From positions 5,920,001 to 5,984,000 of the forward strand of contig OY761556.1 in the NCBI GenBank assembly GCA_963664705.1: a stretch of 64,000 bases of DNA, read 5' to 3'. The notes beneath the pieces are model-generated. The model saw nothing but the letters and a program-made list of their open reading frames with translations. It was not told the DNA's origin and did no database searches. The DNA is from Acidobacteriota bacterium. Lineage in GTDB: Bacteria > Acidobacteriota > UBA6911. Shown here piece by piece: positions 1 through 64,000 of this stretch (positions are counted from its first letter, which is position 1; the number at the start of each line of letters is the position of its first letter). The position numbers and the translations under genes are program-made.

Positions 1-568
1 CTTTACGACTAAGGGTGTAGGGGTGGGGACCGGCCTTGGACTTGCCACGGTGTATGGCGCTGTTTCACAGAATGGTGGATTCATCCATGTCGAAAGCGAG
101 TTGGGCCAGGGTACAAGGATCACAATTTATCTGCCTCGATACGTTGGCAAGGGTCTGAAATTGAGAACGGAAGACCTGGAAAGGACCGCTGGACAGGGCC
201 GGGAGTGTATCCTGCTGGTGGAAGACGAACCAGCCATTCTAAAACTGACCATGAAGATGCTCGAAAAGCTGGGCTATGTTGTATTGGGTGTCAAAAACCC
301 GGGAGAAGCGATCCGTCTTGCCCGCGAACATGGTGGCGAAATCGATATGCTCATGACCGACGTGGTAATGCCTGAGATGAACGGGCGCGACCTGGCTAAA
401 ACACTTCTATCCATCTATCCAAGTCTTAAGCGCCTGTTTATGTCAGGATATACGGCAGATGTAATCGCCCACAACGGTGTGCTGGATGAGGGCGTGCACT
501 TCATCCAGAAGCCCTTTTCCGCAAAAGAACTTGCCGCCAAGATCCGGAGCATCCTGGATAGCGAATAA
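1..568 (+). CDS. Hybrid sensor histidine kinase/response regulator, C-terminal part (truncated by window start)
   Basis: FTTKGVGVGTGLGL HATPase G2 box, then receiver domain (LLVEDE...MTDVVMP...FIQKPF). Confidence 0.9.
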   Translation, partial: FTTKGVGVGTGLGLATVYGAVSQNGGFIHVESELGQGTRITIYLPRYVGKGLKLRTEDLERTAGQGRECILLVEDEPAILKLTMKMLEKLGYVVLGVKNPGEAIRLAREHGGEIDMLMTDVVMPEMNGRDLAKTLLSIYPSLKRLFMSGYTADVIAHNGVLDEGVHFIQKPFSAKELAAKIRSILDSE

Positions 569-629
569 AGCTACGCAGGATTAGGATTATTCCATCTGCT
601 TGCCTGGCCCTGTTGTCGATCCTTTCTTT

Positions 630-2708
630 CTAGCCCCAGATCTTCACTCGTTTTTCCGGCGCCAGATAGAGCTTCTGCCCCGGCTTCACGTCAAACGCCG
701 GATACCAGGCGTCGATATTGCGTATGGTCACCGCCCGGAATTGTTCGGGAGCGTGGCCGTTGGTCAGCACGATCTGGCGCAGCGTTTCGGGACGCGATTT
801 CACTGCCCAGGACTGCGCGAAAGCGATGAAGAAGCGCTGGTCGCCGGTCAGCCCATTGACCGTGGGCGCTTCCTTGCCGCCGAGCGAAGTCCGGTAGGCG
901 TCATAAGCGGCGTTGAGTCCGGCGACGTCGGCGATATTCTCACTCAACGTCAACTTGCCATTCACGTTTAACCCGGGCAGCGCTTCATAAGCGTCGAACT
1001 GCGTCGCGAGTGCATCGCCGGCCGCGGTGAACTTCTTGAAGTCCGCCGGGGTCCACCAGTTGCGGAGCGCACCCTGCGCGTCGAACAAGGCTCCGCCGTT
1101 GTCGAAGCTGTGGCTGATTTCGTGGCCGATGGTTGCGCCGATTCCGGCATAGTTGAAGGCGGCGTCCGCAGCGGGATCGAAGAAAGGCTTGACCAGGATC
1201 GCGGCCGGGAAGTTGAGCGCATTCTGGACCGGCAAATTCACTGCATTCACCAGCTGCGGCGGCATCCACCATTCGGTGCGGTCGAGCGGCTTGCCGATCT
1301 TGGCGATCTGGTGCCGGTATTCGGCCAACGCTGCGTTCTTCTGGTTGGCGTAGGCCGTGTCGGCCAGGATCTGCAGGCCCGAATAATCGCGCCAGGTGTC
1401 GGGATAGCCGACCCCGACGATGATGTTCTTCACTTTCTTGAGCGCCTCCTGCTTGGTTGACGGCGCCATCCAGTGGATTGCCTCGACGCGCCGGGCGAAT
1501 GCAGATTTGATGTTTTCGGTCATTTTCTGGATCTCGGCTTTTGAAGAGGCCGGGAAATATTGGTCGACATAAGCCTTGCCGACCGCATCCTGCAACGCGT
1601 TGCTGGTTGCGTTGAGCGCAAGGATGTCGCGCGGCCGCTGTTGCGGCGTTCCCGCCAGCGCCGTTCCGTAGAAAGCGAAGGCTGCGTCACGGAAGGGCTT
1701 GGGCAAGACATTGGTCTGCTGGTTGAGCGTGTGGAAAGCCAGCCAGTCCTTCCAGTTTTGCAGCGGTTCGGAGCCGACCAGCGCGGCAAGCTTCGGGATC
1801 GCGGCGAAATGGTAGGCGTCGAACTGCTGCTCGCTGCCGAGCTGTGCGGCGTCGAGCAGCTCGCCCCAGTCGAGACCGGGCGCCTTCTGATGGAGTTGCT
1901 GCCGCGTCCACACCTGCGCGCCGTTGGCGAAGTACTCGCTCTGCTCGCGCGGCTCGTGTGCCCGGGCGATCTTGGTTTCGAGATCCATGATACGTCCGGC
2001 GGCAGCGTCGGCATCCGTATAATTGGCGGCCTTCAGAATGGTCGCGATATAGGTCCGGTACTTGGCCCGCGTGTCGGCCATCTTGGCGTCGCCGGACAGG
2101 TAATATTGCGCATCGGGAAGGCCAATGCCGCCCTGCATCAGATAAGGCAGCTGTTGCCCCGGCGTCGCCAGCCCCTGCGTCACAAACACGCCGAACAGAT
2201 TCTCCGTCTGGAAATTCGTTGCGTTCAGCGGATCGGTGTCGGCACGGATGCTGGCGCCGATCGCGGTGCTGAGCGCTCGCTTGTCGCCGATCCGCGCGAT
2301 GGCATCGAGATCGGCCTTGGCCGGCGCAATCCCTGCGCGGTCGATCGCCTCGGTGTTGACATAAGCGTTGTAATAATTGGCGATCAGCGCGTCGTTGCCG
2401 CTGGCCGGCTTGGATTGGAGGATCTTGTCAAACAGCTTGCGGGTGTTCTTTTCACGCGTCTGGTCGGCGATCCAGAAGCCGCCGATCCGCGAGCGGTCGA
2501 CGGGAATCGGGGTATTCTTCACCCAGCTGCCGTCGGCGTAGCTGAAGAAATCGTCGCCTGGTGTTATCGACTTGTCCATCCACGCAAGGTCGATGCCGAT
2601 CCCGTTGCCCTTCTCTTTCGGTTCGGTCGCGGCGTTTTTACTCGTTTTAGTGCTGCACGCGCCGAGCACCAGCGCGAAGGCAAAGACCAGAAGTAGCAGC
2701 TTGTTCAT
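630..2708 (-). CDS. M13 family (neprilysin/PepO-like) zinc metallopeptidase, lipoprotein
   Basis: VNAVN, HEISH zinc motif, ENIAD; lipobox LGAC after start MNKLLLLVF at 2708. Confidence 0.92.
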   Translation of the reverse strand: MNKLLLLVFAFALVLGACSTKTSKNAATEPKEKGNGIGIDLAWMDKSITPGDDFFSYADGSWVKNTPIPVDRSRIGGFWIADQTREKNTRKLFDKILQSKPASGNDALIANYYNAYVNTEAIDRAGIAPAKADLDAIARIGDKRALSTAIGASIRADTDPLNATNFQTENLFGVFVTQGLATPGQQLPYLMQGGIGLPDAQYYLSGDAKMADTRAKYRTYIATILKAANYTDADAAAGRIMDLETKIARAHEPREQSEYFANGAQVWTRQQLHQKAPGLDWGELLDAAQLGSEQQFDAYHFAAIPKLAALVGSEPLQNWKDWLAFHTLNQQTNVLPKPFRDAAFAFYGTALAGTPQQRPRDILALNATSNALQDAVGKAYVDQYFPASSKAEIQKMTENIKSAFARRVEAIHWMAPSTKQEALKKVKNIIVGVGYPDTWRDYSGLQILADTAYANQKNAALAEYRHQIAKIGKPLDRTEWWMPPQLVNAVNLPVQNALNFPAAILVKPFFDPAADAAFNYAGIGATIGHEISHSFDNGGALFDAQGALRNWWTPADFKKFTAAGDALATQFDAYEALPGLNVNGKLTLSENIADVAGLNAAYDAYRTSLGGKEAPTVNGLTGDQRFFIAFAQSWAVKSRPETLRQIVLTNGHAPEQFRAVTIRNIDAWYPAFDVKPGQKLYLAPEKRVKIWG

Positions 2709-3085
2709 GTGTTGACCCTCTCCAAAGATGATCCCCGGGTTCCTCCAGCCCCTGCTTTGCAATGCTGCAAGCGGCCGTCAGGAGAGCGGCTGGGCTTTTC
2801 GACGAACGGAGGTACTGCATCCAGTTCATAGAAAATCGTACACGATTTTCATGCCTGAATTCCAAATTATTCCAGGGACCTCCCAACGAAATTTTCCTCC
2901 CGCAATGCTCGCCTGATCTGAGAATTATCGTTGAGCTTCAAACGAGCTCACCGGCTCAAGGCAAACCCAAGTGGAGTGGTAGGTTAACGCGGTTGCTCTC
3001 TTAGCTGTCGGCTTCAACGGCGCAGGGAGATCGTTTTTGATCGCTTAAGGAGATGAACAGAAGAAGGAACAGCGCAACCTGCGCG

Positions 3086-3535
3086 TCAGGGATTAAACCG
3101 CGCCCCTCGCATCAGGTGGATGCAGAAACCTATGGCTACAGCAATTAGCGGTAGCATGATTAGGGAAAGCAGTCGGGTAGCCAAACGGACATTCGGCTTA
3201 TTGACGTTGTCGAGCGCCCACGACAGTAGTGGGAGCATCGCAACCACCCACACTACATATTCCACCAGGTCGGGATGGTACTTTCCCTGGAAGGACTCTA
3301 TCAATTCCATGGCTCCGATGGTGAGAGAGGCAATCAAACCGCCCAGCCATTCCCATCGCTAGGCTGCAATCAATCCGGCAGCAAAAATCGGGAGGCAAAT
3401 GAGCAAAACAGGATCTGGTCGTGTTGGTTGTTGCACCGCCAGATCCAAGACACTCAGTACACCGACAAGCAGAATGACAATGCTGAAGGCGCGCCAGATC
3501 ACACGCACAATGAGACTCATAATCCTGAGTTCCAT
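3086..3535 (-). pseudogene. Small membrane protein interrupted by an in-frame TAG at 3359-3361
   Basis: ORFs 3359..3553 and 3086..3337 share a frame; the joined reading ...GLIAA*RWEWLGGLIAS... is one continuous hydrophobic protein. Confidence 0.6.
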
Positions 3536-3659
3536 GGCAGCAGCCCCTGACAATAAAAGAATCCGGCAGTACCTTCTGGCTTTCCAGTCCAGGGCTTCAT
3601 GGAAATCCGGCTAAATACGCCGAAATTGCCCAAAAGGCAGGAACGGCTGAAACAAAATT

Positions 3660-4271
3660 TCAATCGCTTCCAGCGCTTCCCTTGAAACGGTCCTCTTCTT
3701 CGGCAAAAAGGATATTGAAGCTCGTCAACGTCCCGTAGCATCCCGTAATGTAGCCCTGCAGTTTGATCTTTTGATCCTCCGGAATCTCCATTCCATTTAT
3801 TTGCTGCTCCAGCACGCGCAAACGATTTCTGAGCATCCCGATCTTGTGGAAAAATGTTTCTATGGGCCAACTCTTCTCCTGGAGCCCCTCTTTTGCAGGA
3901 CGCAAAACCATTTCGCCGCCATTCCATTTGTCAGCAATCGCAATTGGGGTCAGGCCGGTCTCTTCTCTGATTATGCGTCTCAACATCATTTCAAGATCTG
4001 CAGCACCTTCGCTTTGGGATAAGTCAACCACGGGGAGTTTCCTTTCTCGCTCCGTTATCAGGGGTATCTGAGGTGGAGCTGATGGTTCAGATTTCACTTT
4101 TGATTGACCTTCTCTGGCCTCGCCCCCACGATAATTGTGCTGACTGCCACAATAATTACAGATGACTCTCAGCGCTGCCCCTTGTGCCTCCGCAACGATC
4201 ACGGTATGACTGCGAACTGTTTTGCAGGCACGGCACAAATCATCCAGTGGATCCCCTGCTTTGAAAGACAC
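3660..4271 (-). CDS. Hypothetical protein with N-terminal zinc-ribbon-like Cys motifs
   Basis: CRAC ... CNYCGSQH, C-terminal coiled-coil; 203 aa with GGAGG RBS upstream. Confidence 0.75.
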   Translation of the reverse strand: MSFKAGDPLDDLCRACKTVRSHTVIVAEAQGAALRVICNYCGSQHNYRGGEAREGQSKVKSEPSAPPQIPLITERERKLPVVDLSQSEGAADLEMMLRRIIREETGLTPIAIADKWNGGEMVLRPAKEGLQEKSWPIETFFHKIGMLRNRLRVLEQQINGMEIPEDQKIKLQGYITGCYGTLTSFNILFAEEEDRFKGSAGSD

Positions 4272-4370
4272 ATTTCCTCCCTTTGCCTGAAAATATGATT
4301 CTAGCTGTTATCTCCAAAAACATGAAGGCAAAGAGCAGTCGACAATCTGTGCCGTGCTGTTGCGCGCAAG

Positions 4371-5438
4371 TCAATGGTCTTTGCGCGGGTGATGCTTCAT
4401 AAGGTCGAAAACGGCGACCAATCCCGCATGGTCCGAAGCATACAATCCATCTGTGTCGGGCACGAATCCGGTCCTCGCGATTGAGTCAGCATTCAGCCCA
4501 TTCGAGAAGATCAGATCTATCCGCTCCAAAGGCTGAATGGGTTGGCCTGCCATAAGGTCTTCCCCGAAAAGCGGCCAGGTCAGGCCGGGATCGCCCGGGC
4601 TTAATTTTTTCCAAACATCGTCGAATCCTGAATGCGCAATGTAGTCATAGCTTTGTGTCATGTCGGAAGGGTAATTATTCGTATGCTCGGCATCCGAATT
4701 AAAATCCCCGGCCAGGACTACCGGGAGATTGGATTTACTCAGATTTTCCACAAGCTCCAGCGCCTGGGACAGCTGCAAATCGAATGTATCCGGATAGCCC
4801 GAGACGGCACTCTCCAGATGAGTAGTGGCAAATTCGAATTGTGAATCCCGAACCTTTACATTGACTGCCAGCCAACCGCCCAGAAGCGGAATATTCGTTC
4901 CGTCGGGCATTGGGAAGAACATGTTGTTTTCATAGATACGGCTTTCACTCCCAATTACATTCAGTTGGCCGGATCGCACCAGGATTGCATTGTGATCGGT
5001 GAAAATGGCCAAATCGGGGATTTCAATGCGGGTTAGTTCTTGAATGGCCGCCACCTTATAGTGCAGGCCTGCGGAGTGAAGCGATTTCATAAGTAAATCC
5101 AGCTGGTCAAACTGGACGGCTTCAAGTGGAATATCCCATGTCGTTACTTCCTGGAGCGCAATAATGTCGGGCTTTGTTTCGGCGATTTCGGCAGCCAGAC
5201 GAGCTATGCGCTCCGGGATTCTACTTTGAACAACTTCCGAAATAGTATTATAGACGGCCTCCGCGAAATCACCACCGGCCGCGGCGATGAGGTTAAAGTC
5301 CGTGCCGGCATCCATGTTGCGGGTCATCACCTTCACGTGCAGATTTGGATTCTCGGCCGAGGCCGATGAGGTTGAGATAACGCAAAGCGAGAATGCAACA
5401 ACTGTCACAAAGCACACTGTGAACGCTCTTCCTTTCAT
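4371..5438 (-). CDS. Secreted endonuclease/exonuclease/phosphatase (EEP) family protein
   Basis: Signal peptide; MTRN, ALQEV, THLE, GDFNS, RIDLIF, SDH motifs. Confidence 0.88.
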   Translation of the reverse strand: MKGRAFTVCFVTVVAFSLCVISTSSASAENPNLHVKVMTRNMDAGTDFNLIAAAGGDFAEAVYNTISEVVQSRIPERIARLAAEIAETKPDIIALQEVTTWDIPLEAVQFDQLDLLMKSLHSAGLHYKVAAIQELTRIEIPDLAIFTDHNAILVRSGQLNVIGSESRIYENNMFFPMPDGTNIPLLGGWLAVNVKVRDSQFEFATTHLESAVSGYPDTFDLQLSQALELVENLSKSNLPVVLAGDFNSDAEHTNNYPSDMTQSYDYIAHSGFDDVWKKLSPGDPGLTWPLFGEDLMAGQPIQPLERIDLIFSNGLNADSIARTGFVPDTDGLYASDHAGLVAVFDLMKHHPRKDH

Positions 5439-5508
5439 GGACGATCCTCCCCAAAATGTGTAGTGAACTGCTTTCAATCCCCCCAATGATGGAGGCACGA
5501 CAGAGCAA

Positions 5509-5525
5509 TGCAAATCGTGAGCCAG
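5509..5525 (-). promoter_or_regulatory. Putative sigma54 (-24/-12) promoter for the EEP gene
   Basis: Minus strand CTGGCTCACGATTTGCA versus consensus TGGCAC-N5-TTGCA; about 70 nt upstream of the start, next to an NtrC-family gene. Confidence 0.6.
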
Positions 5526-5639
5526 GTGGCTTGCCCGGTGTTGGCGAGCTTATTTTTTGCATTTAGTCGAAGATGGCCTTTTTAAGTGTGTAGTGGAGTG
5601 CACACATGAAGCCATCGGTGTGAGGCGTCCTGCGCAGTG

Positions 5640-6983
5640 TTACAAATCAAATTCCTTGATCTTGTTTTGGAGGGTGCGACGGCTGATGTTCAAAACCTTT
5701 GCCGCCCGCGTGCGATTCTGATGGGCGGAGTTCAGAGCATTCATAATAATCTGTCTTTCTGCGCTGCGGATGATAGCTTCAGTCCGGGATTTCAGACTGG
5801 AATCTGCCGCTGCCGCATCTCCGGGGTGCATTTCGTTCGGCAGCAAAGCCGGATCAAGGATGGTGCCCTCGGAAAGAACAAACATACGTTCGATCACGTT
5901 TTCCAGCTCCCTGATATTTCCCGGCCAGTCATAGGAGACAAAGGCATTGAACACTTCCGGCGGGATTCCAACTCTCCTCCGGTATCTGGCCGTTAAACGA
6001 CTTAAAAAATGTTCCGACAATAGAATAATGTCCTCTCGTCTCTCTCTCAGTGGGGGGATATGCAACGGCACTACATTCAAACGATAGAAAAGGTCGGAGC
6101 GAAATGAGGCGTTTTGGCAGGCGGCGGCCAGGTCTTTGTTTGTCGCAGCCACAATTCGAACATCCACGCGTATGGTTTTGACGCCTCCCACCCTTTCGAA
6201 AGCTCGATCCTGAATAGCGGCAAGTAGTTTTGCCTGGACATTGAGCGGCAGTTCTCCGATTTCGTCCAGGAAAATTGTTCCGCCGTTTGCCAGTTCAAAC
6301 CGTCCCGGTTTGGAAACAACCGCGCCGGTGAATGAACCCTTCTCGTGGCCGAACAGATCGCTTTCCAGCAATGCATCCGGAATGGCTGCGCAATTGACTT
6401 TGATGAACGGTTGCGTATGTCTGGAGCTGGCAAGGTGGATTGCGCGTGCGACCAGCTCTTTGCCCACTCCGGTTTCGCCTGAAATGAGAACGGTTGAATC
6501 GGTCGATGCAACTCTTCTCATGGCATGAAAAACCTGCATTATTGGGGCGGTTGCGCCGACGATGTTTGGGGCGAATTGTTTTGCATCGTCATAATAGGGC
6601 GAGACCAGTTCCTTGTTTTTGCTCGATTCGGAAAGCGCTTTTTTTACAACTTGCAGAAGCTCGTCAGGATTGAAGGGTTTGGTGATGAAATCGTAAGCGC
6701 CTTTCTTCATCGCGGCTACGGCGTCCTCCACACTCCCAAAGGCGGAGATCATAATCACTGGGGCAGCCGGGTTTATCTTTAAGCTGAGACTCATAACATC
6801 CATGCCGCTGTTGCCCGGCATTTTCAAATCCGTTATCACGAGATCGAAAGTCCCCGACTTGAGTGCGTCAAAGGCCGCCTCCGCATTGGACGCCGTTACG
6901 ATTTCGACGGGAAGCTCTTTGACGATATCACGCAATATTGTCAGCAGATTACGATCGTCATCAACCAATAGTATGGCCGGCAT
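5640..6983 (-). CDS. Sigma54-dependent response regulator (NtrC/AtoC family: REC-AAA+-Fis HTH)
   Basis: Receiver, GETGVGKE Walker A, GSFTGA (GAFTGA variant), FLDEIGE, WPGNIREL, C-terminal HTH. Confidence 0.95.
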   Translation of the reverse strand: MPAILLVDDDRNLLTILRDIVKELPVEIVTASNAEAAFDALKSGTFDLVITDLKMPGNSGMDVMSLSLKINPAAPVIMISAFGSVEDAVAAMKKGAYDFITKPFNPDELLQVVKKALSESSKNKELVSPYYDDAKQFAPNIVGATAPIMQVFHAMRRVASTDSTVLISGETGVGKELVARAIHLASSRHTQPFIKVNCAAIPDALLESDLFGHEKGSFTGAVVSKPGRFELANGGTIFLDEIGELPLNVQAKLLAAIQDRAFERVGGVKTIRVDVRIVAATNKDLAAACQNASFRSDLFYRLNVVPLHIPPLRERREDIILLSEHFLSRLTARYRRRVGIPPEVFNAFVSYDWPGNIRELENVIERMFVLSEGTILDPALLPNEMHPGDAAAADSSLKSRTEAIIRSAERQIIMNALNSAHQNRTRAAKVLNISRRTLQNKIKEFDL

Positions 6984-6993
6984 TGAAATCTCC

Positions 6994-8361
6994 TCATGCG
7001 GGCGGATTAAGCCCATCTCCGGCAGGAAAGTGGATTATGAATCGTGCCCCCCTATTATCGCTTTCTGCCGTGATCTCTCCTCCATTCAGATTGACGAGCC
7101 GTTTGCTGATCGCGAGCCCTAGCCCCATTCCATTCGCTTTTGTGGAGACGAATGGTTCAAAGATCCGGGGAAGGATTTCCGGAGGCACGCCATTCCCGGT
7201 GTCAGAAAATGTGATCCTGATGGAGGAATGGATGTGTTCTGTGTGAATGCGAAGTGAGCCATCGGAGCCACAGGCGTCGTATGAATTCCTTATCAAATTT
7301 ATGAATACCTGCCGAAGGGTTTGGGGATCAGCCTTGCAGAGAGGGACTCCCTGCGAAAGGTCCAATTCTATCCTGGGGGCATTCTCACTCATCTTCATCA
7401 AAGTCACTGTTTTTTCAATCAGGTTATTGATGCACACATCCTCTTTTTCGATCTTTATCGGGCGGATGAGTCCACGGTAATTTGTCAGCATTCCGTCCAA
7501 GCGCTCGATTTCATCGGAAATCAAATTCAGATACTCCCTGGATTTTTCACCAGTCAGGCTTCCAGGCTTCTCATTAAGAAGATGCGCCGCACCTTTAATA
7601 GAGCTTAGTGGCGTTCTCAACTCATGCGCTATTCCGGCGGTCATTTCGTTGAGCATGTCGAGCTTTGTACGCATCTCAACAAGAAGGTCGTACGCATCTC
7701 GATGCTTATATACTCCGGCCGCCAGCACGGAGGTATAAATCACGGTGCCCAGATGTCCCAAGGGGGGAATGCGCAGAGGGATATGGTTGGACTGAAGAAG
7801 ATCCGTGCTGCAGGCAAAACATGCAATCCAGACGGCAATCAGAACATAACGGAATCGGCTCTTTTCTCCCTTCGAGGCAGCGCCATTGATAGCCCTTCCC
7901 AATACAAAATTCGAAGCGGCAAAAGATGCAAAAAGCATTGCCAGATACAGTGCGTTCCAGACATCTCCTTCGACAAAATCCTGAACCTTGGGATATTTAA
8001 GCGCGAGAGGAGAGCTTATGGTCAGGGGCAAGCACAGGACATAGCCGGCAAGGAGCAATCTGCGTTTAAGCGGAAACCCGGCTAGACTGCATATAAAATG
8101 AAGCATTACCGCGGGCGCCATGCCGGTCCCGACCAGGGAGAAATAGAACCAGGGGGATTGATACCGCGTTTGCATTGTATGCATGGTCTGCAAGACCATA
8201 AAATCGCAAAAGGTCCAGATAGCGGCAGTCAGGCAGTTAAACAGAAATGTGACATAAACTGTTGTGCGTGAAGTTCGAGTCAGGATAAGCAGAATAAATA
8301 GCCCATTGATCAAGGCGGCGGTCAGAGCCAGCCACTTATCCATCTGATCGATGATTGTCAT
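6994..8361 (-). CDS. Membrane sensor histidine kinase with N-terminal multi-TM (7TM-like) region
   Basis: Several TM helices, AHELRTPL H-box, NLIRNS, DTGNG, GMGLGL; directly upstream of the NtrC-type gene. Confidence 0.9.
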   Translation of the reverse strand: MTIIDQMDKWLALTAALINGLFILLILTRTSRTTVYVTFLFNCLTAAIWTFCDFMVLQTMHTMQTRYQSPWFYFSLVGTGMAPAVMLHFICSLAGFPLKRRLLLAGYVLCLPLTISSPLALKYPKVQDFVEGDVWNALYLAMLFASFAASNFVLGRAINGAASKGEKSRFRYVLIAVWIACFACSTDLLQSNHIPLRIPPLGHLGTVIYTSVLAAGVYKHRDAYDLLVEMRTKLDMLNEMTAGIAHELRTPLSSIKGAAHLLNEKPGSLTGEKSREYLNLISDEIERLDGMLTNYRGLIRPIKIEKEDVCINNLIEKTVTLMKMSENAPRIELDLSQGVPLCKADPQTLRQVFINLIRNSYDACGSDGSLRIHTEHIHSSIRITFSDTGNGVPPEILPRIFEPFVSTKANGMGLGLAISKRLVNLNGGEITAESDNRGARFIIHFPAGDGLNPPA

Positions 8362-8718
8362 AAACCAATTCCCGCCACTCCGGTATTTCAGAGCCGGTAT
8401 GCCGGGCGAACAGTCGCCGGGCATGCATTCATTCAGACCAGGGGAATAACGATTACTGCCGATGCATTTGCTTCCTGCGCATTCGGCCTTTTCTATCTCA
8501 AATCAATGGATTTCGGACGCGATACTATAGGTAGAAGCAGTATAGGAGAGATTGGAGAAAAACGGCAATCTTATCTGCGGGTTTCTCACTGTTTCGCGCA
8601 GAGTGATTCACATCCGGCGATGCGGTATGCGCACGCTGCTTCGCAGCCGTACAACCAGCCAATTGTCAATTCCCAGGGAAAATATAGGTTCTCCGGGCTT
8701 TTGCATTTCCGGAATGAA

Positions 8719-8734
8719 CTGGCACGCTAATTGT
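8719..8734 (+). promoter_or_regulatory. Putative sigma54 promoter
   Basis: CTGGCACGCTAATTGT: perfect -24 element, -12 TTGT instead of TTGC; upstream of the 8877 gene. Confidence 0.5.
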
Positions 8735-8876
8735 ATATACCGGAGATGGGCGCTGCGAGGCTGGATCGGAATCGTCGATGCATTTTCCTTGTGCAAGTCA
8801 GAAGCAGCGCCGCCGCATTCAACGGACTTGCCATAGGGCGTCGCTATCGCATTCATTGCGATTTGGGAGGAGACAA

Positions 8877-9392
8877 ATGGCACAAAGAACTTCTTTTGGG
8901 ATTATCGGTTTGCTGCTCGCCGTTACATTGCAGCTGCAGGCAGGCACGGCATCAGTGCAGAAGACAACCTGGGAGGGGCTTTCCATCGTGCTGGGCAAGC
9001 AGGTTACGATTGTAATGCCCGGAGGAACCATCATCAGGGGCAAAGCAAAAGCGGTTGAGCCGGATGCTCTGACCATGCAGGTTAAACAAACAACGGATCC
9101 GATCGCTTATCCCAAAGGCTTTCTGCGTATTCCACGCGAGACATTAAGGGTTTTGCAGCTGCAAACGAAAGGAACCAAGTTTCGGATCATTGGGACGGCT
9201 TTGGGCGCTGTTGCAGGACTGGCTGGTGGGGGAGGCGCGGCTATTGCCATTCAAGGAGGAATCCTAAGCAACAATAATCCTGGGGGAGCCGCTGCGGCTC
9301 TCATTGGGATTACGGCTGTCGGAACGACGGTCGGATACCTGACGGGAGATAAAGGAGATACGCGTTCACTGATTATCGAGATTGTGCAGTAG
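8877..9392 (+). CDS. Hypothetical secreted/membrane protein with Gly-rich hydrophobic C-terminus
   Basis: GGAGGAG RBS before ATG 8877, signal peptide, glycine-zipper-like helices. Confidence 0.75.
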   Translation: MAQRTSFGIIGLLLAVTLQLQAGTASVQKTTWEGLSIVLGKQVTIVMPGGTIIRGKAKAVEPDALTMQVKQTTDPIAYPKGFLRIPRETLRVLQLQTKGTKFRIIGTALGAVAGLAGGGGAAIAIQGGILSNNNPGGAAAALIGITAVGTTVGYLTGDKGDTRSLIIEIVQ

Positions 9393-9479
9393 AAACGTTC
9401 TCTTCCAACAGTTATTTCTTTGAACTGGTATATGAATTGAGGCATGTGGTTTAATCATCGCTATAGACGAGGTGTTTTG

Positions 9480-9716
9480 ATGGATAGGGCGGGAAGATTC
9501 AAAAAGGCCAAGAAAGATGACGGCAGTCAGTATATCGGAATGGGTGTCGGTCTTGGGCTTGCTATCGGAGCAGGAGTCGGCACAGCCATTGGAAATATTG
9601 CCATCGGTATAGGCTGTGGCCTGGCGCTCGGGATCAGCCTTGGGTCTCTGATGGCGGGGAAAGCAAAACGGGCGGCAGACAAAACACGAGCAAATCTTCC
9701 CGGTTCAAATTCGTAG
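9480..9716 (+). CDS. Small glycine-zipper membrane protein
   Basis: GAGGTG RBS; GMGVGLGLAIGAGVG...GLALGISLG; last codons lie inside repeat unit 1. Confidence 0.65.
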   Translation: MDRAGRFKKAKKDDGSQYIGMGVGLGLAIGAGVGTAIGNIAIGIGCGLALGISLGSLMAGKAKRAADKTRANLPGSNS

Positions 9717-10880
9717 TAGATTAAATCCTAGGTTTATATTCTTTCCTGCTTCTGGGAAGCACGTTGGTTCCTGAACCATCCCAGGCTGGTTGTTGATTAG
9801 TTTTTGTATTTGAACCGCGAAGACCTCGAAGACCGCAAAGAATTATTGGATCATTTTGCTGCTGGGCAATGAGATAGAGAGATGGATAGGAAAGAAGTTG
9901 AGCATCATATTGTCGATTCCGCGGTGCCTAATGTATGAAGCATCAAGGATGGAATCCAGCGCATGATCTGGCGAGAACGATAACCGCAAAACCTGCAATA
10001 ATATTTTCCTTCGCGGTCTTTGAGGTCTTCGCGGTTAATGGGGTTACTGATTCGGCCAAGTCAGGGGACAAAACACGAGCAAATCTTCCCGGTTCAAATT
10101 CGTAGTAGATTAAATCCTAGGTTTATATTCTTTCCTGCTTCTGGGAAGCACGTTGGTTCCGGAACCATCCCAGGCTGGTTATTGATTAGTTTTTATATTT
10201 GAACCGCGAAGACCTCGAAGACCGCAAAGAATTATTGGATCATTTTTGCTGCCGGGCAATGAGATAGAGAGATGGATAGGAAAGAAGTTGAGCATCATAT
10301 TGTCGATTCCGCGGTGCCTAATGTATGAAGCATCAAGGATGGAATCCAGCGCATGATCTGGCGAGAACGATAACCGCAAAACCTGCAATAATATTTTCCT
10401 TCGCGGTCTTTGAGGTCTTCGCGGTTAATGGGGTTACTGATTCGGCCAAGTCAGGGGACAAAACACGAGCAAATCTTCCCGGTTCAAATTCGTAGTAGAT
10501 TAAATCCTAGGTTTATATTCTTTCCTGCTTCTGGGAAGCACGTTGGTTCCGGAACCATCCCAGGCTGGTTGTTGATTAGTTTTTGTATTTGAACCGCGAA
10601 GACCTCGAAGACCGCAAAGAATTATTGGATCATTTTGCTGCCGGGCAATGAGATAGAGAGATGGATAGGAAAGAAGTTGAGCATCATATTGTCGATTCCG
10701 CGGTGCCTAATGTATGAAGCATCAAGGATGGAATCCAGCGCATGATCTGGCGAGAACGATAACCGCAAAACCTGCAAAAATATTTTCCTTCGCGGTCTTT
10801 GAGGTCTTCGCGGTTAATGGGATTACTGATTTGGCCAAGTCAGGGGACAAAACACGAGCAAATCTTCCCGGTTCAAATTC
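9678..10880. repeat. Tandem repeat, 3 near-identical units of 389/390/389 bp plus the start of a fourth
   Basis: GACAAAACACGAGCAAATCTTCCCGGTTCAAATTC starts at 9678, 10067, 10457 and 10846; units differ by a few SNPs and one T indel; a degenerate continuation runs to about 11005. Confidence 0.97.
9813..10036. mobile_element. MITE-like unit with ~30-bp inverted repeats enclosing a GxxExxY-like gene remnant (repeated in each tandem unit)
   Basis: Left AACCGCGAAGACCTCGAAGACCGCAAAG; right end reverse-complements to AACCGCGAAGACCTCAAAGACCGCGAAG; interior 9882-9983 reads MDRKEVEHHIVDSAVPNV*SIKDGIQRMIWRER*. Confidence 0.55.
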
Positions 10881-11023
10881 ATAGAGAATAAATCCCGGAA
10901 GTCGGAGCCCCCTGGGAGCGCAGCTTCCATATTCCCTGGCCCATATTCTTCCCTGCTTCTGGGAAGCACTTTGGTTTCCGGACCATCCTGGGCTGGTTCT
11001 TGGCTGAGTCCAGGCGGCTAGCC

Positions 11024-14000
11024 TCATCCACGCCGTTTTTTCATAACCCGGCGAATTGCCCATCCGATACCATCGGGCTGTACAGGTTTCTCCACAAATT
11101 CAGTAATTCCCTCGAGCGTTCCTCTAACTTCGCGCGCGGATTTGGCAAAGCCGCTGCACAGCACTAATGGAATGGTCGGCCGCAGTTCATAAATCAGGTG
11201 AGCCAGATCTGTGCCCGTCATTTTGGGCATCGTCAAATCGGTTACGATCACGTCAAAATCATCCGGGTGAAGTTGAAAGTAGTTCGCCGCTTCCAAGGCA
11301 TCGGAGAAGGCCGTCACTTTATAGCCGAATCGTTGCAGCCCCGTCTGATTAATCTCCACAATTGCTTTTTCATCGTCCACGAAAAGGACGCGTTCTGTGC
11401 CCGAGGGAATCATGGCTGTGTCCGTATCCGGCGATTCTGACTCTGCGTTGATACAGATGGGGAAAAACAGGTCAAATCTTGTTCCTTTGCCCAACTCACT
11501 CGAGACGCTGATGGCACCCGCATGTTGGCCGATAATGCTATGAACAATGGCGAGTCCCAATCCGGTCCCTTCGCCGGGTTTTTTGGTAGTAAAATAGGGT
11601 TCGTAAATTCTTTGCAAAGTTGCCTCGCTCATGCCGCTCCCGTTGTCGCTCACGCCAATCACTGCGTGCATGCCCGGTTTCAGAGGAGGATGCGCTGAGG
11701 CCTCGCGGGAAGACAGATTTCTTTCCTCGAGGGAAATTTCGATTTGGCCGCCGGTCTCTCGCAATGCATGATAAGCATTGGTGGTAAGGTTCAGAAGCAC
11801 CTGATGGATCTGAGTGGCATCTGCCAGTACCGGGCCACACGATGAAGCCAGCCGGTGTTTTATCTCGATATTCGCAGGGATTGAGGCTCGCAGCAGGGTT
11901 AGTACCTCCGTGATAATCGTCGGAAGCCTCAGCGGCTGTTTTTCCCCCTCGGTTTGTCGACTGAAAGTAAGGATCTGTTTGACCAAATCTTTTGCTCGTG
12001 TACATGCCTTCAGTATTCCGCCAACCTCCGCTTTGACGTTTTCATCATCCGGCGCATCTCCCTGGATTAGTTGGGAAAAGCCTATGACGACACTCAGAAT
12101 GTTATTGAAGTCGTGAGCAATGCCGCCGGCCAGTGTGCCGATTGCCTCCATTTTCTGAACATGGCGCAATTGTGCTTCGAGTTGTTTGCGTTCGGTCACA
12201 TCTCGAGCGATGCTGTGAAGATATTGCTTGCCATCGATAAGCACACGGTGATGTCCGAATTCCATGTCCAATCTCCGGCCATCTTTTGTATAGATCACAG
12301 TCTCGTCCAGTATGTCCTCGCCGGATAGAACTCGACGCTGGATTTCCTCGAACCTGACAAGATTGGTATCTCTATTCAAATCCGGGCCCCGCATGGTCAG
12401 CAGTTCATCCTTTGAATAGCCGGTCATTCTGACGGCCGCTTCGTTCACATCCATAATCATCGAATTGGCATCACTGATCATGATTGCGTCCCGTGATCCC
12501 TCAAAAATCGCCTTCTGCCAGTCCATTGCCTTCCGACGCTCTTCCTCCGCATTTTTTCTCTCCGTGATATCGCGGTCTATCCCGCGATACCCGGAAAAAT
12601 TGCCTTGCGCATCCCAAATAGGAACTCCGTTTGTTTCGAGCACAACCTCCCGCCCATCTTTGTGCAGGTTGATATTCTGCAATCCCGAGAAGGGAAGACG
12701 GGAGCTTTTGAATACCTTCAATAGCAGAGATACCCGGTACGCTTCTTCCACAGGCATCAAGTCGAATGGGCTTTTTCCAATCACTGCTTCAGGTTCATAT
12801 CCCAAGAGGTCCTTTATCTTGGGGCTCACATAGGTGTAGATCCCGTCCGCATTCACTTCCCATACCAGGTCACTGGTGGTCTCCACGAGAGCTCGGAATT
12901 GTCGTTCTCTATACCGCAAAGCCTCCTCAATCTCTCGGCGGTCTGTAATATCACTCAGTGCCCAAATTGAACCTTCCTCCAGGTTCCCTGAGAGTGCCTG
13001 TCCTGTAAGGCTGCACCAAATGAGGGAGGCATTCTTTTTCCTCATGGGGGTTTCAATGGTATAGGGTAGTCCCTTTGCGAGTTGGGGATACCCATCCTCC
13101 TGAACCCGGAGATAGTCTTCAGAGTTTGAATACAAAATCAAAGTGTCCTGGCCGGTCAATTCCTCTGCCGCATAGCCGAATATCTCCGCAAAAGCAGGAT
13201 TTACCCACTGTATTTTCCTGTTTTTCAAATGACATATCCCCATGCTTATGGTGTTGAGGATCGTTCTTTGTTCATTTGCGAGCTGCCGGACCTGTTCCAT
13301 CGTATGCTTGTGTTCCGTGATATCGAGATGCACTCCCATGGTACGATGAGGTTTGCCGGAGGAATCCCGGGAGACAAGCTTTCCACGATCAAGAACCCAG
13401 ACCCAGGATCCCGATTTGTTTCGGATTCGATATTCCGCGCTATAGTGTTCCGTTTTCCCATTCAGATGATTGGAGGCAGCTCTCTCGACCTCCTGCAGAT
13501 CATCAGGATGGATGAGTGCATTGAAATTCTGCAGTGTCGGCTCAAACTCTCCGGGCTGGTAACCCAGATTTTCCAGCCATCCTTCGCGGTCAATGACCTC
13601 GCCGGTTTGATTATTCAGATCCCAGCTGGACATACCTGCGGCTTCAAGAGCAAGCTTAAGTCTCTCCCTGGATTCATTGGCTATGGCCTCGGCCCTTTTG
13701 CGCTTGGAAATGTCTCGAATATTCATCACCACGCCTTTAACCCCCGGATCCTGGAGCAGGTTGGAACCCACTGCCTCGAGATGCACCCAGTTTCCGTTAC
13801 TATGTCGATAGCGATATTCATACCTGGCAAGCCCGTTCGGTTGCTTCATTACTTCGCCCAAAGCTATTATCGCGCCCTCCCGATCGTCCGGGTGAATACG
13901 ATCAACTCCAACCGAGCCGATCAACTCCTCGGGCTTGAATCCCACAATTCTTTCGATGGGGCCGCTTATATCGGTCAAAATGCTCGTTTCATCAACTATG

Positions 14001-14590
14001 GCGATGATGTCATTAGAGTATTGAACCAAGCGTTTGAATCGTTCCTCGCTCGTCCTCAGAGCTTCTTCAGCTTGACGGCGCCTGGTGATATCAATGTGCA
14101 CACCTGCGACGAGCACCGGTTCTCCCGATGGATCGCGCTCGACAACCTTGCCCTTATCCAACACGTAAATCCACGATCCGGATTTGGCTCGGACCCTGTA
14201 TTCATCCTCGTAAAAAGGGATTATTCCTTTGGAATGAGCCGCAAATGTCCGGCCCATACGCGGGGTATCCTCGGGATGGATATAGGGACCCCAATGCAGA
14301 GTATCGGACTTGATTTCTCCCACCTCGTATCCAAGCATATTCAGCCAATGTTCATCGTCTCTTACTCTTCCGGTCTGAACATTCCACTCCCAAGTCCCCA
14401 TATCCGCCCCTTGCAGAATGAATGCCAGTCGCTCCTGGCTTTCCTTGGCAGCGGCTTCCGCCTGTTCGATCCGAATTTCATATTGACGGCGCTCCAATTC
14501 CAGGGTGCTGCTGAGTTCCTTGACCTCCCGGCGGAGCCGAAGGAGTTCATCGTTGATTTCAGCCGGTATTTTTTCGGTTTTTTTAGCCAT
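11024..14590 (-). CDS. Multi-PAS hybrid histidine kinase/response regulator
   Basis: About 6 PAS/PAC repeats, AGGIAHDFNN H-box, GTGLGL, C-terminal receiver. Confidence 0.95.
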   Translation of the reverse strand: MAKKTEKIPAEINDELLRLRREVKELSSTLELERRQYEIRIEQAEAAAKESQERLAFILQGADMGTWEWNVQTGRVRDDEHWLNMLGYEVGEIKSDTLHWGPYIHPEDTPRMGRTFAAHSKGIIPFYEDEYRVRAKSGSWIYVLDKGKVVERDPSGEPVLVAGVHIDITRRRQAEEALRTSEERFKRLVQYSNDIIAIVDETSILTDISGPIERIVGFKPEELIGSVGVDRIHPDDREGAIIALGEVMKQPNGLARYEYRYRHSNGNWVHLEAVGSNLLQDPGVKGVVMNIRDISKRKRAEAIANESRERLKLALEAAGMSSWDLNNQTGEVIDREGWLENLGYQPGEFEPTLQNFNALIHPDDLQEVERAASNHLNGKTEHYSAEYRIRNKSGSWVWVLDRGKLVSRDSSGKPHRTMGVHLDITEHKHTMEQVRQLANEQRTILNTISMGICHLKNRKIQWVNPAFAEIFGYAAEELTGQDTLILYSNSEDYLRVQEDGYPQLAKGLPYTIETPMRKKNASLIWCSLTGQALSGNLEEGSIWALSDITDRREIEEALRYRERQFRALVETTSDLVWEVNADGIYTYVSPKIKDLLGYEPEAVIGKSPFDLMPVEEAYRVSLLLKVFKSSRLPFSGLQNINLHKDGREVVLETNGVPIWDAQGNFSGYRGIDRDITERKNAEEERRKAMDWQKAIFEGSRDAIMISDANSMIMDVNEAAVRMTGYSKDELLTMRGPDLNRDTNLVRFEEIQRRVLSGEDILDETVIYTKDGRRLDMEFGHHRVLIDGKQYLHSIARDVTERKQLEAQLRHVQKMEAIGTLAGGIAHDFNNILSVVIGFSQLIQGDAPDDENVKAEVGGILKACTRAKDLVKQILTFSRQTEGEKQPLRLPTIITEVLTLLRASIPANIEIKHRLASSCGPVLADATQIHQVLLNLTTNAYHALRETGGQIEISLEERNLSSREASAHPPLKPGMHAVIGVSDNGSGMSEATLQRIYEPYFTTKKPGEGTGLGLAIVHSIIGQHAGAISVSSELGKGTRFDLFFPICINAESESPDTDTAMIPSGTERVLFVDDEKAIVEINQTGLQRFGYKVTAFSDALEAANYFQLHPDDFDVIVTDLTMPKMTGTDLAHLIYELRPTIPLVLCSGFAKSAREVRGTLEGITEFVEKPVQPDGIGWAIRRVMKKRRG

Positions 14591-14768
14591 GAACCCTTCT
14601 TCCGCTCAAAATTTGATGATTAAGCCGGGTGCCACGCATCTTCAGTGCGTCTGTTTGGATAGACATTTTATGTCAATTGGCCGAAAGGCTCGAATGGATT
14701 TGCAATGGGGCTGAGTTTGGAGCCCACTGGGAGCCCAGTAGTTTATGAGGCCAGGCCTGATGAATGCG

Positions 14769-17700
14769 CTAGTCAGCCGATTTGGCTAAGTGAGCTTTGC
14801 TCGGGGACTGAATGCTTTTCCGTATGGCGTCGATCAGCACCTCTGCCTGTCCGCTCTTTGTCAGATAATTCACCGTCCCCGCGTCCCGCATGGCTTGAGC
14901 CCGCTCGATGTCCTCGAACATGGATAACCCTATGATACGGACATCAGGCAACTGATGGCGGATAGCTCGCGTCGCTTCAACGCCACTCAGCTTGGGCATG
15001 CTGACATCCATCAGGATTACATCAGGCAGAAACCTGGCGGCAAGCTCTACCGCCTCCTGTCCATCCGCGGCTTGAGCAACGACCTCGATGTCCGGTTCAT
15101 CGGCCAGGAGATTGGCAATTCCCTGTCGTACGACCGCGTGATCATCGGCAAGCATTACGCGGATTTTGTGTACTGCCTCAGGATATTGAGGCGTCGTCGG
15201 TCGCGATGATGACACAACCGAACGGGACTGTGGCCCGGGTTCGTTCGCTCCCTGAGCAGTAATCGGCACACATAGGACAAATCGGCTCCCCCGGCCGGGT
15301 TCACTCTGAATCTCCAGCTTGCCGCCCACATACTGAAGGCGCTCCTGGATACTGAGCAGCCCAAAACCCCTGCTCCCCTCTCCGGGCAGAAGCATATCCG
15401 GATCAAAACCGGTCCCCTGATCGGAAACTGTTACCTGAAGCAAGCCCCCCAACTGCCGCAGATTGACTACGGCCGATCGCACCTGGGCATGTTTGACGAT
15501 GTTGAATAACAGCTCGCGGACTGATTGGAACAATAGTATCCTCAGATCTTCGGGAAGCGGTCCGCATTCATTCAACTCGAGATTCACAAAGAGTCCCTGG
15601 GTGTCGGCCATCCGCCTGGCGAGCCACTGCAGTCCTTCATTCAACCCCGCTTCGTGCAGAATGGGCGGACTCAATTCGGCAGTCAGCGAGCGCGATGTGC
15701 TGATGGATTCATCAAGCAATTCCTCCACCTCTTTGGCGGCCTGTTTTACCAGGTCGTCGCCACCACGTCCCAGAAGCGCCAATCGAAACTTGGCTGCAAC
15801 CAGGATCTGCTGCAGGTGATCATGCAGCAGGTTGGCCAAGCGACTCCTCTCGCGCTGCTCTGCCAAAGTCAATTCACCCGCAAGGGCCCGGAGCTGCGCT
15901 GCCCGCCTTTCGAGGTCTCCATTGGCCTGCCGAAGTGCCTCTTCCGCGAGTTTGAGGTCTTCAATATCCGTGCAAGTCCCAAACCACTTCACGGCCTCGC
16001 CATTGCCATCGAAAACCGGGACGCCGCGAATCAACCACCAGCGATAAGCACCATCGGCCCGGCGCAGCCTGCATTCCAGCGAATAGGAAGCCAGGTTGGT
16101 AACCGCGTTTTGCCAGGCATCCCAGGCACGCTGTTTATCCTCAGGGTGAAAGGGTATGTTCCATCCGTGGCCACAGCTTTCTTCCAGGCTGAGACCTGTG
16201 TACTCGACCCATTGGTGATTGAAGTAGGTATTCCATCCATCAGGCTGCGTGGTCCAGACGATCTGAGGAATAGCTTCAGCAAGCAGTCGAAATTCCCTTT
16301 CACTGATGGCCACCACTTCCGCAGCCTTCTGCGCCTCCTCCATTTGCTTGCGGGAGGTTATGTCCCGGTTTGTTTCCAGGATTCGCCTGATGCCGTCACT
16401 GCCATGAATGACCTGATGACGGGCCAAAACAATGACCTCCTGGCCATTCTTGGTGCGGTGCCGCAATTCTCCCTGCCAGTTTCCGGAGGAATGCAGAATG
16501 TTTTCGATTTCCAGCCACGGGATTGGAAAGATTGTCTGCAGCAGTTTGTGCGTGGTGCGCCCGATGGCTTCATCCGCAGTAAAACCGTAAAGGTCTTCTG
16601 CGCCCTGATTCCAGAACTCAATGCCTCCCTCATGCCGCCAGACGATGATGGCATCAAAAGAAAGCCGCAGCATCTTCGCCTGCTGGGCAATGATTCCCTC
16701 GGCTCGTTTGTGGTCGGTGATGTCGTTGTAGGTGCAGATCATCACTCCCATTTGATTGTCGCTTCCGAACAAGGGCTCGGCGCTGACCAGCATCCATTTG
16801 AGATCTTCTTTCATGGGCGACTTGACGGCCACGAGCTCGTTTCGGACAGCTCTGCCCGTTCTCGCCGCCCGGCGGACCGGATGCTCATCGACATGCAGCA
16901 GTTCTCCAAGCTCGTTGAACACCTGCCATTGGCTCCAGTCCCGGTCATTGACGCTTTTGATGCTCGATTCGTTGGGCAAATCGAACAGCTGGAGAAAGGC
17001 GGGGTTTACTATCGAGAAGCGCCCATGCTCATCAATCAACGCTACGGCTGAAATAATATTATCCGTAAGTATCTTGAACCGATTGCGGCTTTCGCTCAGT
17101 GCCTCCTCGGTCCGCTTCCGTTCGGTTATATCGCGCGCAGTGCCGACAAGCCCGATTACTTGTCCCTTTGTGTTGCAATAGGGCGCCTTGCTGGAGAGAT
17201 AGATGCGCGTTCCAGCCGGATTGGTAGCGACTTCCTCAACAACCTCTGCCTTGCCGGACTTCATGATGCGCCGATCGTTTTCCATGATGGCTAAACCCTC
17301 GGCTGGATTGTCGTAGAACTCAGCGTCCGTTTTGCCGATGCAGACTTCGGCTGGTTTGCCGATGATGGCCAATGTTGCCGGATTGGCCAGAATCAATCGG
17401 CCGAGTTGATCTTTAAGGTAGATTGCGTCCGGCGTGGCATTCAATACAGCCTTCACCATTGCTTCGTTCTCGCGCCACTCGGCCTCCGCTTGCCTGCGCT
17501 CCGTGATATCAATATCCATCTCGAGAATCAGAGGGGATCCGTCCGAATCGGTAAAGGGGAAGTCGTAGGCGTCGATAATGGCGCTTCCATCCGGAGAAGT
17601 GAATTCCCAGTGATGTGGCTGGCCGGTTTTCAACGGCACAAAGGATTCGCAGAAGGAACAAGGCTTATCGTACCCGCAGCAGTATTGATAGCAGCGCCGT

Positions 17701-17894
17701 CCGTTCGATTCGCCAAATTTTTTCCGGAAAGCCCGGTTGGCGAAGGCAACCTGGTAGTCCGGCGTCCGCAGGCAAACCATCACCGGCAGGGTTTCCAATA
17801 CATCAAACAGCAAGCCGCGATCAGTCCCATTGACATCGTGCCTTGTGGGACGCGGGCCTTTCTCTATTTTCCTGGCAATGGGTTTCCTGGGCAT
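14769..17894 (-). CDS. Multi-PAS hybrid kinase, HisKA_3 (NarX-like) with C-terminal receiver
   Basis: ERSRLANLLHDHLQQ H-box, GFGLLSIQER, receiver ADDHAVVRQG; Cys-rich first PAS. Confidence 0.93.
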   Translation of the reverse strand: MPRKPIARKIEKGPRPTRHDVNGTDRGLLFDVLETLPVMVCLRTPDYQVAFANRAFRKKFGESNGRRCYQYCCGYDKPCSFCESFVPLKTGQPHHWEFTSPDGSAIIDAYDFPFTDSDGSPLILEMDIDITERRQAEAEWRENEAMVKAVLNATPDAIYLKDQLGRLILANPATLAIIGKPAEVCIGKTDAEFYDNPAEGLAIMENDRRIMKSGKAEVVEEVATNPAGTRIYLSSKAPYCNTKGQVIGLVGTARDITERKRTEEALSESRNRFKILTDNIISAVALIDEHGRFSIVNPAFLQLFDLPNESSIKSVNDRDWSQWQVFNELGELLHVDEHPVRRAARTGRAVRNELVAVKSPMKEDLKWMLVSAEPLFGSDNQMGVMICTYNDITDHKRAEGIIAQQAKMLRLSFDAIIVWRHEGGIEFWNQGAEDLYGFTADEAIGRTTHKLLQTIFPIPWLEIENILHSSGNWQGELRHRTKNGQEVIVLARHQVIHGSDGIRRILETNRDITSRKQMEEAQKAAEVVAISEREFRLLAEAIPQIVWTTQPDGWNTYFNHQWVEYTGLSLEESCGHGWNIPFHPEDKQRAWDAWQNAVTNLASYSLECRLRRADGAYRWWLIRGVPVFDGNGEAVKWFGTCTDIEDLKLAEEALRQANGDLERRAAQLRALAGELTLAEQRERSRLANLLHDHLQQILVAAKFRLALLGRGGDDLVKQAAKEVEELLDESISTSRSLTAELSPPILHEAGLNEGLQWLARRMADTQGLFVNLELNECGPLPEDLRILLFQSVRELLFNIVKHAQVRSAVVNLRQLGGLLQVTVSDQGTGFDPDMLLPGEGSRGFGLLSIQERLQYVGGKLEIQSEPGRGSRFVLCVPITAQGANEPGPQSRSVVSSSRPTTPQYPEAVHKIRVMLADDHAVVRQGIANLLADEPDIEVVAQAADGQEAVELAARFLPDVILMDVSMPKLSGVEATRAIRHQLPDVRIIGLSMFEDIERAQAMRDAGTVNYLTKSGQAEVLIDAIRKSIQSPSKAHLAKSAD

Positions 17895-18098
17895 AACTAT
17901 TCCAATGAGGGAAATGAGCCACAGCCGAGGGGGGGGGGTAGGCTGTGCAAACTTTGAATAACCTATTCTATCTTAAAGTCAGGCTCTTTTATGGAAAATT
18001 AAGCATGCAGCGGATTTCAGGTGCACCTATTGATCGGCAGTGAACAGTCCTGCCATTGCCTCTATCATATCCGTGGGCCTATGCTTGGCACGGATGCG

Positions 18099-18923
18099 CT
18101 AAAGCAAATGGGAGTTGATGGACGCCAATTGCCATTTCGTACGCGTATAGGCACTCCGGAATCCATTGCGCTCGGCATTGCGCTGGGACTCGCTGCCTGC
18201 CTCTGCCACAATGGATGCCAGATCGCACCCGTGCTCAAAAGCATAGTTCAGGCGTGCTCGCAGAAGCGCTGACTGCAATCCGCGATGGCGCAGTTCTGGA
18301 ATTGTCGCCGCTCCCCCAAACAGGGCGACTCGCTCATGCGGGGACAGCAGTCCTGCCGCGCCGGGTTTTCCCTCAAATTCGGCAAGAAAGTACACACTGT
18401 TTTTCCGCGCGGAAGATAGCCTTCCGAATTGGCTGAAGAACTCCAGAAGTTCAGGATGATCGCTCGTCCATCCCCTGATGCTTATATCCGTCCACAGTTC
18501 CATCTCGTCGGGCTCAACAATGCGAACACGGATATGGCGGTTTGGCTCCTGCAACGGCTGTTCAATTGGCTGATATAGCACGCTGCTTATTTCAATGGGC
18601 CGGTAGTTCCGCGCGCATAGCAAATCCAAGGCGGCAACACCGGCCATTGGACTCACCTCGTGAAAAACGGCAGTCCCGCGCTCCAGGAAAAAGCGCTCAA
18701 GCGTATCCAGCGTTTCCGCGTTCAGGTCTTCAAACAACCCCAACCCAAAAGTCTGGGTAATAGGTGAGTCGGCGCCGTCGAAAGCAGCGTAGGCTCCTCC
18801 GCATTCGATCCACGCGGCTCCGCTTTCCGGGAAGAGTCTCTGCCTGGCCTCCACGAATTCGATGCATGCGCGCCCTTCGGCGCGTTCCAAACGTCTGGCG
18901 AGGTGGATGTCTGAATGTATCAT
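18099..18923 (-). CDS. GNAT family N-acetyltransferase
   Basis: C-terminal ATIPELRHRGLQSALL acetyl-CoA motif, SQRNAERNGF. Confidence 0.8.
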   Translation of the reverse strand: MIHSDIHLARRLERAEGRACIEFVEARQRLFPESGAAWIECGGAYAAFDGADSPITQTFGLGLFEDLNAETLDTLERFFLERGTAVFHEVSPMAGVAALDLLCARNYRPIEISSVLYQPIEQPLQEPNRHIRVRIVEPDEMELWTDISIRGWTSDHPELLEFFSQFGRLSSARKNSVYFLAEFEGKPGAAGLLSPHERVALFGGAATIPELRHRGLQSALLRARLNYAFEHGCDLASIVAEAGSESQRNAERNGFRSAYTRTKWQLASINSHLL

Positions 18924-19284
18924 TGATGTATTCTACATGCCTCAACCGTGATTTCACTTAGATTCGCGCAGAAGTCATCACTCCCATCGGGGCAACTTTG
19001 ACCACTCGGCGCTGGACGGATTGATGGCAGCCCGGAGGCTGCATATGGAATCGCAGGTCCGTTTATCCAATGCTGTGTTGCCCCGGTTGTCTCCCATAAT
19101 TCAAAGAAGCCGGTTTGCCTGTTTTGCGAAACAGTCCGGGATGCTTAGAATTTATTAAGATGGCTAATAGCATTATTAGAATTCATGTCAGGAAGTCTTG
19201 ACCTGCGACATTCCTATATCGTAAATAAATGTACCACAATGTGGTGAGTAGGCTGTGTTTCATTGGATTAGTTAGAGGAAATAT

Positions 19285-19755
19285 ATGGATCGACCTTCAG
19301 TACTAAGGCTTGTGATCACAATTATTGCTCTCATTTTCGTCATAGGGATCAATATGGCTGCGGATGATCCGTTTCTCGGCACATGGAAAATCAACACAGC
19401 CAAATCAAAATTGGCTTCAGTGCCTAAGAGTGACAAGGCAACAATCCAGGCTACTGATAACGGGTTGAAGGTGGTAAGAGACAACATTGAAGCAAACGGG
19501 AAGGCTACCCATACGGAAAACATTTATCGGTTTGATGGCCGGGGATACGCAGACGCTACGGACTCTGAATTGTTAACAGCCTGCAATAAAATTGATGTGA
19601 ACAGCTTTCTCTGCATTGCCAGGAAGAATGGGAAAGAAGTGTACCGGCTTTATGACTCCATCTCTAATGACGGCAAAATGGGGACCATAATTTTCCACAA
19701 CCAAAGCAGCAATGGTCAGGATGCTCTTGGCATTCGGGTGTACGACAAGCAATAA
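19285..19755 (+). CDS. Hypothetical secreted beta-barrel (lipocalin-like) protein
   Basis: Signal peptide, DPFLGTWKINTAKS motif, ends VYDKQ. Confidence 0.7.
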   Translation: MDRPSVLRLVITIIALIFVIGINMAADDPFLGTWKINTAKSKLASVPKSDKATIQATDNGLKVVRDNIEANGKATHTENIYRFDGRGYADATDSELLTACNKIDVNSFLCIARKNGKEVYRLYDSISNDGKMGTIIFHNQSSNGQDALGIRVYDKQ

Positions 19756-19873
19756 GCCATAATTGGGAACCTGACCAGCCGAACTAGATACATTTTTCGA
19801 ATCGTGCCACGGCTGAATCTGCAATTTATCAGTATTGCTTGAATTTCAGGGGTGAGCAGGTAATTGCCTTCTT

Positions 19874-20355
19874 GCGCCCCTGCCGGGGCTCGTTTATTCC
19901 CTGATCAAGAACCAGGGGTTCGCTGCGCTCACCCCTGGCTACCTTCTATCGGGCCTCCGGCCCTGTTGCCTCTCTCGCGTCGCAGAACTCAGAACAATTA
20001 CTTTGTGGCATCAGCGCCATGCACGCAGCAGTGAGCCCCGGCTTAATATCAATAGCCGTGAAGGGGCGTTTTGGGGGAATTGCGCGCTGGGAGCACTGCC
20101 GTCCCGGCTGATGCTGCATACTATTTTGCAATCAAATCAGCCCCGGCGAGGGCGATCAGCAAGTAGCCAGGGGTGAGCGTAGCGAACCCCTGGAATAGGA
20201 CAGGAAAGGCGGAGCTCTGGCAGGGGTGAAAGCATGGTTTGCTCAACGCAAGAGCAGTTCATTGCGGATAACATTTCAGGAAGAATGCAGGGATCGGGAA
20301 CCTGGGGGTTCGCTACGCTTACCCCTGGCTACTCTCTATCGGACCTCCGGCCCTG
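19874..20355. repeat. Cluster of three GTAG-type REP-like palindromes
   Basis: Cores 19912-19942 (-), 20163-20193 (+, GTAGCCAGGGGTGAGCGTAGCGAACCCCTGG), 20301-20332 (-). Confidence 0.8.
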
Positions 20356-20696
20356 ACTAATCAGAGCCAATTCCGCACCATAAAATGGGGGCCGGCGCGG
20401 CCAATCAGCCTCGGGGATTATCGGTTGATGATGTCCGGAGGATCTCATATGCTAACGCAGAAAAACAACCGGTTGCATGCCCGCACATCGGGGGTTGAGG
20501 CTAATATAGGGCAAGTCCGGTCTCGATGGAGTGACGGCAGGCCCCTCATGGGCAGGCTTGCCTGCCGGATTCATAAACCGGGATGTGCACATAGGATTGG
20601 CTGGTTTCGGTGATTTCAACTACTGGGGTTCGACAACAGAAGAGTCTTGAGCGCGGCTCCGTGCATGCCGCAAAACGATAATCAGGAGTTCAATCG

Positions 20697-22271
20697 ATGG
20701 AAAGAACCAATCGCATTATTTTCAATATGCTGATTTTAGCGATCTTTCTGACAGGATCAGCGCTTTCGCAATCCAACGGGCCTGATTGTGCCGTCATGAT
20801 GAAAGCGCAGATACCCGGCGTTACAATCCAGAAAGCGGAACAGATACCGGCCCAGGCGGCAGGCAGCGCCCCGAAATCCGGCACGATGCCGAATGGTCCA
20901 CAGGTGGCCATGCCATCCTACTGCCGCGTCGATGGGATTGTTGATGCTCGCAAAGGGGTCAGTGGCGTCGATTACGGAATTGGATTTGCTGTTGCACTGC
21001 CCGCGAGCTGGAGCGGACGACTTCTGCTTCAGGGTGGGGGCGGAATGAACGGAAGTGTATCCATGCCCATAGGCCTCCAGGCTGCCGGAGAAATCCCTGC
21101 ATTGACCCGAGGATATGCCGTTATTTCCATGGACAGCGGGCACAAAGGCAAGGGAGGTTTCGATGGCAGTTTCTATGCTGACCAGAAGGCCGCGCTCGAT
21201 TTTTATTACCTGGCCGTTGGCCGGATTACCGTAGTTGCCAAGGAAATAGTAAAGCAGTTCTATGGGAAACCTGCTGCGTACTCCTATTTTTCCGGATGCT
21301 CGACCGGGGGAAGGGAAGGAATGATTATTACGCAACGCTACCCGGAGTATTTTGACGGCGTCGTCATCGGGAATCCGGCAATGCGCGCCGGCTACTCCAA
21401 CCTGGCGCTGGCGCACCTCGGCGAGGTTTTCAGCAATGCCGCTCCGAAGGATGCTTCCGGCAAGGGAGATCCTGCGAAGCTGTTTAGCTCCTCGGACAAA
21501 CAGCTTATAAAGGCGTCGCTTCTGAACGCCTGTGATGAGAAGGATGGATTGAAAGACGGCATGATCTTTAATCCTGCGGCGTGCAACTATGATCCCGCGA
21601 TCCTGGCCTGCAAGGGGGAGAAAGCCGAGAGCTGCCTGACTGTGGCGCAGGTAGAGGCGCTGAAGACCGCATTCGCCGGCCCGAAGGATCCGTTCGGAAA
21701 TGATATCTATGTGCCCTTTCCTTACGATGTGGGCATTGCCGATACGAAAGCCTCCATTCCCGGCCTGCTGTCCGGGCCGCGCATTCCGGTAGCCCAGCCC
21801 TCCATTGATGGGAAATTTGATGCTGCCCGCCTCGCTGCTCAGATGGATAGGGATCTGTCAACCCGCATGGGGGACAGCCTTTGGACCAACCTGAGCACCT
21901 TTGCCTCGCACGGCAAGGTAATCTATTACCATGGAACCAGTGACGCATGGTTCTCATCGAATGACACTTTTGATTACTACAAAAAAATGACAGCCGAAAC
22001 GGGCGGAGAGGATAAGGCGCAGGATTGGTCCAGATTCTACTTCGTTCCGGGAATGGCACATTGCCGGGGCGGCGAATCGGCGCTGGACAGCTTTGATATG
22101 CTGGGGCCCATTGCGGATTGGGTAGAGAAAGGCGTTGTTCCGGAAGGCGTCCTGGCGACCGGTCAAACGCTGCCGGGCCGTTCCCGTCCACTCTGCCCCT
22201 ATCCAACCCACACGCAGTACAAGGGACAGGGTGATCCTCAGGACGCGAAAAACTTCGAGTGCAAAAAATAG
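20697..22271 (+). CDS. Tannase/feruloyl esterase family alpha/beta hydrolase, secreted
   Basis: GCSTGGREG nucleophile elbow, CDEKDGLKDG, HGTSD, PGMAHC, RPLCPYP. Confidence 0.93.
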   Translation: MERTNRIIFNMLILAIFLTGSALSQSNGPDCAVMMKAQIPGVTIQKAEQIPAQAAGSAPKSGTMPNGPQVAMPSYCRVDGIVDARKGVSGVDYGIGFAVALPASWSGRLLLQGGGGMNGSVSMPIGLQAAGEIPALTRGYAVISMDSGHKGKGGFDGSFYADQKAALDFYYLAVGRITVVAKEIVKQFYGKPAAYSYFSGCSTGGREGMIITQRYPEYFDGVVIGNPAMRAGYSNLALAHLGEVFSNAAPKDASGKGDPAKLFSSSDKQLIKASLLNACDEKDGLKDGMIFNPAACNYDPAILACKGEKAESCLTVAQVEALKTAFAGPKDPFGNDIYVPFPYDVGIADTKASIPGLLSGPRIPVAQPSIDGKFDAARLAAQMDRDLSTRMGDSLWTNLSTFASHGKVIYYHGTSDAWFSSNDTFDYYKKMTAETGGEDKAQDWSRFYFVPGMAHCRGGESALDSFDMLGPIADWVEKGVVPEGVLATGQTLPGRSRPLCPYPTHTQYKGQGDPQDAKNFECKK

Positions 22272-22380
22272 TGAACTCCCGACCATCCCCGGTGAACGGG
22301 TGCTCGGAAGACGTAAGTGGCTGTGTTGGTGCGTGAGGCACATGTTGCCGCATGCCCCGTCAGAATTCCGGGAGATCCTT

Positions 22381-22713
22381 ATGAATATCCAGATTTTCGG
22401 AAAATTAAAATGCCAGGACACGAAAAAGGCACAAAGATATTTCAAGGAAAGGCGCATCCTCTTCCAATTCATCGATATCACCCGAAAAGGATTGAGTAAG
22501 GGCGAACTGAATAGCATCAAGGCGGCTGTGGGAATCGATAACCTCATGGACCGGGAAGGCAAGGCCTATGCCGAGAAAAACCTGAAATACCTGATCCATG
22601 ATATTGAAGAGGAGCTTCTCAAAGATTCGATGCTTCTCAAGACGCCTGTGGTCAGAAATGGCCGTGAAGCGACTGTGGGTTATCAGCCGGATGTGTGGAA
22701 GGAATGGAAGTAG
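22381..22713 (+). CDS. ArsC/Spx/YffB family thioredoxin-fold protein
   Basis: MNIQIFGKLKCQDTKKAQRYFKER...LLKTPVVRNG. Confidence 0.85.
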   Translation: MNIQIFGKLKCQDTKKAQRYFKERRILFQFIDITRKGLSKGELNSIKAAVGIDNLMDREGKAYAEKNLKYLIHDIEEELLKDSMLLKTPVVRNGREATVGYQPDVWKEWK

Positions 22714-22793
22714 GGCTATACAGAGTTGTTTCCTGAAATAGCCAGTAGTTTGCTCTCAAGTTGGTGATTACAAAAAACGGGAAAGGATCAGCG

Positions 22794-23525
22794 ATGAATC
22801 CGGAAGCGATGCGTCCTTACGGTTTATGCCTGCTTGATTATTTTGAGGGCAATAAATCGGCAGCGATGTCGATTATCAGAGATGACGGTTTCGTTGCCTC
22901 TCTGCCTGCCTCCGGCTTTTTTCGTGATCCTCGGGAATTTGAAATTGAAAAGGCTGCCCTGGATTTGGCCAGCGGCCGGGTTCTGGATGCGGGTGCAGGA
23001 ACCGGAATTCACAGCAAATACCTGCAGGACCAGGGACTCTCCGTTTGCGCCGTCGATCTTTTGCCGGAAACCGTGCATATAATGCGCAAGAGGGGAGTGC
23101 TCGATGTGCGCCAGGCGGATATCACGTCCTTCAAAGGCGAAAAATTCGATACGGTCATTATGATGGGGCATGGTATCGGGGTAGTGGAAGATCTTTCCGG
23201 GTTAAGCCGTTTTTTGGATAGCGCGAAAGGTCTGCTTGCGCCTGAAGGGCAAATTCTGTTGACTTCCGTGGATGTACGCTGCAGCAAGGAGCCGAAAGAT
23301 ATATCCTACCAGGAGAAGATTTCCAGGGCAGGCAGGTATTTCGGCGAGATTCGAATGCAAATCAAGTATGGAGATATTGTCGGCTCTCTGTGCGGGTGGC
23401 TCCAGGTTGATATTCAAACGTTAACAGGACATGCCCGTCAGTTTGGTTGGGATTGCCGGGAAATATTCCAGCAGGATGATGGGAATTACCTGGCTCGATT
23501 GTGTCTGCTCAAAGAGCCCTCATAG
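22794..23525 (+). CDS. Class I SAM-dependent methyltransferase
   Basis: VLDAGAGTG motif I, FDTVIMMG. Confidence 0.88.
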   Translation: MNPEAMRPYGLCLLDYFEGNKSAAMSIIRDDGFVASLPASGFFRDPREFEIEKAALDLASGRVLDAGAGTGIHSKYLQDQGLSVCAVDLLPETVHIMRKRGVLDVRQADITSFKGEKFDTVIMMGHGIGVVEDLSGLSRFLDSAKGLLAPEGQILLTSVDVRCSKEPKDISYQEKISRAGRYFGEIRMQIKYGDIVGSLCGWLQVDIQTLTGHARQFGWDCREIFQQDDGNYLARLCLLKEPS

Positions 23526-23668
23526 GGGCGAAAGAAAAACGTCTGAAAAAAAGTAAATGTCATTAGGCGCTTCACAGGCAGGAGCGCGGCCTCTTCCATG
23601 GCGCTCCCAGTGCAGGCTGAGCAGAAGAGGATACAATTTCGGATATTGTTGCCATAGGGAGAAAAATC

Positions 23669-24205
23669 ATGCGCATCCTGATAGGACTTCTGTTGGCCGC
23701 TGCCATGCTGACACTGTGCGGCTGCTTCGAAATGCCTTCGGTTTACCCGCTTTATACCGACCAGACAACCGTGGCGGAACCCCGGTTGTTGGGTGCCTGG
23801 CAGAGCAAAGACGGCAAGGATCAAATCTTCGTAAAGCTGGTGGGGGATCGCGATTACCGGCTCACCCATATTAACGATGATGGTGAAGCATCGCTGTGGA
23901 GACTGAGAGCGGTCAAGATTGGCGAGACGTCAGTCGCGGACATGGTGAAGATTACAGAAGACGCCAGTATTCCCGCTCATCATTTTTTAGCCCTGTCGTT
24001 CCAGGGCGGACTGCTTAAAGCCTGGTACCTGGATTCGAGTGCGCTGCGCGAAAGAGCCGTAAAGGAAGATCTGGCTTACGTGCATGGCGACAAAAAGGAG
24101 ACAGTGCTGACCGCACGAACGGAGTCGATTGTTGCATTTCTACAGAAGAACCTTGCCGCAGAGATGAAGAAGAACGCCGATCTGGAGTTTCTTCCCATGA
24201 AATAA
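23669..24205 (+). CDS. Hypothetical lipoprotein
   Basis: Signal peptide with lipobox LCGC; GGGAGA RBS. Confidence 0.75.
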   Translation: MRILIGLLLAAAMLTLCGCFEMPSVYPLYTDQTTVAEPRLLGAWQSKDGKDQIFVKLVGDRDYRLTHINDDGEASLWRLRAVKIGETSVADMVKITEDASIPAHHFLALSFQGGLLKAWYLDSSALRERAVKEDLAYVHGDKKETVLTARTESIVAFLQKNLAAEMKKNADLEFLPMK

Positions 24206-24291
24206 CTGCAGCGGCCCCGGGACCGCCGGCTCAGTCGTGCTTCTCAAATTTGGAAATTGCGCGGCCGGCGGCAGATCTGTATAAAGGAAGG

Positions 24292-25002
24292 ATGAGTATC
24301 GGGAGCGACAATCCGTTCGATTATTTTGACAGAATTTACTGCATCAACCTGGACAGCCGGCCGGAGAGGTGGGCTGCCGCCCGGATTGAATTCTCCAAAT
24401 TAGGAATACAGGACCGGGTCGAGAGAATCAGTGGAGTTCTCTGCACAGATCCCCATGAAGGATGTGCGCGGGCTCATCTCAAAGTGATCGAGCAGGCCAA
24501 ACAACTGCGGTTGTCTAACTGCCTCATCTTTGAGGATGATCTTTGGATACCGGAGGATGGAATGGTGGCGCTGGATTCCGCAATCCGGGAAATCTCGGGT
24601 CTGGATTGGGATTTGTTCTATGTGGGTGGAACGACGGTCACTCCTGCCTACCAGGTGTCGCCTTACCTCGCAAAAGCCACGGGCGTCTACTCCACGCAAT
24701 CCTATGCCATCAGCGCTCGGATGTATGATACCGTTCTCAATTCCTGGCATCCGCCCACGGTCTATGATCTCTTCCTGGCTCATGAGATGGCTCCGACCCA
24801 TCAATGTTATATAACAATTCCCCTGGTCGTTTATCAGAGCACGGGATATTCGGACATTGAAAACCGGATCGTCGACTACAGAAAAATGATGGATAGAAAC
24901 TATGCCCGCGACCTGGTCCGGGGCGTTGATGGGAAAGGAGGAATCTGGCGGCTGCCGACCGCCCGAGCTCCCCGGCGTCAATCAGGGGAGGCTGGGGAAT
25001 AG
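24292..25002 (+). CDS. Glycosyltransferase family 25-like protein
   Basis: YCINLDSRPERW, GCARAH, LIFEDD, STQSYAIS. Confidence 0.85.
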   Translation: MSIGSDNPFDYFDRIYCINLDSRPERWAAARIEFSKLGIQDRVERISGVLCTDPHEGCARAHLKVIEQAKQLRLSNCLIFEDDLWIPEDGMVALDSAIREISGLDWDLFYVGGTTVTPAYQVSPYLAKATGVYSTQSYAISARMYDTVLNSWHPPTVYDLFLAHEMAPTHQCYITIPLVVYQSTGYSDIENRIVDYRKMMDRNYARDLVRGVDGKGGIWRLPTARAPRRQSGEAGE

Positions 25003-25938
25003 AACCCCTGCCATCGAAAGCACACGGTTTTCATAGGTGTGGAGTTCCAGGACTTTCCGGTGCCCGGCCTGGGCGATCTCCTCGCATATCCGGTCATTGG
25101 CCAGAAGAGCTTCCGCTTTGGCAAACAGCTCCTCTTCCGAGCGATAAAAAAACAGATGTTGTCCATCGGAGAAGAGCTCCTCCAGCCCGCTCCCGTTTGC
25201 CGGATCGGCAAGAACAGGAGTTCCGCAGGCCATGGCTTCAAAAATTCTCCGGCTCAGCTTGTCCCTGGTGTCATTCCAGACAATCCTGGATTCCGAATAG
25301 AAGGCGGCGGCATCCTCCAGGATGTGCCACTCGAAACAGAGCTGGTATCGCGAAAACAACTTTTCCAGCAGGCTTTGGCGATGTGGTGGACAAACTCTGC
25401 CGACCAGGGCAAGCGAGTGGATTCTTCTGGTATTGCGGTCCCGGTACATCTGGGGATCGCATGCCACGGGGAGCCAGTGGGCATTGATGCCGGAGCGTTG
25501 AAACCGCTGCACGAACTGGCGCTGAGCCAGAAATGCCACATCAAAGTTCCGCCCCCAGTGAAGATGACTGCTCACGCGCAGGTCCGGCTGGCTGATATGT
25601 GTATTGATGAGGTAGCAGGCCTTCGGACATTGAAGCCGGGAAAGATCAATGCCGAATTGCACTCCCGATTCAATCCACAGAAAGGCATCCGGCTTCCATC
25701 CCGGGGCGTGACAGGCAAGAGCATCTGCCGGGTCTGTGGAGTCATATGGAATATCGGGCCGGATTATTTGTCCGCGGAGAGAGGCTAGTCCCTGCAGTTC
25801 CAGGATTGCGTCATCCGCCGGCGGTCCCCAGGTCCGGACATCGTATCGTTTTCTTAGTGCTTGTTCGATATGCCAGGCAACCGAGCCGGGATACGGGCAG
25901 TAAGACAGAAGTATCTTCTTGCGCACCTCTGAATTCAT
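24982..25938 (-). CDS. CgeB-like glycosyltransferase (GT-B, Glyco_trans_1_2)
   Basis: WLPVACDP, RIFEAMACG, IAQAGHRKVLELHTYENR. Confidence 0.85.
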   Translation of the reverse strand: MNSEVRKKILLSYCPYPGSVAWHIEQALRKRYDVRTWGPPADDAILELQGLASLRGQIIRPDIPYDSTDPADALACHAPGWKPDAFLWIESGVQFGIDLSRLQCPKACYLINTHISQPDLRVSSHLHWGRNFDVAFLAQRQFVQRFQRSGINAHWLPVACDPQMYRDRNTRRIHSLALVGRVCPPHRQSLLEKLFSRYQLCFEWHILEDAAAFYSESRIVWNDTRDKLSRRIFEAMACGTPVLADPANGSGLEELFSDGQHLFFYRSEEELFAKAEALLANDRICEEIAQAGHRKVLELHTYENRVLSMAGVLFPSLP

Positions 25939-26256
25939 CGCATAATCCTACAGCAAGCCATTGCAGTGCAACAATGCCAATTACGAGATCATGCTGCCGT
26001 CCCGGGCCGGTATTTCAATTCGCGGAAACTGGGCGATCCTTGGCTCGGCACTTGAAGAATAATTTGCTATGGAGTGTACGGGTTTGGTCTTACAATTTTG
26101 CCACGTGGAGTTCGTGAGATCGCGCAAAGCAAGGAAGCCAGAGCCCTTGATGGGCCAGATTGCAGATTGGGGGTTACGGGTTTGCGAAACAGATCTGTGT
26201 TTTGCTGCCTGTAGCCTGCAGGCCGTTCAGGAGCAGATTTACGGGAGATTGATCTT

Positions 26257-26883
26257 ATGGATGCATCGAACCTGTTCAGGAAAGTAGCGGTTGAACGCAT
26301 GTCCTCGCCTGAACAGCTCGATCAGCTGTTGAAAGTCACAACCCCGAAGAGCTGGCTTGCGCTGGCGGCGGTGATCGCCTTTTTTACGGTCGTTATCGTC
26401 TGGGGATATCAGGGCGAGCTTTCAACAAAGGTTTCCGGTGACGGGGTTTTGATTACGTCTGCTGATCCGGGAATTCAGAAACTCGAGGCCTTTCTCTTTA
26501 TTCCCTCGGCCAAAGCCAAGGAAGTACACCCCGGCATGGCGGCTGAGATTTCGCCCAGCACAGTAAGGCGGGAAGAGTATGGATATATCAAAGGCAGGGT
26601 CACGTTCGTTTCCGACTATCCTGTAACGGAAGCGGCATTGATGAAACTCTTTGACAATCCGCCGCTGGTCCGGCTTTTTGAGTCCACGGGGCCGGTGACC
26701 GAAATACGCGTGGAGATGGAGGAAGATGCCAATACCATCTCCGGCTTCCGCTGGTCGGCTCCACGCGGTGCGCCCTTGAGGCTGAGCATCGGCACGCTGT
26801 GCACGGGCGATATTGTCACGCGGAAGCAGAGACCGATCAGCCTTGTCTTCCCATCTGTCCGAGAGACCTTAGGTTTAAGGTAG
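26257..26883 (+). CDS. NHLM/NHLP bacteriocin system secretion (HlyD-like) protein, unusually short
   Basis: LFRKVAVERMSSPEQLDQLL N-terminus, one TM helix, PSTVRREEYGYIKG, QRPISLVFP; only 208 aa. Confidence 0.85.
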   Translation: MDASNLFRKVAVERMSSPEQLDQLLKVTTPKSWLALAAVIAFFTVVIVWGYQGELSTKVSGDGVLITSADPGIQKLEAFLFIPSAKAKEVHPGMAAEISPSTVRREEYGYIKGRVTFVSDYPVTEAALMKLFDNPPLVRLFESTGPVTEIRVEMEEDANTISGFRWSAPRGAPLRLSIGTLCTGDIVTRKQRPISLVFPSVRETLGLR

Positions 26884-26889
26884 TTTCGA

Positions 26890-29094
26890 ATGATTCGCTT
26901 TCCTCAGTTCACGAAGATAAGAGAGTTCCTGGCAGGGATCCTCAAGCGGAAACGGGCTCGGACTCCAACGGTCATACAAATGGAGGCGGTGGAGTGCGGG
27001 GCTGCCAGCCTGGGCATGATTCTGGGCTATCACGGCCGGTTCATTCCATTGGAGGAACTGCGCGTAGCCTGCGGCGTATCACGTGATGGCAGCAAAGCTC
27101 TCAATATCGTGAAAGCCGCGCGGTCGTTCGGCCTGCTTGCCAAAGGATACAAGAAGGAGCCGGAACAGCTGCGCTCGATGCCGCTCCCGATGATTGTTTT
27201 CTGGAACTTCAATCACTTCGTCGTGGTTGAGGGATTCAAGCGTGGCAGGGTGTACCTGAACGACCCGGGGGCTGGCCCGCGCTGGGTGTCGGATCAGGAG
27301 TTTGACGAATCCTTCACGGGCGTGGTCTTGGCTTTTGAAAAAGGACCCGATTTTAAGACGGGTGGTCATCAGGCCTCAATCCTGAAATCGCTCGGAAACC
27401 GGCTCCCCGGAAGCCGCGTTGCCCTGGCATATATCGTGCTGGCGACCCTGGCTCTTGTTTTGCCGGGAATCCTGATCGCCGTGTTCTCCAAGATTTTCGT
27501 CGATAATATTCTATTGCAGGAATCGAGATCGTGGCTGAAGCCGCTGCTGATGGCCATGGTGGTAACCGCAATCGTTCGCGGATTACTGACCTTTTTCCAG
27601 CAGCGCAACCTGCTCCGCATGGAAATGAAGCTGGCCCTTGGGGCATCGAGCCGTTTCTTCTGGCACATTCTGCGGCTGCCCATGGAGTTCTTCGCCCAGC
27701 GATTTGCCGGCGACATCGCTTCGCGCATTCAGATCAACGACAATGTGGCCGTTCTCCTCTCGGGGGATCTCGCGACAAGCCTCGTCAGCATCGTGATGAT
27801 CGGCTTTTTTGCCGGGTTGATGTTTCAGTATGACGTTGTTTTGACTTTGCTGGGCATCGCCGTGGCTCTCCTTAACTTTGGAATTCTGCGGCTGCTCGCC
27901 CGCAGGCAGCGCAGCAACAATCTGCGGCTTCTGACGCAAAGGGGGAAGCTCGCGGGTACCTCTATGGCGGGTCTCCAGGGTTTGGAAACACTGAAGGCGA
28001 CTGGAACCGAAACAGAGTTTTTCAGCACGTGGGCGGGGCACCAGGCAAAACTGGTGCAGTCTGAGCAGGACATGGCTGTCGGATCTCTCTATTTGCAGGC
28101 CGCGCCGGCCTTCCTGACATCGATCAATGCAGTGGCCGTGATTGTTTTGGGCGGATTGCGCGTCATGGATGGATTCCTGACGATGGGAATGCTGATCGCT
28201 TTCCAGACTTTGATGGCCAGCTTTATTGAACCTGTCAATCGGCTGATAGATATGGGCGGACGATTGCAGGAAGCCAAAGGCGAGATGAACCAGTTGGATG
28301 ATGTCCTTCACTATCGCCAGGACCCGATGATCTCCCAAGTACGGCCGGCTCCCACCGAAAATCCGGGGAACAAACTGCAGGGCTCCCTGGAGCTGCGCAA
28401 CTTGACCTTTGGATACAGTCGGCTGGAGCCTCCGCTGATCAAAGACTTCAGCCTGACGCTCAAACCGGGCCAGCGAGTGGCTTTGGTCGGAGGGTCCGGA
28501 AGCGGCAAGTCTACGGTGGCAAAAATGGTTGCAGGGCTGTACGAACCATGGGAAGGGGAAATTTTGTTTGATGGCGTCCGCCGACAGGAATTGCCCCGCG
28601 ATCTGATCAGCAATTCCGTTGCGATGGTGAACCAGGAGATTACGCTTTTTGAAGACACCATTCGCAACAATCTGAGCCTGTGGGACGACACGATCGAGGA
28701 ACCGGTTATTGTCAGGGCTGCGGAGGATGCGTGCATCCATGACGACATCACGGACCGGGTCAAAGGATACAACTATGTCGTGGAGGAACAGGGGCGGAAT
28801 TTCAGCGGAGGCCAGCGACAGCGGCTCGAAATTGCCAGGGCTTTGGTGGGGAACCCGAGCATTCTCGTGCTGGACGAAGCCACCAGCGCCCTGGATCCCC
28901 TCACTGAAAAGCAGGTGGACGATGCTTTGAGGCGTCGAGGCTGCACCTGCCTGATTGTGGCGCATCGTCTCAGCACGATCCGGGACTGTGATGAGATCAT
29001 TGTCCTGGATAGGGGCGCCGTTGTGGAGCGGGGCGCACATTCGGAATTAATGAGCAACGAGGGCACCTACGCCCGCCTGATACGGACGGTTTAG
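26890..29094 (+). CDS. NHLM bacteriocin export ABC transporter, C39 peptidase/permease/ATPase
   Basis: QMEAVECGAASL (catalytic Cys), FNHFVVVEG (His), GGSGSGKST, FSGGQRQR, LDEATS. Confidence 0.96.
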   Translation: MIRFPQFTKIREFLAGILKRKRARTPTVIQMEAVECGAASLGMILGYHGRFIPLEELRVACGVSRDGSKALNIVKAARSFGLLAKGYKKEPEQLRSMPLPMIVFWNFNHFVVVEGFKRGRVYLNDPGAGPRWVSDQEFDESFTGVVLAFEKGPDFKTGGHQASILKSLGNRLPGSRVALAYIVLATLALVLPGILIAVFSKIFVDNILLQESRSWLKPLLMAMVVTAIVRGLLTFFQQRNLLRMEMKLALGASSRFFWHILRLPMEFFAQRFAGDIASRIQINDNVAVLLSGDLATSLVSIVMIGFFAGLMFQYDVVLTLLGIAVALLNFGILRLLARRQRSNNLRLLTQRGKLAGTSMAGLQGLETLKATGTETEFFSTWAGHQAKLVQSEQDMAVGSLYLQAAPAFLTSINAVAVIVLGGLRVMDGFLTMGMLIAFQTLMASFIEPVNRLIDMGGRLQEAKGEMNQLDDVLHYRQDPMISQVRPAPTENPGNKLQGSLELRNLTFGYSRLEPPLIKDFSLTLKPGQRVALVGGSGSGKSTVAKMVAGLYEPWEGEILFDGVRRQELPRDLISNSVAMVNQEITLFEDTIRNNLSLWDDTIEEPVIVRAAEDACIHDDITDRVKGYNYVVEEQGRNFSGGQRQRLEIARALVGNPSILVLDEATSALDPLTEKQVDDALRRRGCTCLIVAHRLSTIRDCDEIIVLDRGAVVERGAHSELMSNEGTYARLIRTV

Positions 29095-29095
29095 A

Positions 29096-31975
29096 ATGGG
29101 TCAACCGGTCACTCCCTCCATCCAGTCCCTGGAAGATAAAATTCAGGCTGCTCCCTTTCTGATTCATGATGCCCGGAAAATGTGGCTGATAATTTCGGGC
29201 AGCCTGGATTTATTCCTTGTCAGCGTCAACGACGGCAATTCCTATGGGGCGAGGACCCATGTGCTCCGCGCCGGGTGCGGTTCCGCTGTCTTTGGCGTGG
29301 ATTGCGCTCCCTCGTCCATCGAGCAGCTGCTGGCGGTTCCCGGACCCGGATGTCGAATCCGGGAGCTATCCTGCGGGGAGACGCTCGACAACCAGGAGAT
29401 GGAAAAGCTGCTGGACGGTTGGATATCAGGGCTGTCCTCAGCGGCAGCAAGAGATCTGGTTCCCCAAAACGTCGAGTATCTGCAGCCTGCTTCAAAGCTG
29501 GAGCTCAGCGAGGCAAAAGCGGTTCTGAGCCGCAAAGGTGTCCTGTGGGTGCGGTTGATCAAGGGGGCCGCGCGGTTCCTGGGCGAGTATGATCTGGCAA
29601 CCGGTGAGGGTTCTACTCCTTTTCCTCTTACCGAATCCACATGGCTGCAGGCTGAAAAGGATTGCTCCTTCGCGGCGATCACGGCCGGCCGGGACTTGAT
29701 TTTCGGAACAGATACGCAGACCGGAGGATTAGGGCTGTTCCATGAGCGAGTTTTGAATTGCCTTATTCAAAACCGGCGGCGCGACGAGGAAAAAGAGAAG
29801 GAACGGATTGCGCGTCGGAATGAAGCGGACCGTGACCGCGTCGATCAATCCATGCAGCTTCTGGCTTCACCCCTGCTGGAAAAACAGGAGGTCCCGGAGG
29901 GAGCTGAAGGCGATCCACTGATTCTTGCGTGCGGGGTCCTGGGTAAAAAACTCGGAATTCAGTTCAAACCCGCTCCGGGGCCAATTCCAAAGAGCGAAGA
30001 ACCTGTAATCGCAATTGCGCGCGCATCGAACGTCCGCGTCCGCAGTGTGGCCCTGAAAGGCAAATGGTGGAACGAGGATAACGGTCCCCTGCTGGGCCGC
30101 CGCGAGAGTGATCAGATGCCGGTTGCGCTCCTGCCGTCTTCCGCCAGGAGCTATGATTTGTATGATCCGGTTGCCCGCACCTATGCCCGCGTTGATGAGA
30201 GCGTCGCGCGAACCCTGGAAGTTTTCGCGTGGCAATTCTATCGTCCCTTTCCCGCGAAGGAACTCGGGTTGTTCGATTTGATCCGGTTTGGCTTCAACGA
30301 CTGCCGCGGCAGCCTTGGCACCATGCTCCTGATGGGAGCGGCAACCGGCGTGCTGGGAATGTCCATTCCTGTGGGCACCGGGATCCTGTTCGATTCCATC
30401 ATTCCCGGGGCAAACCGTTCCCAGCTTCTTCAGATGCTCGTGTTGATGGCGGTCGTGTGTGTCTGCACAACGCTTTTCCAGATTGTCCAGAACATTGCAG
30501 TGCTTCGAATTCGCGGCAAAATGGACGCGTCGGTACAGGCGGCGGTTTGGGACCGGCTGCTGAGCTTGCCCGTGCCTTTTTTCAGGGATTTTACGGCGGG
30601 GGATCTTGCTACCCGAAGTCTGAGTATCAGCGCAATCTGGGACATCCTGACGGGATCGGTCCTTTCGTCACTTCTCTCTGGACTATTCTCTATCTTCAGC
30701 TTCGTACTCCTCTTCTACTATAGCTGGAAGCTCGCTCTATTGGCGACCGGTCTTACCGTGGTCACGGCGCTGGTAACCATTTTCAGCGGTTACCAGGAAG
30801 TGCGTTGCCGGCGGGAGACAGCGCAAATTCAGGGGCATCTTTCCGGAATGCTGCTCCAGTTTATCAATGGCATTGCAAAATTGAGGATTTCCGCGACAGA
30901 AAATCGCGCTTTTGCATCGTGGGCAAAAGAGTTTACCCGTCAGAAAAAGTCCTCCATCCGGAGCCGGAAGGTTTCGGTCCGGCTTGCGGTATTCACGTCG
31001 GTATTTCCAGTTCTCGGTTCTGCGGTAATTTTTTATGCCATGTCTTCTCTGTCTGGGGGGGCTGAAAGCCTGTCGTTATCAACCGGGAACTTCCTTGCGT
31101 TCAATGCGGCGTTTACCCAATTCGAATTTGCCGTTCTCGCCTTAAGTTCCGCGCTGATTTCGGCTCTCCACATCGTGCCGCTGTATGAGCGTGCTCTGCC
31201 GATTCTCCAAACACTGCCGGAGGTTGATACCACAAAGAGTCACCCGGGCGAGTTGTCGGGCAATATCGAAGTGCGGCACGTAAATTTCCGTTACCGTCCC
31301 GACACCGCTCTGATCCTGCGGGATGTATCGCTCAAAATTGCATCCGGAAGGTTCGTGGCCCTGGTGGGGCCCTCCGGCAGCGGCAAGTCCACGATTTTCC
31401 GGATGCTGCTCGGATTCGAGATGCCGGAGTCGGGGGCGATCCTCTATGACAACCAGGATCAATCGCAGATCGACATGCAGGCCGTTCGGAAACAGATTGG
31501 AGTGGTGCTGCAGAGCGGACAATTGTTTGCCGACTCGATTTACAGAAACATCGTGGGTTCCGCTCCCATCACAATAGAAGAGGCATGGGAGGCAGCCTGC
31601 AAGGCAGGGATGGACAAGGATATTCAGGCAATGCCGATGGGCCTGCATACCGTGCTGGCTGAGGGTGGCGGCGGATTGTCCGGCGGGCAGCGGCAGCGGT
31701 TGATGATCGCGCGCGCCATCGTCCGGAAACCGCGCATTCTCTTTTTCGATGAAGCGACCAGTGCACTCGACAATGAGACGCAAACGATCGTGAGCCGGAG
31801 CCTGGAAAGCCTGAAGTCAACCCGGGTTGTCATTGCGCACCGGCTCAGCACAATTGCCAATGCCGATTATATCTACGTGATGGACAAAGGAACTATCGTT
31901 CAGGAAGGGACGTATCAGGACCTGATTGGCAAGCCCGGGCCTTTTGCCGATCTGGCTCGTCGGCAGATTGCCTGA
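29096..31975 (+). CDS. NHLM bacteriocin system ABC transporter, permease/ATP-binding (peptidase-less partner)
   Basis: AAVWDRLLSLP, GPSGSGKST, LSGGQRQR, FDEATSALDN; adjacent to the C39-ABC. Confidence 0.94.
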   Translation: MGQPVTPSIQSLEDKIQAAPFLIHDARKMWLIISGSLDLFLVSVNDGNSYGARTHVLRAGCGSAVFGVDCAPSSIEQLLAVPGPGCRIRELSCGETLDNQEMEKLLDGWISGLSSAAARDLVPQNVEYLQPASKLELSEAKAVLSRKGVLWVRLIKGAARFLGEYDLATGEGSTPFPLTESTWLQAEKDCSFAAITAGRDLIFGTDTQTGGLGLFHERVLNCLIQNRRRDEEKEKERIARRNEADRDRVDQSMQLLASPLLEKQEVPEGAEGDPLILACGVLGKKLGIQFKPAPGPIPKSEEPVIAIARASNVRVRSVALKGKWWNEDNGPLLGRRESDQMPVALLPSSARSYDLYDPVARTYARVDESVARTLEVFAWQFYRPFPAKELGLFDLIRFGFNDCRGSLGTMLLMGAATGVLGMSIPVGTGILFDSIIPGANRSQLLQMLVLMAVVCVCTTLFQIVQNIAVLRIRGKMDASVQAAVWDRLLSLPVPFFRDFTAGDLATRSLSISAIWDILTGSVLSSLLSGLFSIFSFVLLFYYSWKLALLATGLTVVTALVTIFSGYQEVRCRRETAQIQGHLSGMLLQFINGIAKLRISATENRAFASWAKEFTRQKKSSIRSRKVSVRLAVFTSVFPVLGSAVIFYAMSSLSGGAESLSLSTGNFLAFNAAFTQFEFAVLALSSALISALHIVPLYERALPILQTLPEVDTTKSHPGELSGNIEVRHVNFRYRPDTALILRDVSLKIASGRFVALVGPSGSGKSTIFRMLLGFEMPESGAILYDNQDQSQIDMQAVRKQIGVVLQSGQLFADSIYRNIVGSAPITIEEAWEAACKAGMDKDIQAMPMGLHTVLAEGGGGLSGGQRQRLMIARAIVRKPRILFFDEATSALDNETQTIVSRSLESLKSTRVVIAHRLSTIANADYIYVMDKGTIVQEGTYQDLIGKPGPFADLARRQIA

Positions 31976-32003
31976 TTCAGCCGTTCTCTCAAGTGAGGAA
32001 GCG

Positions 32004-32540
32004 ATGAGGAAAGCACTTTATTTTTTGGGCATCCTGGATGATCGGGATATTGACTGGATAATCCGCAATGGCAGAAAGATGACGCTGAAGCCTGGAGCGC
32101 AGCTGATCGAAGAGGGGAAGCCGACGGATTGGCTTTACTTCGTGCTCGAAGGATCCTTCGTGGTCTACACTGCGGCCGCGTCCAGAATCGCAGTTCTCAA
32201 AGCGGGAGAGGTGGTAGGAGAAATTTCCTTCGTCGATTCGCGTCCGCCCACCGCCAACGTGCGCGCGGAAACCGAATCCAGAGTCGGCGCGATTCAGCGC
32301 GATATGTTGATGCAACGGCTGCAGGAGAACGTCGGGTTTGCAGCTCGCTTCTATCAATCGCTGGCGGCTTATCTGGCGGACCGCCTGCGAACCACCGTGG
32401 GAACCCTGGGGGTTCAGAAACTGAATCTCGATGAAAGTATCGAAGACACGGATGAGCTGGCCCCGCATCTGCTCAGCAATTTGTCGATGGCCGGAACCCG
32501 TTTTACCGACATGCAGAGACGCGAGTGGGGGAGAGGTTAG
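32004..32540 (+). CDS. Cyclic nucleotide-binding domain protein associated with bacteriocin-type transport
   Basis: MRKALYFLGILDDRDIDW, GEVVGEISFVDSRPPTANV; this family typically follows NHLM transporters. Confidence 0.88.
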   Translation: MRKALYFLGILDDRDIDWIIRNGRKMTLKPGAQLIEEGKPTDWLYFVLEGSFVVYTAAASRIAVLKAGEVVGEISFVDSRPPTANVRAETESRVGAIQRDMLMQRLQENVGFAARFYQSLAAYLADRLRTTVGTLGVQKLNLDESIEDTDELAPHLLSNLSMAGTRFTDMQRREWGRG

Positions 32541-32790
32541 AGACGAACACAGCGCCGGGCGAGGGAAATCGCATATAGGAGTTACGCTCAATGCGGCAGC
32601 CGCGTGCGTCATTCCAATAACCAAAATATTATTGTTTTGCCCGGAGCACTCAAGTAACATCCACGGCTATGTTTGGAAAGTCTGGAGCTTCGCGCCAGTT
32701 AATCTTTCAAAATAGCAGCTGACGACCCCGGCAGGCTCAAGGGATTCAAGTGTTGATTTACCATTCATGATCGGACGAAGGAGAGAGAAT

Positions 32791-32952
32791 ATGGCAGACG
32801 AGAAGAAAGAAAAGAAGCCCATCAAGATCACCATCGATGACCAAGGAGCGGTCAAGCTCGATCAGGAACAGCTCGATGAAGAACAATTGAGTGCTATTGC
32901 CGGTGGGATCGAGATCATCCGGAATGTCACGTGCCGTATAACAAGAAGATAA
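32791..32952 (+). CDS. RiPP precursor peptide (39-aa double-glycine leader plus 14-aa core IEIIRNVTCRITRR)
   Basis: AAGGAGAG RBS; leader ends LDEEQLSAIAGG (C39 cleavage motif); lies between the exporter and two radical SAM genes. Confidence 0.9.
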   Translation: MADEKKEKKPIKITIDDQGAVKLDQEQLDEEQLSAIAGGIEIIRNVTCRITRR

Positions 32953-33019
32953 TAAATTCCGAAGCCGATGCTGTATTCAATGCACATTGTCTGCAGCTCG
33001 CAGCTTAAAGGCATGACAT

Positions 33020-33050
33020 CCCTTGCGGGGAGATGGTTTCCCCGCAAGGG
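33020..33050 (+). promoter_or_regulatory. Strong stem-loop between precursor and maturase genes
   Basis: CCCTTGCGGGGA-gatggtt-TCCCCGCAAGGG, 12-bp perfect stem, no U-tract. Confidence 0.65.
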
Positions 33051-33067
33051 CAACCTCGCGCGTAAGA

Positions 33068-34069
33068 ATGAAAGATGTGAATTTCCCATCCCCTGCAGAA
33101 CTGGGGGCAGCCCTGAACCCCAGCGCCCTCTACCTGATGGTCTTTCCGACCGAAGACTGTAATCTCCGATGTACATATTGCTATGAGGATCACAAGCCCG
33201 GCAGCATGAGCCCGTCAGTGCTTGGCGGGCTGGAACGGCTGATTGAGCGCAGAATGAGAGACCTCAGGCATATCCGTCTGTCGTGGTTTGGAGGAGAGCC
33301 GCTGCTGGCAAAAAATGTTGTTTTCGAGTTGGCCGAGTTTGTCCAAAAGTGCTGCGCTCAGTCCGGCTGCGTTCACCTGCCGGGCAGCGTCACGACCAAT
33401 GGTTACCTGTTGACTGCGGATGTTGCGCAACGGCTGATAGCGGCCGGACAAAAGCAATTTCATATTTCGCTCGACGGGATTGGGGAAGCCCATGATCATA
33501 GCCGTCCCCTTGTTTCGGGCCGCGGTTCCTTCGAACGAATCTGGGCCAACCTGCATGCGCTTCGATGCAGCGCACTGGAATTCGAGCTTGTTTTCCGAGT
33601 TCACTATGGATTTCCCGCGAGGGAGGCTACCGAGGCCTTGTGCCGGCATTTGAATGCGGATTTTGGGGGCGATCGCCGGTTCCGCGTTACGCTGCAGTCC
33701 ATAGCCGATCTCGGGGGGGAGAATACCGGGACGTTTACACCGTTGTCTGTTACGGAAGCGTTGTGCGCTTCTGACGTTTTTTCGGCGCTCATGCCCGATC
33801 TTGTGGTCAGCGACAACAAAACAGCTGATTATTGCATATGCGAGGCGGCACGGCCCAATCACCTGCTGATCCGGCCTGACGGACGGGTTTGCAAATGCGC
33901 CGTGAATCTGAATGATCCACGCAATGAGGTGGGCAGAATCACCGAGGATGGCAGAATCGAGTTTAACCAGCAGCGGCTTCAGCCCTGGTTCAGAGGATTT
34001 GAACAACTCGACAAGGATATCCTCCTATGTCCCTTCACTTGGGTTTGCGAAACCCCGCTGGAACAATGA
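33068..34069 (+). CDS. Radical SAM peptide maturase with C-terminal Twitch/SPASM-like Cys cluster
   Basis: CNLRCTYC, WFGGEPLL, TTNG, ISLDG; C-terminal CICEAARPNHLLIRPDGRVCKC...CP. Confidence 0.92.
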   Translation: MKDVNFPSPAELGAALNPSALYLMVFPTEDCNLRCTYCYEDHKPGSMSPSVLGGLERLIERRMRDLRHIRLSWFGGEPLLAKNVVFELAEFVQKCCAQSGCVHLPGSVTTNGYLLTADVAQRLIAAGQKQFHISLDGIGEAHDHSRPLVSGRGSFERIWANLHALRCSALEFELVFRVHYGFPAREATEALCRHLNADFGGDRRFRVTLQSIADLGGENTGTFTPLSVTEALCASDVFSALMPDLVVSDNKTADYCICEAARPNHLLIRPDGRVCKCAVNLNDPRNEVGRITEDGRIEFNQQRLQPWFRGFEQLDKDILLCPFTWVCETPLEQ

Positions 34070-35964
34070 CTGGTAAACGAAAGCGATCGTCAAACTCGAC
34101 CAGGCTCCCCAAGGTGGCACTTGTAGCTGCCCCTTGGCAAACCTTCTGTCGCCCGTCCATCCAGCTTGCCTGTCTCAAAGCTTTTGCTGAAAAACACGTC
34201 CCAGGCGTCAGGGTTGAAACGCATCATCTCTATCTGGCTGTCGCTGCCGGCCTGGGCCGCCCGCAATATGATGCGGTTTCCTGCTGGGACTCTGTTATCT
34301 GTGAATCGCTCTATGGCAATCTGCTTTTTCCATCGAAAAGATCGGACGCCGAGAATGCGCTCCGGCAGATGGTCGGGCGAAGGGCTTTGGCACGCATCCC
34401 ATATGGGCCGCTGATGAAACGGATCCGTGCCGCGACGGATTCCTACGTGGATAGTGTGGATTGGTCCGAATATAGCCTGGTTGGATTCTCCATCTGCCTG
34501 GCTCAACTCGCCTCTTCGCTCTACTGCATCCGGCGGATCAAGCGCCGGTATCCGGATCTGCCGGTGGTTATCGGAGGTTCCTCTTACGGCCGCGAGTCCT
34601 TGCAGCGCATTCTATGCGGTTTTCCCGAGGTGGACATTGCCGTTAATGGTGAGGGGGAAATCCCTTTTGGCGACCTCCTGGAACTGATTTCGAAGGGCGA
34701 GGGCCTGGATGCGATGCGAGCCGTGCCCGGTGTTGTCACAAAAGAGTCTGTGTTTGAGGCACCGATCGCCTGCCGCCAGTTGCCTTCCCTGGATCAGCTT
34801 CCGTATCCCGATTTTACGGATTATTTTGAGCAGCTGAAAACCCTGGCGCATGCAAAACCCTTTTATACCACTCTGCTGATCGAGTCATCGAGAGGTTGCG
34901 CATGGCGTTCAAGCGGAAGTTCAGCGAATCCTGATCGGCCGGGATGCGCCTTCTGCGGTCTGAACCGGACCTGGCAAGGTTATCGTTACAAGTCGGCCGA
35001 GAGAGTAGCGGCGGAGGTTGATGCCCTTTCCGATCAGCATGGAATTCTTGCGCTGGCATTTACGGATAATCTTTTGCCTGTTTCCGCATCGGTTCGCCAT
35101 CCCGTCGAGCTCAAGGCCCTGAACAAAGATCTCAGCCTCTTTGGAGAAATGCGCGCAAACATCACCCGTCCCGTGAGCCGCGCATTGGCGGATGCCGGTT
35201 TCGAGTGCGTTCAGCTGGGAATCGAATCGCTCAGCACGCCGCTTCTCGCAAAGATGAAAAAGGGAACCACTGCGATTCAAAATCTGCAAGCCCTGAAACT
35301 ATGCGAAGAGCAGGGTATTGTCGCGCTGTGGAACCTGCTGATCGAGTTTCCCTCCAGCGACAGGCACGATATCGATGAAACCCTGCGCGTGATGCGCTTC
35401 GCGATGCATTTCAGGCCGTGTAAAATTTCTGTTTTCGAGCTTGAACCCGACAGCATGGTTGCGACTGATCCGCCGGCCTATGGCATTCCCAAAATCATAG
35501 AAAATCCGCTGTTGCACTCGCTTTTCCCTCCCGGGTTTTCGCGTTCACTGCCTCGGCTCTTCCTGGACTATCGCGGGCGAAAGGAACAGAAAAAGCTTTG
35601 GGCGCCTGTGCGTCGCCAGGTAAGGCTTTGGAATCGCGAGTACCAGCTGCTTCAGGAAAACCTGCCACTCGGACCGATCCTGTCCTACAGCGATGGCGGC
35701 TCTTTCCTGTTGATCAGAAAAAAACGGCCGGGGGCTCCGGCAACGGTATATCGCTTTGGGGAGGCGAGCCGGGCACTTTATCTCTTCTGCCACGAACACC
35801 AGTCCTTTGCGGCGATTGCTCGCGCATTCAGCTCCATCCGGGAAGATCATCTTCGCCAGCTGCTGCACTCGATGGTGAACCAGCATCTCATGTTTACGGA
35901 AGCCGACCGATATCTGAGCCTTGCCATCCGCGATAACTGGTCTCGCGACAGGAGACAGGAATAG
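34066..35964 (+). CDS. RiPP maturation radical SAM protein with B12-binding-like N-domain (putative C-methyltransferase, TIGR03975-like)
   Basis: RPSIQLACLK, VGFS...Q, GEGE, ESSRGC...CAFCGLN, QLGIESLS...MKKG; ATGA overlap with the upstream gene. Confidence 0.88.
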   Translation: MTGKRKRSSNSTRLPKVALVAAPWQTFCRPSIQLACLKAFAEKHVPGVRVETHHLYLAVAAGLGRPQYDAVSCWDSVICESLYGNLLFPSKRSDAENALRQMVGRRALARIPYGPLMKRIRAATDSYVDSVDWSEYSLVGFSICLAQLASSLYCIRRIKRRYPDLPVVIGGSSYGRESLQRILCGFPEVDIAVNGEGEIPFGDLLELISKGEGLDAMRAVPGVVTKESVFEAPIACRQLPSLDQLPYPDFTDYFEQLKTLAHAKPFYTTLLIESSRGCAWRSSGSSANPDRPGCAFCGLNRTWQGYRYKSAERVAAEVDALSDQHGILALAFTDNLLPVSASVRHPVELKALNKDLSLFGEMRANITRPVSRALADAGFECVQLGIESLSTPLLAKMKKGTTAIQNLQALKLCEEQGIVALWNLLIEFPSSDRHDIDETLRVMRFAMHFRPCKISVFELEPDSMVATDPPAYGIPKIIENPLLHSLFPPGFSRSLPRLFLDYRGRKEQKKLWAPVRRQVRLWNREYQLLQENLPLGPILSYSDGGSFLLIRKKRPGAPATVYRFGEASRALYLFCHEHQSFAAIARAFSSIREDHLRQLLHSMVNQHLMFTEADRYLSLAIRDNWSRDRRQE

Positions 35965-36119
35965 GTCGGGCCGCCAAAATCATGCGCATTAGGCCGAACC
36001 CTGTTTGGGTGAATTGATTTACTGGGAAGTTGGTTGGCGCGCTAATATGTAAGAGGATGGATCGAGCGCTCACTGAATCGGCATCACGCGTCCCCAGTGA
36101 CGCTTGAATCAGGGAGGAG

Positions 36120-36899
36120 GTGGTAGTGCGGCTACCGTCGATTTTCTTCGGCCATGGCAATCCAATGAATGCGCTGAGTGAGAGCGGCTACGGCGCGGAA
36201 TGGCGGCGCCTGGGCGAGGAGATTCCAAGGCCCAATGCCATTGTTTGTGTTTCTGCGCACTGGTTCGTTGGAGGAACCCGTGTTACCGGCAATAAGTTTC
36301 CTGAGACCATTCACGATTTTGGCGGATTTCCAGAGGAGCTCTACCGGATCCTCTATCCGGCGCCGGGGGATCAGGGCCTGGCCGGAAGGCTGCAATCTGC
36401 TCTGGCGCCCCTGGATGTAACGCTCGATGAGACCTGGGGTCTGGATCATGGGACATGGTCTGTGCTCCGGCATGTGTATCCGGATGCCGACGTCCCGGTC
36501 GTCCAGTTGAGCATTGATGCGAGAAAGCCGGCGTCATTCCATTTTGAATTGGGCCGGCGGCTGGCGCCTTTGCGGAGCGAAGGGATTCTGATCATGGGCA
36601 GCGGCAACCTGGTTCATAATCTTCATCATTATGCTTGGGGACAGCCGAAAGCCGAGCCTCGCGCCTGGGCGGTTCGTTTCGAGAATAGGGTTAGGGCGGT
36701 GCTTTCATCGGGAGAGTTTGAGCCGCTGATTCGTTATGAAGAGCTGGATCCGGATGCCAGGTTATCTGTTCCGACGCCGGATCATTATCTGCCGCTGCTT
36801 TATGTTCTTGGTACGCGTCAGCCGGATGAGCCCGTCAGCTATCCGATAGAGGGCATTGAGGGTGGCTCGCTTTCCATGTTGACGGTATGTGTCGGCTAA
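36120..36899 (+). CDS. ygiD: 4,5-DOPA dioxygenase extradiol (LigB/YgiD family)
   Basis: FFGHGNPMNA, SAHW, TIHDFGGFP, GLDHGTW, GSGNLVHNL, PTPDHYLPL. Confidence 0.92.
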   Translation: MVVRLPSIFFGHGNPMNALSESGYGAEWRRLGEEIPRPNAIVCVSAHWFVGGTRVTGNKFPETIHDFGGFPEELYRILYPAPGDQGLAGRLQSALAPLDVTLDETWGLDHGTWSVLRHVYPDADVPVVQLSIDARKPASFHFELGRRLAPLRSEGILIMGSGNLVHNLHHYAWGQPKAEPRAWAVRFENRVRAVLSSGEFEPLIRYEELDPDARLSVPTPDHYLPLLYVLGTRQPDEPVSYPIEGIEGGSLSMLTVCVG

Positions 36900-37077
36900 A
36901 AACACCTGTCATTTGTTTGGAATTCCAGATATGTATTTGCCCTTCCGCCCAGATTTGATTACGACTTTTCGGCTGGCTATAAGGAAGTGGAAGAGCTTCT
37001 GGCAAAACATCCCTTGCATGGATTTGAGCAAAGGTAGCTTCAGGCGTAAAGATGCGGGGGAAAGAATGTCCGAAGCA

Positions 37078-37491
37078 TCAAAGCTGTTCGCTGCAGGTAA
37101 TTGAACGAATAGCGGGCTTGCCTGGGCCCTGTTCCTCGCACGGACACGGAAAAGCTTTTTTGATGGCCGAAAGAAGCTCGTTTACCCCAAAAGGCTTTCG
37201 GATCAGCTGAATGTTGGGGTGGGTGCTTTCCGGACACACGGAATATCCGGATATTAAAATGCATTTTATATCCGGCGAAATACGAATTACCTCTTGTAGT
37301 AATTCCGGCCCCTTCATAACAGGCATTTCAATATCAGAAATGATGACGTCAATGCCCGGGTTGTCCCTGACAATATCCAAAGCCTGCTTAGGCAATGATG
37401 TTGTCAGCACCTCGTATTGCGTATGCCTGCGCAAATAGGTGGCGATTAACTTCAGCATAGCGGGTTCGTCATCAACGACAAGTATGCGCAT
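37078..37491 (-). CDS. Single-domain response regulator
   Basis: ILVVDDE, ISDIEMP, ISG, RKPF. Confidence 0.88.
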   Translation of the reverse strand: MRILVVDDEPAMLKLIATYLRRHTQYEVLTTSLPKQALDIVRDNPGIDVIISDIEMPVMKGPELLQEVIRISPDIKCILISGYSVCPESTHPNIQLIRKPFGVNELLSAIKKAFPCPCEEQGPGKPAIRSITCSEQL

Positions 37492-37628
37492 ATTTGCTAT
37501 TTGAATTGATTGTTTAACTACGAGGAGATGTATATAAGCCTTTTTTCGCAGTAATGCATCAAAAAACTCACTTCCTATTGAAATTAATCAGAAGTCCTTT
37601 GTCATTATGAATTCCTGGTTTTGCACTA

Positions 37629-38900
37629 CTATACGTTCTCTTTCAGCCAGCCTATGTTCGCTCGATGCGCCACAGATTTATTAATCTGAAGCGCCGGCGC
37701 ATGAAGATACCGGAGGAAGCTGCGGAAACAATGAATCAGGGCTTGCTTCATTGTCGAAGTCAGTTTGATGTCGTGTTCCCACCACCAATTCTTAACGTGC
37801 AGGGTGCCGTCTTCCATACGACCCGGCTCGAAGCGGGCAATGAATCGGTCGCCATAGAGGATGGGCAAGACATAATAGCCAAATCTCCTTTCCGATAATG
37901 GCTTATACACCTCCCAGACATAGTCGAAACCGAACAGGGCGCGCACAAGGTTGCGGTCCCATAGAAGATTATCCAGCGGAGCAATAATGGTAGCTCGCGG
38001 TAAAGGGCTTCGCACTGCGCTGACTTGATCCAGTGTCGGCCGGTCTCTGGCAGCCATATACAGAGGGACATCCAGCTCTTTCACGTGAACTCTGAGCACC
38101 TTTCTGCCTTCATGCAGGCGGGTGAGGGCGCGGCATCGCTCCGGCGTCTTCGCACCGATAATTTCCAGCCATGCGTCGCCGGAACGTGCCCAGAGCAGTC
38201 CGATTCCACGCAATCTTCTCAGAATGTGCCAGTCGTGATAGTCCTCCACCGATGAGTGTGGATCAGGCGTGGACAAGAGCCCGCGAGGGATGTGCCGTTC
38301 AGCCAGGTCGTAGAATCTTCGTGTATGCACGCGATGGTGGATAACGAGGTCTCCTCTCCAGAACATGCTCTCCAGCGCAGCGCGGGAAATGCGTGCGGGA
38401 CCCCAGGGCCACAATACTTTTTCATCGTGTTCGAGATCGATCGAGGATAACGGGCCCTGCGCCTGAATCTTTGCATATACATCCGATAGAATCCGGTCTG
38501 CATCATCGCTGTCCTGCAAGCGAAGTCGTCGGGCTATGGCGCGCCGCCTGTGGAAATAGGGCCAGTCCTCCAGCGGATAAAGGGACATTTGCTTGTCCCA
38601 ACCCTCCACCAGCACTCGCTTCTCATACAGAAGCTTGTCCAACAGGGAAGGGGCAAAATCGGATACCCGGGACTGCATAACCAGCTGATGATTGTGCCCG
38701 ACAATGTTCAGCGGGTCGTACTGGATGCAGCGCACACTTCGCAGGAAGGAAAGGGCGCCTTCTTCACCCTTCAGATTGCGCGGAGGCCAGAGCGATTGAT
38801 GCATCAGGATAAAGCGACGCGCCTCTGCCATGGAAAGAGTAATGTCCGTGCCGGAAAATTTTTTCTTCGGGTTTATACCGGCTGTTTCCTTCGATGGCAT
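37629..38900 (-). CDS. YcaQ-like winged-helix DNA glycosylase (HTH_42 family)
   Basis: IQYDPLN (QxD motif), APLDNLLWDR, WEVYKP...RRFGYYVLPIL. Confidence 0.88.
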   Translation of the reverse strand: MPSKETAGINPKKKFSGTDITLSMAEARRFILMHQSLWPPRNLKGEEGALSFLRSVRCIQYDPLNIVGHNHQLVMQSRVSDFAPSLLDKLLYEKRVLVEGWDKQMSLYPLEDWPYFHRRRAIARRLRLQDSDDADRILSDVYAKIQAQGPLSSIDLEHDEKVLWPWGPARISRAALESMFWRGDLVIHHRVHTRRFYDLAERHIPRGLLSTPDPHSSVEDYHDWHILRRLRGIGLLWARSGDAWLEIIGAKTPERCRALTRLHEGRKVLRVHVKELDVPLYMAARDRPTLDQVSAVRSPLPRATIIAPLDNLLWDRNLVRALFGFDYVWEVYKPLSERRFGYYVLPILYGDRFIARFEPGRMEDGTLHVKNWWWEHDIKLTSTMKQALIHCFRSFLRYLHAPALQINKSVAHRANIGWLKENV

Positions 38901-39082
38901 AGTGTCTCTCTGGCGGGTGGCAGTATAGCACGGCGCACTGGGAGCGCCGCTGTTCCTGCGGCATCAGCGCCATGGAAGCGGCCGCGCTTTTGCCGGCGCG
39001 CCGCCGCTCGAAAAAAGGTAAATGTCATTAGACGAGATGCCGGGGTTCCCAAGGGTGGATTTTAGAAGCCTAGCAGCAGGCT

Positions 39083-39925
39083 CTAAAAACAGATCCTTTG
39101 CGACATTTCCCCGCTTAAGGTGGCGCTTTTCCCCGGTATGCAGGGCAGTTGCTTTTGGCGTTTCGTGCTTTCCCTGGCCGCCCGTTCCCGCTCGAGCAGC
39201 AGAATAAATGCGTAATTCTCTGAGAGGATTTTTGTCTGAAAGCCGCTGCTCCAGAGCCATCCGGCGCCGATGTGTTCCCAATTTGTTTGATTCCGTGTTT
39301 CTCTGGATCGCATGAAAAGATCGAGAGATCTTGCGGCCGCCCAGTTGTGCAATCTATCCATTTTCTTTCGATCGAAGCGTGTGGCGACGAGCCGATCTTG
39401 GAGAATCACCGATTTGCCGCTGCCTATATCGATTTTCGAGTTTCCGCTCTCGGCGGCCGCATCGCCCTTATAGACGAGCAATGTGCGCGCTGCGGCATCG
39501 ATGCGATATACCCCCTCTTTCCTGAGTTCGGCATGACCGCCCGCGATTTGCACCTGCAGCCGACTCGCTTTGGTCCTCTCCACTATTTCGATCATTAAAG
39601 AGCCTTTTTCCAGCATCAGGCGTACATTGTTGAATTCGCAGCGGTCCATATGAAGGCTGCTGTTTTCGCCCAGCCAGAGATAGGTGTTCGGGGCGAGGAC
39701 CAATTCCGCTTGTCCATCTTTGGTAGACAATCGGGTGCCGCTCCCGATACTGGCCGGCACCTGACTGTTGGCCAGCCTTTCGGCGTCGTTCAGGAACACA
39801 TCCCCTTTGACATAGTCAATGAGTCCGGATTGCAGGCTGATCATTTGCTGAGCAAGCGCGGGATTCATCCGGACCAAAAAGAGTCCCAGAATCAGCAATA
39901 CCCCACGGGAAAGGACTGAAAGCAT
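39083..39925 (-). CDS. FecR-domain secreted protein
   Basis: Signal peptide, LSTKDGQAELVL...LWLGENS, GVYRIDA. Confidence 0.75.
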   Translation of the reverse strand: MLSVLSRGVLLILGLFLVRMNPALAQQMISLQSGLIDYVKGDVFLNDAERLANSQVPASIGSGTRLSTKDGQAELVLAPNTYLWLGENSSLHMDRCEFNNVRLMLEKGSLMIEIVERTKASRLQVQIAGGHAELRKEGVYRIDAAARTLLVYKGDAAAESGNSKIDIGSGKSVILQDRLVATRFDRKKMDRLHNWAAARSLDLFMRSRETRNQTNWEHIGAGWLWSSGFQTKILSENYAFILLLERERAARESTKRQKQLPCIPGKSATLSGEMSQRICF

Positions 39926-40159
39926 CTTGTCTCCGCTTCTCCCTGCGCAAGGGGATCGAGGTCCGCGCATGATGCAGGAAACAGATTCAGATAATACAGG
40001 ATTATGATACTTAGATGTTGGATGTCAGTGAAAGCAATTCTGTTCAAAAATGGTAAGACAAGGCATAAAGCAAAAATGAAATTGCTTGTCGGGCAGCCCG
40101 TCCGATGTGGGCACAGGAGCGCTGCGCCAGGGACGAAGTTCACTTGAGGTATTGGTGCC

Positions 40160-40210
40160 ATTCGTGAAATTCGTGGCAGATTTGTTTTGTTTTGCCACGA
40201 ATTCACGAAT
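40160..40210. terminator. Hairpin downstream of the cupin-like gene (possible terminator or empty repeat element)
   Basis: ATTCGTGAAATTCGTGGCA ... TGCCACGAATTCACGAAT inverted repeat. Confidence 0.55.
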
Positions 40211-40233
40211 TAGCGGACAGGTCGGTGTAGCTG

Positions 40234-40710
40234 CTACTTTTTGTTATTTAACGCCTGGTATGTAGGACGCATAACACTTGCGATTTTTTCCGGACGGACC
40301 GACGCTTCCTGTGTGATGCTGGCATCGATGAAGATAAAGGGTTTGCCGACGCGCTTGATGTTCAACGGGCAATGCTTGGTACCCTTGGGAACAAAAATGT
40401 AGCAGGGATAGTTGATCTTCAGAATCTCTTCGCCCAAGGTAAATTCAATATCCGCATCGAACTCGGAAAAAACTTCAGCGCCGAGAAGATAAATCCACTG
40501 GTCAAATGGATGTATGTGGGTGGGGCTCCCGAGTATGTCCGGTTCGGTGATATGGGCGAAGCCCATCGCCAGGGCGGATTCCGGGATTTCCGCCGGGCCC
40601 AGGCCGGTCACCATCGGTTTGGCAATGGTGTCATGAATTGATTTCCAGGGCTTCAATTCAAATACCGTCGCTTCCCGCTTAACGTTCTCAATTTTGGGCA
40701 TGTCAGCCAT
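40234..40710 (-). CDS. Cupin-like hypothetical protein
   Basis: HIHPFDQ, FVPKGTKHCPL; paralogous to 57666..58103. Confidence 0.75.
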   Translation of the reverse strand: MADMPKIENVKREATVFELKPWKSIHDTIAKPMVTGLGPAEIPESALAMGFAHITEPDILGSPTHIHPFDQWIYLLGAEVFSEFDADIEFTLGEEILKINYPCYIFVPKGTKHCPLNIKRVGKPFIFIDASITQEASVRPEKIASVMRPTYQALNNKK

Positions 40711-40916
40711 AACTCTCTCCGATCAAGGTTTCATTTGTTGGCTTGAATTTCTGTCGACGATTCTACTACAGGTGTGATCGGCAAGGCGACAATTCGTGAA
40801 CTGGCGACAAAAAGGGGGCCCCGCACCGGCCGCCAATTGCTCTAATTTTGAGAAGTCTGTCTTTTGATTTCAGGGTTTGGGCGTATGATGTCTTATTACC
40901 TCAAACAGGGGAAGAC

Positions 40917-41705
40917 ATGCGCTACGAAGAATTCCGGGAACAACTGCAAATCGCCCTTCAGAGTGTAGGCCTGTTTGGAAAGCGAATAGGCAATCCTATT
41001 GAAACTCTGGACCTGGAAAGTACCGTCCGACGCTGGAAGGTTTACATCATGGGAAGCGCGACCGCCAACACCGCCCCTTTCCACGTTGCGCTGAAGATTG
41101 CCTTTAACTGGGACCCATTCAATACCGCCCGGGCATATACCTGCGAGGAAGATCTGCTGACGGAGCTTCTCGGCAGAACCAAAAATTTCCCAAAGACGGA
41201 GCCGAGATTTATCCGCATTGACTTTGATCTGCAGGCGCGGCTTCCCTATGGCGCAACGGCTTTGCCTCCAGAGGGAAAAATTCTTGGTCCCTGGGCCGGT
41301 TCAATTCATCAAAAACTCGGCAAGGTGTTTTCTGAGAGCAAGTGGCGTCAGGGCCATATTGTCTCCGTGCTCGGCGCCCTGGAAGACATTACCATCGAAT
41401 CACAGTGCGATAGCGCAGGCCGCCTCTCCATGGTCGGGTTGGGCGTTGCAGGTTTCCGCATGATACGCTTGCCACGAATTTGGGATAGCCCTGCCCGACG
41501 GGATGCGGAGAATGATGCAACCGCCGAGCTGTCGCAGCTAGCCAAAAAATTCGAATATTCTCTGGAAGAGTGGAGCGCAAGCATCGCAGAACTTGCACTA
41601 TGGACCGATCATACGCTTTCCTCGCCGCGGGTAGAGAAGATCGATCCGGAGTTCGAAAGCCCCGGTCATGATAAAGAAGATGACGGCCCCGAGACGATCC
41701 ACTAA
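40917..41705 (+). CDS. Hypothetical protein
   Basis: Long ORF with GGGGAAG RBS before ATG 40917; no motif recognised. Confidence 0.7.
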   Translation: MRYEEFREQLQIALQSVGLFGKRIGNPIETLDLESTVRRWKVYIMGSATANTAPFHVALKIAFNWDPFNTARAYTCEEDLLTELLGRTKNFPKTEPRFIRIDFDLQARLPYGATALPPEGKILGPWAGSIHQKLGKVFSESKWRQGHIVSVLGALEDITIESQCDSAGRLSMVGLGVAGFRMIRLPRIWDSPARRDAENDATAELSQLAKKFEYSLEEWSASIAELALWTDHTLSSPRVEKIDPEFESPGHDKEDDGPETIH

Positions 41706-42631
41706 ATCAATGATCTTGAGAAAGTGCTGCTGAAACGCAATCCAGATACCTTCCCGCTGGAATCAAAAAGGATTCCAATCTCCGGTGTCACCGCTGTTCC
41801 GGTGACTGAGCATTTAAAACGATAGATGCAGATCCGTGGATAACCAAAACGCCCGGTTATGGATTCCACGAATGTGATCTCCTTGCATTGACCGTAATTG
41901 CCGCTAAATTGCTTGAAGAGTCTTTCCTGCATTTGAGGACTCAATGCCTTGCGCATATCTGCATTGAAAGCCGCCGGAGCAGACTCGAAAGTGCCCGATT
42001 TCCACTTTTCATACAGGGTGTTCCAGATGAGCCTCGCTCGCATGGCCTGTGCCTGATCGGCTTCGAAGGCAGGAGTATGCTTGAATATGACCCTTTCACT
42101 ATCAAGATTGGCCAGGACAAACGCGCTGCCAAGTATGGCCAGGATGTATCCGCCGGAAAGCACCAGCTTTTTAGCCGGGGAGGCGATTCTGTTGCACACG
42201 GGAGGCACAAGGCAAAACAGTATGGCGGCAATATCGAGCGCAAACCAGTATCTGAAGGGAATGTAATAGTGTCCAATGATCAATCTTCCAAATGGGGCAT
42301 ATAGATTGATGCCCCCGGCGATCATGTCGCAAAAGAGATGAAAGGCAGTCGCGAAATAGCAGCAAAAGAACAGCCCGCGTAATCGGCTGAATTGGCGTGA
42401 AAGCAATAGGACGGTCAGCAGCCCCAGGAGAAGGAACGAAAGCGAGTGGGCGAAGCTGCCATATCGATCCTCCAGTCCCGTATGTGGAGACAGTATATCC
42501 GGGAGTCCGCCACATATTCCGATAATCAGAATCTGCTTCCAGCTGAAAAGGCGAGGTTTATTGCCGGGCCTGCATGTCTCTGTAAATTGAACGGATGCTA
42601 TGGGGAAGAGGATGTGCGCCACAATATTCAT
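41702..42631 (-). CDS. YdjM-like membrane metal-dependent hydrolase with C-terminal DUF3887-like domain
   Basis: AH...LPDIL...AHSL...HLFCD motifs; soluble C-terminal domain ending KVSGLRF. Confidence 0.7.
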   Translation of the reverse strand: MNIVAHILFPIASVQFTETCRPGNKPRLFSWKQILIIGICGGLPDILSPHTGLEDRYGSFAHSLSFLLLGLLTVLLLSRQFSRLRGLFFCCYFATAFHLFCDMIAGGINLYAPFGRLIIGHYYIPFRYWFALDIAAILFCLVPPVCNRIASPAKKLVLSGGYILAILGSAFVLANLDSERVIFKHTPAFEADQAQAMRARLIWNTLYEKWKSGTFESAPAAFNADMRKALSPQMQERLFKQFSGNYGQCKEITFVESITGRFGYPRICIYRFKCSVTGTAVTPEIGILFDSSGKVSGLRFSSTFSRSLI

Positions 42632-42815
42632 TGCCTGTTGCTATCTCCTCGCGTAATTTGCCGAAACCGGCGAGAGCCTTTGTATGGCGGCTGGGGTCAA
42701 ATCGATATCGTCCGATTCCGGATTCGGGATTTCAGATTCCAGACTTAGCGCATCAGGAGCGCCGGGCGGTCCCAGCGTTGTGCTGTCAAAGGCAACCATT
42801 ATCGGCAGAAAACCG

Positions 42816-43082
42816 CTACTGCGAATTGCGACGTCGCGCACCGCCGCCCCATATTCCCAAATCCACTCCGGCCGCTACGACCAGCAGGACAATCTCCAAG
42901 ATGTTTAACCCATGAGGCGAGACCAGGGTATAGGTCAAAGTTGTCCAGGGCATGAAAAAGAAACCAAGCAGCGGCAGGAGACTTCCTCCGAAGGCAGCCG
43001 AAATGCGGCGGGTAAACAGCCACATTAAAAAAAGTGCAGCGCGAGGTGCGAATGCAAATGCAAGAATGATCCAGCAGCACAT
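42816..43082 (-). CDS. Small membrane protein
   Basis: MCC...PRAAL...LLGFFFMPWTTLTY...D pattern, hydrophobic. Confidence 0.7.
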   Translation of the reverse strand: MCCWIILAFAFAPRAALFLMWLFTRRISAAFGGSLLPLLGFFFMPWTTLTYTLVSPHGLNILEIVLLVVAAGVDLGIWGGGARRRNSQ

Positions 43083-43339
43083 AATCTGTCCCTGTGGCTC
43101 TAAGCATGGTATCAGAGTTCAGGAGGGATGCCTGCGAAATTTGAGACGAATTTTTTGACTCCTTGCCCAATCATTTCAAAAAATCAACCGGGATATCTCC
43201 CTACTACATTCACTCCCCCGGCTTCGCTATAATTCATTGAGTTGCCTCGGTGTTCTTGGCTCGTCATTAACCCAGAGTGACAAAAGATTTCCGAGACACC
43301 CCCCCATCTCGGAAGACGAGCATTATGAAAGGAGAAGAT

Positions 43340-43663
43340 ATGAGGTCTGGTTTGAAAATCGCTTTTTGCGTTGCTGTTCTCACGGCATTGGTTCTAACGG
43401 TGGGGGCACAGAATAAGGAAACAAAATTGACCGGCAAAATAACATGCGCAAAGTGTGACCTGAAGCTTGAAAAGGAATGCGCGACCGTTATCGTGGTCCC
43501 TGAAAATGGCAAGGATGCTGTGTATTATCTGGATGCGAAGTCTTCCAAGGCGAACCATGATGTCATCTGCCAGGTTCCCAAGCAGGGTTCTGTGACCGGA
43601 GTGGTTTCGGAAAAAGGCGGCAAGAAGACAATTACCGCGACGAAGGTTGAATTCCAGAAATAG
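43340..43663 (+). CDS. Small secreted Cys-containing protein (DUF6370-like)
   Basis: AAGGAGA RBS, signal peptide, GKITCAKCDLK...C...HDVIC. Confidence 0.75.
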   Translation: MRSGLKIAFCVAVLTALVLTVGAQNKETKLTGKITCAKCDLKLEKECATVIVVPENGKDAVYYLDAKSSKANHDVICQVPKQGSVTGVVSEKGGKKTITATKVEFQK

Positions 43664-43810
43664 GTTGTTTCCCCGCGGTTGCGTGGTAGACAGGCATGCC
43701 TGCACCTATCAAGACGCATCCATTATTTTGTTAAATTCCGGAGCCTTGGCGATCCTGCGGTATCGAACGGAAATCCAAGGCTCCGGCTGAGAAGAATCAT
43801 GCTCCGCTAC

Positions 43811-44623
43811 CTAGCCACGAGACCTGCTTCCGCGGCATTTGATTCCGACAAGCCCAATCAGACCCGCTCCCAGAAGGAACATGCTTCCGGGCTCCGGCAC
43901 AGGAGTGGAGTAGGTGATACTGCCAAATCCAAACTGGCGGTTGGGGGTCGAGGCGCTGCCATAGGTTTGCTCGACGGCTAGACCGGTTATGTGTTCATCC
44001 GCATAATTCCCCTGGTTGAGCATGTAGTTGATCCAATAGCCCCAGTTCAAGTTATCGGGAGAGGGATTCCCCAGGGGATTCGGACTCAACGCGCCCGCAT
44101 TCACATCCAGACTAAGCAATTCGCCGCTTGCAATATGCAGAAACAGCCTGATGCTGTCCGCCGGGGCGCCGGAGCCTCCTGAAGCGAGGGCATTTGTCCC
44201 CAGAAGCTTGAAGGATAGATCCGTGGCAGCGTAGGTATTGCCAAAGAGAACTGTATTTTTCGGATCTTGTGGTAAATCAAAGTTTAATATCAGTGCTTCG
44301 CGGAAAGTAATAGGGCTATCCGAGCTGCTGGTTCCGACTCCGAGTCCCACATAGGGGGCAGGAGGGGCAACTGGATTCGTGGTTGCAGTTGTTCCCAGGT
44401 AACCCAGCGTGCCCCAGTAAACGCTGGAAGCTGCACCGGTACCTTGCTGAAATGGGTTTTGCGATATATTGCCCATTGTCTTGGCGGTAATGGTCAATCC
44501 TGGGAAAAGGAGCTGGGAAGAGGATGCATCTGTCGCGCCCAAATTGAAAGAAATGGTGGCGGCCCAGGCCGATCCCGTGAATAACATCAATAGTGCACTT
44601 GCGAATAGCCGCGCGAATCTCAT
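43811..44623 (-). CDS. PEP-CTERM sorting-domain surface protein
   Basis: Signal peptide; C-terminal VPEPGSMFLLGAGLIGLVGIKCR. Confidence 0.9.
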   Translation of the reverse strand: MRFARLFASALLMLFTGSAWAATISFNLGATDASSSQLLFPGLTITAKTMGNISQNPFQQGTGAASSVYWGTLGYLGTTATTNPVAPPAPYVGLGVGTSSSDSPITFREALILNFDLPQDPKNTVLFGNTYAATDLSFKLLGTNALASGGSGAPADSIRLFLHIASGELLSLDVNAGALSPNPLGNPSPDNLNWGYWINYMLNQGNYADEHITGLAVEQTYGSASTPNRQFGFGSITYSTPVPEPGSMFLLGAGLIGLVGIKCRGSRSRG

Positions 44624-44956
44624 TACAGTAATCTCCCTTGGCCCTGCTCTATGCGAATATGCAGCCGAACGTTTATTGTAAAGCCTTGTTATAGCTAGGC
44701 TTTAACGATCTTGCTGCCCACCCGACGCTTTTGGCAGGCAAAATAGTTACAGCGATAAATACAAACGGACGGATTCTATTCGGGAAAAAGCCACAGGGAT
44801 ATTCGTAAGATTGCCCATTTTAAGACTGGTAATTAGTGCTATAGAACCCTATTGGCAAAATTCTTTCTCTTCGCTGTAATTTCCGGGCGGTTGGAGCGTC
44901 TTGGTAATGTTATCGGAATCCTTGGATTGGCTTTGCGGTGGAGCGGGAAGAAAAGA

Positions 44957-45550
44957 ATGCAAACGCAATCATCGACAGATGAAGGCCTGGTTAGAGACGT
45001 TCTCACGGGCGATGAGATTGCTTTTTCTCAGCTTTACGAACGCTATCGGCAACCTATTTATTCGGCAGCCTTTAGAATTATACGAAACCATGAAGATGCC
45101 CAGGATGCGGCCCAGGAAGTTGCGTATAAACTCTACCGGTCTCTTCACCAGTGGGATGTTCAAAAATCGAAACTGTCCACCTGGATCTATAAGATGACGG
45201 TTAATCATTCCATTGACTGCCATCGAGTGCGTCGCCGACGTATGGAATCCCAGTGGCCGGAGGATGGCACGGATCAGGGCGCGCATTTCGATATCCCCGA
45301 TCGCTCCGCGCGATCTGCCCTAAGCGAGATTGAAAACAAAGAGCAAATCCATGAGGTGCTGCAGTTTGCCGGTACCTTGCCCGCTCAGCAGCGGCAGATA
45401 TTTATTGCCAGGTATTTTAATGAGCATAAGCTTGAAGAAATTGCAGAAACCCAGCGCTGCAGTCTGGGCACCGTAAAATCCTCGCTCCATCGCGCCACCC
45501 ACACCCTCCGCGCCCGGGGGCGGTCTGATGCCAGTCCGTTGGTGCCGTAA
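44957..45550 (+). CDS. ECF-type RNA polymerase sigma-70 factor
   Basis: DAQDAAQEV, STWIYKMTVN, EEIAETQRCSLGTVKSSLHRA. Confidence 0.92.
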   Translation: MQTQSSTDEGLVRDVLTGDEIAFSQLYERYRQPIYSAAFRIIRNHEDAQDAAQEVAYKLYRSLHQWDVQKSKLSTWIYKMTVNHSIDCHRVRRRRMESQWPEDGTDQGAHFDIPDRSARSALSEIENKEQIHEVLQFAGTLPAQQRQIFIARYFNEHKLEEIAETQRCSLGTVKSSLHRATHTLRARGRSDASPLVP

Positions 45551-45748
45551 GACAGGCATCAAAACCGCTTGGACGATCTCTTGTGCAGGACAACCGGGAT
45601 CGGGTCCAATAACCCAAAAACAGGCTCAAGCAGGCGGCTAAGACTGTTTCAGACATGTCTTTTTGGCGTATCTTGCTGATTTTATAAATCTTTCCTTGGT
45701 CCAGCCCCTGGATTCGGCGTACACTCGGGCAAAATCAAGGACTGGCTT

Positions 45749-48700
45749 ATGTCAGACGCAAGGTCTCTTCTCCGCATGCCCGCGCGCGCATTTGCGGCCA
45801 GAATTGCCTTTTGGTATGCCGCAATCGGTGTCCTTTGGCTGCTCTGTTCTGGTTGGTTGCTGCACCATCTTATCCGAGACAATACTCTGGAATTAAAGCT
45901 TGAGTTCGTAAGTATTTGTGCGTTCATCATCCTTACTGCACTTTTGCTTGGCCTGGCTTTGAGCCATTACTTTCGCGGGAGCGAAGCTCGATACCAGGCT
46001 TTGTTTGACCAGGCGGTGGACGGGATTGTGCTCATGGCGATGGATGGAAGCGAGCTGAAAGTGAATCGCGCCTTTGCCCGCATGCATGGATATGATGCGC
46101 CCGAGGAAATGGGGTCATTGCCGATGGCTGATCTCGTTACGCCGGAGGCGGTCCGTCAAGATCCTGCATTGGCTCGCAGCCTGCTCGCAGGCGAGGCTCT
46201 GTTTCTCGAGATGGAGCACAATCGCAAAGACGGGACCCCCGTTCAGATCGATTCCACCATTTGTCGGGTGGACCTGGCAAGGAAACCCTATCTGCTCTCC
46301 TTTCATCGTGATATTTCCGAACAGAAACGCAACGAGCGTTTGCGTGCACTTCCCGGCGAAGTGCTCCGGATTCTCACTGATGGGCAGGTCTTATCCGATG
46401 CCACCCAGCGTATCCTGGATGCAATCAAAAAGCACACCGGCATCGAAGCGCTTGGGATTCGCCTGCGGCAGGGCAATGATTTTCCCTATTCCGTTGCCGA
46501 CGGTTATTCCGCGGACTTTCTGCGATCCGAGAACAGCATTACAGCCCGCCGGTCCGATGAGGATTCCTACCTGGACCGACATGGGAGAGTTCGCCTTGAA
46601 TGCACCTGCGGTCTGGTCATCTCCGGGCAGACCGATCCATCCAATGCGTCATTTACGACGGGTGGAAGTGCCTGGACAAACGATGCGCGACAGCTTCTGC
46701 AAATACCCGCCGACCAGGATCCTCGATTGCATCCGCGCAATCGGTGCGTTCACGAAGGTTTTCAATCATTGGCCTTTATCCCTATCCGAGTGCGCGACGA
46801 GATCATCGGCCTGCTGCAAATGAGTGACCGACGCAGGGATTGCTTTACCCTGGAGATGATTGGGTATCTCGAGGGGCTTGCCTCCAGTTTCGGGGTTGCT
46901 CTTCAGCGCTTGAAGGAAGAACAGGCATTGCGCGAAAGTGAGCGGCGACTGGCCACCCTTATGGCCACCCTTCCAGGGATGGCCTACCGTTGTGAGAACC
47001 TCCCCGATTGGCCGATGTCGTTTGTCAGTGAGGGCTGTTTTCCTCTGACCGGCTATTCCACTTCAGCGTTGATGAGCGATCAGCCTGCCTATGGGGATGT
47101 GATTATCGAGGCGGACCGGGAATATGTCTGGAATTCGGTTCAACAAGGTTTGCAGATGCATCAACCTTTTGAGTTGACCTATAGGATTCGATCTGCAGAC
47201 GATCGCCTCAAATGGGTTTGGGAGCGGGGCCGCGGCATCTTTGGCGACGAAGACAAGCTGCTTTTCATTGAAGGATTCATCTCGGATATCACCGAACGGA
47301 AACAAGCCGAAACCGAAATCCAGGATTCGAGAAGCTTCCTCAACAGTATCATCGAGCAGACTCCGGTACCGATGTGGATTTCCGATGACAGGGGGACCTT
47401 GATTCGATTGAACAAAGCGTGCTGCCAGACGCTGCATATCACACCCGGGGAGGTGGTCGGCAAGTACAACATCTTCCTGGACAACATTGTTTCCGAGCAG
47501 GGGAAAATGCCGCTGATCAGGTCGGTGTTTGAGGAAGGGAAAACGGTTAACTTCGATCTCGATTATGATTCTTCCCGCATTACAGACATCACTTTGAAAC
47601 AAACCGTTTCCCTCATCCTGAATATCACCGTTTTCCCTATTCGAGACAACGCCGGCAAGATTGCCAACGCGGTGATTCAATACATTGACATCACCGAACA
47701 CAAGCGGGCCGATGAGCTTCTGCACGAGAGTCTTCTGTTCCGGAGAGAGGCGGAAAAGATCGGCCAGATTGGCGCGTGGAAAGTCAGTCCAGACACCGAT
47801 TACCTGTATTGGACCGAAGGCGTGTATGAAATTCTTAAAGCTCCGCTGGACTACAAGCCGGGGCTGCAGGAGGGTTTGAAGCTGTACGATTTGGAGTCGA
47901 TTCCGGTCCTGCAATCGGCGCTCCTGACCTGCTTGAAGTATGGCACTCCCTTCAGGGTTGAAGCCGGAGTGACAACCATGACCGGCCAGCATATCTGGGC
48001 GGAGGTGCACGGCCTGAGACGGCTTGAGGAAGGAGAACAAGCTTATGTGATGGGTACGTTCCAGGATATTACGGAACGAAGGCGGCTCGAAGAACAGTAC
48101 CGTCAGTCCCAGAAGCTGGAGGCAATCGGGCAGTTGGCTGGTGGCGTGGCGCACGACTTTAACAACATTCTGGCGGCGCTCATGATGCAGCTGGATCTTC
48201 TGCAGATGCATACAGAACTGGATGCTGAAACACAGCAGGCTTTGCAGGATATGGATGTGGAGGCTCACCGGGCGGCTTCGCTTACCCGCCAATTGCTCAT
48301 GTTCAGCCGACGTTCGGTCCTTTCCGTGCGCCCGCTGGATCTGAATGAATTGATTGCAAACCTGCTCCGAATGCTAGGCCGTCTCATAGGCGAACAGATC
48401 GATATGCGGTTCAACAGCAAAGCAGGACTGCCCTTTGTGGAGGCGGATGCCGGAATGCTCGAGCAGGTTCTTGTGAATCTTGTTGTCAACGCGCGAGACG
48501 CAATGCCCAGAGGCGGGAATATCACACTCAGCACCGCGCTGGCAATCATGAGTGAACAGGAAGTTGTCGCGAACCCCAACCGCCGTCGAGGACGTTTTAT
48601 CTGCCTTGCCGTGTCCGACACCGGGATCGGCATGGATACGGATACGGTGAAGCGAGTCTTTGAGCCGTTCTTCACCACCAAGGAAGCCGGTAAAGGCACG

Positions 48701-49240
48701 GGTCTGGGTTTGGCAACCGTTCACGGGATTGTGGCGCAGCATAGGGGATGGATGGAGGTAGAGAGCCAGCTCGGCCTGGGAACCACATTCCGAGTATTCC
48801 TGCCTGCCGCAGCCGACGTCGTTGTTCCACAGGATGAGCCATCCGGCCCATCCAGCCCCATGCCATGCGGCCACGAGACCATTCTTGTGGTGGAAGATGA
48901 GGACCCGGTTCGGAGAACCATTGTGAAAGCTTTGCAGGCGCTTGGTTATCAAATCCATCAGGCGGCGAACGGACAGGAAGCCATGCGGCTCTGGCAGCTG
49001 CATGGCTCGGACGTGGATCTGCTTCTTACCGATATGGTTTTGCCGGAAGGCATGAACGGATTGGAATTGACCGAACAGTTACAATCGCTTAAACCGGAAT
49101 TGAAGGTCATCATTTCCAGTGGCTATAGCGCCGAAATCGTGCAGGCCGGCCTGCCGCATCGGGATGGGGTAGTATATCTGCCTAAACCCTATGCTACCCA
49201 CACGCTGGCTGAGGCTGTTCGTAAGTGCCTGGATCTCTGA
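45749..49240 (+). CDS. Membrane PAS-GAF-PAS hybrid histidine kinase/response regulator
   Basis: 2 TM helices, PAS, Cys-containing GAF, further PAS domains, AGGVAHDFNN, receiver. Confidence 0.94.
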   Translation: MSDARSLLRMPARAFAARIAFWYAAIGVLWLLCSGWLLHHLIRDNTLELKLEFVSICAFIILTALLLGLALSHYFRGSEARYQALFDQAVDGIVLMAMDGSELKVNRAFARMHGYDAPEEMGSLPMADLVTPEAVRQDPALARSLLAGEALFLEMEHNRKDGTPVQIDSTICRVDLARKPYLLSFHRDISEQKRNERLRALPGEVLRILTDGQVLSDATQRILDAIKKHTGIEALGIRLRQGNDFPYSVADGYSADFLRSENSITARRSDEDSYLDRHGRVRLECTCGLVISGQTDPSNASFTTGGSAWTNDARQLLQIPADQDPRLHPRNRCVHEGFQSLAFIPIRVRDEIIGLLQMSDRRRDCFTLEMIGYLEGLASSFGVALQRLKEEQALRESERRLATLMATLPGMAYRCENLPDWPMSFVSEGCFPLTGYSTSALMSDQPAYGDVIIEADREYVWNSVQQGLQMHQPFELTYRIRSADDRLKWVWERGRGIFGDEDKLLFIEGFISDITERKQAETEIQDSRSFLNSIIEQTPVPMWISDDRGTLIRLNKACCQTLHITPGEVVGKYNIFLDNIVSEQGKMPLIRSVFEEGKTVNFDLDYDSSRITDITLKQTVSLILNITVFPIRDNAGKIANAVIQYIDITEHKRADELLHESLLFRREAEKIGQIGAWKVSPDTDYLYWTEGVYEILKAPLDYKPGLQEGLKLYDLESIPVLQSALLTCLKYGTPFRVEAGVTTMTGQHIWAEVHGLRRLEEGEQAYVMGTFQDITERRRLEEQYRQSQKLEAIGQLAGGVAHDFNNILAALMMQLDLLQMHTELDAETQQALQDMDVEAHRAASLTRQLLMFSRRSVLSVRPLDLNELIANLLRMLGRLIGEQIDMRFNSKAGLPFVEADAGMLEQVLVNLVVNARDAMPRGGNITLSTALAIMSEQEVVANPNRRRGRFICLAVSDTGIGMDTDTVKRVFEPFFTTKEAGKGTGLGLATVHGIVAQHRGWMEVESQLGLGTTFRVFLPAAADVVVPQDEPSGPSSPMPCGHETILVVEDEDPVRRTIVKALQALGYQIHQAANGQEAMRLWQLHGSDVDLLLTDMVLPEGMNGLELTEQLQSLKPELKVIISSGYSAEIVQAGLPHRDGVVYLPKPYATHTLAEAVRKCLDL

Positions 49241-49263
49241 ATGTAGGATTTCAGGCCTGCGTG

Positions 49264-49355
49264 GTATTTGCAGAATTTCAGATTTCAGATTCCAAATTCC
49301 AGACCAGGACCGGGGAGTGCTCACTGGGAGGGCTGGCGTCCCGGCTACGGCCGCA
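49264..49355 (+). repeat. Dispersed ~94-bp repeat with ATT(T/C)CAG heptamers
   Basis: Homologous to units at 53574-53845 and 62701-62780. Confidence 0.8.
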
Positions 49356-49436
49356 TATTATTCGCCCGAGGAAGCTGGAGGCGCGATGCATCTCAGCCCC
49401 AGCATTTGCCCAAGGAAGCCGGAAGCACGATGCTTC

Positions 49437-49637
49437 CCAGCCCCAGGGGGGCGGCTAGAACGTAGCCGGGGGTGAAGCGCAGCGAACCCCCGGATTGGAT
49501 TAGTCATGTAACAAGCCCTGACGGGGCGGCAGAATGCTGACTTTCGCCCCTAGCCGGGGCTCTCTCTCCCGCTTATCGCTACCGGGGGTTCGCTGCGCTT
49601 CACCCCCGGCTACGTTCTTTCGGCCCTCCGGGCCTGG
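49437..49637. repeat. Inverted pair of GTAG-type REP elements (REPIN-like)
   Basis: GAACGTAGCCGGGGGTGAAGCGCAGCGAACCCCCGG (core 49462-49493) and its exact reverse complement (core 49582-49613). Confidence 0.85.
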
Positions 49638-49757
49638 TGTTTTATTCGCGTTGCAGGGATTAGAACAAATTAGTATGTGGCATTAGCAGCACCAGCGACA
49701 TCAGCGCTGTGGAGGCGGCCACGCCCATGCCGGCACTCCCAGTGCCTTCCGCCGATT

Positions 49758-50252
49758 CTATTCCTGCCGGGTGTATACCTGTTTTTGGGTTCGGCTTCCC
49801 AGTTCAGTCGTCGTCGTCGTTTTCGTCACAATCAACACTGCCTTGTCAGCCGAAAGCGCCCACTCTTCTTTCTGACGTGTGTCAACATCGCCGAACGGAG
49901 TTCTCACTTTTCTGGTTTCGTGGATTACCAGTTGATCGCCGTTCATCCTGGCTCGATAGATAATGGAAGCTCCGCCTTCTTCTGCCTGTGCATGGTCATC
50001 CCCATCAAGGGAATAGCTTGTTCTTGTTGCGGGCTTATAGCTCCAGACAGATTCGACGTTCAGCTCCTCATCGGTCTGCGTTACCACCAGATTGACATTG
50101 ATTGGTTCGACTCTGCCATTGAGATTTGCAGCCATTGCATCACTTTGGGCGATATCTCTTGTCCAGTTGCCATTAAAGCCAGGCGAGTCGGACGCCAACG
50201 CGGAAATGCCGAAGCTCAAAATAATGCAAAATACGGGAATTGCGGCTTTCAT
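49758..50252 (-). CDS. Hypothetical secreted beta-barrel protein
   Basis: Signal peptide, FNGNWTRDIAQS, ends QVYTRQE; similar in style to the 19285 protein. Confidence 0.75.
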   Translation of the reverse strand: MKAAIPVFCIILSFGISALASDSPGFNGNWTRDIAQSDAMAANLNGRVEPINVNLVVTQTDEELNVESVWSYKPATRTSYSLDGDDHAQAEEGGASIIYRARMNGDQLVIHETRKVRTPFGDVDTRQKEEWALSADKAVLIVTKTTTTTELGSRTQKQVYTRQE

Positions 50253-50345
50253 AAGTCTCCTTCATTGCTGGGTATTTTGTGAAATAACAAACGATTCAGC
50301 GTTAAAGGATGGACTGGCCGCGGAAAAAGTTTGCTTAAAATGCGA

Positions 50346-51449
50346 TTATGTATGGAAATTGGCTGGATCAATGATGCGAATTGCGTCGTCCAGCTTATAC
50401 CGGCAGCGCTGGCAGAATTCCAGGTCGATGTGACCGTCGCGGCCGAAATGCTGCCGCAATTCCCTGGCCCGTTCTCCATGCCAGACTTCGCGGAAGGAGC
50501 GTGTCTGAAAGACATTCCCCAATCTCTGTTGGCCGGTATGGTCACATTCGCAAACGAGCAGCGTTCCATCGTAGCGAAGCGTGGGCCATGACCACGGCTT
50601 GGTGCAGAGGTTCGGCATTTTGCGGTAGGTTTCAGCCTCCGCGACTCCCTGGTATTGGAAGGAGCGATAGGCTTTGTTCTCGGGGAGCCGCACATCGCGC
50701 GGATCATCGTCGTAGTAGAGGCTGACGCTTTTCACGGAAAAGAAATCGGCTCCATCCTCTTTCGCCACTCTCTGGACATCTTCCACCTCCTGTTCATTGT
50801 CGGCAGTAGCAATAATGCGCAGGTTGATGAAAGGCTTTGGCTGATTCAGATCACGCTTTGCCTCGGCTGCCGCTCGAGTGAATCGGCGCACCAGGTCCAC
50901 GCTTCCTCCCTGGCGGAACTTCCGGTATACGTCCTGGGATGCGCCATCCATGGAGATAATCAGCAAGTCCAAACCGGCACTAAACAATCCCTTGAGATCA
51001 GCCGAGGAGGGATCGATCTGGCCGTTTGTGCTGATCATGGTCATGATCCCATAACGGTGGGCAAGCTTCACCATGTCGATTATTTTCGGGTGAAGCAGAG
51101 GTTCTCCCCATTGCCAAAGAGCAATTGCCAACAGGTAGGGGCCCAGCTCGCGCATCACTCTTTCATAGTTTGAAAAATCCATATGGCCGAGCGATTGCCC
51201 ACTGTTCGCACGGATCCGTGGACACAGAGCGCAGTCCAGCTGGCATTGACTGGTTGCTTCCAGTTGAAGCGCGAAAGGAAAGGATCGCGCATTTGCCCGG
51301 CGCGTCCCGGCTTCGAAGCGACTTCGGATGAAATTGACCCGCTGAGAGAGGCTGAGCTGCCGGTTATACAGCAGCCGGTCATAGGATAATGGATAGCTTC
51401 CCCCGAAAAGCATTTTGGCAAGCCGACTCATCCGCACCAGCGTATTCAT
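50346..51449 (-). CDS. Radical SAM protein with SPASM/Twitch domain
   Basis: CQLDCALC, WGEPLLHP, STNG, ISMDG, CTKPW...DGTLLVCECD...LGN...FCQRC. Confidence 0.92.
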   Translation of the reverse strand: MNTLVRMSRLAKMLFGGSYPLSYDRLLYNRQLSLSQRVNFIRSRFEAGTRRANARSFPFALQLEATSQCQLDCALCPRIRANSGQSLGHMDFSNYERVMRELGPYLLAIALWQWGEPLLHPKIIDMVKLAHRYGIMTMISTNGQIDPSSADLKGLFSAGLDLLIISMDGASQDVYRKFRQGGSVDLVRRFTRAAAEAKRDLNQPKPFINLRIIATADNEQEVEDVQRVAKEDGADFFSVKSVSLYYDDDPRDVRLPENKAYRSFQYQGVAEAETYRKMPNLCTKPWSWPTLRYDGTLLVCECDHTGQQRLGNVFQTRSFREVWHGERARELRQHFGRDGHIDLEFCQRCRYKLDDAIRIIDPANFHT

Positions 51450-52333
51450 GGCAAAAGCTCTCCTGCATGACGAAGATCATCCTCGATCTGACCGATAGTC
51501 GCATGCGAGTAGTCCACTTCAAGAATTACGGGAAGGTCCCGCCATCTGCCGCCATAATCCCGCGGCAGACGCAGATCAATTTTCCCATGACGCAATCTTC
51601 GATGTGCCACGCGTCCATTGTGATTATGAAGGTGAATACAGGCGATCTCTGATTCAAACGAATGTAAAACCTGATGCCATGCATTTGCGAACTCGACCGG
51701 AAGACCTTTCTTCAATGCAAAAGGATAGGGAGATATCCGGTCATTCAGCGCATAGGCCATTCTGGTCATAAGAGATGTTGGGTATCGGCGTTCGAACAGA
51801 TGGCCCAGATCCAGGCACAGTTTTATGGAATTTTCTGAAAGCAATGTCCGGATCTCACCCGGATTCCACAGGTCATCGGCATTTTCCAGGCAAAAGACCA
51901 GTCCCTGTGTCGCAGCTTGTCTGCCGAGCCGCACCAGCACTTCGCTCCAGGCTTGAAGCTCTTTTGCGCGCGATGCATTTTCGACCTGGCGCCCCCGGGC
52001 ATGGAAAACCGCATAATCCGCTTTGGCCTGCGCGGCAAACAGGAGCGAATCCTCGAGAATATTCAGGCTCGCTTCGGCAATGCGCGGATTAGTGGAGATG
52101 GGATTCATATCCATGAAGGGAAGGTGGATTCCCAGCCTGGCGACCGAGGAACGAAGCTCTTTCACCTTGTCCAGGGAAGCTTTCTCCCACGGCCAGAGCG
52201 CGGGAGGATATAGCGTACGCTCCAGGTGAACCTCGCAGGCGGGAATGGAGAATCGTGCCTGCAGCCGCCGAAATATTTCGGCGGCTTCGTCGAAATTGTT
52301 GCCGGGCAACATTCCCAGTTGAATGCCAATCAT
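51446..52333 (-). CDS. Sugar phosphate isomerase/epimerase (xylose isomerase-like TIM barrel)
   Basis: IHLPFMD, VFH, CLEN, CLDLGH, HLHNH, VILE; ATGA overlaps with both neighbours. Confidence 0.85.
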   Translation of the reverse strand: MIGIQLGMLPGNNFDEAAEIFRRLQARFSIPACEVHLERTLYPPALWPWEKASLDKVKELRSSVARLGIHLPFMDMNPISTNPRIAEASLNILEDSLLFAAQAKADYAVFHARGRQVENASRAKELQAWSEVLVRLGRQAATQGLVFCLENADDLWNPGEIRTLLSENSIKLCLDLGHLFERRYPTSLMTRMAYALNDRISPYPFALKKGLPVEFANAWHQVLHSFESEIACIHLHNHNGRVAHRRLRHGKIDLRLPRDYGGRWRDLPVILEVDYSHATIGQIEDDLRHAGELLP

Positions 52334-53484
52334 AGGATTCGCCTTGTGGCTGCGACCGTTTCGTAGCACTTCAGCGTTTCGGCCGCGGCTTTTTCCCAGG
52401 TGAAGCGCTGTCGTTGCATATATCCAAGTCTTGCCATCTCTTTTCTCCGAGTAGCGTTTTGCCGGAGCTCTTCCATGGCGCGAAATATCTCACTGCCATC
52501 GGGATGAGGGCTCAGATACAGAGCCGCTTCGCCCAATAATTCAGGCAAACTTGAATTACGGCTGACAATCACAGGAACTCCGAATTCCATTGCCTCCAAA
52601 GGAGGAATGCCAAATCCCTCGTAAAGGGATGGATAGATCATCCAGTCTGCCTGCGCGTAAATCGCGCCAAGCTGGTGCCGGTTCACCTGTCCCAGAAGCA
52701 GGATATCATCCGCATATTGTTTTAGTGCCGCGTGATTGAGAATCCGGCCGGTTTTCCACCCCATCGAGCCTATGCACACCAGTTGGTGAGGATAACCGTT
52801 TCGTTTCGCCAGCGCAAAAGCATCGAATAGCGCCTCGTGGTTTTTTCTGGGCTCAATCGTGGAAACGTTCAGCATATAGGGCTTGCGAATCCCAAGAGAT
52901 GCTAGTGAATAGGCGTTGTCCGGGACGACATTTCCAACGAAGGTTTGTCCGGCGCCCGGGATTACCTTGATCTTGTCGGCGAGCTCGGGATGAAAATGGC
53001 AAATATCCTTTTTCGTGTGATCGGATACCGCGATGACAGCGGTCGCATTTTTCAAATTTCGCCAGACATAAGTGCGGAAAATGCGGTTGAATCGGGCGGT
53101 GTGTTTATCCGGAAGAATCAGCGGCACCAGGTCGTGGACGGTCACAACGAACGGAATCCCGGTAAAGCGCAGCGCCGGTTGGTCCGGATGATGCTCATGC
53201 AACAAATCCAGGCGATGTTTCCGGATGACCCAGTCACGCCAAAGTCCGGAATGTCGCACTCCGTGATGAAGCCAATGGAATGGAGATACAAGAATATGAA
53301 CACGAGGATGGCTGATTGGGGCAGGGCCAGGCTTATTGCGAATGAGGTAGTATTGGTTCTTCGATTCAAGCGAAAGCATGACTCGAAGCAGTTCCTGTAA
53401 ATAGACTCCTACTCCGCCATTGGGAATGATGTCCCCGCTCAATTCCGTTGATCTGAAGGAGTCGATGTTAAATCCTATCTTCAT
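52330..53484 (-). CDS. Glycosyltransferase family 4
   Basis: VVTVHDL, STIEPRKNH, PSLYEGFGIPPLEAM. Confidence 0.93.
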   Translation of the reverse strand: MKIGFNIDSFRSTELSGDIIPNGGVGVYLQELLRVMLSLESKNQYYLIRNKPGPAPISHPRVHILVSPFHWLHHGVRHSGLWRDWVIRKHRLDLLHEHHPDQPALRFTGIPFVVTVHDLVPLILPDKHTARFNRIFRTYVWRNLKNATAVIAVSDHTKKDICHFHPELADKIKVIPGAGQTFVGNVVPDNAYSLASLGIRKPYMLNVSTIEPRKNHEALFDAFALAKRNGYPHQLVCIGSMGWKTGRILNHAALKQYADDILLLGQVNRHQLGAIYAQADWMIYPSLYEGFGIPPLEAMEFGVPVIVSRNSSLPELLGEAALYLSPHPDGSEIFRAMEELRQNATRRKEMARLGYMQRQRFTWEKAAAETLKCYETVAATRRIL

Positions 53485-53573
53485 TCCGTTTGCAGCATTT
53501 CAAAAGTGAGGGATTGCCGGTCATTCGGCAGGGGAATTTTGATAAAAACGGATGCGTTAATCAATCAACAAAT

Positions 53574-53845
53574 GTATTTGTGGAATTCCAGATTTCAGAT
53601 TCCAGATTCCAGATCAAGGCCGGGAAATACTTACTGGGAGGGGCTGCGCCCCGGCTACGGTTGCACGGTATTTGTGGAATTCCAGATTTCAGATTTCAGA
53701 TTCCAGACCAAGACCGGGGAATACTTACTGGGAGGGTTGGCGTCCCGACTACGGTTGCATGGTGTTTGTGGAATTTCAGATTCCAGATTTCAGATTCCAA
53801 ACCAAGGCCGGGGAGCACTTACTGGGGAGCGCCGCCGTCCGCCCA
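53574..53845 (+). repeat. Tandem array of three ~94-bp units
   Basis: Units start at 53574, 53668 and 53762: GT(A/G)TTTGTGGAATT + ATT(T/C)CAG heptamers + CCGGG..ACTTACTGGG.. tail. Confidence 0.9.
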
Positions 53846-53890
53846 AGGCCCCATATTATTTGCTCTAATCCCTGGGACGCGAGCGAAGCA

Positions 53891-54015
53891 CCAGGCCCGG
53901 AGGGCCGAAAGCGAGTAGCCGGGGGTGAGCGCTTTTTGCGAACCCCCGGTTGGAATGAAGCATAATAAGAGCCCAGAAGGGGCGAAAGATCGGCTTTCTG
54001 CCGCCCCTCCGGTGC
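53891..54015. repeat. GTAG-type REP-like element
   Basis: CCAGGCCCGGAGGGCCGAAAG is the reverse complement of 49617-49637; core GTAGCCGGGGGTGAGCG...GCGAACCCCCGG at 53915-53949. Confidence 0.8.
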
Positions 54016-54208
54016 CGCGACGGCCAATGCCGCATATATTGCCCAAGAACTTTGCCGGTGAGACGGCGCCCGGTGGATTCCCCGTCGCATGATGAGTACT
54101 TCTACGTATTCTTTCGGAATAACATTTGTGCTTTTATTAGCCAGTCCATTCACTGTTTGGGTGATGCATCACGTTTGTCTGGAATGACTGAAAGGCAGTA
54201 GCAATAGC

Positions 54209-56032
54209 ATGTCCCGCAGTAAGCTTTTGGTTCGCAATGCCACAAGTCATAAGCAGTTCGAAGTGCGGCAGGATTTGATGTCCGACATTCTTCGCATTTT
54301 GAACCGGGAGCACAGAGGCATCGCGGACTCGGTTCGAGAGGTCGTCGGGCTTATCCGGCAATATACCGGATTTGACGCGGTTGGCGTGCGCATGCGCCAG
54401 GGAGATGACTATCCTTATTATGAACAGAACGGGTTTCCCGGCGATTTTGTCGGCAAGGAAAACCTGCTGTGTAAAAGAGCATGCGATGGATCCATGGTCC
54501 GGGATAACACAGGACAGCCGGTTTTCGAATGTACCTGTGGACTGGTGCTCTCGGGGAAGACAGATCCGGCTTTGCCCTTTTTTACCGTGAACGGAAGTTT
54601 CTGGACCAATTGCGCATCCGCACTGCTTTCAGTCCCGGGCCATGCAGATCCCAGAATGGATCCCAGGAATACCTGCATTCACGAAGGATATCAATCCTTT
54701 GCTCTCATCCCAATCCGGTCCGGGCCGGAAATCGTAGGACTTTTGCAGCTCAATGATCGACGGGAAGGGCAATTCAGCCCTGAATCCATTCAATTCTTTG
54801 AAGGCCTGGGGGATCAGTTCGGACTGGCATTGAAACGCATTCAGGTTCAGGCAGAACTGAAGGCGCTGAATGCATCGCTCGAGGAGCGAGTGGCGATGCG
54901 CACAGCAGAATCGGAGCAGCGCGCCGAGCAGCTTCGACTGCTTGCTGCCGAATTAACCATGGTTGAAGAACGGGAACGGCAGCGGCTCGCTGAGGTTCTT
55001 CATGATGGGCTGCAGCAGATCCTGGCTGGCGCCAAATATCAGTTGGCTGCCGTCGAAGCCGGCAGTCAAAAAAGAAAGGCCGTCGCGGAAGTCGCTTCTC
55101 TGATCGATGCTGCTATTGAGACATCACGATCATTAACGGCAGAGCTCAGCCCGCCAATTCTCCACCAGAGTGGGTTTGTCGCGGGATTGAGATGGCTGCG
55201 GGACTGGATGCACGACAGGCACGGCTTTCGGGTGCAATTGCTTATCGATGGCAGTTTCGGTTGTCTCCCTGCGGAAATCTCCGTTTTCCTTTTCAACGGG
55301 GCGAGAGAGCTTTTGTTTAATGTGACAAAGCATGCGCACACGGATTTCGCGCGGGTTGAGGTGTTCAGAGCTGGCGGAAATATCCGGGTGGTTGTGGATG
55401 ATAATGGGACCGGCTTCGACCAAACCCGGCTTCGCTCTGAAGGAGGCTGTTGTGGCGGCTTCGGCCTTTTCAAACTGAATGAGCGGCTTTCAATGCTGGG
55501 CGGGAAGATGATTGTCGAAAGTAGCCCGGACACAGGAAGTCGAGTGACGTTGATCCTTCCGGAAACTGGAATCGCCGGGAGCGCTGCCGGCTGTGCGGAT
55601 GAGGTCATTGCCTCGGACTTATCCGGCCCCAATGGTGGATCGGCAGACTGGAAGCCTGATAGGAAAAAGACCCGGATCATTCTGGTTGATGACCATTCAG
55701 TGATGAGGCATGGACTTGCCGTCATGCTGCGGGAGCACCCTGATTTTGAGATTCTGGGCGAAGCTTCCGATGGAGAAGCAGGGATCAGCCTGGTGCGGCA
55801 GCTCAAACCCGATGTAGTCCTAATGGATATCAGCATGCCTGGAATGAACGGGATCGAAGCGACACAAGTGATTCACTCCGAACATCCGGAAATCAGCGTC
55901 ATCGGTCTTTCGATGTTTCGCGAAGGCGAGCAGGCTGCCGCGATGAAGAGCGCCGGCGCCGTGAATTACGTGGCTAAAAGTGATCCACCCGAAAATATCA
56001 TTTCCGCTATTCAGGCTTGCGCTCTGCATTAG
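54209..56032 (+). CDS. GAF-domain HisKA_3 hybrid histidine kinase/response regulator
   Basis: Cys-containing GAF, ERQRLAEVLHDGLQQ, GFGL, receiver VDDHSVMRHG. Confidence 0.92.
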   Translation: MSRSKLLVRNATSHKQFEVRQDLMSDILRILNREHRGIADSVREVVGLIRQYTGFDAVGVRMRQGDDYPYYEQNGFPGDFVGKENLLCKRACDGSMVRDNTGQPVFECTCGLVLSGKTDPALPFFTVNGSFWTNCASALLSVPGHADPRMDPRNTCIHEGYQSFALIPIRSGPEIVGLLQLNDRREGQFSPESIQFFEGLGDQFGLALKRIQVQAELKALNASLEERVAMRTAESEQRAEQLRLLAAELTMVEERERQRLAEVLHDGLQQILAGAKYQLAAVEAGSQKRKAVAEVASLIDAAIETSRSLTAELSPPILHQSGFVAGLRWLRDWMHDRHGFRVQLLIDGSFGCLPAEISVFLFNGARELLFNVTKHAHTDFARVEVFRAGGNIRVVVDDNGTGFDQTRLRSEGGCCGGFGLFKLNERLSMLGGKMIVESSPDTGSRVTLILPETGIAGSAAGCADEVIASDLSGPNGGSADWKPDRKKTRIILVDDHSVMRHGLAVMLREHPDFEILGEASDGEAGISLVRQLKPDVVLMDISMPGMNGIEATQVIHSEHPEISVIGLSMFREGEQAAAMKSAGAVNYVAKSDPPENIISAIQACALH

Positions 56033-56195
56033 CGGCCTTGGTTTTTCCTGCCTGATAGGCGGCATCCATCAGTTGCTGGGCATACATCGAGAGTTCGTCC
56101 TGCCGGGCAATCGTCACCGGCAGCTCGCGGATCAGGTTTTCAAGCAGCTCAAAAGCCAGGTTCATGGCGTTTACGGCCTGTTCATGTTCAGTCAT
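56007..56195 (-). CDS. Small helical hypothetical protein
   Basis: 62-aa ORF with GGAG RBS and protein-like composition; short 3' overlap with the kinase. Confidence 0.45.
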   Translation of the reverse strand: MTEHEQAVNAMNLAFELLENLIRELPVTIARQDELSMYAQQLMDAAYQAGKTKAANAERKPE

Positions 56196-56290
56196 GGTGT
56201 CGCTCCATCAGAGTAAATTTCTGCGTTTTTCTCCCGTGTTTCCCGTTCATACCTTGCTAATATACACATCCCTGTGAATTGAGAATAGAT

Positions 56291-57559
56291 ATGGCAAGTG
56301 CCCAACCCGCTCCGACTGTTTCTTCCGTTCGCAATGGCTTGCCGATGCTGTATATGGCAGAGGCGTCCAATGCAATTGCGGCCATACTTCTTGTTGTAGG
56401 GCTGTCCTTCTACACCAGCCACCGGTTCGGGTGGGGTGCGCGGGAAAATTTTTCCGTAGCTGCACTCCAGGGGGGATTGTACATGTTCGGAGCGCTGCTT
56501 GCGCAACGAGTGTCCGTGCGCTGGGGGCGCGAGAAAGCTCTGCCTCGACTCTATGCCGGGATGACCCTGTTTGCGATCGCCGTTGCGATTAGCGCCTCAA
56601 TGCACTGGGCTGTCCTGACAGCATTGCTTGCGGTAGTGGAAACAGGATTGGTTGCTGTCTCCTGGCCGATGCTGCAAAGCCTTGTTTCTGCATCGGGCAA
56701 GGCATCGAGTCTTTCCCGGCGGCTTGGTTTGTACAACATCATATGGTCGGCTCTGGGAGCTTTCGCTGTGGCGGGAAGTGGAGCGGTTATTCAGCATGCT
56801 CCAGCCTGGGCATTCTTCGGAATCATTGCTGTCGGGCACTTTCTTGCCGGGATTTTGATTCTTTGCCGCACGCGGTCTGTACCGAAAGCATCTGAGCTCG
56901 CAGAGGAGGATGCGGATATTCCAGTCCGGGTTCGCGCTGAACGCCCCGATGCCGCTACGATGCGCATTCATCGTTTGGCACTCTGGCTTTCCCGCATTGC
57001 TCTTCCCTCGACCTACGTCGCTGTTTACAGCATTTCTCCCGCGATCCCGTCACTTCATGCAATCAGACAGTTGACTCCTACGATCGCTACAATTGTGGGG
57101 AGCGCCTGGCTGATTGGGCGTGCTCTCGCGTTTGTCTTTACGGCCGGGACCGAATTTTGGCACAAGCGGCCGGGCCTCATATTCATCTCCTCCGTTGCCA
57201 TGCTGTTCGCCTTTGTGGGGACCATTGTACCGGGAGCCCTGACCGGGCTGAGTTTGGAGCGGGCTTTGTTAGCCATGATCATTGCGCAAATGCTGTTTGG
57301 CTTTTCCATCGGGACTATTTATGCCGCGAGCCTGTATTTCGGGATGGCGGTGAGCGAGGGAAGTACACGGCATGGTGGATATCATGAGGCGCTCATCGGG
57401 TTGGGACAGGTCATCGGACCTCTGGTGGGTGCAACGATGCAGTGGATCTACCCCGGCACGCTGTGGCCGGCAGTCGCAGGGATATCCGGCCTGGTTTTGA
57501 TTACCGTGCTGATCGAAGCTGTGGTCGGAGTTCGTGCTGCCCGTGAAGCAAGAGTCTGA
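56291..57559 (+). CDS. MFS transporter
   Basis: About 12 hydrophobic helices; GGYHEALIGLGQVIGP. Confidence 0.85.
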   Translation: MASAQPAPTVSSVRNGLPMLYMAEASNAIAAILLVVGLSFYTSHRFGWGARENFSVAALQGGLYMFGALLAQRVSVRWGREKALPRLYAGMTLFAIAVAISASMHWAVLTALLAVVETGLVAVSWPMLQSLVSASGKASSLSRRLGLYNIIWSALGAFAVAGSGAVIQHAPAWAFFGIIAVGHFLAGILILCRTRSVPKASELAEEDADIPVRVRAERPDAATMRIHRLALWLSRIALPSTYVAVYSISPAIPSLHAIRQLTPTIATIVGSAWLIGRALAFVFTAGTEFWHKRPGLIFISSVAMLFAFVGTIVPGALTGLSLERALLAMIIAQMLFGFSIGTIYAASLYFGMAVSEGSTRHGGYHEALIGLGQVIGPLVGATMQWIYPGTLWPAVAGISGLVLITVLIEAVVGVRAAREARV

Positions 57560-57665
57560 ACTCCCGGGGAATGCATCCTGCCGGAGAATTCCAAACCGCA
57601 TTTGTGATTTCCTTCTTCGTGTCATATAGTGGTCGCATTTCCTGGACGCGTTCAGAAGGAGCCAC

Positions 57666-58103
57666 ATGGCCAATACCAGATTTGGAAAATATTTCGTCAC
57701 TGATGTGCTTCACGAAAGTCCCAAATTCCCCGGGTTGTGGGATGCATCTTCAACTCGCCACCTGAAGGGTTTCGGCGGAGGGCATCTTTCCGTCGATTCG
57801 ATCTTCATTACCCAGGCGTTTACGATGGTCAGCCAGCCGCATACGCACGAATTCCCCCAGTACCTCCACTTCTACTCCGCAAATCCCAATGACCAGAGGG
57901 ATTTTGATGCTGAGATTGAGCTGACCTTGGGCGAGGATGCAACGAACGGGGAGAAACATATCATTACCCGACCGACAGCGCTTTATATCCCCGCCGGCGT
58001 GTACCACGGTCCGCTGGTTTTCAAGGTGATCAACAAGCCCGTACTTTTCGTGGATATCGCGGTCAGCGGCGACTACAAGCGCGTTGGCGATACCCCGGAT
58101 TAG
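57666..58103 (+). CDS. Cupin-like hypothetical protein
   Basis: PHTHEFPQ, YIPAGVYHGPL; AAGGAG RBS. Confidence 0.78.
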   Translation: MANTRFGKYFVTDVLHESPKFPGLWDASSTRHLKGFGGGHLSVDSIFITQAFTMVSQPHTHEFPQYLHFYSANPNDQRDFDAEIELTLGEDATNGEKHIITRPTALYIPAGVYHGPLVFKVINKPVLFVDIAVSGDYKRVGDTPD

Positions 58104-58181
58104 GGTGCAGGCTGTACGATGACTTAGCTTGGACTCAAGCTCGGTCTGGTGTCCGGATGTGTCCGGCTGGAGGCATAGTTC

Positions 58182-59528
58182 ATGCGCAAAGAATACTGGT
58201 GTATCACGGCTCTGCTTTTGGCTGGCATCCTGGGGTGCTTCAGTCCCTTTGGCCATTCCACACAACCCAGCCAAGATCAGGCTGCCGATACCGCATTATC
58301 CGCGCAGATCGAAAGCCGTGCCGCGGCGGTAGAGCGTAAGGCGATATCATGGCGGAGGGATTTTCACGAGCACCCGGAGCTTTCCAACCGTGAAGTGAGA
58401 ACATCCGGGATCGTGGCGGATCATCTGCGGAGCCTCGGAATGGACGTTCGAACCGGCGTTGCCCACACCGGGGTCATCGGACTTCTGCGCGGCGGCAAGC
58501 CCGGACCGGTGGTGGCCCTCAGGGCGGATATGGATGCGCTGCCGGTTGTTGAAGAGGTGGAGCTGCCGTTTGCCTCGAAAGTAAGAGCGACTTACAATGG
58601 CCGCGACGTTGGAGTCATGCACGCCTGCGGGCATGACATGCATACCGCTATTCTGATGGGAGCGGCGGAAGTCCTGGCGGGTATCCGGGCCGATCTGCCC
58701 GGAACAGTGAAATTTATCTTTCAGCCGGCGGAAGAAGGCGCTCCTGCCGGAGAAGAGGGCGGCGCCAGCGTGATGATTCGTGAAGGGGCGCTCGAGAATC
58801 CCCGTCCAGCCGCTATCTTCGGACTTCACGTTTTTCCCTTTCCCGTTGGCCAGATTTCCTGTCGTCCAGGCGGAGTGATGGCAGGTTCGGATTCCTTGAA
58901 AATCACCGTTCGCGGACGCCAGTCCCATGGAGCAACGCCGTGGGCAGGAGTGGATCCGATCGTGACCGCTTCCCAGGTTATCCTTGGCCTGCAGACGATC
59001 GTAAGCCGTAGAACAGATCTGACTCGTTCCCCAGCCGTTATCACCATCGGCAGCCTGCATGGCGGGGTACGGTCCAATATCATTCCGGACCTGGTTGAAA
59101 TGGAAGGTACAATCCGAACGTTCGATCCCGAGATTCAGACGGGCATTCACGAGGAGATTCGGCGTACCGCACAAATGATTGCACAAGGTAACGGCGCTTC
59201 GGCGGAGGTGACTATCCAGAAGCAGAATCCGGTGACTTTTAACGATCCTGATCTGACCGAGCGAATTCTTCCGACGTTGAGACGCATCGTCGGGGCAGGC
59301 AATCTGAAGCAAACGCCGCCTACTACAGCCTCTGAAGATGTTTCCTATTACCTGAAGGAAATCCCCGGCGTGTATTTCTCTCTCGGAGTGACGCCAAAGG
59401 GCACCGACCCCGCCCAGGCCGCACCGAACCACTCTCCGCGGTTTTTTGCGGATGAAAGTGCCGTGGCCGTTGGAATAAAAGCATTGGCAAATGTAGCGGC
59501 CGATTTTTTGCGGCGGCCTGGGAGATAG
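58182..59528 (+). CDS. M20D family amidohydrolase, exported
   Basis: HEHPELSNRE, LRADMDALP, MHACGHD, FQPAEEG, SED, NHSP. Confidence 0.94.
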   Translation: MRKEYWCITALLLAGILGCFSPFGHSTQPSQDQAADTALSAQIESRAAAVERKAISWRRDFHEHPELSNREVRTSGIVADHLRSLGMDVRTGVAHTGVIGLLRGGKPGPVVALRADMDALPVVEEVELPFASKVRATYNGRDVGVMHACGHDMHTAILMGAAEVLAGIRADLPGTVKFIFQPAEEGAPAGEEGGASVMIREGALENPRPAAIFGLHVFPFPVGQISCRPGGVMAGSDSLKITVRGRQSHGATPWAGVDPIVTASQVILGLQTIVSRRTDLTRSPAVITIGSLHGGVRSNIIPDLVEMEGTIRTFDPEIQTGIHEEIRRTAQMIAQGNGASAEVTIQKQNPVTFNDPDLTERILPTLRRIVGAGNLKQTPPTTASEDVSYYLKEIPGVYFSLGVTPKGTDPAQAAPNHSPRFFADESAVAVGIKALANVAADFLRRPGR

Positions 59529-59710
59529 TGCGGAGTTTGCGGTGTATTCACCGATTGCGCCGCCCGGGTTTTTATGATGCTGCGGATCCACAGCTCTTTT
59601 GTGCAACATATTGCTGCGAAATGTACAATGACTACGCAAAAAGCCGCCTTTGGTAGTACAATCCCCCTCATCATCTGAACGAAAGAACTCCAAAAACGTG
59701 AGGCGACAAT

Positions 59711-61966
59711 ATGGCAGATATTGATGGCAGCAATGGGCAGAGAACCGAATTCAAGGCCGTTGGCCGGGCCAATGTGCCCGGTAAACTGTCCTACTCGATA
59801 GCTTCAGGAAGGGCTAAATTCGGCAGCGATTGCGTCGTGCCCGACATGCTCTTTGCCAAATTTCTCAGAAATCCCCATGGCCGCGCAAAGATCAAAAGCA
59901 TGGATATCAGCAAAGCCAAGGCTCTGGAGGGTGTGGTCGATATTGTCACCTGGGATGATCCGGATATTCTGAATATGAAAGGGACGCGTGAGCCCCTTAT
60001 TCCGGATGAATCCGATACTGAAAACGAAGAGATCGGTGCATGTGTTGTGGCGGTCACTCCCGAAATCTGCGATGAGGCCTTGAAGCAAATCAAGGTAGAT
60101 TGGGAAGTATTTCCAACGGTCGTGGATCCGCGGGACAGCATGAAGACCGGTGGAGTTTTCGTTCGCGTTGATCCGAAAGACATGAAGGGAAATTTTGCCA
60201 CCGGAGATGTTGAAGCCGGATTCAAGGAGGCGGATCAGATCGCGGAATTCGATTGGGCTCAATCCCTCATGGCTTCGCACATTCCAAATCCAAATGGAAG
60301 CGTAGCCTGGTGGGCACAGGATCCATTGGGGATCGAGGGACCGGCTCTGTATATCGAGGGGGTGTTCCCTACCTGGGGCGCTTATCAACTGCGTCCGATG
60401 TATAACGTCAATTTCGATAAGCTCTATCGCGGCACCACATTTCAGGGGGGCAAATATTGCGACTGGATGTTCCGCCGCGCTTCTCTGATCACGCCATTGC
60501 TGGCCAGGAGAGCCGGACGCCCCGTTCGCTGCATGAATACGCGGCAGGATGATTTTTATACTTCAAATCCGCAGCGATACAGCCACGTCAAGTTCGGGTT
60601 CAAAAAGGATGGAACGATTACGGCTGTTCATGAATCCACGGTCAGCGATTCGGGAGCTCCCGGCAAGGGGGCGCGTGGCGGTGGTTTCGGAGCGTTCGAA
60701 GCCAGGTACAGTCCCTTCAATACAACCCGGTGCGTGAATCTGAAGAGCGAGTCACTCGGCGCTTATACCAGCTCGGGCAAAGTGACCGGCAGTCAGACCT
60801 CGCCCTATAACTGGGATGCCATGACCATTGCGGAACAGATTATCGCTGAAAAGCTTGGCATGGATGTGACCGACGTGGCGCTGAAGAACGTTCACGGTCC
60901 TGCCTCCCAGGCAGATCCCGGAGTTCCTCCCGGCCTGGCGGAATGTATTGAAAAAGGGAAGAAGGCCATGAACTGGAAGTGGCATTCCGCCGGGGCCAAA
61001 AAGCTTCCGGACGGCAGGATGCACGGGCTGAGTTTCCGATACGCTCAATCGCCGCGTCATGCCATGCAGCCCTACACAGCGACCGTGACCATCCAAGGGG
61101 ACAATAAAGTATACGTGCCGCTCAAGGGTCCCTGGATCGGTGTGTATGCCGCGGATGCCTGCGCTCTGGTCGTTGCAGAGGAAATGGGTGCAAAAGTCGA
61201 AGACGTGATTCTACTTTACGACAATAAGGCTCTCTTTACCCCGGTTGGCGGAGGAAGCGACGGAACGACTGCATCGGCCTGGGTGATGAAAGAAGCCGCA
61301 GTGGCCTGCAAGAAAGCGCTTTTGGATCTGGCGGCAACCAGGCTCAAATGCAAGCCGGGAGATCTGGAAACAAGAGATACAATGGTTTTTCGCAAGTCGG
61401 ATCCAGGCAAGGGGACTCCGTTTGGGCAGTTCATTGCCGACGAAGGGTTCAGTGATCATGATCTCGATATCGCGGCGACCTACTTCGGGCGGCCGCCGGA
61501 AACGACGTGGTCCAAAGGCGGACACATCCTTGATGTGATGAATGCCAGTTTCTGCGAAGTCGCGGTTGATACGGAAACCGGCGGTGTTGAAGTGACCAAG
61601 TTTGTGGTTGCCTGCGATCCGGGGAAGGTGCTGAGGATGACGTCGTTTGAGGGGCAGTTGCACCAGGCGATGTTCTTCAGCCAGGGCGGCGGTTTATCGG
61701 AGGAGTGGATTTACGACAAGGCTACGGGCGTAAAACTCAGCACGAACATGTTTGAGTATAAAAAGCCCACCATCCTGGATTTCGGAGCGATCGACACATG
61801 CGCGGTCGAGTCCCGGTCAGGAAATGCCTGCTATGGTGCGTCCGGCATCAGCCACTGCATGGCGGCTCCACTGCTTCCGGTTTGCGCCGTGGCCAATGCG
61901 ATAGGGAAGTGGATTCAGCCTCCAGTAACTCCGGATAAGGTGCTCCGGGCACTCGGTAAGGCATAG
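59711..61966 (+). CDS. Xanthine dehydrogenase/aldehyde oxidoreductase family molybdopterin-binding large subunit (divergent)
   Basis: N-terminal a/b hammerhead (RNPHGRAKIKSMDISKAKALEGV), EVAVDTETG, DPGKV, AVANAIG, PVTPDKVL. Confidence 0.9.
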   Translation: MADIDGSNGQRTEFKAVGRANVPGKLSYSIASGRAKFGSDCVVPDMLFAKFLRNPHGRAKIKSMDISKAKALEGVVDIVTWDDPDILNMKGTREPLIPDESDTENEEIGACVVAVTPEICDEALKQIKVDWEVFPTVVDPRDSMKTGGVFVRVDPKDMKGNFATGDVEAGFKEADQIAEFDWAQSLMASHIPNPNGSVAWWAQDPLGIEGPALYIEGVFPTWGAYQLRPMYNVNFDKLYRGTTFQGGKYCDWMFRRASLITPLLARRAGRPVRCMNTRQDDFYTSNPQRYSHVKFGFKKDGTITAVHESTVSDSGAPGKGARGGGFGAFEARYSPFNTTRCVNLKSESLGAYTSSGKVTGSQTSPYNWDAMTIAEQIIAEKLGMDVTDVALKNVHGPASQADPGVPPGLAECIEKGKKAMNWKWHSAGAKKLPDGRMHGLSFRYAQSPRHAMQPYTATVTIQGDNKVYVPLKGPWIGVYAADACALVVAEEMGAKVEDVILLYDNKALFTPVGGGSDGTTASAWVMKEAAVACKKALLDLAATRLKCKPGDLETRDTMVFRKSDPGKGTPFGQFIADEGFSDHDLDIAATYFGRPPETTWSKGGHILDVMNASFCEVAVDTETGGVEVTKFVVACDPGKVLRMTSFEGQLHQAMFFSQGGGLSEEWIYDKATGVKLSTNMFEYKKPTILDFGAIDTCAVESRSGNACYGASGISHCMAAPLLPVCAVANAIGKWIQPPVTPDKVLRALGKA

Positions 61967-61980
61967 CATTGACTAAAGGA

Positions 61981-62025
61981 TTCGTGAGATCCGCGGCGGA
62001 AAAGTCCTGCCGCGGATCTCACGAA
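61981..62025. terminator. Hairpin between convergent genes (probable bidirectional terminator)
   Basis: TTCGTGAGATCCGCGGC / GCCGCGGATCTCACGAA 17-bp perfect inverted repeat. Confidence 0.7.
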
Positions 62026-62635
62026 CTCCAAAGCTGTGTCGGCGTGACATGCTTTTCCCTGGCAGGGAAGAGTTTTTCGAATTCAGCAAGTTCCTCGGCT
62101 TTTATGTGGTAGACCTCATCTTCAAAAAAGCATCCCGCAACCCCGCGGAGGCGGCCCGGTGCCAGTTCCACTCCCATGAAATGGTCGTAGCTTTTCCCGT
62201 CCGATGCCAGGATGCCAAAATGTTCTGCATTTCTAAATCCGAACCGAGGGTAGTAGGCAGGGCTTCCCATCAGAAACACGCCGCGAAATCCCAGCTCCTT
62301 GCGCGCGACAGGCTCTCGAGGATAAGGCGTCCTCCAATCCCCTGTCTCTGATAATTGGGATGGACCGTTACGGGCCCCAGGCAGAGTAGCTCGAATTCGA
62401 GCCCCTCATTTCCTTGCACGCGCGCTCGTGAATACATGATGTTGCCGACAAGAAGATCTCCGCTGCAGGCGACCAGGTCCAGATCTGCAACAAAAGCCGA
62501 AGAATTTCTGAGCTTATGCACTACGAGGTGCTCATCGCAACCCGGTTTATAAATATCCCAGAAGGCGTCGCGAGTAAGAATCTCGATTTCCCGGTAGTCT
62601 TCAGGTTTCTCCGGGCGGATGATAATGGCTGTCAT
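62019..62635 (-). pseudogene. YhbS-like GNAT acetyltransferase split by a frameshift near 62298
   Basis: Frame 1 ends ...LSRARSWDF; restoring one base gives ...RARELGFRGVFLMGSPAYYPRFGF, continuing into ORF 62019..62279. Confidence 0.8.
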
Positions 62636-62700
62636 TTAATACTCCTGTTTGCGACACTGCCTCTACCGGGAAGCGCCGCCGTCCCGCCTAATGTCCCATG

Positions 62701-62780
62701 GTATTTGCAGAATTTCAGATTCCAGACTCCAGATTTCAGATTCCAGGCCAAGACCGGGGAGTACTCACTGGGCACGCCGC
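62701..62780 (+). repeat. Dispersed ~94-bp family repeat
   Basis: GTATTTGCAGAATTTCAGATTCCAG...AGACCGGGGAGTACTCACTGGG matches the 49264 and 53574 units. Confidence 0.8.
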
Positions 62781-62803
62781 CGGTCGGTTCCGGTGGGCCC
62801 GAC

Positions 62804-64000
62804 TTATTTCACTTTGAGCACTTCCTGTAATTTACCGGCAAGCTCTCTGGAGTTATAGGGTTTTTGCAGGAAATGGACGCCTGGATCCAAAATTCCCTGG
62901 TGCGCAATCACATTTGCCGTGTACCCGGAAATAAAGAGCCTCTTAATGGCGGGATGAAGCGTCATCACATTGTCTGCAAGTTCGCGACCATTCATTTCGG
63001 GCATGACCATATCAGTAACCAGCACATGGATATCTCCGTCATATTTCTTTGCGAGCTGGATGGCTTCGATCGGCGAGTGGGCAGGCAATACAGAATAGCC
63101 CTGCTGTTCCAGCATGCGTGTAGTTAATCGCAGGATAGCCGGCTCGTCTTCGACAAGAAGGATGGTCTGATTGTTGCCGCGTGCCGGATTGGGCAAGGCT
63201 TCCGCAGGCTCCAGTTGCTTCTCGGAATGCCGTGGCAGGTAGATGAAAAATGCCGTTCCTTGACCGCTTTCGCTATGGACATCAATGTAGCCATGGTTTT
63301 GTTTGACAATGCCGTAGGTGGTTGCCAGGCCAAGCCCCGTTCCAACCCCGATCTTCTTTGTGGTGAAGAAAGGTTCGAAAATCTGACTGAGCGATTCGGA
63401 ATCAATACCACTGCCGTTATCGCGAACGATGAGCCGGACATAGTCACCGGCAAACGATCCGGGATGGGTGGATGTGAATTCCAAGTCAAGGCTGACGTTA
63501 TCGGTTTCCAGCGTGATCCTGCCCGGCCCGACGATGGCATCTCTTGAATTGACAAAGAGATTCGCGAGAACCTGGTCAAGTTGTGACGGATCGATCTTGA
63601 TGGGCCACAGATTTTTGCCCGGCGCCCAGTCCAGGACGATATTTTCGCCGATCAGTCTTTCCAGCATTCGGAGCATGCCCGAAATGGTTTCGTTCAGGTT
63701 CAGAACTCTCGGTTGAATCGTCTGCTTTCGGGCAAAAGCCAGGAGTTGTCGGGTAAGGTCCGCTGAGCGTTTGCCTGCCTTCAGAATCTCGCTTAGATCC
63801 GCATATAGAGGGTGACTGGGATCCAGTTCGTCCAGAACCATCTCCGCGTGTCCCATGATCACGCCGAGCATGTTGTTGAAATCATGGGCGACTCCGCCGG
63901 CCAGCCGGCCGACCGATTCCATCTTTTGTGCCTGCAGAAGCTGGGCGGCCAGTTTTGCCTTGTCTTCCTCCGCCCGTTTGCGTTCCGTGATATCGCGCGC
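62804..64000 (-). CDS. Hybrid histidine kinase/response regulator, C-terminal part (truncated by window end)
   Basis: AGGVAHDFNN, GTGLGL, receiver LLVEDE...TDMVMP...QKPY. Confidence 0.93.
   Translation of the reverse strand, partial: ARDITERKRAEEDKAKLAAQLLQAQKMESVGRLAGGVAHDFNNMLGVIMGHAEMVLDELDPSHPLYADLSEILKAGKRSADLTRQLLAFARKQTIQPRVLNLNETISGMLRMLERLIGENIVLDWAPGKNLWPIKIDPSQLDQVLANLFVNSRDAIVGPGRITLETDNVSLDLEFTSTHPGSFAGDYVRLIVRDNGSGIDSESLSQIFEPFFTTKKIGVGTGLGLATTYGIVKQNHGYIDVHSESGQGTAFFIYLPRHSEKQLEPAEALPNPARGNNQTILLVEDEPAILRLTTRMLEQQGYSVLPAHSPIEAIQLAKKYDGDIHVLVTDMVMPEMNGRELADNVMTLHPAIKRLFISGYTANVIAHQGILDPGVHFLQKPYNSRELAGKLQEVLKVK

Follow-up and report, generated by a model that had tools for sequence, protein, structure and literature searches.

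Probable spread of GxxExxY cassettes as miniature transposon-like elements in an Acidobacteriota genome

Bacterial MITEs derived from insertion sequences carry terminal inverted repeats around a body whose coding part has been deleted, are found in many dispersed copies and are presumed to be mobilised in trans. Elements with one precise and one variable end are known from one-ended transposition, as in the Tn3 family and IS91, and also from LINE insertions, whose target duplications are variable and sometimes long and whose 5' junctions show microhomology. Another arrangement is that of the intervening sequences of 23S rRNA, which may carry a small ORF within a long inverted-repeat stem, the cargo belonging to the S23p family (PF05635). 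In the REPIN/RAYT system (PMC3116915), the REPINs are hairpin-forming inverted doublets, extragenic and dispersed. The enzyme gene is single copy and has repeats of its own type on its flanks, and ordered REPIN clusters consist of tandem repeats of the element plus flanking sequence. The Ssn proteins are GIY-YIG nucleases that cut single-stranded DNA, and the accompanying NTS/SRM repeats are described as modulating transformation (PMC11893778). The GxxExxY family, or PDDEXK_3, takes up one table row in the 2012 survey of the PD-(D/E)xK superfamily (PMC3424549), and it is also mentioned in PMC8934634, a work whose topic is not mobility. In the literature searched, no description was found of GxxExxY, PDDEXK_3, PF13366 or TIGR04256 cassettes as mobile DNA, nor of a matching mechanism of cassette movement, and searches for intervening sequences, Acidobacteria MITEs, one-ended transposition and target-site duplication returned nothing on the element presented here.

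The locus under study lies in a 64-kb stretch of an Acidobacteriota genome, hereafter the window, where three copies of a gene-less GxxExxY cassette stand in tandem together with copies of their flanking DNA. The element resembles MITEs in that its terminal inverted repeats are held in common with a gene-carrying parent (genomes G000, G005 and G021), in that many dispersed copies come from a deleted ancestor (28 loci; breakpoint at position 408 of the reference cassette) and in that trans mobilisation by the parent's enzyme is presumed here too. It differs from them in the lack of a DDE or other known transposase, in target duplications that are variable and 20-118 nt long instead of short and fixed, and in having one fuzzy end and frequent tandem arrays. 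Like the ORF-carrying intervening sequences of 23S rRNA, the parent holds a small ORF within a long inverted-repeat stem, but none of the 28 loci is found within an rRNA gene and the cargo is of another family. One precise and one variable end are shared with the one-ended transposition of the Tn3 family and IS91 and with LINEs, and variable long target duplications together with 5'-junction microhomology are shared with LINEs, although the element has no HUH, DDE or reverse-transcriptase gene. With REPIN/RAYT (PMC3116915) it has in common dispersed hairpin elements, an enzyme gene flanked by the same repeat type, and tandem clusters that include flanking sequence, represented here by the window array and six other arrays found by Tandem Repeats Finder; in contrast, the gene encodes a 126-aa PD-(D/E)xK protein and not an HUH Y1 transposase, and the short elements can be seen to derive from the gene cassette by deletion and have long flank duplications. 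The combination of a small nuclease gene with its own specific repeat, present in hundreds of copies in the case of Ssn, is likewise shared with the Ssn and NTS/SRM pair, whose repeats, however, are neither deletion derivatives of the gene nor described as mobile (PMC11893778).

Tandem Repeats Finder places the window array at 9678-10895, with a period of 389, 3.1 copies and 98% matches, and detects no second array of such size within the 64 kb. The three full units (9678-10845) are 389, 390 and 389 bp long and share 98% mutual identity, and each has private changes, i.e. two substitutions in unit 1, two substitutions and one additional T in unit 2, and three substitutions in unit 3. When unit 1 is compared by BLAST with the 6.89-Mb single-contig genome, its positions 1-114 are found at the window locus alone and its positions 115-388 match at dozens of sites, hence the unit is composed of a local flank of ~114 bp, denoted a, and a dispersed element of 275 bp between inverted repeats, denoted E. 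The order along the array is thus a E a E a E a', which occupies the gap between the 3' ends of two convergent genes (Table 1). The trailing a' corresponds to a partial fourth unit without the cassette, whose initial 35 nt are identical to the unit start and whose remainder comprises 56 nt at 87.5% identity and a 39-column insertion. Three units told apart by unit-specific SNPs, plus a degenerate fourth one lacking the cassette, had been proposed in the original prediction, and both are present. The count of three is taken from a single assembly. Contigs built from short reads break off at 9707 and 10851 and do not span the array. Over the locus-specific part the read depth is only roughly 2-4-fold the flank value, which suggests roughly 2-4 copies; it comes from runs that possibly derive from the source sample and so may not be independent.

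Table 1. Features of the window array and its immediate surroundings, in window positions.
Feature	Position	Strand	Basis and remarks
90-aa glycine-rich ORF	9444..9716	+	ORF list; its final 39 nt (9678-9716) open the repeat unit
Flank copy a1, locus-specific (unit positions 1-114)	9678..9791	+	No other match in the genome
Element copy E1, gene-less GxxExxY cassette	9792..10066	+	Left end ~9792; right end ...GGCCAAGTCAGGG at 10066
Arms of E1	left 9813-9840, right 10009-10036		28 nt each
Collapsed GxxExxY frame	9882..9983	+	Codons 1-15, out-of-frame piece of codons ~31-37, stop, codons 113-126, original stop
Flank copy a2	10067..10180	+	Unit alignment
Element copy E2	10181..10456	+	Arms 10202-10229 and 10399-10426
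Flank copy a3	10457..10570	+	Unit alignment
Element copy E3	10571..10845	+	Arms 10592-10619 and 10788-10815
Trailing flank copy a', older, cassette-free	10846..11005 (end approximate)	+	35 nt identical to a, remainder 87.5%, 39-column insertion
1188-aa PAS/histidine-kinase gene, convergent	11024..14590	-	ORF list

Every unit contains inverted arms of 28 nt, AACCGCGAAGACCTCGAAGACCGCAAAG and CTTCGCGGTCTTTGAGGTCTTCGCGGTT, which are 93% complementary and spaced by 168-169 nt, in agreement with the repeats of ~30 bp first noticed. The predicted RNA fold carries the stem on to the outer ends of the element, with a minimum free energy of -96.5 kcal/mol (z = -4.2) and none of 200 shuffles as stable. 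The remnant frame starts with the ATG at 9882 and reads MDRKEVEHHIVDSAVPNV, a stop, SIKDGIQRMIWRER and the original stop, exactly as had been quoted, and its final 13 residues are identical (13/13) to residues 114-126 of an intact 126-aa protein encoded elsewhere in the genome. Taking the cassette of that protein as the reference (541 nt, genome 2164010 to 2163470, reverse strand, with the ATG at 71 and the stop at 451), the window element retains only the segments 13-114, 160-181 and 408-508, at 81-91% DNA identity, so two internal deletions have taken out codons ~16-30 and ~38-112. The deleted codons contain G24, E27 and Y30 as well as D67, E77 and K79, which leaves the remnant without the GxxExxY motif and without the catalytic D...ExK. 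In a six-frame search of the whole genome the TIGR04256 HMM gives no match at the window at E <= 0.01, so that the identification rests on DNA homology; running this model on the two half-peptides had been suggested as a check, but both are too short for it. The idea of an internally deleted GxxExxY derivative, with termini similar to those of the family, is nevertheless upheld by the identical C-terminal peptide and by the DNA alignment to an intact cassette with the same arms, from which the window element is almost certainly derived. The window copies are GxxExxY remnants, and not members of TIGR04256 or PF13366.

The genome has three full TIGR04256 genes (six-frame HMM search), of which a single one, at genome 2163940 to 2163560 on the minus strand, has arms of the window type. 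Against the TIGR04256 model (cut-off 35) its 126-aa product reaches 135.2 bits and against PF13366 (cut-off 22) 125.7 bits, and it keeps the G-x-x-E-x-x-Y motif (G24/E27/Y30) together with D67/E77/K79, positions that are invariant or nearly so across 24 aligned sequences. The AlphaFold model has a pLDDT of 96, and its weak Foldseek neighbours are PD-(D/E)xK nucleases (lambda-exonuclease-like, Hjc and Cas4; best E-value vs PDB 9.9e-3), matches that indicate the fold class only; solved structures searched by sequence give no match at E <= 1. The arm words of this cassette are of the CGCGAAGAC type. All three intact genes sit between inverted arms with a period of ~9 nt, and the arm word differs from gene to gene. 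Across the phylum, an inverted repeat flanks the gene (E <= 1e-3) at 18 of 32 TIGR04256 loci and at none of 58 shifted controls, the arms being runs of words such as CACAGAG, CGCGGAG or CACGAAG. The association of GxxExxY genes with short-period inverted repeats is therefore real, and the inverted repeat of the window element also lies next to intact GxxExxY genes, both here and in two further species belonging to the genus. The same arms and the same right end are present on intact-gene elements in G000, G005 (L025) and G021 (L030).

The 28 loci of the element family, i.e. the window locus and 27 others, hold 31 arm-bounded cassettes and 14 unpaired arms, and only 1 of the 31 cassettes with window-type arms has an intact gene. 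A right breakpoint at reference position 408 is common to 11 of the 30 non-reference cassettes, located at 9 loci, and two further cassettes of the 30 have it at position 410. Nested further deletions mark sub-lineages, the window element and those of loci 1525 and 5507 having both deletions in common, and in an alignment of 14 copies conservation is highest in the arms and at the right end. A breakpoint that recurs at dispersed loci implies that the deleted form multiplied after the deletion, which fits a non-autonomous element and not independent decay; hence, the element has very probably spread as a non-autonomous unit, and with 28 loci and common breakpoints the MITE-like offspring originally envisaged are indeed there. 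Beyond this genome, the family is present in other species of the genus, with matches in 11 of the 40 other genomes searched, and in some of these the same arms enclose intact genes with an identity of 87-92%. A hand count of the orientation with respect to replication direction reveals no bias (about 8:8 on one replichore and 5:6 on the other). A RAYT route is unsupported, the sole Y1_Tnp match in the genome (1439920) having no family arm within ~49 kb.

Concerning the ends of the element, the right one is precise and the left one is fuzzy. At nine repeat-bounded loci the distance between the right end (...GGTCAAGTCAG/G, on the gene's 3' side) and the start of the flank repeat is -2 to 12 nt, whereas -3 to 81 nt remain on the left, and the homology to the long-form left module begins at a position, between 1 and 107, that differs at almost every locus. 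Part of this scatter on the left is due to carried-along pieces of a neighbouring element copy. At the left junction of locus 1525, 9 nt (CAGGTTCCA) are common to target and element, and in the window the target, represented by a', resembles the element's left end across the junction.

Same-strand, locus-specific direct repeats of 20-118 nt flank the element or array at 13 of the 28 loci, against 1 of 287 random control sites, and the remaining 15 loci have no flank repeat. Their length varies from locus to locus and does not correspond to a fixed short target-site duplication. At 7 of these 13 loci, counting the 90-aa ORF of the window, a long ORF next to the element has its stop codon inside the gene-side repeat copy, and thus the end of the neighbouring gene is preserved. 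At locus 5237 the repeat, 81 nt long, corresponds to the 3' end of a conserved gene, a segment that the relatives G043 and G006 have in one copy. Locus 3371 is arranged as a E a E a, with an a of 111 nt, and in the relative G006 its flanks are 140 nt apart, enclosing one homologue of the 111-nt a and no element. The gene-carrying element of G021 (L030) also has a flank repeat, of 52 nt, and 12-nt terminal inverted repeats, CCCGACTTGACC...GGTCAAGTCAGG. The proposed comparison with empty sites in relatives was thus successful in part: a single host segment is seen in relatives at loci 5237 and 3371, and no empty site for the window locus, whose left flank (window 8900-9716) has matches in 0 of 29 same-genus genomes. 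For locus 4682 the relatives match the flanks on separate contigs only, hence yielding no empty site, and for locus 5507 they match the right flank only.

Tandem arrays are detected by Tandem Repeats Finder at 7 of the 28 loci, and two more loci have two cassettes each, which gives nine loci with at least two cassettes. A partial flank copy terminates five of the seven arrays (3371, 5548, the window locus, 6544 and 1489, the last as judged by its 2.4 copies), as fits a primary a-E-a expanded via unequal homologous exchange; the arrays at 5193 and 6889 show no terminal partial flank copy. In the seven-copy array at 5193399-5195103 a 25-nt spacer is absent outside the array, which also lacks an outside flank repeat, and from the confinement of this spacer we infer that some arrays grew by element-element and not by flank-flank exchange. 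The 35 nt over which a and a' do not differ in the window would suffice as a substrate for such exchange, and the array was probably formed by unequal recombination. The local amplification of the cassette claimed at the outset is borne out.

The account that we favour, with a probability of roughly 0.7, is that a gutted GxxExxY cassette inserted at the window locus and duplicated ~114 bp of its target, that unequal recombination then raised it to three copies, and that its movement would have depended on an intact nuclease. In such a history the insertion of the 275-bp hairpin-ended element would duplicate the ~114 bp of target, and the duplicated flanks would then recombine unequally to produce the three units. 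By analogy with the other loci a' would be the second copy of the target, although it is only ~87% like a and has an insertion. The flank repeats would be made at insertion, e.g. when a widely staggered break is filled in or when copying proceeds from the fixed right end; in the favoured version the insertion would begin at the precise right end and finish imprecisely on the left, and fill-in would duplicate the target. The cut would be supplied by the 126-aa nuclease, which would recognise either the ends or the arm words with their period of 9 nt, and movement would require the family's intact nuclease gene at its separate place in the genome. Since the arms co-vary with the genes, the intact nuclease is the obvious candidate enzyme. 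Its role as cutter or binder of these repeats is putative, and a nuclease-driven movement is put forward tentatively, at odds somewhat below even.

The same ends and duplications could be produced by an enzyme-free hairpin repeat, with stalled forks and microhomology template switching yielding copies, flank duplications and arrays, and with the GxxExxY gene as cargo. Such a passive palindrome would be consistent with the strong stem, the nested internal deletions, the variable duplication length (20 to 118 nt) and the left-junction microhomology, i.e. the 9 nt at locus 1525 and the similarity of target and element at the window junction. However, a right end precise to 1-2 nt at nine loci, 12-nt terminal inverted repeats on the long-form elements, an arm word proper to each of the three intact GxxExxY genes and the presence of gene-flanking arms in 18 of the 32 loci from the phylum argue for specific recognition over generic slippage, and we consider this explanation unlikely. 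A retroposition-like process, in which target-primed synthesis from a nick copies a sense transcript that terminates at the element's right end, is more doubtful still. As in LINE and SINE insertions, the 3' end would be expected to be fixed, the 5' ends to vary and the target duplications to be long and of variable length, and the element indeed has its fixed right end on the 3' side of the gene, long and variable duplications and microhomology at the 5' junction. The genome also encodes one reverse transcriptase (5755258-5756676), group-II-intron-like as judged by reading its sequence, but it is located ~170 kb or more from every element locus and, again by reading of the sequence only, has no endonuclease domain. 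Moreover, the copies show neither an A-tail nor any other 3' tag, and the matching terminal inverted repeats of the long-form copies are a DNA-transposon trait. A reverse-transcriptase route is a weakly supported possibility, and retroposition of this kind is improbable.

Terminator, mRNA-stabiliser and RNase III-target roles have been proposed for REP sequences and for 23S rRNA intervening sequences, and the triple hairpin of the window, with its strong predicted stem and its location between convergent gene ends, might be retained as a functional RNA or regulatory array of this type, which would be compatible with our main reading. Nevertheless, Rfam 15 covariance models give no match at E <= 1 over window 9000-11600, the units have no T-tract after the stems, terminator-like matches being confined to a', and the arm differences among the aligned copies are, by eye, uncompensated on the opposite arm, all of which makes such a role improbable. 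Far less credible is decay in place, i.e. the independent erosion of a full GxxExxY gene at each locus with no short element ever moving; the many different deletion breakpoints would be as expected from it, but the identical breakpoint in 11 of 30 cassettes at nine dispersed loci and the absence of the element from relatives at two loci would not. Just as remote is the expansion of a single unit by the assembler: although short-read contigs cannot span the window array, the private substitutions in each unit, the six more arrays of the family in a single-contig genome and a locus-specific depth of ~2-4 times that of the flanks (evidence that may not be independent) speak against it. The insertion of a deleted cassette followed by unequal recombination is accordingly the reading retained here.

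A broader and at present doubtful extension of it is that GxxExxY cassettes constitute a distinct class of bacterial mobile elements whose sole gene codes for a 126-aa PD-(D/E)xK nuclease, and which would copy themselves in a one-ended manner into the 3' ends of genes, from the precise right terminus GGTCAAGTCAGG to an imprecise left one, with a 20-118 bp target duplication that would preserve the host gene and seed RecA-type tandem amplification. If this holds, the long duplication as the seed of the amplification would explain arrays like that of the window.

The 27 sister loci, the common deletions and the long flank duplications suggest that these cassettes are likely to behave as miniature transposons do, both in moving and in multiplying. 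The large GxxExxY/PDDEXK_3 family is listed as being of unknown function, and this genome represents an unusually complete natural experiment, with one intact cassette, about 30 deleted descendants with common breakpoints, repeated tandem amplification, and filled sites that can be set against element-free relatives at two loci. What was described as a gene often flanked by inverted repeats thereby becomes a mobile-element model that can be tested and whose ends and arm words are defined. The insertion footprint, consisting of long, variable target duplications at the 3' ends of genes, is unusual, and it may offer a simple cause for the hairpin-plus-flank tandem clusters that are unexplained for REPINs, since long flank duplications would supply the homology for unequal exchange.

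The cassette family of the window array is not alone in combining an intact gene with gutted copies, as the same pattern is present in a second arm family, found at locus L001. There, at locus coordinates 1412-2355, a further intact GxxExxY gene with arms of CCACGAATT words on both sides is followed by two tandem copies with internal deletions, and a 207-nt sequence occurs three times, at spacings of 240 and 229.

Within the window-array family itself, the biggest array has a 250-nt period and 7 cassettes, and displays a different right-end type (GTTATCGAAAGCTCTTTCAT...); its 25-nt spacer has no occurrence outside that array. A 24-nt right-end motif (GGTTACTAATTCGGTCAAGTCAGG-like) is also found solitary at four genomic sites, which may represent solo ends or a related mini-element. 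The window contains a further tandem repeat of 2.7 copies (period 94, 89% matches), whose unit includes runs of CAGATTT/CAGATTC words, and which may be an arm of a different hairpin-cassette family.

Coordinates of cassette-related and other features (genome positions on contig G000:C1 unless marked)
Feature	Position	Remark
Locus L001	4470813-4474157	
Biggest array of the window-array family	5193399-5195103	
Solitary 24-nt right-end motifs	around 1230860, 2537608, 6059411, 6304351	far from arms
Further tandem repeat	53574-53826 (window)	
CACGAATTA-type words adjoining CGCGAAGAC-type elements	2163394-2163477, 2164235-2164270, 5508109, 6544544	
RVT_1 frame	5755258-5756676	

The single RVT_1 match in the genome, an open frame of 472 codons, is without linkage to any cassette locus and, judged by reading its sequence, resembles the reverse transcriptase/maturase of a group II intron. 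In sequencing run X2, possibly derived from the source sample, the contigs flanking the window array (window 9300-11300) are unequal in depth, 26.1 on the left versus 13 on the right, a difference that may reflect a strain mixture in the sample.

Repeat words of the CACGAATTA type, which belong to a different arm family, directly adjoin CGCGAAGAC-type elements, hence cassettes of one family lie inside or right next to those of another. At the intact-gene locus of the window-array family, a 36-nt flank repeat is made up of such words.

Follow-up and report, generated by a model that had tools for sequence, protein, structure and literature searches.

Which peptide would be made by a locus in which an NHLM-type exporter, a very short gene and two different radical SAM enzyme genes lie side by side, and do these genes form one pathway? 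The locus lies in a 64,000-nucleotide stretch of DNA, referred to as the window, and its genes are named here by their start coordinates. Seven adjacent same-strand ORFs, read from the sequence and the ORF list, were located from 26257 to 35964, where a preliminary description had placed them:

26257..26883, + strand: NHLM-type adaptor (HlyD-like), 208 aa (TIGR03794, 204 bits, cut-off 156)
26890..29094, + strand: C39 peptidase/permease/ATPase exporter subunit (TIGR03796, 1097 bits, cut-off 853; PF03412)
29096..31975, + strand: second exporter subunit, permease/ATPase (TIGR03797, 942 bits, cut-off 709)
32004..32540, + strand: single-domain cNMP-binding protein, of a kind accompanying NHLM exporters (PF00027; TIGR03896, 128 bits)
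32791..32952, + strand: precursor gene, 53 aa (sisters P0250, P0251 and P0252)
33068..34069, + strand: compact radical SAM maturase, 333 aa, without N-terminal RRE (PF04055)
34066..35964, + strand: B12-dependent radical SAM C-methyltransferase-family protein, 632 aa (TIGR03975, PF02310, PF04055)

The intergenic gaps are, in order, 6, 1, 28, 250, 115 and -4 nt. The last two genes are coupled by the ATGA overlap (34066-34069) already noticed in the preliminary description; translation of the last gene could also begin at the in-frame ATG at 34027, which would give a protein of 645 aa. A public contig covering 25500-36500 is identical to the window over this interval and may represent the window's own sample. 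The flanking genes (a methyltransferase at 22761, glycosyltransferases at 24250 and 24982, a dioxygenase at 36120) were excluded from the cluster because of strand and gap. No composition anomaly was found at the locus, and scans of the locus for promoters (5 versus 5.1) and terminators (18 versus 12.0 +/- 3.6) gave counts at or near the level of shuffled sequence. A short precursor with leader and core is found beside modifying enzymes and a peptidase/exporter, as in RiPP biosynthetic gene clusters, and the locus almost certainly encodes a genuine RiPP pathway.

The precursor, described earlier as a 53-aa peptide with a 39-aa leader ending in Gly-Gly, was confirmed as such; a purine-rich, RBS-like stretch precedes its gene. 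The following elements were distinguished in and behind it:

32821..32859, + strand: family leader motif I-x-I-D-D-x-G-x-V-x-L, where the 33068 enzyme is predicted to bind (leader profile)
32902..32907, + strand: Gly-Gly predicted cleavage site, residues 38-39 (kept in all three sisters)
32908..32949, + strand: core of 14 aa, IEIIRNVTCRITRR, with a single Cys; monoisotopic mass 1742.01 when unmodified
32923..32934, + strand: Asn45-Val-Thr-Cys48, predicted thioether ring (family motif enrichment)
33020..33050, + strand: 14-bp hairpin in the gap ahead of the maturase gene, without a T-run (RNA fold)

With a leader profile built from other loci only, the precursor frame was the best match genome-wide (18.7-19.1 bits; E=0.009 for the score of 19.1). 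A GG-leader pattern matched two of the 45,967 short ORFs of the genome, one being the precursor; the other resembles a fragment of an unrelated protein. Three sister precursors were retrieved (P0250, 85%; P0251, 75%; and P0252), the first two with the motif N-V-[TS]-C and the third with R-L-T-C. When the precursor profile was compared to 1.84 billion representatives, only P0250 and six long proteins matching over short stretches were found. No NCBIfam model matched the precursor at E 0.01, and an ExbD match (Pfam, 17 bits, below cut-off; also the JGI name of P0251) was discarded as noise. The RNA fold of 33016-33066 has a predicted energy of -26.3 kcal/mol, and the modelled hairpin is possibly a stabiliser of the precursor message.

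The neighbourhood comparison proposed in the preliminary description was carried out for the 33068 enzyme, whose family comprises more than 1,500 homologues in at least 13 phyla. A set of 160 loci was listed, 80 from each of two collection scans, and partner peptides were searched motif-blind, using the leader. Beside the enzyme, 83 such peptides were found in 70 of the 160 listed loci. The short leader is not unique, being that of a large peptide family; nor is the link to an NHLM exporter, present in 15 of the 160 listed loci. Close sister loci with readable DNA were found in none of 60 relatives and none of 136 genomes of the class, and homologues occur in four of 400 genomes of the phylum, at just 33-39% identity. 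A quick tree of the family served only to name the nearest clade.

All 80 distinct peptide tails contain Cys. The motif NxxC is present in 61 of them, compared to 20.8 +/- 3.6 (maximum 34) in 1000 within-peptide shuffles, a contrast that overstates significance because the loci are related; in the last 30 aa of other small ORFs it occurs in 82 of 1161. As in ranthipeptides of the NxxC type, the motif is conserved across the family, and the window precursor and two of its three sisters carry it. The preliminary description had located the 14-aa core and missed this Asn-x-x-Cys motif, which points to a thioether; an internal disulfide is impossible, since the core has a single Cys. The same motif is used by NxxcA/NxxcB of Streptococcus orisratti (NxxcB accession WP_018375754.1, supplement of PMC11851443), which yield a ranthipeptide with a thioether from the C-beta of Asn20 to Cys23 (PMC9389541, PMC8326336). 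Compared by description only, NxxcB differs in its SPASM domain and its shp/rgg-controlled streptococcal loci, whereas the 33068 enzyme has a single three-Cys site and is accompanied by a Gly-Gly leader, an NHLM exporter and a methyltransferase.

The 33068 enzyme carries the radical SAM motif Cx3Cx2C at 31-38 and three C-terminal cysteines (258, 277 and 321), conserved at 100, 100 and 99% in 93 rows, with no fourth conserved Cys. Its earlier assignment as an rSAM/Twitch-SPASM protein holds for the radical SAM domain (PF04055), but the C-terminus is a truncated three-cysteine domain and not a full SPASM domain. In the structure model (pLDDT 83) the fold begins directly with the barrel. No curated maturase model was passed, the best NCBIfam match being TIGR04463 with 126 bits against a cut-off of 525 (nine homologues score 117-159 bits). 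The enzyme is thus outside the TIGR04463/CrpC family, defined by that score, an RRE and a full SPASM domain. CrpC of Methanococcus voltae, for which thioether formation has been shown, also has a three-Cys AuxI site (333/352/403; PMC13692751) with the same 19-residue spacing between the first two cysteines; it differs by its RRE and AuxII, and its partner CrpA is a large Cys-rich substrate with motifs in which Cys comes first. With these three invariant cysteines, the C-terminus may hold an auxiliary cluster with an open iron site like that of thioether-forming enzymes, unless a residue other than Cys serves as fourth ligand. CteB is both the top PDB sequence match and the top Foldseek match, although in a wide fold search its Z score (20.1) was level with those of the non-thioether enzymes anSME (20.7) and ChlB (20.4), and no solved or characterised enzyme is more than about 20% identical to it. 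With this evidence, the 33068 enzyme probably performs thioether chemistry.

The acceptor is less firmly indicated. Asn at position -3 of Cys is by far the strongest family-wide signal (110 of 240 versus 24 expected), it is kept in the two closest sisters, and the choice of Asn45 is somewhat favoured. The same pathway might instead close another ring, from Cys48 to the Asn45 alpha-carbon (a sactionine) or to another residue, or perform other Cys-directed radical chemistry; we consider this a possible but clearly less probable reading. The NxxC motif does not fix the carbon, because QmpB, which makes an Asn C-alpha thioether, clusters with NxxcB (PMC11851443). Asn is enriched also at -4 (55 versus 24), -1 and +2, and NxxC is found in only five of the ten nearest cores among the matches listed: P0252 has Arg in its place, no Asn precedes Cys in three further loci (L081, first peptide; L082; L083), and in L084 it is at -4. 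At 259, where 92% of the family have Tyr, Glu is found in the window enzyme and in its two closest sisters. On the other side, the first four catalytic-site positions (Tyr39, Phe74, Thr109/110 and Ser134) resemble those of the ranthisynthase CteB (Phe, Phe, Thr and Ser; PMC10288494), and this likeness is a weak pointer to a non-alpha link.

A third reading is a miniature proteusin-like pathway, as in polytheonamide and nostatin A, with the 33068 enzyme as an epimerase of Ile, Val or Asn and the B12 enzyme as a methyltransferase. In its favour, seven of the 14 core residues are beta-branched, and an epimerase with a B12 methyltransferase is a published pairing (PMC5682303, PMC11583998). It appears very unlikely: the 25 best NCBIfam matches of the 33068 enzyme include no epimerase model, in the fold search EpeE (Z 15.8) scored below CteB and SkfB (19.0), and the Cys present in every core would be left unexplained. 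The long leader of proteusin/NHLP or Nif11-leader RiPPs is lacking. In genome scans TIGR03798 gave no match, nor did TIGR03793, for which the control was equally silent.

The 34066 protein, scanned from the 34027 start, scored 350 bits with TIGR03975 (PoyB/PoyC-type C-methyltransferase; cut-off 282, precisely 281.85) and has the B12-binding and radical SAM domains of this RiPP methyltransferase family. Its cluster motif is Cx15Cx2C at 278/294/297, with invariant cysteines, and its model (pLDDT 90) folds like OxsB, TokK and TsrM (Z 18.8-21.0). PoyB/PoyC-type enzymes and NstA (polytheonamide, nostatin A) share the family model, the B12-binding domain and a spaced Cys motif, there Cx7Cx2C; the window differs in having no NHLP leader and no YcaO that could be found, and in the partner enzyme, which is a putative thioether maturase instead of the epimerase or P450 of known systems. 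The C-terminal region (539-605) is confidently modelled as three strands followed by three helices. By this secondary-structure order only, the modelled domain resembles an RRE; it has no PDB sequence match, the fold matches named above lie outside it, and its Atlas neighbours are 100-aa stand-alone proteins, some of them DUF5825.

Whether this enzyme belongs to the pathway is less evident than its family. No TIGR03975-type orthologue was found in the 160 listed loci, of which 108 have at least 2.5 kb downstream, and the methyltransferase is therefore accessory to the family. In 5 of 44 scanned loci, two of the nearest among them, a 2OG/JmjC oxygenase takes the place after the maturase. The closest non-sister homologues of the enzyme (about 40%) come mostly from other lineages. 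By the pattern used, none of 20 distant TIGR03975-type loci of the phylum has a GG-leader peptide, or an NHLM exporter, within about 7 kb, so that membership of TIGR03975 alone ties the enzyme to no peptide. The gene could accordingly be a passenger or serve another substrate, the product being a plain thioether peptide as in the rest of the family. We regard this as rather unlikely, as the gene is translationally coupled to the maturase gene, on the same strand and with the same GC3 (0.61), and its product has the RRE-like C-terminal domain. Moreover, no other GG-leader or Nif11-type peptide was found in the genome. A 71% orthologue (P0122), a 79% orthologue of the maturase (P0002) and the sister precursor P0251 each come with a longest contig of 37,398 bp; judged by this equal size only, the three may form one sister locus. 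CobS is present in the genome. From the gene position, the 34066 enzyme quite probably acts on the window precursor. In this combination of genes the unusual element is the B12 enzyme alone.

The HMM scan bore out the NHLM-type exporter, the adjacent TIGR03794, TIGR03796 and TIGR03797 proteins all being above cut-off, as was TIGR03975; of the models proposed earlier, TIGR03896 stayed below its cut-off (161), the 32004 protein covering half of it. A short form of this protein, 68-70% identical, lies beside the exporters of three relatives. In the 26890 subunit, Cys36, His109, Asp125, Walker A/B and signature motifs are all intact. The Gly-Gly site follows an acidic/Leu motif as described for NHLP/Nif11 export (PMC2887384), but the leader ends at residue 39 compared to averages of 83 (NHLP) and 70 (N11P) in that study, the precursor matches neither model and the adaptor is of half length. 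In the alignment it lacks about 210 central residues of 418-aa relatives, with about 60% identity on either side of the gap.

In the exporter loci closest to this one (three, at 68-76% identity) the adaptor has 418 aa, and a gene for 520-534 aa, matching PF02321 where tested, lies upstream; the window cluster has neither a full-length adaptor nor an outer-membrane channel gene. In the cluster, once called complete, the three exporter subunits do pass their models, yet complete export to the outside is doubtful owing to the internal deletion and the lack of a channel gene. A decaying cluster, whose product stays in the cell, is nevertheless highly improbable. The deletion keeps the frame, no reading frame or catalytic motif is damaged, and what is left of the adaptor is conserved to the same degree as the second ABC subunit (about 60%). 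Short adaptors also recur in other loci (216 aa in L109, 292 aa in L042 and L082, 194-200 aa in L227-L229), and 40 PF02321 domain matches were found elsewhere in the genome. Because the adaptor lacks the long central segment, export may end in the periplasm.

As stated in the preliminary description, no YcaO or LanM/LanC protein is among the seven genes, setting the locus apart from YcaO- or lanthipeptide-type NHLM clusters. YcaO (PF02624) had no match genome-wide, with positive controls responding; PF05147 had none either, its control being silent. The YcaO absence and the models support the proposed radical-SAM-only RiPP cluster with NHLM exporter. In agreement with the claim that the combination is not a characterised family, a literature search found no characterised cluster of the same make-up, no published study of the 33068-type family, and no case in which two radical SAM enzymes, without others, introduce both a thioether and a B12-dependent methylation. 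ApyD (PMC11117315) provides a precedent for a short core that receives a cross-link together with B12-dependent methylation at C-beta.

The best reading, from sequence, is that the core would be cross-linked and C-methylated. The RRE-free 33068 enzyme would recognise the conserved leader motif directly, and its 5'-deoxyadenosyl radical would abstract a hydrogen at position -3 of Cys, most likely from the Asn C-beta as in NxxcB. Cys48 would be held on the free iron of the auxiliary cluster bound by three protein cysteines, and the ring would close (-2 Da). The 34066 enzyme would bind the leader through its RRE-like domain and methylate an unactivated carbon, most likely of Ile40, Ile42, Ile43 or Val46 (+14 Da each), and the C39 domain would cut after Gly39 to release a 14-residue cationic peptide. 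The complete scheme, with Cys48-Asn45 thioether, C-methylation, C39 cleavage and cationic 14-mer, has in our judgement an even chance of being right.

The pairing of a 33068-type maturase with a methylating enzyme is rare. More tentatively, the locus might be the first of a new class of peptide clusters, with thioether-ringed, C-methylated 14-mers made by two different radical SAM enzymes and no further enzyme; the RRE-free, single-auxiliary-cluster maturase would, in this branch, no longer need the Asn acceptor. If so, this maturase would be a general X-x-x-Cys stapling enzyme, the methyl could fall on a ring residue (Val46 or Asn45), and the product would reach the periplasm through the shortened adaptor. 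The impact is limited by the close published precedent of each single reaction. Still, the locus is compact and self-contained enough to serve as a model for a large maturase family without a curated model: in a 14-mer with a single Cys, mass shifts of -2 Da and +14 Da are easily read and could assign a chemistry to the more than 1,500 homologues, and a 333-aa RRE-free stapler with relaxed acceptor, if real, would be a useful tool for peptide engineering.

The seven genes and their order proposed in the preliminary description were borne out by the sequence: genes for the adaptor, the C39 peptidase-ABC protein and the second ABC protein of an NHLM-type exporter are followed by those for a cNMP-binding protein, a 53-aa precursor, a compact radical SAM maturase (the 33068 enzyme) and a B12-type radical SAM enzyme, the last two with the described ATGA overlap. 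The precursor has the 39-aa Gly-Gly leader and the core IEIIRNVTCRITRR. TIGR03794, TIGR03796 and TIGR03797 were each passed by one of the three exporter genes and TIGR03975 by the last gene of the cluster; for the cNMP gene, the match to TIGR03896 extends over half of the model and scores below the cut-off. The suggested search with maturase models gave none that the 33068 enzyme passed (the best was TIGR04463, 126 of 525 bits), and its nine scored homologues were likewise below every listed maturase cut-off. No second copy of the cluster was found in a genome search. A single public contig, which may correspond to the source sample, spans positions 25500-36500 of the window with zero differences, and short pieces identical to cluster DNA are present in a second public study. 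The locus is a real RiPP cluster and apparently lacks prior characterisation. No paper on the maturase family or the B12 pairing was found in full-text searches of a literature that includes few subscription papers, and neither the family nor the enzyme combination appears in passages of PMC2887384, PMC9389541, PMC5682303, PMC11117315, PMC11583998, PMC8326336, PMC7470986, PMC13692751, PMC11851443 and PMC10288494.

Flanking genes for a SAM methyltransferase and two glycosyltransferase-like proteins (22761-25938) and for a DOPA-dioxygenase-family protein (36120-36899) were placed outside the cluster. The precursor and maturase genes are separated by a sequence that can form a hairpin (33020-33050), with a 14-bp stem, a 3-nt loop and no T-run. 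Elsewhere in the genome (G000 C1, 4973492-4980764), three radical SAM genes within less than 8 kb match the maturase profile weakly.

Among 7,997 scored candidates, 1,534 homologues of the 33068 enzyme were obtained at E<=1e-20. The comparison covered 160 family loci, out of at least 80 listed for metagenomes and at least 80 for genomes; the named ones span at least 13 phyla. A profile seeded with 14 Gly-Gly leaders, picked blind to their cores, was iterated over 1,244 small same-strand ORFs near the maturase (upstream to a distance of 1.3 kb, downstream to 0.9 kb). It yielded 83 peptides at 70 of the 160 loci, and the conserved precursor to be looked for at homologous loci was thus recovered; the window precursor, excluded from the profile, was its top genome-wide match. 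The motif Asn-x-x-Cys (NxxC), which recurs in distant phyla, is found in 61 of the 80 distinct tails and absent from 19, against 20.8 +/- 3.6 in 1,000 shuffles (maximum 34), a contrast inflated by kinship among loci. Asn stands at -3 of 110 of the 240 cysteines (24 expected), with a weaker excess at -4, -1 and +2. Some family precursors have the leader motif doubled or repeated beyond the core (L100, L111, L036, L002).

The 33068 enzyme would join Cys48 to Asn45 as a thioether, using an open auxiliary iron site. An N-terminal RRE is absent from it, and the family's conserved C-terminal cysteines number exactly three (258, 277 and 321, in 100, 100 and 99% of 93 rows). The best Foldseek match of its predicted structure (pLDDT 83) was CteB (TM 0.66, 19% identity), but anSME, ChlB and CteB were level at Z 20-21 in a wide fold search, so that the fold leaves its chemistry undecided. 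A proteusin-like epimerase appears very improbable; cysteine is present in all 80 distinct tails. A ring or linkage other than the Cys48-Asn45 thioether is rather unlikely, although, among the matches listed, NxxC is found in only 5 of the 10 nearest cores (those of the window precursor and its three sisters, of two L081 peptides, and of L001, L082, L083 and L084).

The sister clusters with similar precursors that had been proposed were represented by the peptides P0250 (85%) and P0251 (75%), found by direct search, and P0252, added by cluster look-up. In P0250 and P0251 the stretch G-G-I-E-I-I-R-N-V-[TS]-C is retained and variation is confined to the residues beyond the Cys, while the corresponding place in P0252 reads R-L-T-C. 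The longest contig is 37,398 bp for each of P0251, maturase P0002 (79%) and B12 enzyme P0122 (71%), and one of 3,779 bp is common to P0250 and maturase P0003 (76%). From these matching lengths we infer a pair of sister loci, of which one would carry both enzymes. The source database calls P0251 'biopolymer transport protein ExbD', a name that goes back to a Pfam hit below threshold; such a mis-annotation would keep these peptides from being noticed. The nearest loci with readable DNA, among the matches listed, are L081-L084 (44-54% identity), which group with the window enzyme in a quick tree (SH-aLRT 99); each of them combines an NHLM exporter with the same leader, and Asn at -3 is missing in most of their cores. 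In the Rhodocyclaceae locus L081 (9685-13487), an NHLM exporter accompanies two family maturases and seven Gly-Gly peptides, of which only the one directly before each maturase has the family leader and cysteines.

The B12 enzyme, which would C-methylate the peptide, is intact; its three invariant cysteines form a Cx15Cx2C motif, and the genome encodes CobS. Fold searches returned OxsB, TokK and TsrM as similar. The C-terminal end of its model (pLDDT 90) consists of three strands then three helices, the order typical of RREs, and looks RRE-like. A profile of 120 homologues found no orthologue in the 160 maturase loci, 108 of them with at least 2.5 kb downstream; the single opposite-strand match scored 73 bits, true homologues scoring 450-744. 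The enzyme is thus an accessory to the family. A scan of 44 of 61 downstream ORFs (17 were excluded as presumed transporters, overlapping frames or near-duplicates) placed 2OG-Fe(II) or JmjC oxygenases directly after the maturase at five loci:

L082, 10878-11765, oxygenase
L083, 3437-4036, oxygenase
L101, oxygenase
L091, oxygenase
L097, oxygenase

This suggests an exchangeable tailoring position, filled in the window by the B12 enzyme. Matches to the B12 enzyme occur in 28 other genomes of the phylum; in 20 distant homologue regions taken from 19 of these, neither a GG-leader peptide nor an NHLM exporter was found, which counts against a tight link between peptide and enzyme. That the overlapping B12 gene is a passenger is nevertheless improbable. 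YcaO adjoins two of these regions' TIGR03975-like enzymes (37 of 79 neighbours scanned). Around the TIGR03975-like enzymes of L192-L211, mostly without GG-leader peptide or exporter, the neighbours include kinases, P450, methyltransferases and YcaO/TfuA.

The peptide would be cut after Gly39 and then exported. TIGR03796 matches occur in 9 of 136 other genomes of the class; an NHLM exporter is present in 15 of the 160 maturase loci, and 34 further loci have another peptidase-ABC-like gene (a crude score bin). Among eight regions compared, the three closest exporters (68-76%) lack a 33068-type maturase and a matching peptide, and the exporter is therefore a common chassis with exchangeable cargo; one of them adjoins a peptide that looks Nif11-like by eye. 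Immediately downstream of the close exporters of L223, L225 and L226, neither a precursor nor a maturase is evident, and their cargo may be encoded elsewhere. Compared with 418-aa relatives (60% identity), the window adaptor (26257-26883) lacks ~210 central residues in frame, a segment needed to reach an outer-membrane channel, and the channel gene found upstream of the exporter in the three closest relatives is absent from the window. Adaptors of reduced length are seen in L109, L042, L082 and L227-L229 as well, and decay of the cluster seems highly unlikely.

A product combining a thioether, C-methylation, cleavage after Gly39 and export, all of whose chemical steps we infer, is held at about even confidence. 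The cluster probably makes a thioether peptide of a large maturase family without a curated model, to which the B12 methyltransferase is a rare addition.

Follow-up and report, generated by a model that had tools for sequence, protein, structure and literature searches.

Described systems and their relation to the locus

In the papers we examined, thioethers between cysteine and asparagine are attributed to streptococcal enzymes only. In the NxxcA/NxxcB system of Streptococcus orisratti the precursor core holds a single N-x-x-C motif whose acceptor Asn lies upstream of the Cys (Asn20-Cys23; PMC9389541 and PMC8326336), and the precursor studied here likewise has one such motif, formed by Asn45 and Cys48. 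NxxcB and the product of the gene that starts at position 33068 (enzyme 1) are both radical SAM proteins with an auxiliary cluster, and by analogy enzyme 1 is likely to work in the manner of NxxcA/NxxcB. The two systems differ in architecture and setting: the SPASM domain of NxxcB accommodates two auxiliary clusters (PMC11851443), and its gene adjoins an shp/rgg operon, whereas enzyme 1 has one three-Cys site and is accompanied by an NHLP exporter, a B12 methyltransferase and a precursor with a hairpin plus Gly-Gly leader. No Rgg-type protein was found among the 11 cluster and flanking proteins scanned. Membership of enzyme 1 in the streptococcal NxxcB group was ruled out by the one auxiliary site and by the lack of an Rgg-type match among those 11 proteins.

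QmpB, which like GggB belongs to the type 2 sactipeptide systems, also uses an Asn acceptor, as predicted here, and joins the Cys sulfur to Asn C-alpha in small unnested rings (PMC11851443); those rings are 9-membered, against the 12- or 13-membered ring of an N-x-x-C motif. CteB, the thermocellin ranthisynthase (PDB 5WGG, 5WHY), is the best solved match to enzyme 1 by profile and by Foldseek and also has an open-site auxiliary cluster, whereas its RRE and second auxiliary cluster are both missing from enzyme 1 (16-19% identity). The acceptors differ as well, being Thr C-gamma for CteB, Asp for PapB (freyrasin) and, by prediction, Asn here. SkfB resembles enzyme 1 in its twitch domain and three-Cys cluster and differs in having an RRE.

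The second enzyme of the locus, encoded from position 34066 (enzyme 2), shares the Class B architecture and a stretched cluster motif with PoyB/PoyC (polytheonamide) and MpcB (clavusporin), with Cx7Cx2C there and Cx15Cx2C here. PoyC methylates Ile and Val (PMC11285071), and MpcB beta-methylates Pro, Val, Ile and Thr of a cationic 13-mer surfactant (PMC10849626), for which it requires a DUF5825 partner that is absent here. The products of neither system contain a radical thioether ring.

The window, by which we mean the whole 64,000-nucleotide stretch of acidobacterial DNA that was analysed, encodes the features collected in Table 1. Our preferred explanation, to which we assign a probability of about 0.57, is that enzyme 1 joins C48 to a carbon of Asn45, enzyme 2 C-methylates Ile, Val or Thr residues, and the peptide is cleaved after Gly-Gly and exported.

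Table 1. Features of the locus, numbered from the first nucleotide of the window.
Feature	Position	Strand	Evidence
NHLP-system secretion (HlyD-type) protein, short form, 208 aa	26257..26883	+	TIGR03794, 204 bits (cut-off 156)
C39 peptidase-ABC transporter, predicted to cut after Gly-Gly and export	26890..29094	+	TIGR03796, 1097 bits (cut-off 853); PF03412 at residues 25-152
Second NHLP ABC transporter subunit	29096..31975	+	TIGR03797, 942 bits (cut-off 709)
Cyclic-nucleotide-binding protein of bacteriocin-type transport clusters, one-domain form	31926..32540	+	PF00027 above cut-off
Ribosome-binding site AAGGAG	32778..32783	+	Sequence; 7 nt before the precursor ATG
Precursor peptide, 53 aa	32791..32952	+	Translated frame MADEKKEKKPIKITIDDQGAVKLDQEQLDEEQLSAIAGG-IEIIRNVTCRITRR, then two stops
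Leader motif I-x-I-D-D-x-G-x-V-x-L, residues 13-23	32827..32859	+	Iterated profile; hairpin predicted to dock on enzyme 1
Gly-Gly, predicted cleavage site	32902..32907	+	Sequence; C39 peptidase in cluster
Core IEIIRNVTCRITRR	32908..32949	+	1742.01 Da unmodified; 1739.99 Da after loss of 2H
N45-V-T-C48 motif, predicted thioether ring	32923..32934	+	Codons; family N-x-x-C; exception P0366
Perfect 12-bp stem-loop between precursor and enzyme 1 genes	33020..33050	+	Fold z -3.1; 1/200 shuffles as stable
Enzyme 1, compact radical SAM enzyme, 333 aa, predicted thioether synthase	33068..34069	+	Three-Cys auxiliary site, no RRE
Enzyme 2, predicted B12-dependent radical SAM C-methyltransferase	34066..35964	+	TIGR03975, 350 bits (350.2); cut-off 282 (281.85)

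Gene cluster and precursor

The exporter, cyclic-nucleotide-binding, precursor and both radical SAM genes all share one strand, and the TIGR03794/03796/03797 export trio is complete, each member scoring above its cut-off. The HlyD-type protein is read from an uninterrupted frame, but of the 421 positions of its profile it matches only 1-55 and 291-420, positions 56-290 being missing in frame; thus shortened, it may not reach an outer-membrane channel, so that export perhaps proceeds only to the periplasm. Elsewhere in the window, a protein encoded at 43811-44623 on the minus strand ends, by eye, in a PEP-CTERM-like tail (VPEPGSMFLLGAGLIGLV...), which suggests a diderm host. The cyclic-nucleotide-binding protein, with a likely ATG start at 32004, matches TIGR03896 over its C-terminal half only (131 bits, below the cut-off of 161), and relatives of it lie beside the same enzyme family in three other loci (L013, L033 and L091). 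The stem-loop between the precursor and enzyme 1 genes likely stabilises or attenuates the transcript; no T-run terminator was called there, and a promoter and terminator scan stayed at chance level.

The genome holds a single copy of each radical SAM enzyme and a single precursor. Relatives of the precursor, enzyme 1 and enzyme 2 (P0003, P0005 and P0272; 75%, 79% and 71% identity) all have a JGI contig of 37,398 bp as their recorded source, probably one and the same, and a second precursor relative and an enzyme 1 relative, both recorded with a 3,779-bp contig, were taken to share it. Downstream, 155 nt after the methyltransferase gene, 36120-36899 encodes a LigB-type member of the 4,5-DOPA-extradiol dioxygenase family (344 bits, cut-off 233), which we excluded from the cluster because no copy occurs in the other loci. 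Elsewhere in the genome, a group of three other radical SAM matches spans less than 6 kb (G000:C1, 4974278-4979939). Among sequencing runs, no RNA run was listed for the locus; short identical DNA pieces were found in a second study and none in another, which has no bearing on expression.

The precursor gene is real: it has three close homologues, and it is the sole frame among 127,881 in its genome that matches the leader profile described below at E<0.01 (E 0.0008). Its leader ends in ...QLSAIAGG, a double-Gly type. Translation reproduces exactly what the initial annotation had read from the DNA, a core with a single Cys placed at +3 from an Asn, and the positions that it gave for the two enzymes are right. 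Likewise borne out is its description of the core as rich in Arg and beta-branched residues: the 14 residues comprise one Cys (C48), an Asn at -3 from it (N45), seven beta-branched residues and four Arg, while aromatic residues are absent. When the non-Cys residues are shuffled, the N-x-x-C spacing arises in a single peptide with a chance of 1 in 13, so that the weight of the motif has to come from relatives.

No relative of the precursor was found in viral contigs, and NCBIfam models for nitrile-hydratase-like or Nif11 leaders did not match it, and its best scores against any NCBIfam model are about 14 bits, below cut-offs. An ExbD/TolR identity was rejected, the matches being below cut-off; a sub-threshold Pfam match of this sort explains why the source record of the homologous precursor P0003 wrongly names it 'biopolymer transport protein ExbD'. 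In the ESM Atlas the precursor occurs only in unnamed clusters and enzyme 1 in clusters named 'radical SAM protein'.

Conservation of N-x-x-C in the enzyme family

Searches with enzyme 1 at E<=1e-30 returned 1176 relatives among 7997 scored candidates, and a set clustered at 50% contains 808 representatives, some of which may belong to neighbouring families; the family is spread over cyanobacteria, actinomycetes, bacilli, rhizobia, deinococci and acidobacteria. At E<=1e-50, a sample of 136 further genomes from the class contained no relative, and seven were found in a phylum sample of 400; a single weak match turned up in 100 relatives. We gathered 96 loci, the metagenomic part of which consists of the best 80 of 574 confirmed loci, with flanks of at most 8 kb and often short; a genome-contig search with enzyme 1 as the single query gave 8 loci (28-39% identity). 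Among those best 80 of 574, the closest enzyme 1 clade is represented only by L017, the nearest enzyme with visible DNA (45%), which has a Gly-Gly precursor with NFKC.

Small frames beside plasmid loci carry a leader motif, I-x-x-D-x-x-G-x-V-x-I, in common with the precursor studied here. A leader-only profile, seeded with 13 sequences and iterated, matched 63 frames in 53 of the 96 loci, and leader Gly19 was invariant in all 32 aligned precursors. Seven frames were removed by rules blind to the core (our own window, one duplicate, three more than 1.5 kb away and two that run past a contig end). The remaining 56 peptides come from 46 loci, and each contains Cys. The 43 loci without a leader-profile match include many that are too short, some with drifted leaders and four outside the family.

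N-x-x-C is present in 46 of these 56 precursors, whereas permuting the non-Cys residues gives an expectation of 18.1 over the whole tail or 23.7 over the core window and a maximum of 35 in 2000 shuffles. Counted by residue, Asn stands at -3 of 86 of the 170 Cys, against 22-30 expected, and Asp at -3 of 10. The cores of ten seed peptides (eight with N-x-x-C) had been seen beforehand, and excluding them the count is 38/46; a match at L068 that overlaps the enzyme and is probably false was retained and counted as a miss. The counted precursors are kin and not fully independent; the count is 23/30 after collapse at 40% identity (vs 11.0 expected; none of 5000 shuffles as high) and 22/27 for precursors with at most two Cys (vs 7.6; again none of 5000). 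On a quick tree of the enzymes, the motif is found at 36 of 45 loci, on all main branches. Two peptides have the Cys as their last residue (L014, ...NNVC-stop; L049, ...NIWC-stop), so that only an upstream acceptor is available.

The motif is absent from 10 of the 56 peptides. Asn is also enriched at -4 (45 vs 20-27 expected; 33 of the 45 without Asn at -3), which points to a second register, N-x-x-x-C. Asn at +2 occurs in 40 cases, of which 33 begin the next N-x-x-C or N-x-x-x-C; the core studied here has none. The leader profile matched nothing in a hold-out of 8 new loci taken from the phylum sample: upstream of the two compact enzymes only about 115 nt of sequence were present, and longer enzymes adjoin N-x-C or D-x-x-C peptides. 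Peptides picked by hand in loci without a leader match had been selected for [ND]-x-x-C and, this being circular, were not counted.

The closest precursors are P0002 (85%, core IEIIRNVTCKIQKR), P0003 (75%, core IEIIRNVSCKFQKR) and P0366 (core IEIIRRLTCSGGKTM). In this group of four, the Cys, the IEIIR stretch and a Thr or Ser at -1 are kept throughout, and Asn at -3 is kept in three, since P0366, from a 642-bp contig, reads IEIIRRLTC, with Arg in place of Asn. The check suggested by the initial annotation, conservation of N-x-x-C among homologous precursors, thus supports its proposed Cys-Asn thioether across the family and only in part within the closest group, where this one precursor departs from the pattern.

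The departure could be taken to mean that a Cys48 thioether does form, with position determining the acceptor (whatever residue stands at -3) or with a different residue in that role (Arg44 at -4 or Thr47 at -1), which we regard as unlikely while ranking it first among the alternatives. Apart from the pattern in the closest precursors, the N-x-x-x-C register speaks for it, as does the acceptance of Ala, Gln or Asp as acceptor by NxxcB (PMC9389541). It would also suit enzyme 1, where Glu259, beside the auxiliary cluster, would match an Arg-rich core; this Glu is found in enzyme 1 and its two closest relatives (P0004-P0006 only, of 150), the family having Tyr in 94%. On the other hand, no signal in the data is stronger than that of Asn at -3 across the family, and P0366 may be a drifted copy.

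Architecture and affinity of enzyme 1

For the alignment, 150 relatives were chosen from 270 proteins (P0004-P0270), long or fragmentary ones being avoided. Outside CxxxCxxC, only C258, C277 and C321 are invariant (150/150), and 111 of the 150 have exactly three Cys in the auxiliary region. Fewer than 70 residues precede CxxxCxxC in all 150, so the family has no N-terminal RRE. In SkfB the auxiliary cluster has three Cys ligands, and in CteB a free iron binds the substrate Cys (PMC8326336); the three-Cys site of enzyme 1 is likely to be an open-site auxiliary cluster of this kind, as expected for thiol activation, and it supports the proposed thioether synthase activity.

Among its best 25 of 73 NCBIfam matches (TIGR04463, PapB, CefB, DynA and others), enzyme 1 stays under every cut-off, with a best score of 126 bits against 525, and five of its relatives likewise stay below the maturase cut-offs; the PapB model is among the top matches (89 bits, cut-off 340). 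The predicted structure (pLDDT 83) matches CteB first in Foldseek, and also SkfB, anSME and ChlB, whereas VIA-align places the non-thioether enzymes anSME (Z 20.7) and ChlB (20.4) in a tie with CteB (20.1), with an rmsd of 3.6-4.1 over about 280 residues, and EpeE at 15.8. The family profile, compared with solved structures, scores 100.7 bits for CteB and 58.5 for the next. ChlB, solved with its leader ChlA (PDB 9GM3), is a radical SAM enzyme of similar size and 21% identical to enzyme 1. We take ChlB to be a cyclophane (triceptide) former, a chemistry at odds with a core that has no aromatic residue. The argument made earlier against triceptide or darobactin-type chemistry thus holds for this core, which lacks F, W, Y and H; in the family, 33 of 56 core windows hold one of these residues and 6 hold Trp. 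Of the features that mark ranthipeptide systems, a SPASM/twitch radical SAM enzyme beside a Cys-containing precursor is present, and the donor Cys has a conserved acceptor spacing in 46/56 of the family and 3/4 of the closest group.

Six active-site proximity positions of SPASM/twitch enzymes follow a scheme given in PMC10288494. They read Y39/F74/T109/S134/A/V in enzyme 1, F/F/T/S/H/Q in CteB and Y/T/I/S/K/L in the sactisynthase StsB; positions 1-4 are alike in enzyme 1 and CteB, three of the six being identical, whereas positions 5-6 differ (A/V vs H/Q). These residues lean to a non-alpha link, but they leave alpha versus beta undecided because the alpha-linking QmpB and GggB profile like ranthisynthases in that scheme. 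Profile score and the three identical residues speak for placing enzyme 1 with the QhpD/CteB/PapB type and not with hairpin sactisynthases, and the fold tie with anSME and ChlB speaks against relying on this.

The tie with anSME, the top VIA-align row, bears on a second alternative, namely that enzyme 1 acts on N-x-x-C by chemistry other than thioether formation, such as anSME-like oxidation at the Cys C-beta to a thioaldehyde that the Asn amide captures, or an N-S or C-N link. The preference for Asn over Asp at -3 (86 vs 10 of 170) could mean that the amide takes part, and Lys276, the conserved neighbour of C277 (K in 94%, R in 6%), is a possible occupant of the fourth iron site, as non-Cys cluster ligands occur in twitch enzymes. 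We nevertheless judge this quite unlikely, since the sequence profile prefers CteB by 42 bits, anSME differs at proximity positions 2-3 (Gln/Gln vs Phe/Thr here), and NxxcB and QmpB provide two precedents for Cys-Asn thioethers.

Enzyme 1 might, with low probability, instead be an epimerase or another modifier that forms no crosslink, the Cys serving as a disulfide or metal ligand. In proteusin clusters, epimerases occur together with PoyC-type methyltransferases and NHLP exporters; the Ile/Val/Thr-rich core, the TIGR03975 partner and the NHLP transporter resemble this logic; EpeE is moreover among the fold matches. Its score is, however, about 4-5 Z units under those of CteB, anSME and ChlB, no fourth invariant Cys is available as H donor, and all 56 family precursors contain Cys, with a fixed Asn spacing.

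Predicted recognition of the leader

A complex of enzyme 1 with the precursor, two 4Fe-4S clusters and SAM was predicted with a score of 0.79, compared to 0.01 for the best of three controls. Of pairs with solved structures 116 of 157 attain this mark, and of mismatched pairs 2 of 215, a calibration that applies only approximately to the present case; the score was perhaps helped by the solved ChlB-ChlA, CteB-CteA and SuiB-SuiA complexes (12-21% identical) and carries no atom-level or bond geometry. Between runs at least 51% of contacts were shared, with a partner pLDDT of at least 58. The contacts of lowest error pair leader residues 13-21 with enzyme residues 16-21, 58, 62, 263-266, 296-299, 304, 308 and 311, and the predicted interface includes the conserved R62 (91%) and N264 (95%), the ligands of the auxiliary cluster (258, 277 and 321) and, from the core, residues 43-49. 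The model thus predicts that the leader hairpin docks directly on the RRE-less enzyme.

A C-terminal strand-turn-strand hairpin of enzyme 1 at residues 291-304 (33938-33979; ITEDGRIEFNQQRL, with Gly295 invariant) resembles the leader motif (IDDQGAVKLDQEQL, 32830-32871, residues 14-27) and is predicted to pair with it. When the leader profile was run on the enzymes, 81 of 112 best matches fell at this hairpin, and the region scored above 0 in 48 of 150 enzymes, compared to 2-5 shuffled and 13 reversed; hhalign gave a probability of 15%. We treat this likeness as a weak lead.

The predicted B12-dependent methyltransferase

Enzyme 2 has the cluster motif C278-x15-C294-x2-C297; among its relatives the first spacing is x13 in 67 of 95 and x7 in 8 of 95. 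The B12 domain PF02310 scores 26.6 bits, below its cut-off of 32.1, and the predicted structure (pLDDT 90) matches OxsB, TsrM and TokK and ends in a unit of three strands and three helices that is RRE-like. PoyB/PoyC and MpcB are presumably members of the same TIGR03975 family as enzyme 2. Clusters called by a TIGR03975 rule were set aside as likely false positives in one study (10.1101/2022.04.01.486688); the full cluster found at this locus argues against a false positive here.

Methylation of Ile, Val, Thr and Arg had all been proposed for this enzyme. The aliphatic and hydroxyl targets fare better than Arg, since IEIIR is kept in all four close precursors (IEII 4/4), whereas R49 is replaced in all three close homologues and R52 in at least two (P0002 and P0003). 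In the other 95 loci, with flanks of at most 8 kb and often short, relatives of enzyme 2 were limited to one weak, partial match (L008, 25%), so that the pairing of ring and methyltransferase looks lineage-specific.

Proposed route and its generalisation

In the route that we favour, leader residues 13-23 would first dock, as in the predicted complex, against enzyme 1 residues 16-21, 58-62, 263-266 and 296-299, with the core entering the barrel near the auxiliary cluster. By analogy with CteB, SkfB and NxxcB, and given the three invariant Cys, the C48 thiol would then bind the open iron, a 5'-deoxyadenosyl radical would take a hydrogen from Asn45, and a C-S bond would form with a change of -2 Da. 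We favour closure at C-beta (a 13-membered, ranthipeptide ring) over C-alpha (12-membered, sactionine) by about 3:2. Enzyme 2, judging from its family name and from PoyC and MpcB, would add beta-methyl groups, each worth +14 Da, for which the conserved residues IEII...V are the most likely sites, and the C39-ABC transporter, whose families score above cut-off, would remove the leader and export the product. The resulting 14-mer would be cationic and amphiphilic and contain a single small ring; as a guess by analogy with clavusporin, membrane or surface action seems likely.

That the locus is instead a decaying, horizontally gained remnant with little or no product, as the gap in the HlyD-type protein, the Y259E change and the failure to find enzyme 1 in the 136 other sampled genomes of the class might suggest, is the least probable reading, given that all frames are open, both ABC subunits and the methyltransferase score above cut-off, Glu259 is common to two relatives at 76-79% identity, and the precursor and both enzymes are conserved at 71-85%.

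A wider generalisation, which is possible but which we hold to be doubtful, is that minimal thioether synthases of about 330 aa, lacking an RRE and with one auxiliary cluster, form a widespread family that recognises a portable 11-residue leader hairpin by pairing it with a similar hairpin within the enzyme and then staples N-x-x-C, with B12-dependent beta-methylation added here and with a relaxed choice of acceptor in the Glu259 lineage, where Cys-Arg thioethers would also form.

Relation to published work

No description of this enzyme and precursor family was found in the literature, though it may sit in a large mining-supplement table; look-ups by accession (enzymes of three relatives and two precursors) and the supplement file of PMC10288494 gave no match. 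The loci apparently represent a large, uncharacterised family of modified peptides, with no NCBIfam model for the enzyme or the precursors. The pairing of a thioether ring with cobalamin-dependent beta-methylation was found in no paper. Within the literature examined, the ring chemistry has precedent, and the enzyme architecture, portable leader, breadth of the family and methyltransferase pairing were found without one.

The N-x-x-C motif is thereby tied to an enzyme family that looks unrelated to, and is much smaller than, streptococcal NxxcB. If the reading is right, peptide cyclisation would gain a useful tool, a stapling enzyme that is encoded by one gene, needs no RRE and is directed by a short hairpin tag, and a precursor with one Cys and one Asn would be the cleanest substrate for deciding between alpha and beta linkage and for the role of the open auxiliary iron. 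The methyltransferase in turn predicts the product type, a ring plus beta-methyls.

Other precursors of the family

In Nostoc punctiforme (plasmid pNPUN02, L013), two genes annotated as 'type A2 lanthipeptide' (3030-3218 and 3431-3664) encode hairpin-leader N-x-x-C precursors; they adjoin a compact radical SAM gene and an NHLP exporter, which makes this cultured strain a test system. At three loci (L038:5653-6207, L046:105-404 and L092:241-558) the enzyme lies beside precursors that look Nif11- or NHLP-type and contain N-x-x-C, a by-eye and circular pick that hints at leader swapping. The Terracidiphilus precursors (L001:7448-7792 and L002:7386-7790) have a signal-peptide-like N-terminus ahead of the hairpin leader, and some precursors at L036, L052, L049 and L084 appear to carry the leader hairpin motif twice.
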